The position numbers were made by a program, and so were the translations under genes. The notes under the pieces were generated by a model. It saw only the letters and a program-made list of their open reading frames with translations, was not told the DNA's origin and did not search any database. Shown one piece after another: positions 1-64,000 of a stretch of 64,000 nucleotides of DNA. Source of the stretch: Eledone cirrhosa (Eukaryota); contig OZ024745.1 in NCBI GenBank assembly GCA_964016885.1, positions 73,904,001 to 73,968,000 of the forward strand, written 5' to 3'. How positions within the stretch are numbered: the first letter of the stretch is position 1; each line of letters starts with the position of its first letter.

Positions 1-89
1 TTTATATTTTTTACAATGAAATACTAAACAAATGACGTCTCTTTATTTCATTTTGTACACATACCATCTTACTATTAACTGCGAGGATC

Positions 90-600
90 GTTAACGTAAT
101 GTGATATTATACATTATCAGCACTGATTTATAACAAAACTCTCCCACTGATAGAAAGAGGACAGGTGATGGATAAACATCCAGAATAACGTGCCTGGCAT
201 TCCTACTGGCTATTGAGATAGCTGTGAAAGGATCACTGCTTAAAATATTCAAAGATAAGTTCTCATATACACCCCTAATATGAACCATGAATTTGGAGGT
301 CTTTAGACTTTGAAGCAAAGCACCTGATGTTAAAAAGCTTTCATGAGTAGCAATACCTGATGAAGAATCTTTATTAGAATCCTTAAATACACCAATTAGA
401 ACCACAAAGAAAAGGAGTCGCGAGATCACCCTGGTTAAAATAATGTTTTTATAACTTTGACTGGCTCTGAAATGATACCTCCAATATTTACCCAAGTTTA
501 CATGTCACGCACGAAAAGCTTTCAGTATGGTAACAATGTATTCCGGGCACCCTAAATTGTTAGAGATCTTCAACTTTTGGTAAATTCCACAAAACCTGCT
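90..600 (-). pseudogene. Highly decayed non-LTR (RTE-like) reverse transcriptase fragment
   Basis: Minus-strand translations give LGCPEYIVTILKAF and HIRGVYEN...SPVLFL, resembling RT segments LGCP..F...IRSFH and GVRQGC.LSP.LF. Frameshifted. Confidence 0.4.
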
Positions 601-874
601 ATAGGTTCAGTTCTTCATTCATAACTTTTTTTTTGTTTTGATTTTTGGATTTGACGTGTTGTAAAGATCATATCAATAGTGTCTCTACTGGAGCGGAAAC
701 CTCATTGTGATTCTATGAGAAATCATGCATGAACTAGTTCTAGAAATACAGCGAGAAGGTGAAATGCGGGAATTATAAAACAATAGCTTTTCCCCGTGCT
801 GCAGGGAAAATTCTTGCATTATTCCTGCTTTCAAGACTAAATGATAATATATCAAATCTGATCTTATCAAAATG

Positions 875-1010
875 ATACATACACGCAACACATACACACA
901 CATATTCACACACTCACAAACACACACACATACATACACATACAAACACACACGCACACACAAATACACAAATATTAACCCCCCCACATACAAACACACA
1001 CACACACATG

Positions 1011-1041
<31 letters not shown>

Positions 1042-1075
1042 GTGTGTGTGTGTGTGTGTGTGCACGCGCGCGTGT
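875..1075. repeat. Compound (CA)n/(TA)n/(TG)n microsatellite
   Basis: Visible directly. Confidence 0.95.
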
Positions 1076-1674
1076 GAGGGAATAATGAATAAGACGAACA
1101 TGCATCGGAGGACTGTCCTGCATTGTATACATACAAATAGATATCGATGTCTTAATATTGCGAGTGGGGAAAAAACCGAAACTATCCTCACAATTTCAAG
1201 TCCAAAAGCCCCTTTATGGGTGTTTGGCCATGAAAACAGGCAAGGGAGATAACTCCGAGAATTTGGTTGATCAAAGCCTTTTGGAACACTTTAAGACGAT
1301 GCAGTGGAAGTGAACCTTATCTATAAGCCAACTTAGAAAGAGCAACTGTTATGTTTCAATCTCAGATATTCTCAGCGAAGCATATTAAGTGTGCACGTTA
1401 GCATGACTGAAAATAGTTAGAGTTAGATATATGAAAGGAGAAAGGAATAATGTGCCTATTACACATTTAGATAAAGAGTAGTATGCTCTGCATAAAGAGA
1501 ACCTCTGTGTGTGTGTAACTCATATATAATCCAAAGGTGTTATTACACGATTTATTTCATTACGAATTTACATTCACACCATGTGATGAAATATTGATGA
1601 ATGTAGGCTCCAAGCATTGCTATGAAACGAAACATGTAAAATATCCTGTTTTGGACGGTGATATGAAACGGCAA

Positions 1675-1950
1675 GACGCGATTCACCTAATACCCCCAAT
1701 TACGCGAATCATATAATACCCTAATTACGCGAATCACCTAATACCCAGAACTACGCGGATACTAAATACCTCCAAGTACGCGAATCAACTAATATCCCCA
1801 TTTACACGAGCCAGCTAATACTCTCAATTACGCGAATCTCCTAATACTTCCAATTACGCGAATCACCTAATACCCTAATTACGCGAATCTCCTGATGCCC
1901 AATTACGCGAATCACCTAATACCCCGATTACGTGAATCACCTAATATCCT
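1675..1950 (+). repeat. Degenerate ~24-25 bp minisatellite (AATTACGCGAATCACCTAATACCC), about 11 copies
   Basis: Recurring ACGCGAATCACCTAATA core. Confidence 0.9.
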
Positions 1951-2489
1951 CGATAACCTTTCCTCTCATCTCCCAATTTATATACAGTGCCGATAGTATT
2001 TTACTACATATATATAAGCGTACTCTGGAGAAGTCGGTGGTTGATAAATAGAAAAGAACCACAATAATAAGTTGACGTGTAACTTAGTTCTATTATAAAT
2101 GTATTATAGTTACTTTGTTTTCTATCACTATATCAGATGTATGTAGTTTGCTATAATTTTACTATCATCATTTTGTTTTAAATATTAACTTTATTGCTAG
2201 CCGTCTTTTATCATTTGTTGTGTTGTATTCATTGTAATTGAGTAATTGAGACACTGTATGTAGTCTTAGAAACAGTTGAGGGAAGTCTCAGCGTTGATCT
2301 CATTCGGCGAATTGAACCCACTTTCATATATTACATAAATGTAATTCATTGAAATCATTTTGAAAATTTCCCCAGTTCCCTTTTCCTCAATCTCTCTCTG
2401 TCTATATCTGTACACATACAAATATGGATGTACCTTCATGGCCGACGGCATATCACAACGATTGCATAACTGTACCAATGATTGCGAAA

Positions 2490-2523
2490 GCATCTGATGA
2501 AGTAACAGAAATATATATAATGC
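2490..2523 (+). ncRNA. Minimal type I hammerhead-like motif with rudimentary stem II
   Basis: GCAT-CTGATGA-AGTAACA-GAAA-TATATA-TA-ATGC followed by AATAAA. Stem I is GCAT/ATGC, stem III is palindromic, stem II is unpaired. Confidence 0.5.
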
Positions 2524-2702
2524 AATAAACAATTATGGCGATTTAATCCCATCTTAACTACCAGTATTTGATAAATGTATACTCTGTCACTTAATATCAC
2601 CTGCCTGGGATAAACTACTGACGTGTAGTGCTTTGGTTTGCTTATCATCAGAAGTTACTGCGTAACAACTAAAATAAACAACACTCTTGTATATATATAT
2701 AT

Positions 2703-3087
2703 AAACGGAAAAAATGAAACGAAATTTCATTTCCCACTCTTGGTACGGCTGTTACTTAAATATAAGTATGTACACGTACATACATATATGTATACAGACG
2801 TACAGTAGTATGTATATATATATACATACATGCACACATATATATATGTACGTATGGATTCACCGAACATTTATTATAATGCTCGGTGTGTTTGTAACCA
2901 AACATCCCGTATTAAGCCGTAGTGTCCAGAAACCATCGTTGCTCGTTTGTTCAACACTGACAAAGGAACGCTGTACTAGTTTCAAGCTTATTAGCTATCG
3001 TTAATATGCATAAGGTAAGTATATACGTTCAACAATCTAGCAGGACGGTATACGTTGCTGACGATAGCTAATAAGCTTGAAACTAGT
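2703..3087. mobile_element. Non-coding PLE pLTR-type element, family C (ACTAGT hammerhead), inverted arrangement
   Basis: 2703-3002 is the reverse complement of the 34660-35000 type sequence. 3011-3087 matches 34601-34685 and ends at GAAACTAGT. Confidence 0.75.
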
Positions 3088-3089
3088 TG

Positions 3090-3700
3090 GCATTTTGGCA
3101 TGTTGGTGGAATACAGATGGGCTCTTCCCATCTTGGAGTTTTCCCCAGTGTTCATTTATTCTTTCTCCTATGCTACGGACTATCTCACCTATGTAAGTTG
3201 TGTTCTTATCCCTACACTGTCTCCCAGTTTATCTTATGCTAATACCACATTCCTAATTTTACAGGCAGTTTGTGGGCTTAATTTGCAGGCTATGCATTTC
3301 CTATCAGTGCAGGGTTGTTTTAATAAGTATATCTTCTACTAATTAAGGCTTTATGGGGATACCTTGTCTTTCAACTATTTTAATATTTCATTTTAGTTTG
3401 TCTTGTGCCCTTCTAAATCTGTAAGCTAGTTCACCTGAGGAGAGCAACTACTGAGATGTAAACATTTCATTTTTAGAATTAAGATATTGATATGATGATT
3501 TCAGATCATGTATAGTTCTGAAATTTTCACTGGTACATAAAGCATTCTTCTTTGAACCGTTGATGTATAGACTGGAGCTTTCCAGAATTTTCCATTTTAT
3601 TGTATGGGGAATACCACTGACTTTCAATTGCCAGACCTGTTTTTCAAGAGCTTTAGGTGTTTTCCGCTCAGGATGTTTTGTCCTTTAGGATTCACATACT
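3090..3700 (-). pseudogene. Decayed PLE GIY-YIG endonuclease fragments (two pieces)
   Basis: Minus strand gives PCTDRKCIAC, CKIRNVV and TYIGEIVRSIGERINEH (3100-3330), plus IPHTIKWKILE and YINGSKKNALCTSE (3500-3620). Confidence 0.65.
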
Positions 3701-4389
3701 GAGTTTATATATTTCTTGTAAGCATAGACAATGCAAAATTGCATTGTTCATCTAAAATATTACAGTGACCCGCCATTTCTGTTTGGAACATCAAATTATT
3801 TGTTTTCAAGTTGAACCAAAGCAAATCTCTTAAATGTTAAATAAAGTGAATTAGTTTCATTTGAGTACATAGCATGCATTTCCGTTGCATAATACTTGCT
3901 CCCAGAAAGTGCCATTAGAAAATGTAATTTGAATGCACCCCACTGGCTAAAAATTCTTTCCACGCAGTTACTGCTCGCTAATTACCTTGTAGCTGAAAGT
4001 GAAATCATTTTCAATGGTTCCTCACCGTGGTTGATTAATTCATATAATTCTATGTAAGATTCATTTTTCAGCGCTGAATTGGGGATACAGCTTTAAGCTT
4101 CTCTTAACAAACAGTCAGGGCTAGTAGGAAATAACTTAGCAACATGGGTACAAGTCAAATAGAGAGTGTAGCAAATGCATTTTATCGGAATCAAGTTTAC
4201 GTAGATTATCTTATTACATTAACCTGAAAAGAGAATTATTAATGACGCAAAGTTTGGAGTTACAGTCTGTTGCAACAGCAAAACATTAGGATGGTGTATT
4301 GGCAGTATCAGTAGAGCGTCGAATAACATGATTTGCGACATATAGTTCCGGCACTTTACGCTTTGAATCCAAATCCCGTTGGGAGAGGA

Positions 4390-5860
4390 AAATCCATGTC
4401 GTTTAACAGCGTCCTCGAACGCTAGACGGATGGACCGGTAAAGTTACCCAGGGCCTATTTTGATCCAGACCTTCAGGTGGATAAGAACTGGGACGAAGTA
4501 ACGTCCAGGCTGGCCACTCACACCCAGAATGGGCTGAGAGGAAGCTATCCTTGAAAGTTAGGGTTGAGGTGGTGAACTCTATTACCACCTGACTGACTTA
4601 TCTTGCCCCCGCGTCCGCCTCATCAAATTGGAGCGTCTGCTCTTCAACTTTTTGTGGAAGGGACAGGTTCCACTGGTGAGGCGGTCCATCTACTGGCAAT
4701 GCCCTCTATGCGGAGGGATATGCATGCCGTTGATGAGGATGTGCAAACATTCGCTGAGGCTACATCTCCAGGTATTCCTAAACGATGAACAGGTGTGCTC
4801 ATGATTTGCGATACACGTCTTTCCGCAACTTGTTTCTTTGACTGAGGTGCAGTCGTGGGTCTAGTGTAGACCAAGACTGTATACCTGGCATCTGGAATGT
4901 TGTCAGGTGCTCACAACTCTGTACCAGGCTTGTAATACAGTCAGTGAAAATTCCAATCCAGCTTTTTGTTGAGGACTATTGGTAGGCAAGTGCGACCACG
5001 TTCTCGGTGGAATTCTGGGCGTCGACGAAATCGAACTAATCAGTCTGTCCAGGGAGACCTTCGATCCGGAGACTATGGACAATTCCCAGAAATCTCGAGC
5101 TTGACAGTGCTACCGGGGAGCACTGCCTGATCGAGATAAACTCTATAGGCACGGAAGTACGATCAGACGGACCTGCTCGATGTGCGCGCAGAGCAATGAA
5201 GCCATTCTGCACGCACTCAGTCATCTGGTGTCCGAGCATTCCGGATTTATGGAGTTTTGTCGAACAACTATTATCGCTTGTATGACGGATCCGGCTATCG
5301 ACAGACTCCATTTAGAAAATCGTTCCACCGCCTTCTTTTGGCCGGGAAGAGCAGGCATTTTCCCTCTGTCTGGTGCGTGGAAGCTGCTGAAAGAGGTTAT
5401 GTGGTGGAAGCTGCCGAAAGGACAAGACAGAGACTTTCCTCTTCGGCCAATCCGTCTTCCCCATTTTCAAGTCCTACTTAGAAAGCAAGGTGAAGGTGGA
5501 GAAGGAAGTGCTGCTCCCAGTACATTTGTTAAAAGGTAGGTGAATTTTGTGAGAATGGCCCGTATCGATCGACGTACACTGGCCATGCACATGTAGGCTG
5601 GAGAGTTTCGGAAAGAGAGGGACACCTTCATATGGTGCTCTTGGAGATTAGGGTGGTTTAGCCTCTGTGGGGTTCCTACGTTACACCTGGGTGGTTCTCT
5701 CCACTATTGGGAAAATGTTATTGTTATTGTTATTCATTTATTGTTTATTGTTTTATTTGTTTGCATGCTTTCAATATTTTTTTAATCCCCACTGTCCCTA
5801 TCTTTTGTCATACATGTCTCGGCCCTTGTGGTCGATAAAGAAAATATTATTTATTTATTT
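4390..5860 (+). mobile_element. Decayed Tx1/L1-clade LINE, 3' part of ORF2 and 3' UTR
   Basis: QCYRGALPDRDKLYRHG..C.RCAQSNEAILHAL (zf-RVT-like) and KVEKEVLLPSTFVKR. The 3' end CCCTTGTGGTCGATAAAGAAA matches the 16.8-18 kb cluster. Confidence 0.75.
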
Positions 5861-6914
5861 ATATTGTTCAGATTTCAACCAGGTGGCTGTTGCAAACAAT
5901 ATTCACTTTATTACACCAAAGAGACTCCATCTGCTTGCTCAACATACTACGAGCAAAATATCTGAACCACACCATAACACTTTAAAGAGGGACACATAAA
6001 AAAGAATAAGATCATCTCACTACCATTTTGTAAATGTTAGAAAATATTAACTATTTTTATAACTACCAAAATATTTTGATCTAAAAATTGATTTTAAACA
6101 ATATTGAAATTTTATGTTGAAATTGTGGAGGAAATGTATATAAATATTAATGAACACTTGGAATGATTGTTTGAAGAATATATTCAGAATATGTACTAAA
6201 ACTGGTAGCGCCATAGCAGCTATTGTATTATGCAATCAGAAACGATAAGTAATGCAATAAATTTCAGTCAGAAGTAACATTTTGTTGGATTTCACGTTGC
6301 TGGCTATCATGAATTTATGCATTGCTTTTATAAACTGCATGAGTAAAATTTACTTCCTTGATTCATTTTCTTTTTGTTCATGATAGTGGACTTGTAGTAC
6401 AATTTAAATACAAGTGTTTAAGAAAGTGGCAAAGCAAATTGCATTTAACTTCTTTATAAATTTTACTGATTGGCCCAAAATATCATTAATATAAACTTAC
6501 AAATAAAATAAAAATCTAGTGGACTGTAGACACCATTTTTTTAATTGCTATAAACACACCAGTAGGCGAAATAAAAAAAAAAAATAGCTGCGTGCAGTCC
6601 GGAGCAGTAGCGTAACCCGCAATTTGTAGCCCAATATGTCAACCCGGGAGAAGGCAGAAAGGTTGGAAGAAAGAGAGATTGATAGATAATTTTAGCAGCC
6701 ACTCTCTAGCACTAACACACTATCTTGTCCATTATCTTTCCAAATTTCTCATTCACTCATAATTTGTCCCCCTCTTTCACTTCTTTCCTTTCTTTTCTTT
6801 CCTTTTCAAGACTTTTACCACGCCTCCTCCCAATTTTTACACCACTCATATTCTTCTAACTAAATTATCTCCTTCCTTCACGCCTCTCCACAGCTTTCTG
6901 TCATTCCCTTACTC

Positions 6915-6960
<46 letters not shown>

Positions 6961-7869
6961 TCACTCTCTCTCTCTCTCTCTCTACCACTACGAGTTCGTT
7001 ATTTTCTCTTCCTCTAGCTTCACCTCTTCTACCACCCACTCCATACACAACTAAACTCTATTGGTTATTATTTTCCTTTTAAACATTATACATCAATATA
7101 TCAAGACGAACTTTATCTTATATGTATAAAATACACAATATATGCAGCTATGTAATATGTGAGCAAGCATAGGTGTATAAGCTATTACATTTAGTATGTG
7201 TACCTGTATATGTGTATGTGTGTGTGATTGATACGAACATTACAGCAATTATTTGACACACTGCTTTTACTACAATTCTCACAAATAAATCTATCTTACT
7301 AACATCGAAGCTAAACCAATTTCTAACCAGTGTCATCGGTATCAGCATCAGCACCAGTATCGCTGTTACCATTATCAATCACATCACTTGTAGCAGAGAA
7401 GTGAATGCGATAGTATTGCTAAAAGGTGAACGACCACAGGCATTACATAATAAGACAAAACGAAGAAAATCGAGCAGATATTAACATTGAAAATTGTTAT
7501 TATTGTTGTTGATGTTGCTTAGGTCCATGTCAATTTTCAGCTAGTAGCTATAGTAGCCATAACCATTCCGTCTTTTAAGGGTATCTAATACTACATTATT
7601 GAATGTGTTAAGTCTCAATTAATGCGTATAGGTGATGGTAGTTAGGGCATAACGATAGGAGGATATATAAGTGATGTTAGCGAGGTTGTAGTGGTAGGAA
7701 GACGAATAGGAATAGTGTTAGGTAATTTAGGTGATGGAGGCGAGGGCTTTTCCTTTATGCTGATCTAGCAACCTGTTACTATGGATCACCCTCAATAAAC
7801 TTTTATATTTTGCCATTCGTCTACATCTAACTTCCTTAGGGCTCATCAGATTACAGAGCAGAGGAACCC

Positions 7870-8500
7870 TGTCAAGTGATTTCTCTAGGCCCACAGACGT
7901 TAGATACTTAGGCTTATTCTTAGCAGACCTGTCAATTCTCCCTGTTCAATGGGAAGATCTCCCACCCATTTATTTACTTCGTTCAACAATCTCTCGTAAT
8001 AAATATTCCATGCATCCATCTTTTCAGTATATGTGAAGGCAAGTGCACCACTATCATTTCGAACACAATTTCCCACAAGAATATCTTGATTCTTTTTTAG
8101 CACACAGTCTTGCAACTCGGAACCTCCCACGCATTATAGTCAGAAATGGGCCATGACTGCAGAAGACATGTGAAAGCAAGAAAAAAAAATACTCCGGTGG
8201 ATGTGCAATATCAGTGTACACAATTGACGTAACATAAGTGAGCTGAGAGATAAACTCCGTATTAGAGGAATCCGATTTAATGATAAGAGTGTATTGGTAC
8301 GTGCATGTGATGTGTACCGGAGATGATAGCTTTATAAAGAATTGCAGAGAAAACTCAGTGGATGGAGCCTATAGAAACGGTTGACTTGGGAAGATGTGGT
8401 ATAAAGTGACAAAAACCAACCTTAGGACGCTGAACCTCACGATGGAGATGACAAAGGACTGTGAGAATTGATGACATACGGTACTGGAGAAGACTCACTT
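7870..8500. mobile_element. RTE-clade LINE fragments in opposite orientations (minus 7870-8130, plus 8130-8500)
   Basis: Minus: CVRNDSGALAFTYTEKMDAWNIYYERLLNE. Plus: LRWMCNISVH..ISELRDKLRIRGI..WYVHVM and LRTLNLTMEMTKD. Confidence 0.7.
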
Positions 8501-9419
8501 AGCGGTATAAAAACAAAGCGTCCCTTTATATCCTTCAAATTCCATATCCCCCACCATTGCTTTTAATAACTATTCTCATCATGAGAGTACCCACTCACTC
8601 TATTCGAGATCACTTCCACCCCTTTTCTTATTGTTAAATCCCTCCACACTTATAGCCCTTTAATAACTGCTTTCCTTATCATCCCACCCTTCTTAGGTGC
8701 TAAATCACACCACACTTGCCTTACAACAGTGACGACATAATTACTTATTTCTTTCCTTACTCACATTACCCATGATATTACTTTTGTCATTCTCGTGTAT
8801 CCTTCTACCTATTGCCACACAACTAGGACATACTTATCAGCCTTCGTATCTCCCCGTCCCCTTCTCAATACATATGTACGTCCAGCTTGAGAAAAGCCAT
8901 CATAACCCCCATCCTTCATCCGTAGAGTTGAGAGAACTCTTCAGTAACGTCACCGATATGACAACCTCTCTAGTGCTGGTTTCATGAAAAACGCACTCAG
9001 GAGACTTTATAAATGGATTGATATTTATAATAGCATACAGCCGTAGAAAACACCCCAGGCATAGCCAAGAAGACTTTTCAGTTGTTTCAAGAACATAACA
9101 ACTCTCTATTACTTGTTTCACGATCAAACACATCCAGTACAGTCTATTATGGGCTGGAACCTATGTAAGCAAAATGCTGGTCCCTGGCTCGACTGAACTG
9201 TCAGTAGTTCTGTTTAAATTCTGACCTATTCCGAGATGACCCATCCACCTATACCAGCGTGGAAGAATGGATGTTAAATGATGATGAAATCCTAAAGAAA
9301 TAGAATGCTACCGGTGCTTAAAACTGCTTGTCTACTAGCTTCATCAGGCTGTCACCTCTTGGCTCGGTGGCTTACTAACAGATCACATTATCGTGTAGTT
9401 TGCTGATAGTGTTCATTTT

Positions 9420-9870
9420 GACTCACACTCAGTCAACTTTGTTGTGCCCCAGTGTTCGATTTTGTCGCTCACACTTTTCCTTCTATACACCAATAAACGA
9501 GTAGCCATCACATCCAACAATACCCAATCCTACACATGATATTACTCTTCATTCTTCCATAACCTTCCCCACCCTAACGCCATCAACATTATCTCGACAC
9601 CTCATGCCAAGCCTGTACTAATTCTAAGAACAATGACCTCGAAAACATCCTTCAATGGAATCATGTCATTCTCCTCTCTTTCAATAACAAAAAACAAAAG
9701 TAGTGACCATTTCAAGAAAACATTGCACCTCACCCTCCTTAAGCATACTATACTCTCTAACTTGTGGGCCTCGGAACTACTGAAGATTTTTCCTATCGAG
9801 CGCACATCCTTAGCAAAGTTGGAACCATATCTCAAAGGCTGCCCATTTTCTGTAGGTCCAGGAATATTTC
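9420..9870 (+). pseudogene. L2/CR1-like RT fragment
   Basis: VPQCSILSLTLFLLYTN resembles the GVPQGS.LSP.LFLLYIN motif. Downstream sequence is degraded. Confidence 0.5.
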
Positions 9871-9988
9871 AACCCTCAACAGTTAACGAACTTCAACAAA
9901 GGTAAAGTGAGAATACTTCTTCCACATCTAGGACGGTACTGGCGTTGCTCACAGTGATGTCCTAGACTGTACACACACACACACACAA

Positions 9989-10115
<127 letters not shown>

Positions 10116-10246
10116 GAGTTTATATTTAATTTGTTGGGATTCAACAAGCTTAAACATTTTTATAACTGATATAAAGCACTTAACAGGTTAGTGGAGTAAA
10201 TACACAATATATTAATAAATGGAAACTATATTTATAAAACCATATT

Positions 10247-10312
10247 TATTTTATTATACGTATTTCAAGGGCAACCAAGGCAAATTATGGTGCGCTTTCA
10301 TCAGATAAAATA
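10247..10312 (-). ncRNA. Type I hammerhead ribozyme, family D
   Basis: TATTTTAT-CTGATGA-AAGCGCACCA..TGGTTGCCCTT-GAAA-TACGTA-TA-ATAAAATA, with an 8-bp stem I. Confidence 0.8.
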
Positions 10313-10399
10313 CAGATTTGTTTTATAAATAAATATTGACATACCCGTTAAGGTTGTCTTTTTCCGGGTATGTCAATATTTATTTATAAAACAAATCAG

Positions 10400-10465
10400 T
10401 ATTTTATCTGATGAAAGCGCACCATAATTTGCCTTGGTTGCCCTTGAAATATATATAATAAAATA
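10400..10465 (+). ncRNA. Type I hammerhead ribozyme, family D
   Basis: Same fold as 10247-10312, with stem III ATATATAT. Confidence 0.8.
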
Positions 10466-10503
10466 AATATTGTTTTATAAATATAGTTTCCATTTATTAA
10501 TAT

Positions 10504-10550
<47 letters not shown>

Positions 10551-10552
<2 letters not shown>

Positions 10553-10743
10553 CGAAGGAAATGTGGTAAGGAACCAGGTGGACCATAACGCACCAAAGTA
10601 CTCAATACTTGAGGTAGTAGAGTGGGTAATAGGAACCAGTAAGACCCCGACAGCTGAGCTCAAGCCGTTTCGACGGCTAATTCTGGACTGAATTAGCCGT
10701 CGAAACGGCTTGAGCTCAGCTGTCGGGGTCTTACTGGTTCCTA
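10551..10743. mobile_element. Asymmetric palindromic insertion, family F, within (TA)n
   Basis: About 55-bp arms around 10683-10690 with a GCCGT-CGAA-ACGGC hairpin. A related non-inverted copy lies at 40896-41035. Confidence 0.7.
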
Positions 10744-10812
10744 TATATATATATATATATATATATAGTGACGAAACATAAGTCAATTGCATGAACTCAT
10801 AATCCTTTATTT

Positions 10813-10868
10813 ACTGCTGTATATATTTCGATGATAACCATTGAATGGCTATGACCTCATCAGGCAGT
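10813..10868 (-). ncRNA. Hammerhead motif related to family A (U16.1 changed to C, probably inactive)
   Basis: ACTGC-CTGATGA-GGTCATAGCCA..TGGTTATCATC-GAAA-TATATA-CA-GCAGT. Confidence 0.7.
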
Positions 10869-10931
10869 TAGTCAGTTCTTAGATATGCCAGCTCTGTGTT
10901 TATAGTGTTGGTGGTATCAGAACCTTGGGAC

Positions 10932-10964
<33 letters not shown>

Positions 10965-11178
10965 AGATTAAGGATGGTATCCCGAAAGGGATCAGCAAGT
11001 AACAACAGTAAGGTAAGGCACGCAATACAATAGTAGAGAATAAACATATTTATTATATAGACATAGGCTTTATATAACCGTGTGATACTGAAGTACTCAG
11101 TACCAAAGTAGAGTTTAAATATTCTCTATTTTGGTTAATGAGGAGTTTTGTTACTCTGAAGTTTCACTTGTATGTGCA

Positions 11179-11234
<56 letters not shown>

Positions 11235-11551
11235 TGTGTGTGTGTATGTGTCTATGTGAGTTTTGTGTGTCTTGTTGGGTTTTTGTCTGTTTGTGTGTCT
11301 ATATGTGTGTCTACGTGTGCTTGTGTGTGTGTGTATGTGTGTGTGTACGTGACTGTTAGTGTGTATGTATGTGTGTAAGAGAGATAGTTGGCAAAATAGA
11401 ATTATAAGACATCTAAGAAAGGCTTTCACTCTACCCCCACCCCACACTAGTTGCTTCAATTCTTGTCAAAGAGCAAGCTATGCAATTTTATGCAAGTTGC
11501 ATAAATAGCCTTCATTGACTTCATTGACTTACCACGTTGACTTTCTAGTGC

Positions 11552-11635
<84 letters not shown>

Positions 11636-11640
11636 GTATA

Positions 11641-12260
11641 TACGAGGTGTGTCAAAAAAGTTCCAGGGCTGATGTCACAAAAGATTTATTTCAAACCCCA
11701 ACTTCATACTAAGCGTTTTCTCCTTCAAAGCAATCCCCCTGGAGTATAATGCACTTTTCCATCCTTTTCTGCCACGCTTGCATGCACTCCTGGAACGATT
11801 CTTCCGGGATCCTCCGCAGTTCCGTCGTCGCGGCCTTTTTTATGTCGTCCACGTCGTCAAAACGGGTCCCCTCCGTGTCGTACTCGAAGATCCATGACTC
11901 ATCACTGTCCCTAGCAAGTCTGGTTCGGTTTCAAGACGCTCGGGGATGTCCTAGCACACTTGCACATGCGTCGACCCTTCTGGTCATCGTTCAGCAGTTT
12001 TGGGACCATCTTCGCGCAGACATTCCGCATGTCCAAATCTTCAGTGAGAATCTTCCATACGCTGTCTCGATTCATGCCCAGCCCATTTGCCATCAGTCGA
12101 ACAGCCAGCCGACGATCGCTACGCACCATCATCTGCCTGACGCGCTCAACGTTGATCTCAGTCCTGGTTGTTGAATGCCTTCCGCTCCTGGGGTCATCTT
12201 GCACCACTCAAAAACACGTGAGCGTGACATCGTCTCATCTCCATACACTTGCTGCAACAA
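11641..12260 (-). mobile_element. Internally deleted mariner transposon
   Basis: TA plus a TIR-like end TACGAGGTGTGTCAAAAAAGTTCC. Translations: VYGDETMSRSRVFEWCK, DDPRSGR, AKMVPKLL, DESWIFEYD, and C-terminal WQKRMEKCIILQGDCFEG. The catalytic middle is missing. Confidence 0.9.
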
Positions 12261-12331
12261 TCCCAGATTTAAGTATAATGTAAAAGAAACGAAAATCTAG
12301 ATAGATGTAACAGTTTGTCCTGAACCAGAGA

Positions 12332-13740
12332 ACCTATGATCGAACCAGTTAAACCATGTGAGCAGCCCACCTATGTTCGAACCAGTTAAACCATGTGAGC
12401 AGCCCACCTATGTTCGAACCAGTTAAACCATGTGAGCAGCCCACCTATGATCGAACCAGTTAAACCATGTGAGCAGCCCACCTATGATCGAACCAGTTAG
12501 ACCATGTGAGCAGCCCACCTATGATCGAACCAGTTAAACCATGTGAGCAGCCCACCTATGTTCGAACCAGTTAAACCATGTGAGCAGCCCACCTATGTTC
12601 GAACCAGTTAAACCATGTGAGCAGCCCACCTATGATCGAACCAGTTAAACCATGTGAGCAGCCCACCTATGATCGAACCAGTTAAACCATGTGAGCAGCC
12701 CACCTATGATCGAACCAGTTAAACCATGTGAGCAGCCCACCTATGTTCGAACCAGTTAAACCATGTGAGCAGCCCACCTATGTTCGAACCAGTTAAACCA
12801 TGTGAGCAGCCCACCTATGATCGAACCAGTTAAACCATGTGAGCAGCCCACCTATGTTCGAACCAGTTAAACCATGTGAGCAGCCCACCTATGTTCGAAC
12901 CAGTTAAACCATGTGAGCAGCCCACCTATGTTCGAACCAGTTAAACCATGTGAGCAGCCCACCTATGTTCGAACCAGTTAAACCATGTGAGCAGCCCACC
13001 TATGTTCGAACCAGTTAAACCATGTGAGCAGCCCACCTATGTTCGAACCAGTTAAACCATGTGAGCAGCCCACCTATGTTCGAACCAGTTAAACCATGTG
13101 AGCAGCCCACCTATGTTCGAACCAGTTAAACCATGTGAGCAGCCCACCTATGTTCGAACCAGTTAAACCATGTGAGCAGCCCACCTATGATCGAACCAGT
13201 TAGATCATGTGAGCAGCCCACCTATGTTCGAACCAGTTAAACCATGTGAGCAGCCCACCTATGTTCGAACCAGTTAGATCATGTGAGCAGCCCACCTATG
13301 ATCGAACCAGTTAAACCATGTGAGCAGCCCACCTATGTTCGAACCAGTTAAACCATGTGAGCAGCCCACCTATGATCGAACCAGTTAAACCATGTGAGCA
13401 GCCCACCTATGTTCGAACCAGTTAAACCATGTGAGCAGCCCACCTATGTTCGAACCAGTTAGATCATGTGAGCAGCCCACCTATGATCGAACCAGTTAAA
13501 CCATGTGAGCAGCCCACCTATGATCGAACCAGTTAAACCATGTGAGCAGCACACCTATGTTCGAACCAGTTAAACCATGTGAGCAGCCCACCTATGATCG
13601 AACCAGTTAAACCATGTGAGCAGCCCACCTATGATCGAACCAGTTAAACCATGTGAGCAGCCCACCTATGATCGAACCAGTTAGATCATGTGAGCAGCCC
13701 ACCTATGTTCGAACCAGTTAAACCATGTAAGCAGCCCGCC
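12332..13740 (+). repeat. Homogeneous 37-bp minisatellite, about 38 copies (CACCTATGWTCGAACCAGTTAAACCATGTGAGCAGCC)
   Basis: Contiguous units with no spacers. Variants are A/T at position 9 and AAACC/AGATC. Confidence 0.97.
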
Positions 13741-13767
13741 TTTTTTCGTTAACATTTTAAATCATCT

Positions 13768-13889
<122 letters not shown>

Positions 13890-29156: not shown

Positions 29157-29502
29157 CTGGGTGTTATAATATACGTAAGGTTAATCTAAGTGATCCTCAG
29201 TGTCATTGAAGTTTAACATTTGTAATAATTGTTTCTACGTTTGGCACAAGGCCAGCAATCACCCAGTGCATTACTGGTACTTTATTTTATCGACCCCGTA
29301 AGGATGAAAGGCAAAGTTAACCTCGGCGGGATTTGAGATTAACTTTGCCTTTCATCCTTACGGGGTCGATAAAATAAAGTACCAGTAATGCACTGGATAA
29401 TTGCTGGCCTTGTGCCAAACGTAGAAACAATTATTACAAATGTTAGACTTCAATGACACTGGGGATCACTTAGATTAACCTTACGTATATTATATCACCC
29501 AG
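29157..29502. repeat. Inverted duplication of a SINE 3' half plus about 70 bp of flank
   Basis: Arms 29157-29320 and 29339-29502, with a few mismatches. Confidence 0.9.
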
Positions 29503-31613
29503 TTTCAAATGTTATTCATGTGCACAGTGGAAGGTACAAATCATTTTTATTGGTATGTTGTTGTGGTTGTTGTAATTATTTAGCTCCATATCAACAATGG
29601 TTGAGAAAACCCCCGATTCAAAGCATTTCAGCGATAGTCCTCTCGTGTTTTTGCATAGCTAGGACTACGATGCACTCTTCTTTAAAACCATATGTGCGAT
29701 ATGAGGGAAATTTGCCAGCTATTTTTAGCAGGTCATGCAACCACATAGTAGCCTAAGCCGTTCTCTAGATACATGGAGCTGTGATGTGTTTAGATTTCAC
29801 ACGGATAAGTCTGTGTGCAGTAGATAAAGAATGAGGGAGGGATGATATTCTCTGCATATGAGTATATGCTGTTAGATGTAATAAAAAGTAGGATAAAAAA
29901 TATGTTGCAAATAGGATGGTTTGACAAGTAACGTCCGAACCAAAGGAATAGGCCGTTGTTAAGTAGCATACGAAACCAGACTGGTAGTTACTAAGGAGAA
30001 GGGGAGAGACTAATCGTAATGAGAAAGGTGGTTGCTTTTTCCATTGTCTTTCAGATGGTATAAATGATAACGAAAGATTTCTAGTCTTTTTGGAAATGGG
30101 ACAAGCTATAGTGTTTCGATAAATTGGAATATATTCCTTAGGGAAATAGGGAAAACGATTCAGTTTTATGAGCATGAAGAATTAAAGTAGGCAGTTTAAT
30201 GTCTGTATAGAGAAGTATAGTGCTAGAGAATGTGTGGTTGTGTATGTTTTTGTATAATTGAGTATAGCTGTGTATGGCGGTTTAAGGATTTTGTATAATT
30301 GAATATAGTTGTTCTTAGTTGATTAAGGTTTCGCATAAGTGTCTATAACAATGTATGGTTGTATATAATTGTGCATGTAAGTGTATGATTGTTGTTGTTT
30401 AGCTCAGATCAATGTTGATTGACTAAACCTATAATCAGAACCATTCGAGCCGTAACCATCTCATCTTTTATTCAAGCTTATTGTTCTAGAACTACATTGT
30501 CTATTCAGTATAATTTTATATGGTTGTGTATGGTTGTGTATAGACTTGTATGGGAGTATATGGCTGTGAATGGTTGCGGCAGCTACTGCTTTAGTTGCTG
30601 CTGCCATCGTCGTTGATGTTGCTGTTATTGTTGTTGTTGTTGTTAATTCTTATCGAACCGATCTAGGATCAAAGTTTTTCCAATCGTGACTATTCTGTCT
30701 TGGTATATAATGGACTGTATTGTTTAATGTATTTTTTATTTAAGGTGTAGTTTTAGGAGGGATTTGGCTGCTATTTCTAGTAGGTTGAACAACCTTGTAG
30801 AAGGTCTTTTGCTGGCTTTGGTTATGTATAGATTTGTATAGGTGTGCATAATTGTATCGTGTTGTTTATGACTTTATAAGGGTGTGTATGGATGCATATG
30901 TGTGTGAAATATTCCTTCTAAATAGAAGAATGTCGCTACATTCCTAAAATAGCCGAGAGGAGGGGTTGGGATATGAAGAACACAAAAGTAAAGCAGACAT
31001 TAATGCTTATGCTATGGTGTCTGTGGGAGAGGGAAGAGAAGGGAAAAGTAAAAGACTTATGGAAACGGATCATACATAGATATATATATAGAGATAGGTG
31101 GAGAGAGATTGCTGTATGCATGCAGACGGGCAGATATGTCGGTGAGAACTGCAAACAAGATTAAGAGACAGATCAATATAAAGATATAGACAGATGGCAG
31201 GGATATATATAGAGAGATGTTAGAGACATAATGTTTATAGACAGCGAGACAGTCAGATGAAATATGTGTTTATATTAGAATGAGCCTCCGTCAGTTTGGA
31301 TGATGTGCATTCCAGTTATTCGATCAATGGAACAACCTACTCGTGAATTAACGTGTCAATAACTGAGCATTCTACAGACATACTCTTAACGTAATTCCAA
31401 AGGAGATTCAACATTCTTCAGCGTGTGCCAAGACTTGCCTTTTCAATTATCAGTACAGTCTATCTAACATGTTTCCAAGCAGTTTCTAACTACTGAATTT
31501 CACTTACAAGGCATGGATCATATCGAGGCTAAGGTATATGAGACTTGCCCAAGATGCTACTCAATGGGATCGTATCCAGGGTATAATGATTTCGAAGCAA
31601 ACCATTTGGCCAA

Positions 31614-31731
<118 letters not shown>

Positions 31732-31810
31732 GCAGAGGTTATATTTAATTTGTTGGGATTCAACAAGTTTTTTTCCGGGTATGTCAATATTTATTTATAA
31801 AACACATCTA

Positions 31811-31876
31811 TATTTTATCTGATGAAAGCGCACCATAATTTGCCTTGGTGGCCCTTGAAATACGTATAATAAAATA
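31811..31876 (+). ncRNA. Type I hammerhead ribozyme, family D (element 31730-31919)
   Basis: TATTTTAT-CTGATGA-stem II-GAAA-TACGTA-TA-ATAAAATA. Confidence 0.8.
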
Positions 31877-32297
31877 AATATGGTTTTATAAATATAGTTT
31901 CCATTTATTAATATATTGTATATATATATATATATAGTTTTTTAATTTGTTTTTCAAGATTTCTTATCTGAAAATGTGTGTTGAAACTGATTTTGTTATA
32001 CTTTGGGAGGGGCATGCTGCCAGTAAAAACACACGCACCCGTTGGTTTTCACTTCAATTTATTATAAATTTCCGGTTGGTTGGTTGGTTGGTTCGATAAC
32101 CGGAAGGTTGTTTATATATTGTCAAAGCTCTTTCGTCACACATTCTGTGACCACCTCAATGCAAAAGGTACATTGCAAAATATCTCATCAGTAAACTTCT
32201 AAGGTTACTCACATCGCACCCAATTTTAGAAGAAAATACATTCGTCCAATACTTTATAATGTGTGCAGCAGAAATATATTTTTACTTTTATGAAATA

Positions 32298-32324
32298 CCG
32301 GAGCATCACCGGGTACCTTCCCTA

Positions 32325-32379
<55 letters not shown>

Positions 32380-32984
32380 CAAGTCGGTCTGTGTGTGTGT
32401 CTGTCTGTATGTGTACAAATACTAGGCTCCTTTTAACTTTTGAAGTACTAGGCCGATTTCAACCAAATTTGGCACACGTATTGCTTATATGCCAGAGCAG
32501 GTTTTGGACAAAAACAAATTTGAAAAAAAAAATCGATATTGGGGCCGAAAAATCGATTTTGTGTGTGTATCTGTCTGTGTACAAATACTAGGCTCCTTTT
32601 AACTTTTGAAGTACTAGGCCGATTTGCTTCAAGGAATGATATTTCTATGTCCAGTGGATGGTCAACGTGGTAGTGGCAGCGCCATCTTACGCATACGGTT
32701 TAGTCTACTGAAGGACATACGGTGCGTCTATTCCATCTTTATCCCCTTACTCATACCTACTACAGCAAGACCGGACCTGAAATCATTCACGTCAATTAAC
32801 TCAAGCTACCCCATGAATTGTTTTTATGTTGCCGTTTATTTCACTCAATCATGTCACTGTACACCCATTTTGTTAAACCTTTTTTTACAATTACATTTCA
32901 ATTCTTTGCTCAACCTTTGGCTTTCTTTATACGGACAAACAGGCTGTCATTCATTTCCCGAGCAACGCCGGGTACATCTGCTAG
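32298..32984 (+). mobile_element. Non-autonomous Helitron (about 32365-32984) preceded by another Helitron 3' end
   Basis: GC hairpin plus CTAG-T at 32298-32325 and 32957-32984. The 5' region reads TATATAAAAGCAAGTCGGTCTGTGTG. Internal 48-bp direct repeat. Confidence 0.7.
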
Positions 32985-33611
32985 TATATATATATACTAG
33001 CAAATTTATATATATATACTAGCAAATTTGATATAGAAATGCTTCTAGTGGACTAGAACTATTTCATTCGAAGGAAATCATCAGGGCTTTCCTGATGATT
33101 TCCTTCGGAAATAATCTTTTCTTGAACAATTTCAATCGTTTATATTCGTCGCTCTTCCAGTTCTTAATATACTTATTATCGTGGCTCCTGCTATGGTCAC
33201 TGACAGCTAAATGTAGATGGTGAGCCGTACGTACACAGTAGCAGTCAAAGTCCGATCAGTTATCATACTTGTGCCATACTTACTGTAGGCATATGTGTTC
33301 TAAGAGTATGTTCATTTACTGTTATTTTTGCACTTTACAATGAAATTACAATCAACAACTCTCTTCCTGCCCTCAACAAATCTTGCTTGATGTAATTCTC
33401 AGTATAAATTAACGGAAAAGGAAGTGAAAGACAAGGACTCTAAGGTCACAGAAAAATGGGAGGGGGAAGGAGGAGGGTGATGGGCTCTAGGCTAAGGGCG
33501 CAGCGATATTGGGGCTGTTGTAATTATTTTTATGTAAAAAAATAAACTCTGGAGTCGCCAAAAGAATTTTTTTCTTTTGGTTTTTTATAGGGATTACATG
33601 TCATTATTGAG

Positions 33612-33794
33612 TTGGCAGTATTGGTAGAGGGTTGGACGCCATGCTTTGACGTATAGAGTTACAGCCCTTGCCTTTCTGAGTTCAAATCCTGCCAAGGTTA
33701 ACTTTGCCTTTCATCCTTACGGGGTCGATAAAATAAAGTACCAGTAATGCACTGGGTATTTGCTGGCCTTGTGCCTAACGTAGAAACAATTATT
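33612..33794 (+). mobile_element. SINE (Deu-like)
   Basis: Matches the other copies. Confidence 0.85.
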
Positions 33795-34142
33795 GAGTTC
33801 ATATCACTAAGAAAAATCTACTTTATTATTTCAGTTTCTTCTACAAGTACAACCTACTGGATTCTGTTTACATTTTTTTCTGTTCTGCTTCGCTGTTGTT
33901 GAAGCTGTTGTCGTCTGCAATTGTAATCTCTGGACGGTGTATTTAAGTTTGAGACACATTTCGATGCGATAATCTGCAAAAAGATGTCTTTGATTAATAT
34001 GATCAGAAGAATATCCAATTACCCTACAAGACGTACTTTTTTTTTAATCATTTTGTTTTCATTATATTTATTGGTTATTAGATATTTATGTATATATAAT
34101 TTTGATTCATTAAAACAATATTCATTCTATCGAAAGTTTACT

Positions 34143-35000
34143 TTATATGCATGTATACGTACATACATATATGTATACAGACGTACAGTAGCATGCACAT
34201 ATATATATATATATACATATATACATACATATGCATACAGGTACACATACATATATGCACGTATCAGTTTAGCGGCGCTTATTATAACGTCGCTTTGTTC
34301 GTTTGTAAACAAAGCGACGTTATAATAAGCGCCGCTAAACTGATACGTGCATATATGTATGTGTACCTGTATGCATATGTATGTATATATGTATATATAT
34401 ATATATATGTGCATGCTACTGTACGTCTGTATACATATATGTATGTACGTATACATGCATACTTACATTTAAGTAAGTGCCATACTAAGAGTGAGAAATG
34501 AAATTTCGTTTTCATTTTGTTTCAATTTATCGTTTTCGGTATGCCTGACCGATTTAACTCACTCAATATGCAAATTAGGCTGCTCAGCCGTTAATTTTCA
34601 TAAGGAAAGTATATACTTTCGAACGTTCAACTATCTGGCAGATGGGTAAACGGTGCTGATGATAGCTAACAAGCTTGAAACTAGTACATCGTTCCTGTGT
34701 CAGTGTTGAACAAAAAGGTGACGTGGTTGCCTTAACACCGTATGACATAAATTCAGGCTGTTCAGTTTGTTTACAAACGAACAAAGCGACGTTATAATAA
34801 GCGCCGCTAAACTGATACGTGCATATATGTATGTGTACCTGTATGCATATGTATGTATATATGTATATATATATATATATGTGCATGCTACTGTACGTCT
34901 GTATACATATATGTATGTACGTATACATGCATACTTACATTTAAGTAAGTGCCATACTAAGAGTGTGAAATGAAATTTCGTTTTCATTTTGTTTCAATTT
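34143..35000. mobile_element. Family C element: inverted arm plus partial tandem of two forward copies
   Basis: Palindrome centred near 34304. Forward copies at 34305-34527 and about 34590-35000. Confidence 0.85.
34649..34693 (+). ncRNA. Type I hammerhead ribozyme, family C
   Basis: AACGGTG-CTGATGA-TAGC-TAACAA-GCTT-GAAA-CTAG-TA-CATCGTT, GUA site. Confidence 0.85.
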
Positions 35001-35103
35001 ACTTTATATATTTAACTGATACTTTACATTCGATATGTCTTTCCTTCGACCTTTATTTCTCTCTCTTTCCACTTTCTCACTCCCTCTATCTACCTCTCTT
35101 TGC

Positions 35104-35158
<55 letters not shown>

Positions 35159-35316
35159 ACTCTCCCTCCTCCCTCTCTCGCTCTCTTCCTCTCTCTCTAT
35201 CTTCGCAAAGTCATTCAGCTGAAATTAGGTTTTCTATGAAAATGTCCTAAGTCTATTACTATTTATGGAAGTCCATTTCATACATTACACAGGAAATTAT
35301 ATCAGCTGCTCTCTTC

Positions 35317-35750
35317 ACTCCCGGGTCGGGCTGCAAATAATAGCCCCCACCTCCCGCTTATTAATTTTTCAGATTTCCACTACCCACCCGCTCTTATCTC
35401 CTCGCTCCCTGCTTATTTAATTTTACTATTCTATCTCCGGCAAAATTTTATTTAAGTGGTAGCATTCCCGCGACAACTATACATTGAAAATCGTTTCACA
35501 TGACAACAAAAAAACAAAAAAAAAAAATTACTAGAAATCCCATATGTTATAAAATAAATAGGATGGGTTGGGGGTCTCAATATGTAAACTAAACGACTAA
35601 TCTTGGTTTTCAAAAATATTAACGGAAACAACCTAGAAAAATGCACGATTTCCCCCTCGCTTATTTCACCTCCCGCTCATTCCAACTCTCCCGCTTATTC
35701 CACCCCCACCCCCTGCTTATTTACCCTCTATTATTTGAAACCCGAGAGTA
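35317..35750. mobile_element. MITE-like element with CCCGCTTATT subterminal repeats
   Basis: Imperfect TIRs: ACTCCCGGGT..AAATAATAG and CTATTATTT..ACCCGAGAGTA. Confidence 0.5.
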
Positions 35751-35918
35751 GCTATGTTGATATTAACACTTCACGTCCTATAATAAGTTAAAAGAAAATT
35801 TTTTAAAATAGGTTTGTTAATTCAAGTCTTTATTATATCTTTATGGCGAAAATGTTCAGTATACTAACGTCTCCTTCTTGCTCTTGCTCGATGAGTCTGG
35901 GGTCATTATAGCTCAGTG

Positions 35919-36114
35919 CAGACATGCCAACCTCTAAAAACCTAAACAGGGAGTACCATGAAAAAAGTGCCCCAAAACAGGGAGAAATGAGGCAAAATGG
36001 GGAGATTTTACATAGTGAAAGCTATACCCATATTCACAAGAGAAAAGACATCTCTCACACACCCCAACGTGGGTGGGAGATCTTCCCGTCGGGCGTGGAG
36101 AGTTGACAGGTCTG
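35919..36114. mobile_element. Short MITE
   Basis: TIRs CAGACATGCCAAC and GTTGACAGGTCTG. Confidence 0.55.
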
Positions 36115-36689
36115 TCAATGATCCCAGAAGCACCATCGTACGGAGATTTTAATTTTAATACAGTCATTGTGCTGTTTTCTACTTTTCAAAATATCCTTCT
36201 AATGTGGTTTCCTGTAATACTGGACGTTAAGAATGAAAGACAATGTAAATTAATAACAACAACCGTGAAACTCTAATCAGCGAGACTATAACACACCATG
36301 AATTTAAAGACTCCGATCTGGAAAACGTAAAAGTACTATGAATACTTATGAGGAGTGACGTATCATTACAGAACCACATTGTAAAAGGTGGCAATAGAAG
36401 TTTTCTCATATAAACATACAGGAGAATGTAGATACTGATGTTAAAACACCGAGAAATTTCATTCTAAGCCTGTTTTATTGCTTGCGGTTATGCCGCCCTC
36501 CACTATTGCTCAATTTACGTGTAAAAGGGAAGATATACAAAGGAATGTTTCTATCGAATACATCTCAATTTATGGGATCGATCAAACATACACGCCGAAG
36601 ATTTATACCCTGAAGCAAGCAATACTATATATATATAGTATTAATACATAGGAACAAAGAATCAGTGTTGCATCATATACATATGTATT

Positions 36690-36781
36690 ACATATTACAT
36701 ATGTTTCACTGTCGATCAGCTCGAGGAACGATCTATTAATCATCGAACCTGTCTCTGGAATCGGAAGCTCCTCAGATATGT
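36690..36781 (-). ncRNA. Type I hammerhead with long stem-loop II
   Basis: ACATAT-CTGAGGA-GCTTCCGATT...GATCGACAGT-GAAA-CATATG-TA-ATATGT. Confidence 0.65.
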
Positions 36782-37393
36782 TTTAATGTACGGGCTCGCA
36801 TCTGAGACTATGAATATTCTCCGAACTTCTTCTAAGTTAGCACACATTCTAACATAGTGGTATTCAGCCGTATATGCTCATATATATTCGGTCAGATAAT
36901 GGCGGGGTCTCTTTATAAATTAGCGGTTATATTTCCCATCCCGGTCAAATCGTCCCGTGCATCCATGCGCGTCGACCCGTCTGCCTAGCTCCACTGTCAT
37001 ATTGTTTGAAGTCATCATTAAGGAGATAAAGCAATACGAGAATGCGTTGGTGGTGAAAAGTAAGGGATGTGGGAGTTAAGATATAGAATATAAAATAAAG
37101 GAATTACAAAAAAATAAAACTATGTGGTAAGTGGCAAACTGACTACGATATAGCTGATAATGACATAAAATAAAACAAAAAAAGTGGAACAATATATTAT
37201 AGACATAGTAAAAACAAAACCTATACAAATATACATATATATGTGTGCGTACACATATATACATACACATACATACGCACATACTTACCCTTACACATAT
37301 ATATACACACTCACATATATACAAACACGTATATACACATACATATATCTCTATATCTCTATCTATCTACCTATCTATCTATCTATCTATCTA

Positions 37394-37426
<33 letters not shown>

Positions 37427-37430
<4 letters not shown>

Positions 37431-37903
37431 ATTAGAGTTAAAACTCAATTGGAACCCTGTAACTATTAAGCTCAAAGTATAAATACTGAGCCGATTAATA
37501 ATATATAGTAAGAAACACAGTAAACCGTGTGTCTAAAATTACAAGGGTTGAAAAACCACATTTGTTTCAAATATTTAACCAAGAAGCAGACAGAATGATA
37601 AAATATACAAACCGCCTCAATAACCATTATATCTCTCGGACAGATTATCCCTAATCTGTTTCGCCCTGAGTGTGTTTGTAGCAGATAATCCTGGCTTCAT
37701 CAGCGAGAGAATCTGATTAAATGCCACAAACACTATTTGCCAACGTTCACACAGAAAGATGAATTTGTCACCTCGTGCGCTGCTAGTCAAACGTGGTAAG
37801 CGTGTATTGAATAGAAATAACAGTCCAACACACACAACTTAATAAGCTCAACTTGTGAGGGAGCAGAAATATATATGAAAATTAGAGTTAAAACTCAATT
37901 GAA

Positions 37904-37908
<5 letters not shown>
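37427..37908 (-). mobile_element. 450-bp retrozyme-like unit with a 32-bp terminal direct repeat, inserted in (TA)n
   Basis: GAAAATTAGAGTTAAAACTCAATTGRAACCCT occurs at 37427 and 37877. Central HHR and no ORF. Confidence 0.75.
37632..37710 (-). ncRNA. Canonical type I hammerhead ribozyme (stable stem III, GUC site)
   Basis: TCTCTCG-CTGATGA-A-GCC...GGC-GAAA-CAGATTA-GGGA-TAATCTG-TC-CGAGAGA. Confidence 0.9.
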
Positions 37909-37967
<59 letters not shown>

Positions 37968-38542
37968 GCCCCACAAACATATTGATAAATATTCACTATC
38001 CGACCCACATACACACACCCCGCTACCCCTACATACACAGCTGCCCGCATACATACACACACGACCCCATGTGGACGCATACATACGTACAAACACGGGT
38101 GGTGCCTGCCTCTATTGTTCGCATGCACCAACAACTCGTTAAGTTCCTATCCGGGAAAATTCAGCGCCGAAAAAGTGCAATTCCAGTGGTGCCTGCAAGC
38201 CCTGATGATCTCGGACTTGAGGTCAATCGAATTATGTTTGCAACGGACATCGCCCATGGAATATGCAGCCGAGTGTTGCACTATGCCCCAGTGCGGCTTG
38301 AAGTCCATGCTGCTGTCTTTTACCGTCCAGATTAAGTACACCTGTCTAGTGGAGTGTCTCTTAGTCCGGTCCTTGAACGAGTTCGTGTGGTTATACATCC
38401 TCGACTTATATATATGTACTGGAATTTCGTATTTCTAAAGAAATACGGTATGTTTATAAATAAACATTTAGAAAGCCGTGGCTATGCAAAGACACTGGCA
38501 GCTATCGCCACCAGGCGGTGTCCAACAGAAGCAAGACGGACA

Positions 38543-38586
38543 ATCGTCGATGCATTTCGAACTGAACTGGTTCTCATCAGGTCGAC
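38543..38586 (-). ncRNA. Minimal type I hammerhead ribozyme
   Basis: GTCGAC-CTGATGA-GAAC-CAGTTCA-GTTC-GAAA-TGCA-TC-GACGAT, AUC site. Confidence 0.88.
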
Positions 38587-38624
38587 CCGTTCCGCTCTTG
38601 CAACAGCTGCACTTTGAAAACAGG

Positions 38625-38688
38625 CGAGAATATATAGTTTTCTCGTCTGTGTAAATGAGGTGATTAATCTCATTTGCATATGAAGCTG
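38625..38688 (-). promoter_or_regulatory. Putative snRNA-type promoter block (octamer, PSE-like, TATA)
   Basis: 64 bp identical to 59007-59070: ATGCAAAT, TCACCTCATTTACA and TATATA, upstream of the HHR. Function is inferred. Confidence 0.5.
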
Positions 38689-38949
38689 TATAGCTGTATA
38701 GGTTGGCTCAACTTATAATACAATAGAAATAGAATTTAGCTTCGTATTAGAATTTCGTATTTTTTAAAGAAATACGGTATGTTTATAATTAGACACTTAG
38801 AAAGCCGTAGCTATGCAAAACACCGGCAGCTATTGCCACCTGGTGGTGTCCAGCAGAAGCAAGGAGGGAAATCGTCCTTTCTAAATGTTTATTTATAAAT
38901 TGTTGTAAAATCCCATTTTGCATACTTATTCTTCACTATATATATATAT

Positions 38950-39392
<443 letters not shown>

Positions 39393-39984
39393 CATACATA
39401 TTTCACTCTCCTCCTCTGGTTCTCTCTATGTGTAACACTTTTTAATACTATTTAATCCCCACACAACTCTCTTCTCGTACATATTAATTAAATCTGCCAC
39501 TTCCATCTTCCGTGCTTCATTTTTTTTTCTTTGCAAATATCATCATCATCATGAACATAATCATTAACCTCATTATCGTTTCATTATGTATAGTGTCATC
39601 CGATATAGTAATAACAAGAGTAGCAGGAATAAGAGTAAGGAATACAATGGCGGTGGCGACTGCAGCAACCATATAGGTCTGCAAACTGCTGCAGCAATTG
39701 GCGAAAACATTTCCAGGTTCATTCCAATAAAAGAAAGAATGGGAGAGTGATCTGAGCAAGAGAGAACAGGAAGCAGAAAAAGGAGGAGGAGGAGGAGGAG
39801 GAAAGGAAGAGAATAGGGAGGAGGAAGAGGAGGAGGAGGGGTGGAAGAGAGGGAGGAGGAGGAGGAGAAGGGGGGTGACGACGTTGTCCGCGTCAATGAC
39901 AATGGTGATGCTGATGGTGACGAGAAAAAGAAAGATAATGATTCTGTCACCGTCGCGGCCGCTCCTCCTTCTGCTGCTGCTGGC

Positions 39985-40023
<39 letters not shown>

Positions 40024-40195
40024 CGACGAAGGATTCGATGATAGTAATGTTGATCTTGTTATACACACAAACCCCCCCCCCCCTCCCCCCCAAAAAATAA
40101 TGAATAAATAAAAAAAATCGGAAGTGTGTCCATAGTAAAATCCACGACCATATATCTACCACACAGTTATTAGCAGTTATTATTATTGCTATTGC

Positions 40196-40392
40196 AGCGG
40201 TGGATTGGCAGTATCGGTAGAGGGTCAGACGCCATGCTTTGACGCAAAGAGTTACGGCCCTTTCCATTCTGAGTTCAAATCCCGCCGAGGTTAACTTTGC
40301 CTTTCATCCTTACAGGGTCGATAAAATAAAGTACCAATAATAATACATTGGGTAATTGCTGGCCTTGTGCCAAAAGTAGAAACAATTATTAT
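40196..40392 (+). mobile_element. SINE (Deu-like), full length
   Basis: A box, B box, central motif and tail are all present. Confidence 0.88.
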
Positions 40393-40759
40393 TGCTATTG
40401 TTATTGTTGTTCCCAGCTATTGTTGGTGCAGGCTATTGTTAATTTTATTGGATAATCAAAAGACACTTCGCAACAGTTTTGCCAACACAGCGACAGCAGT
40501 TCTGCGATGGAATGTTACAATGACACCGTGTTCACTGGTCTCGCTGACTTTTAAAATGAGAGGGCGAGGTGTGTGTGTGGGGGGGGGGGGGGGGGGGGGG
40601 CAGGAAAGAAGGGAAAGGAAGGGAAGAAAAGGTAACAACGAAAGAAAGGGGAAAAAGGGGAAGTAAAATAAAGGAAGCGAGATTTAGTGATTCCAAAACA
40701 ATGGCTATGTGTATGTATACATGTATATGTGCAAGCAATTATGCCTGTCAGTTTGTGTG

Positions 40760-40827
<68 letters not shown>

Positions 40828-40862
40828 ACATATATATATATGTGTGTGTGTATGTATGTATG

Positions 40863-40897
<35 letters not shown>

Positions 40898-41119
40898 CAA
40901 AGAAATTGTGGTAAGGAACCAGATGGACCATAACACACCAGAGTACTCAATACTTAGGGCAGTAGAGTGGGGAATAGGAAAAAGTATGACCCCGACGGCA
41001 GAGCGCAAGCCGTATCGACGGCTATTTCTGGATATAGTCCAACCCACAATAAATATATTTTTCTCTCGAAACTACCAAATCGCACATCTATTTGTATATG
41101 TGCAACAATTTATGAACAT

Positions 41120-41870
41120 GTAGATATAGAGAGGGGAAGAGTTTCGTGTTAATCTATATAGAGAGGGGAGTTGGAAGAGAGTACCGTGTAGTAGATATAG
41201 AGTGGGGAAGAGTTTCGAATTAATTGATATGGAGAGAGGGATTGGAAGAGAGTTCCGTGTAGTAGATATAAAGGTGGGGAGACTTTGGTGTTAATTGATA
41301 TATAGAAGGTGATTGGGACAGAGTGTTGTATTGTTGGTGTAGAGAGGGAGCGAGTTTGGTCGTAATGAATAGAGTGAGAGGATTGATGGAGATAGGTATT
41401 GATAGATATAGAGAGGAGGATAGTTTGTTTAGTGATGGATAGAGGGGGGGGGGAAGAGAGTGTTGTATGGTAAATATAGAGAGGGGGATAGTTTGGTAGT
41501 AATTGATATAGAGAGGGGGATTGGAAGAAAGTTCCGTGTATTAGATATACAGAGGGGGAGAGTTTGGTGTAGTGAATAGAGTGAGAGGATTGATAGATAT
41601 AGAGAGGGAGGGAGTTTGGTAGTGATGGATAGAATGAGAGGGAATGAGAGAGAGAGTGTGTTGTAAGGTAGATATAGAGAGGGAGATAGTTTGGTGGTAA
41701 TTGATATAGAAAGAAGGGTTGGGAGAGAAATCCGTGAAGTAGATATAGAGAGGGGGAGAGTTTGGTGTCAATAGATATAGAAAGGGGTATTGGAAGAAAG
41801 TTCCGTGTAGTAGATATAGAGAGGGGGAGACGTTGGTAGTAATGAATAGAGTGAGAAGAAATAAGAGAGA
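41120..41870 (+). repeat. Degenerate purine-rich tandem repeat (TAGATATAGAGAGGGGGAGAGTTTGGT-like)
   Basis: Recurring GATATAGAGAGGG motif. Confidence 0.8.
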
Positions 41871-59240: not shown

Positions 59241-59859
59241 TGTTTGAAGCGCAATTTTATTTCTTTTCTCTCTCACTCTCTCTCTCTATATATATATACA
59301 TATATATATACGTGTGTGTCTGTGTCTGTGTGTGTATCTGTGTGTGTGTGTGTGTGTGTGTATCTGAGTGAGTCTGTGTGGATTATTAGTGTGTATGTGC
59401 GTTTATATATACTGGTTCACCAACTTGAAACTCGATGCATAGGTAGGTCCTGTTAAGTATAGTATGTGGTGTTATACATTCGGTGTTATACTACGGTCGG
59501 TTTCCTTCATAAGCAGTGTGTTATATAATAATTGTTTCTACTTTAGGCACTAGGCCAGCAATTACCCAGTGCATTACTGGTACTTTATTTTAACGACCCT
59601 GTAATTCTTCTTGCTTCCATTTGTTGCGGCTCCCGCCATGCAAAAATCGTTCAATCTATCAGGATTATCCACCGTAAGTATCTTTAAATTAACGCTCACC
59701 ATATTCAGCAAACCTTGTATGCCGATTCTTCTATTTCTTATATAAGGACTATCAAGACTATACCGCTGCGCATCATCCTGTATTGCGCCCAGTCTTCTCA
59801 AGCGATCATCGAGTCTCCATACCCTCTCTTCTTTCCCGTGGTCCCACTACCGTAGTATA

Positions 59860-60452
59860 ATGAGGCATCCGTCAACCCCTGCCCTCTATCTTCCCTGCAC
59901 GCCGTCGACCCACTGCATCGTTGTGCATCACGATGCGCATCTCTGCCCTGTCAGCCGCAATTCATTCCCCGACCCTTTCCATTGCCTACCCGCCGTGATC
60001 GCTAAGGACTGCCACGGCTCAACATGCCGAATCCCTGCCACCGTCCACCCCTGCCCATTTCCATTGCCTACACTCCATGACAGCTCAAGACTTCCATGCC
60101 TGACCAAGCCGCATCCCTTCCACCTTCAACACCTGCCCTCTCCCTTCCCTGCACGCCGTCGTCCCACTGCATCGTCATGCCTCACCATGCCGTCTTACTG
60201 CCCTGTTGGCCACCATGCCCTCCCCTGCCCTCTCCCTTACCCGCACGCCTTGGTCCTTCACGAGTGCCATGGTTCACCATGCGGAATCCCTGCAACTGTC
60301 AATCCTGGCCATCTCGCTTCCCTGCACGCCGTCGAACCATCGAATCGTTATGCCTCACCATGCCGCATCCATGATCTGTCAGCCGCCATCCCCTCCTCAG
60401 CCCTTTATTTTGCCTGCCCGCCGTGCTCCTTCAAGACTGCCATGCCACCCAG
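59860..60452 (+). repeat. Degenerate C-rich tandem repeat (CCTGCACGCCGTCG...ATGCCTCACCATGCCG)
   Basis: The motif recurs near 59894, 60148 and 60321. Confidence 0.65.
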
Positions 60453-63400
60453 CCCCAAATAAAAAAACTGTCCAGCCCCCACCCCACCCCCAAATAAAAA
60501 AACGGACCCCCACCCATCCCCCAAATAAAAAACGGGCCCCCTCCATCCCACCCCCCAAATAAAATACGGATCCCACCCCCACCCCCAAATAAAAAACGGA
60601 CCCACAAATAAAAAACGGACTCCCCAAATAAAAAACGGATCCCCCCAAATAAAAACCGCATCCCACCACGCCCGCCCAAATAAATAACGTACCCCCCAAA
60701 ACGGACCCTCCCACCCCACCCCCAAATAAAAAACGGAGCCCCAAATAAAATACGGACACTCCCTAATAAAAAACGGATCCCCCTAAATGAAAGAACGGAC
60801 CCCTTACCCCAAAATATAAAACGGACCCCCAAATAAAAAACGTACACCCACCCCACCCCCAAATAAAAAAACGTACCCCCACCCCACCACCAAATAAAAA
60901 ACGGACCCCCAAATAAAAAAACGGATCCGCCCAAATAAACAACAGACCCCCACCCCCAAATAAAAAAACGACACCTCCACCCAAATAAAAAACGGACCCC
61001 CACCCCCAAATAAAAAACGGACACCCCAAATAAAGAAACGGACCACTCACACCCGAATAAAAAACGGACAACCCCCACCCCCAAATAAAAAACGGATCCC
61101 TCACCCTACCCCCAAAGAAAAAAACGTACCCCCAAATAAAAAAGGACCCCCACCCCACCTCCAAATAGAAAACGGACCCCCAAATAAAAAACCGGAGGCC
61201 CACCCCATCCCCAAATAAAAAAATTGACGACACCCCACCCCATACCCAAATGAAAAACGGGCCCCCAAATAAAAAACGGATCACCCATTGGAGGGATCCA
61301 TTTTTTATTTGGAGATATCCATTTTTTATTTGGGTGATTCATTTTTTTATCGGGGTATTCGTTTTTTATTGAGGGGTCTGTTTTTTATTTGAGTGTGGGG
61401 GTAAAACATGGATCCCCTCAATAAAAAACGGAATACCCCGATAAAAAAAAATGGAACACCCAAATAAAAAATGGATCACCCAAATAAAAAATGGATCCCT
61501 CCAAGTAAAAAATGGACCCCACCCAATAAAAAATGGATCCTCTCGATAAAAAACGGAATACCTCTATAAAAAAATGGATCACCCAAATAAAAAATGGATC
61601 CCTCCAATAAAAAAAATGGATCACCCAAATAAAAATGGATCACGCAAATAAAAAATGGATCACATGAATAAAAATTGGATCAACCAAATAAAAAATGGAT
61701 CACCCAAATAAAAAATGGATCCCTCCAAATAAAAAAACGGACCCCACCCAAAAAAACATGGATCCCCTCAATAAAAAACGGAATACCCCGATAAAAAAAA
61801 TGGATCACCCAAATAAAAAATGGATCACCCAATTAAAAAATGGATCACCCAAATAAAATATGGATCACCAAAATAAAAAATGGATCACCCAAATAAAAAA
61901 AAAGATCACTCAAATAAAAAACGGACCCCACCCCCATATAAAAAACAGGTCCGCCCCCCCCAAAACGTACGACCAAATAAAAAACGTACCCCCCACCCCA
62001 CCTCCAAATAGAAAACGGACCCCCAAATAAAAAACCGGACGCCCACCCCATCCCCAAATAAAAAAATGAACGACCCACAACCCCACACCCAAATGAAAAA
62101 CGGATCCCCCAAATAAAAAACGGACGCCCCCACACCCAAATAAAACACAGACCCTCCCATCCCCAAATAAAAAAACGGACCCCCCACACCCAAATAAAAA
62201 ACAGACCCTCCCATCCCCAAATAAAAAACGGATCCCCCAAATAAAAAACGGATCCCCAAATAAAAAACGGACACCCCACTCCCAAATGAATAACGGACCC
62301 CCAATGAAAAACGTACCCCCCCAATAAAAAACGGACCACCTCTGCCCACCCATAAATAAAAACGGACCCACACGACCCACCCAAATAAAAAAAACGGTCC
62401 ACCCCTCTCTACCCATAAATAAAAAAACGTTTCTTTTTTGAGGATGGGGGATCCGTTTTTTTATTTGGAGGGATCCGTTTTTTATTTGTGGAGGGGAGTC
62501 CGTTTTTTATTTGGGGTTGGGGTGGGGTCTGATTTTTATTTTCGGGGATCCGTTTTTTATTTGGGGGGATCCGTTTATCATTTGGAGGTCGGTTTTTTAT
62601 TTGGCGATGGGGTGTCCGTTTTTCATTTGGGTGTGGGATGGGTGTGATCCATTTTTTTATTTTGGGATGGGGTGGGGTGTCCGGATTTTGGGGGTCCGTT
62701 TTTTATTTATGGGTGGGGTGGTGCGTTTTTTATTTTGGGGGGTTCCGTTTTTTATTTGGTGGTGGGCTGTCCATTTTTTTTTTGGGGGGGGGGGGGGGTA
62801 CGTATTTTATTTGGGTGTGTGGTGGGGTGGTTCGTTTTTTATTTGGGGGTGTCCGTTTTTTATTTTGGGGTGGGGTGGGGGGTTCGTTTTTATTTGGGGG
62901 TGGGGTGGGGGCATCCATTCTTTTCATTTGGGGTTGAGGAGGTCCGTTTTTTATTTAGGGGGATCCGTTTTTTATTTGGGGGTCCGTTTTTTATTTGGGG
63001 GTACGATTTTATTTGGGGAGGGTGGGGGATCCGGTTTTTATTTGGGGGACCGTTTTTTATTTGGTGGTGGGGGTCCGTTTATTATTTGGAGTGGGTTGGG
63101 GGGTACGTATTTTATTTGGGGGGTTCCGTTTTTTATTTTACGTAACCCCCACCCTCCCCAAATAAAAAACCATTCGCCCAAAACAAAAAACGGACCCTCA
63201 ACGCCCCACACCCCAAATAAAAAACGGACACCCAAATAAAAAACGGACCCCCACCCCACCCCAAATAAAAAAACGGATCACCCCACCCCACCCCAAAGAA
63301 AAAACGTACCCCCCAAATAAAATACGGACTCTCCAAATAAAAAACGGAAGCCTCCACACCCTAATAAAAAACAGACCCTCCCATGCCCAAATAAAAAAAC

Positions 63401-63855
63401 CGACCCCCCCACCCCACCCCCAAATAAAAACGGACACCCCAAATAAAAAACGGACACCCCACACCCAAATAAAAAACAGACCCTCCCATCCCCAAATAAA
63501 AAACGGATCCCCCAATTAAAAAACTGACCTCCAAATGAAAAACGGACCCCCAATAAAAAAACGAACCCCCCAAATAAAAAAACGGACCACCCCTCTCCAC
63601 CCATAAAGAAAAAACGGACCCACACCACCCACCCGCCCAAATAAAGAAACGGAACACCAAATAAAAAACGTATCACCCCAAATAGCAAACGGACGCCCCC
63701 ACATCCAAAGAAAAAAACGTACCCCCAATTAAAAAATGGACCCCCAAATATAAAACGGATTCCTCCAAATAAAAAACGGGTCCCCCACACTCAAATAAAA
63801 AAACACACCCTCCCATCCCCAAATAAAAAACGGACACCCCATCACACCCCCAAAT
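60453..63855. repeat. About 3.4-kb variable minisatellite CCCAAATAAAAAACGGA(C)n with inverted blocks
   Basis: Orientation flips at about 61287-61402 and 62430-63140. An AAATGGATCACCC sub-array spans 61460-61910. Confidence 0.95.
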
Positions 63856-64000
63856 CACCCTGCTTTAAAAATCAACTGAAAATTCAATTTCAAGTGAATT
63901 TGACTTCCGTCAGTCGTACGAAGAACAATTTCAACGATACACTGTGTACCTACAATTGATCCATTATTTATGCTCAATTACACACTTGCTCTACTAACCT

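Follow-up and report, generated by a model that had tools for sequence, protein, structure and literature searches.

In the available text of the two main accounts (PMC7229834; bioRxiv 10.64898/2026.07.22.740005), metazoan non-LTR retrozymes are non-coding, AT-rich tandem units with one type I hammerhead, which occur as monomers to multimers, have no LTR, show highly paired predicted circles and indel size variants, and coexist with PLEs bearing minimal hammerheads. The element analysed here, found in a 64,000-nt window of the Eledone cirrhosa genome, resembles them in all these respects. PLEs have been proposed as retrozyme helpers from co-occurrence and pLTR similarity, and circles have been proposed as the templates (PMC7229834; bioRxiv 10.64898/2026.07.22.740005), and the preprint, in the part available, states that the precise mechanisms remain to be worked out (bioRxiv 10.64898/2026.07.22.740005). 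Units of 448-485 nt were found here, longer than the 170-400 nt of PMC7229834 but within the 51-972 bp of the preprint. Unlike other metazoan retrozymes in the portions consulted, the element has an 8-bp stem III and a loop II of about 26 nt with a 12-bp upstream complement, its ribozyme is predicted to be self-blocked in the circle (unusual for metazoan retrozymes according to PMC7229834), it has no homology to the pLTR of its apparent helper, and that helper is seen in chimeric insertions, whereas the helpers of metazoan retrozymes were inferred from co-occurrence.

Neptune-type PLEs, as far as the sources at hand describe them, share with the element partial tandems, an inverted 5' arm, a tail on only one arm, two internal start sites, and microsatellite targeting (PMC8557442, PMC3846280, PMC11167929). 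Unlike PLEs, the retrozyme lacks an ORF and its hammerhead is full, not minimal, and its tail measures about 72 nt and that of the local Neptune 60 nt, where the same excerpts report 30-40 bp for PLEs. Both putative start sites here lie at AU patches that might pair with cut (TA)n, while the anole element starts without target homology (PMC11167929). The non-autonomous Chlamys elements, e.g., MRC1, are also non-coding PLE dependants with pLTRs and head-to-tail multimers, but in the sections available they generally share 3' sequence with their autonomous family, unlike here, and most are without canonical hammerheads, whereas a full hammerhead is present here (PMC8557442). The hammerhead role in PLEs is stated there to be unclear (PMC8557442).

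The features of the window copy are as follows.

37350-37426, flank on the target side at the 3' end: (TCTA)n(TA)n
37419-37427, minus strand: 3' end site A (unit 450), where the unit passes into (TA)n; putative reverse-transcription start
37427-37876, minus strand: full 450-nt retrozyme unit (unit position 1 = 37876, position 450 = 37427)
37496-37507, minus strand: 3' end site B (unit 376-381), an internal TATATAT patch; putative second start site
37509-37519, minus strand: 11-nt word that the Neptune family also has, shortly upstream of the first start site
37621-37719, minus strand: predicted 6-bp extension of stem I beyond an internal loop (37719-37714 with 37626-37621), read from the sequence
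37632-37710, minus strand (37710-37632): type I hammerhead from the descriptor scan of the window; predicted cut 37639/37638
37710-37704/37638-37632, minus strand: hammerhead stem I, 7 bp
37703-37697, minus strand: hammerhead core CUGAUGA
37696, minus strand: extra hammerhead nucleotide, A in the window copy, A or U among copies
37695-37693/37665-37663, minus strand: hammerhead stem II, 3 bp in the window copy
37662-37659, minus strand: hammerhead GAAA
37659-37652/37647-37640, minus strand: hammerhead stem III, 8 bp, GGGA loop, then GUC
37672-37733, minus strand: 12-bp complement, 37733-37722 (upstream of stem I) with 37683-37672 (loop II)
37877-37911, minus strand: 5'-truncated start of a second round (unit 416-450)
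37908-37955, at the 5' end: (TA)24 flank; no target-site duplication readable

Several claims of the preliminary description were borne out at this copy: the direct repeats of 32 bp at 450-bp spacing are present (31/32 identical), (TA)n lies on both sides, and the unit contains no stop-to-stop frame of at least 130 aa. Inside the tandem, site A is followed by ATATATAT (37876-37869), into which the repeat extends on one side. The repeat arises because the start of the second round is 5'-truncated; it was rejected as a terminal repeat or TSD, being simply where copying ended after 1.07 units. The 32-bp terminal redundancy is not a fixed feature, the 5' overhang of other copies ranging from none to several units. 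The window copy would represent a one-armed product that started at site A and stopped after 1.07 rounds, 35 nt into the second; site B is not an end in this copy.

The 7-bp stem I, the core with its extra A, the 8-bp stem III with the GGGA loop, and the GUC site at 37639/37638 were all recovered by the descriptor scan. With the core CUGANGA/GAAA/UH, stems I-III, an open stem I, and an extra nucleotide after A9, the motif belongs to the type I hammerheads, and the strict descriptor (stem I at least 6, II at least 3, III at least 6) gave one match in the real window and none in 100 block-shuffled windows. An Rfam search of the window and the element returned no hammerhead model at E<=10, only microsatellite-driven miRNA noise. 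Stem II of the family is usually a 4-bp GCCC/GGGC helix, and a single identical ribozyme sequence with this stem occurs in 40 of 79 hammerhead copies; the window copy alone among the 79 has the GCC form, having lost one C and hence one pair. The proposed extension of stem II by tandem G.A pairs was rejected, as it arises from this private deletion. In folds of the isolated motif, the stem II probability is 0.08 in the window copy, 0.18 in the L064 variant, and 0.98 in L002 and L062, and all three stems of the common form reach 0.94-0.98. The expectation that this hammerhead, unlike the others in the window, folds as a monomer agrees with the short palindromic stem III of every one of the 10 further window hammerheads in the descriptor scan and with the prediction for the common form, but is weakened for the window copy itself. 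Self-cleavage of the family RNA at the GUC site is predicted from these sequences.

The stem I extension is paired in 97.6% of cells across 28 units, and the 12-bp complement is 96.7% paired, with one G.U pair broken in 7 of the 28 units; neither shows compensatory changes. The complement may be either a pseudoknot joining stems I and II or a hairpin turning the ribozyme off. In pseudoknot-stabilised hammerheads, as far as the available text goes, pairing between loop II and sequence close to stem I could stand in for the loop-loop contact (Perreault et al. 2011, PMC3088659), and a similar role is conceivable here, but unlike in those hammerheads the helix is 12 bp and, as modelled, equally able to form an inhibitory hairpin. 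When at least 40 nt of upstream sequence was added in nested folding, the ribozyme was disrupted and the probability of stems I and II fell to about 0 in 3 of 4 units; the complement is predicted to block the ribozyme in such folds, from a program that cannot represent pseudoknots. The circularised unit, whose folding the preliminary description had proposed as a check, is indeed predicted to be highly paired (60-67%; z -4.4 and -6.1 against 30 shuffles); its ribozyme is disrupted in the nested fold, and forcing the ribozyme there costs 1.5-13 kcal/mol in the nested-fold model. When the window unit is folded as a circle, most of site B stays unpaired, and the fold from the alignment leaves it unpaired as well.

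The 3.0-Gb genome yielded 1743 candidates at first look, 40 of them scored. For the 24-mer that follows the cut there are 343 exact matches genome-wide, a count that stands in for the number of whole intact ribozymes, and the element is a dispersed, protein-free repeat of several hundred copies. Loci were drawn from four DNA searches, the seven loci lacking the C before the cut, and every one not already included of the first 100 listed 24-mer places; 135 rows gave 131 insertions after four copies within larger duplications were dropped, and a few of the 131, split by nested sequence, count twice. In one case (G000:C1:217.43-217.66 Mb), a larger block that has been duplicated contains the same retrozyme insertion in four places, at spacings of 30-110 kb. 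Tandem periods of 68 full units give the length range of 448-485 nt, in several subfamilies. At least two complete ribozyme regions on the same strand occur in 18 of the 131 insertions; arrays include L161, with 5.6 units, and L062, with about 7 in total, five of them identical and a sixth with 2 changes. Searches of viral and metagenome contigs for relatives gave 0 matches in each. Judged by its DNA, the element, a short non-coding unit with a type I hammerhead in dispersed and tandem form, meets the definition of a non-LTR retrozyme. An LTR/PBS/PPT architecture is absent, as judged by the variable repeat length and the ends running into (TA)n, and the type I topology does not agree with plant LTR retrozymes, which carry a type III hammerhead in LTRs and a 4-bp TSD.

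Of 188 outer 3' ends, 175 map to either of two fixed sites separated by about 72 nt, with 92 at site A (unit 450 or the equivalent in a shorter-ended subfamily; 66 plus 26 in the second subfamily), 83 at site B (unit 376-381), and 13 elsewhere. Almost all enter (TA)n, and TATA-like internal patches adjoin both sites. The 5' breakpoints, by contrast, are scattered over 115 different values among 194. Apparent breakpoint clusters at unit 272/273 and 394 proved to be alignment splits at subfamily indels, not true ends, and that at unit position 1 reflects TA microhomology. Since the 3' ends lie at two fixed sites, the copies are not free permutations. Of the earlier suggestion of a circularly permuted copy of a circular RNA, what stands is a unit of about 450 nt copied for more than one round, with a circle favoured; among the copies, only the 5' ends vary. 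The real tail of the family is the stretch of about 72 nt between the start sites, not the 32-bp repeat. Both ends lie at A or B in 48 of 57 tail-out inverted insertions, and 47 of these 48 pair A with B, against 50% expected (p 2e-13); an extra B+B case at L062, split by a nested element, would give 47/49. Two fixed 3' ends, 5' truncation, an inverted arm, and a microsatellite target together constitute a PLE-type insertion.

A partner of this type was caught in chimeric insertions. At L011/L061, a retrozyme 5' breakpoint is joined head to head, with AA microhomology, to a 5'-truncated PLE ending in (TA)n, which has 624 open codons with RT, a CX4CX2C linker, and a GIY-YIG-like end. At L047 and L149, Neptune gives way to the retrozyme on the same strand, the Neptune at L149 being a second family, about 69% identical. 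Clear retrozyme-Neptune chimeras, with no TA tract at the joint, amount to 3 of 131 insertions, a count that leaves out plain neighbourhood within one TA tract, which is common. L212 and L180 were not accepted and are left ambiguous because of a TA run at the joint. The chimeras involve two Neptune families, and the A+B rule is not followed across elements. The layout of RT, linker, and GIY-YIG is that of Neptune/Nematis in the available text of PMC8557442. The translations of L118 (G000:C3:324435000-324444500) contain an RT, a CX2-5CxxC linker, plus GIY-YIG at the C terminus, in a 1274-aa open frame (6018-2194, minus strand) with a long Asn/Thr/His-rich insert. The full Neptune protein had no Pfam match, and by domain order and motif only, the partner would be placed in the Neptune clade; Nematis has a related linker.

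The Neptune partner family is young, the best 40 copies among 2017 candidates being 99-100% identical. It carries a minimal hammerhead, and its ends, in (TA)n, are fixed at two sites separated by 60 nt: 26 of the 29 rows shown lie at or within a few nt of these two sites or read on into the ORF, and each of the five tail-out Neptune insertions inspected has one end of each kind. The only sequence that the retrozyme and this family have in common is an 11-mer (BLAST E 0.89), seen in 3 of 1500 shuffles with windows chosen after the fact, and it is a weak candidate for a recognition signal. The retrozyme is very probably mobilised by PLE machinery, and there is good reason to think that the helper is Neptune.

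Whether the ribozyme matters to the element was assessed from 36 units picked only by the downstream 24-mer, with the 24-mer sites excluded. Variants common to at least three copies occupy 0 of 42 core and stem sites and 62 of 385 others (p 0.001), and 1/42 and 86/385 when all 68 units are compared. Private changes occur at broadly similar rates in the ribozyme and elsewhere (core and stems vs others, 0.29 vs 0.48 per site; 0.29 vs 0.32 at the 2-copy threshold). The pattern indicates, at the level of sequence comparison, that the ribozyme is under selection in the replicating lineage, and as inherited variants avoid it, the ribozyme appears to matter for spread. The hammerhead helices are 98% paired with 0 compensatory changes, the covariation score does not beat shuffles, and the whole unit has one compensatory pair in 124.

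It seems on balance likely that the retrozyme RNA self-cleaves, probably circularises, and is probably copied into (TA)n by a Neptune-type RT/GIY-YIG protein acting in trans. From the dispersed copies, two 3' ends, scattered 5' ends, tandem and tail-out forms, chimeras, and selection read in the DNA, we infer five steps. A tandem or partial-tandem copy would be transcribed and cut to unit length; the monomer would be ligated into a circle by a host ligase, by analogy with the system described in the accessible part of PMC7229834; the Neptune protein would cut both strands of (TA)n; and each DNA end would prime on the same RNA at either of a pair of single-stranded AU patches, which are separated by about 72 nt. 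The enzyme would then pass the ribozyme site and run for a variable distance, up to about seven rounds, and two cDNAs would be joined head to head, or one joined to the target. A more detailed version, in which a viroid-like circle has AU patches mimicking Neptune start sites, one enzyme dimer primes both ends of a cut (TA)n from a single circle, and the 12-bp helix of loop II switches the ribozyme between active and locked, is tentative and stands below an even chance. If it holds, a viroid-like RNA unrelated to the pLTR of its helper rolls through the religated ribozyme site, and this would be the first matched intact helper-retrozyme pair for in vitro rolling-circle retrotransposition.

The element is real and of an ordinary kind, and the mechanistic evidence is better than usual. 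It offers genomic support in three forms: a helper family that can be named, has an open frame and was found in chimeric insertions; evidence from selection for a role of the ribozyme in spread; and start sites that are paired almost strictly, one on each of the opposite arms. In the literature examined, of which the main texts are covered in part and the supplements may hold cases, neither chimeras of retrozyme and PLE nor paired retrozyme start sites are reported.

The template is probably circular. Copies made from a cut linear monomer would end at the cut and be no longer than about 140 or 210 nt. No 5' breakpoint lies at unit 236-242, where the cut is (0/194; about 3 expected if uniform), in a set most of whose loci were chosen in ways favouring ribozyme-bearing copies, and in a less biased locus set 17 of 20 run across the cut site. 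Genome-wide, the C that should precede the cut is missing in 7 of the 343 24-mers; all seven continue upstream and none starts at the cut, a test that would miss junctions supplying C by chance. Pieces within one insertion differ at diagnostic sites in 19/1243 (tandem) and 5/652 (inverted) comparisons, against 31.6% between insertions, which points to one template per insertion. The lack of a copy starting at the cut, together with arrays of up to about seven near-identical units, favours a circle, and a religated circle explains the agreement within insertions together with selection on cleavage. Identical copy structures would be expected from a tandem transcript that is homogeneous and uncut. 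With the same element and helper, the template could be such an uncut linear transcript, the ribozyme being mostly held off by the 12-bp helix and serving another step, e.g., trimming read-through transcripts. The predicted blocking fold agrees with this, homogeneous arrays would yield homogeneous daughters, and it is reported that uncut RNA is the main substrate of the anole PLE in vitro, where hammerhead mutants still inserted (PMC11167929). Against the predicted cleavage, only one of nine predicted retrozymes in Xenopus cleaved, according to the part available (bioRxiv 2026.07.22.740005). Against an uncut template stand the avoidance of the ribozyme by inherited variants and the absence, among 74 5' flanks, of a shared unique 5' flank from a master locus; four flank pairs appear to consist of simple repeat or of indel sequence belonging to the element, although not every pair was inspected, and L161 and L062 would need another source of growth. 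This alternative is considered unlikely, roughly a one-in-several prospect, and the choice between circle and linear transcript is open to a simple biochemical test.

Much less probable is a solo pseudo-LTR with the tail of an autonomous PLE lying outside the sample, as the preliminary description had also suggested. The PLE signature is complete (two ends, inverted arm, partial tandems), 131 insertions were read out of several hundred or more, and in the available part of the Xenopus study 24 of the 57 retrozyme families correspond to known TEs, almost exclusively to the termini of PLEs (bioRxiv 2026.07.22.740005). Yet none of the 74 outer 5' ends enters a Neptune or Hydra-like ORF in the same sense, none of the 100 listed 24-mer places on contigs C1-C2, all of which were read, is ORF-linked in the same sense, and past site A the unit simply begins again, with 56 exact junctions of this kind genome-wide. 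The unit and the Neptune pLTR are dissimilar (best BLAST E 0.07), and the tail is not the one envisaged. In an ordinary pLTR, all copies had been expected to share the same ends and abut a PLE ORF; the 5' ends read here vary, and none of the 74 outer ones reaches such an ORF in the same sense. An ancestral pLTR origin of the retrozyme is possible. A Hydra-like GIY-YIG remnant at 38410-38171 was rejected as the parent ORF, as it lies about 260 bp off, beyond the (TA)24, and its flank is in no other copy.

It is slightly more doubtful still that some other retroelement serves as the helper, whether a LINE or a PLE of another clade, and that the Neptune junctions merely reflect one insertion nested in another at (TA)n targets common to both. 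Neptune ends do lie unjoined in the same TA tract at L014, L045, L052, L056, L059, L087, and L161, and only 11 nt are held in common with Neptune; other PLE families, such as the Hydra-like fragments in the window, are possible helpers. However, the three junctions free of a TA tract join truncated Neptune to truncated retrozyme tail-out, two of them continuing on the same strand, and the two-site tail is, according to PMC11167929, a peculiarity of PLEs. Satellite or rolling-circle amplification at the DNA level, in which the hammerhead would be incidental and which the near-identical tandem units of L062 might recall, is hardly credible given 3' ends that are fixed and strand-polar, 5' ends truncated at random, the inverted arms, and the selection acting on the ribozyme.

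The neighbourhood of the window copy holds ten minimal hammerheads with palindromic stem III, of several families, and a number of PLE ORF fragments, some of which we take to be Hydra-like from their motifs.

10247-10465, 26665-26832, 31811-31876, 34649-34693: minimal hammerheads
36690-36781, 54671-54725, 57370-57424, 59106-59155: minimal hammerheads
22643-24235, 45373-45921, 55482-56084, 3067-3435, 31938-32161: PLE ORF fragments, Hydra-like and Neptune-like

Two of the minimal hammerheads form inverted pairs, like the tail-out insertions of the retrozyme, and the Hydra-like PLE fragment at 23-24 kb has a tail-out inverted form. A 328-bp direct repeat at 38171-38900 on the minus strand has a degenerate minimal hammerhead near 38580 and adjoins the Hydra-like GIY-YIG remnant; a related copy lies at 58836-59153. 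Outside the window, L061 8600-9500 carries a 422-bp tandem with three minimal hammerheads, similar to that at window 34649, a second retrozyme-like family, and L062 4815-6330 is a separate element that repeats in tandem every 567 bp, has an inverted arm, and sits in a TA run within a retrozyme insertion; it gave no hammerhead core and no Rfam ribozyme match. The window also contains a 37-bp minisatellite of 38 copies with 97% matches (12332-13748) and a long degenerate region of repeats of about 20 nt (60445-64000).

Follow-up and report, generated by a model that had tools for sequence, protein, structure and literature searches.

A hammerhead-bearing non-coding repeat family in Eledone cirrhosa and the position of its 5' ends relative to the predicted ribozyme cut

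Described hammerhead elements and the Eledone family

In R2 elements with a 5' HDV-like ribozyme, the ribozyme cut sets the 5' end of the RNA that is copied. The question addressed here is whether hammerhead cleavage defines the ends of the RNAs copied by the enzymes of Penelope-like elements (PLEs). Circles have been proposed as the template of these enzymes (PMC7229834, PMC4209133); in an in vitro study, ribozyme-dead RNA inserted normally and uncleaved RNA was the dominant substrate (PMC11167929). Minimal hammerheads are described as cleaving slowly and as dimers, with low activity (PMC4209133). Tails, inversions, truncation and a microsatellite bias are given as features of Penelope-like insertions (PMC8557442, PMC11167929), and the use of PLE machinery by retrozymes has been argued from co-occurrence and sequence trees (bioRxiv 10.64898/2026.07.22.740005).

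The repeat family analyzed here is present in a window of 64,000 nucleotides of the Eledone cirrhosa genome (assembly GCA_964016885.1, contig OZ024745.1, positions 73,904,001 to 73,968,000; coordinates below are those of the window). In the genome of 3.0 Gb, where the query drew 3,353 candidates, 40 of which were scored, the family has at least 1,880 matches to an 18-base anchor. Its cut-to-cut monomers measure 323-342 nt (n = 7), and 108 genomic matches span more than one unit. Like the metazoan non-LTR retrozymes (Cervera and de la Pena 2020, PMC7229834; Li et al., bioRxiv 10.64898/2026.07.22.740005), it has a non-coding unit of 323-342 nt with a GC content under 45% (39.6% in the monomer described below), one type I hammerhead per unit, partial tandems and thousands of copies, and like the mussel representatives it comprises two subfamilies (A and B). 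It thus shows the features by which non-LTR retrozymes are recognized in sequence, namely a type I hammerhead with stems I and II within a non-coding, low-GC tandem unit of 150-450 nt. Unlike metazoan non-LTR retrozymes as portrayed there, the family has a minimal palindromic stem III, as PLE hammerheads do, and in contrast to their long arrays its copies are dispersed and mostly of sub-unit to 1.5-unit length.

The family resembles endonuclease-bearing PLEs and their pseudo-LTRs (PMC8557442, PMC4209133, PMC11167929) in its minimal hammerhead and in its tail, whose two 3' end sites are separated by about 40 nt. Shared as well are targets at microsatellites or in AT-rich DNA, truncation at the 5' end, inverted 5' copies, the absence of a clear target-site duplication and a ribozyme that is read through. 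The two adjacent 3' end sites correspond to the PLE tail of 30-40 nt. An autonomous PLE was considered and rejected, as no open reading frame (ORF) with PLE reverse transcriptase and GIY-YIG endonuclease was found over the copy at 38416-38899 or on the shared flanks of the family loci examined; the family is classed as non-autonomous. Among 87 direct 5' junctions, neither a shared coding sequence adjoining the repeat nor a reverse transcriptase or GIY-YIG ORF on any shared flank was found, and the family loci examined for flanks include no autonomous partner sharing the repeat.

The hammerhead varies between copies in a structured manner. Among 226 family motifs, pair 5 of stem I is C-G in 133 and T-A in 45, while pairs 1-3 of stem II are A-T, G-C and G-C in one subfamily versus G-C, A-T and A-T in the other. 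These swaps between subfamilies A and B are compensatory, but they represent few events inherited by many copies. The repeat is best classified as a new member of the non-LTR retrozymes, a family whose self-cleavage and circles are predictions. No description of it was found in the literature covered, which leaves most subscription journals outside; the supplements of one preprint (bioRxiv 10.64898/2026.07.22.740005) might list related families.

Hammerhead and junctions of the copy at 38416-38899

The copy under study and its putative ribozyme, together with a second family copy that served as internal control, consist of the following parts.

38542..38588 (-), predicted minimal type I hammerhead, called from core sequence and covariation over 226 family motifs
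38588-38581 (-), stem I, 5' strand of the hammerhead
38580-38574 (-), CUGAUGA core of the hammerhead (CTGATGA in DNA)
38573-38559 (-), stem II of the hammerhead, 15 nt
38558-38555 (-), GAAA of the hammerhead
38554-38551 (-), stem III of the hammerhead, palindromic UGCA (TGCA in DNA)
38550-38549 (-), UC (TC in DNA), directly before the predicted cut 38549/38548
38548-38542 (-), stem I, 3' strand of the hammerhead
38744..38876 (-), unit 2, monomer +1 to +133; the sense insertion has its 5' end here, right at the predicted start of the cleavage product
38549..38743 (-), rest of the 328-nt monomer, closing with the 5' half of the hammerhead; genome matches at 80-88%
38416..38548 (-), unit 1, the incomplete repeat on the 3' side (+1 to about +133), then ATATATATA
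38877..38899 (+), inverted fragment of 23 bp, head-to-head at the 5' end; 23/23 reverse complement of 38453-38475
58794..59260 (+), second family copy (subfamily B), right end approximate; internal control

On the plus strand, the sequence reads ATCGTC at 38543-38548, followed by GATGCATTTC. The hammerhead at 38542-38588 has an A-A mismatch at pair 2 of stem I, its minimum-energy fold is not a hammerhead (z +0.89), and Rfam models do not match it at the gathering threshold or at E<=10; the assignment is based on the core sequence and the covariation in the family. The copy at 58794-59260 folds as a hammerhead (z -0.92) and has its second hammerhead at 59115-59146. Two consecutive units with complete hammerheads are present in the family (locus L305), and the copy at 38416-38899 has one complete motif, that with the mismatched stem I. 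Its monomer of 328 nt is shorter than those of subfamily A (340-342 nt), and unit 1, which is 86.6% identical to unit 2 over an alignment of 134 nt, terminates at the shorter of the two 3' end sites of the family. No target-site duplication was seen at the copy, and no ORF of 120 aa lies over 38416-38899 except for 23 bases of a flanking frame.

The original prediction placed the start of the insertion exactly at the predicted ribozyme cut, and this is what the junction displays: unit 2 stops at 38876, the base equivalent to +1, with no microhomology on either side, and the break at 38876/38877 is exact because 38877 fits neither continuation. It is not an assembly artefact, since a contig of 95 nt from run X1 (38835-38929; the run possibly derives from the assembly's own sample) bridges it with zero differences. 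An inverted copy at 38877-38899 had also been proposed, with a length of about 22 bp and a source at 38455-38475; the inversion holds, whereas its extent is corrected to 23 bp and its source to 38453-38475. The fragment fits unit 2 at 20/23 positions. A special cause for its better fit to unit 1 was considered and is unneeded, as unit 1 and the fragment share common family letters.

The copy at 38416-38899 is quite probably a non-LTR retrozyme, a non-coding repeat with a hammerhead, of which it retains 1.4 units after truncation at the 5' end, and which a PLE reverse transcriptase would have inserted from RNA with likely intact ribozyme sites, its 5' end falling on the cut by chance, a reading to which this probability applies as a whole.

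Insertion signature and template

The 3' ends and inversions were read in 173 anchors, three unresolved ones and two segmental duplicates having been dropped. The 3' ends form two clusters about 40 nt apart, at 120-150 (73 of 173) and 160-190 (72 of 173). The 3' junctions lie at microsatellites in 146 of 173 cases, a raw count with no shuffled control in a microsatellite-rich genome, and half of the family copies (86/173) have inverted 5' junctions. From this analysis, the family likely spread via Penelope-like retrotransposon enzymes, and the pattern of tail, inversion and target offers integration-level support for the use of PLE machinery by animal retrozymes.

In the likely route that this suggests, a PLE protein acting in trans would nick AT-rich or microsatellite DNA, and cDNA synthesis would begin at an internal position of the RNA, near +133 or +172. 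It would then cross the first and usually also the second ribozyme site, a read-through that is visible at the DNA level, and would end at a scattered position, half of the junctions being closed with an inverted fragment. We infer the enzyme and the order of events; the distributions of the ends are observed. As reverse transcription crossed an intact ribozyme site, the template was continuous across the cut, and it was likely an uncleaved multimer or a circular, religated RNA, two forms that the present data do not separate. The normal insertion of ribozyme-dead RNA and the dominance of unprocessed RNA in vitro (PMC11167929), and the low cleavage activity of minimal hammerheads (PMC4209133), agree with such a continuous template.

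It is possible but somewhat doubtful that the template was, more specifically, a single unit closed covalently into a circle, on which reverse transcription rolled; this would be compatible with the preferred reading. Two successive sites are read through, and mussel retrozymes of 350-390 nt are reported to accumulate as circles (PMC7229834). On a circle, termination is expected to rise after one lap because the reverse transcriptase must displace its own cDNA. The 5' ends are scattered, with a termination rate of about 0.5% per base within the first unit that increases to about 1.5% further on, and a step model fitted to 190 copies places the change at a cDNA length of 324 (320-340), close to one unit, with rates of 0.46% per base before it and 1.44% after it. 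Against this, a smooth Weibull curve with fewer parameters reaches a log-likelihood of -1087.7 versus -1088.7 for the step, the fit deteriorates when the step is fixed at 342 (-1093.2) and is equally good when the step is placed in element coordinates (-1088.6); the termination step at one unit stays a lead since the Weibull curve fits equally well. The units of one copy have a median identity of 0.93 versus 0.89 between copies, a difference confounded by subfamily, and sister units are mutually best-matching in just 9 of 33 copies. We deem it unlikely that the family is a fossil record of rolling reverse transcription by a Penelope-type enzyme on a circle of 323-342 nt, in which synthesis would start at the tail sites, cross the religated junction unhindered and terminate three times as often after one lap, a few per cent of the long copies, including that at 38416-38899, stemming from circles reopened at the ribozyme.

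Starts of the unit-length copies cluster near -165 and -210, and such ends occur with either 3' class, in AT-rich sequence. Five copies of near unit length (L034, L040, L077, L084 and L113) begin about where they end (+172) and have TA repeats on their flanks, a pattern that may reflect either a lap on a circle or AT microhomology.

5' ends around the predicted cut

Had the 5' ends piled up at position 1.1, the genome itself would have given direct evidence of cleaved templates; no histogram of 5' ends relative to the cut was found in the literature covered, to which most subscription journals do not belong. None of the 29 other top-scoring loci starts at +1. Baseline termination is 0.47% per base (86 ends over 18,170 bases at risk), and the ends were compared with the predicted cut in three designs.

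The all-copy test used patterns requiring post-cut sequence without the upstream core. These retrieved 3 of 353 anchors in subfamily A and 9 of 1,605 in subfamily B, the latter being five true ends and four internal deletions. The resulting 8 ends among 1,958 anchors form no spike over the 6.8 expected (P=0.36), an expectation whose capture rates presuppose a base composition of 32/18% and are approximate where the flanks are TA repeats. Internal deletions in L126, L137, L163 and L276, near the locus centres, were left out of the 5' end counts; some of the hammerhead is lost in each, and the sequence resumes at +1 or beside it, in most cases through a microhomology of 1-3 bases.

For the local histogram, 69 of the 1,880 anchors lacked the core AA and the 68 distinct ones were read, 48 being kept by hand as true 5' ends and 20 dropped as internal indels or duplications. 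No spike is present at +1/-1 (4 of 48 versus 6.0 expected); more ends lie at +9 (7), +7 (8) and +2 (6) than at +1 (3). Ends are found 3' of the cut in 38 of 48 cases and 5' of it in 10 (P=0.0008, post hoc).

The long-copy census covered the 108 matches spanning more than one unit, minus the copy at 38416-38899 and one segmental duplicate, classed by hand. Ends fall at +15 to +2 in 24 copies, at +1/-1 in 5, at -2 to -10 in 3 and at -11 to -43 in 29, while 45 pass. At the second ribozyme, 77 of 82 long copies read through, and the excess at +1/-1 (5/82 versus 2.4 expected) is not significant (P=0.09), its best estimate being 3% of the copies at risk with a 95% upper bound of about 11%. When 30 of these 108 matches were checked by script, 25 assignments agreed, and one of the five +1/-1 ends would shift to +8. 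A 'wall' at the second ribozyme had been suggested by small early samples (7 of 11 long anchors ending within +9 to -16, and 11 of 13 ends at -301 to -335) and was refuted by the larger targeted ones; among 53 long anchors taken from the first of the 178 matches with a more-than-unit arrangement, 24 reach 5' of +1, one of the 53 touching its locus edge.

The three designs thus show no significant 5'-end spike at the cleavage site, the R2-like pattern that the original prediction implied; the family differs from R2 elements in that its 5' ends lack a pile-up at the cut and 77 of 82 long copies pass it. That prediction had proposed a template with a 5' end made by self-cleavage and a ribozyme left uncleaved or religated one unit downstream, as in a multimeric or circle-derived RNA. 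The second part stands with the read-through of the long copies, whereas the first finds no significant spike in the suggested histogram of 5' breakpoints, and the control copy at 58794-59260 starts 30 nt upstream of its own first predicted cut (58823/58824). Since the family copies show no significant pile-up there, the exact junction at 38876/38877 likely coincides with the cleavage site by chance.

A minority route from linear RNAs in which one ribozyme has cleaved while the following one stays whole, with the reverse transcriptase running off at the 5'-OH end and a few bases sometimes lost, could have made the copy at 38416-38899 as one of its products, which we find quite unlikely. Partial cleavage is plausible given the slow, dimer-dependent cleavage of minimal hammerheads (PMC4209133). 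In addition, the junction at 38876/38877 is exact and free of microhomology, clean +1 ends also occur in L111, L123, L189, L270 and L273, and the long copies have about twice the expected number of +1/-1 ends; yet this excess is insignificant in every design, +9, +7 and +2 each collect more ends than +1, and one of the five +1/-1 ends (L349/L294), that scored +8 by the script, is a stem I fold-back with microhomology. That ends are commoner immediately 3' of the cut than immediately 5' of it likewise amounts to a trough in the core (3 ends at -2 to -10, P=0.003, post hoc), because long copies terminate 3' of the cut (1.8% per nt) about as often as between -11 and -43 (1.5% per nt). The asymmetry would also arise if the reverse transcriptase stalled where stem I begins at its base, or if the product folded back through stem I complementarity. 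Such a fold-back at the hairpin of the ribozyme is seen in L148, L161, L185 and L294, near the locus centres, where inverted junctions swap strand via the two complementary sides of stem I.

It is highly improbable that the tandem was made at the DNA level by local duplication or repair, with a junction unrelated to any RNA end: the identity between units is merely 86.6% and some family copies lie within segmental duplications (L079-L081), but the 3' end coincides with an end site used throughout the family and precedes a TA run, the 5' end bears the family-typical inverted fragment, and the same more-than-unit arrangement recurs in 178 genomic matches. The single junction at 38876/38877 weighs little, most family copies say the opposite of what cleaved templates would leave, and the family provides a usable test bed.

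Several other observations concern the family and further repeats of the window. In the family locus L302 (about 1500-2100), two adjacent units are 100% identical over 95 compared bases and have private changes in common, as after either a recent duplication or the copying of one diverged template. A perfect-looking palindrome at 39013-39288, with 136-nt arms that are 97% complementary and a 4-nt spacer, is related to 26366-26620, its element adjoins the 5' end of family copy L128, and it could be either MITE-like or an inverted PLE remnant. At least two other minimal hammerhead families, with a TATA/TACGTA stem III, have core starts at 10304, 10408, 10863, 26714, 26783, 31819, 54720 and 57375, several of them in inverted pairs. 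Between the inverted hammerheads at 54720 and 57375 lies an endonuclease-like PLE fragment (55482-56084, +) with a weak GIY-YIG match (E 7.5e-4, below the cut-off); a second such fragment at 23681-24235 (+) has no GIY-YIG match. A 37-bp array of 38 copies at 97% occupies 12332-13748, and a long degenerate satellite with a period of 19-21 bp extends over 59976-63800.
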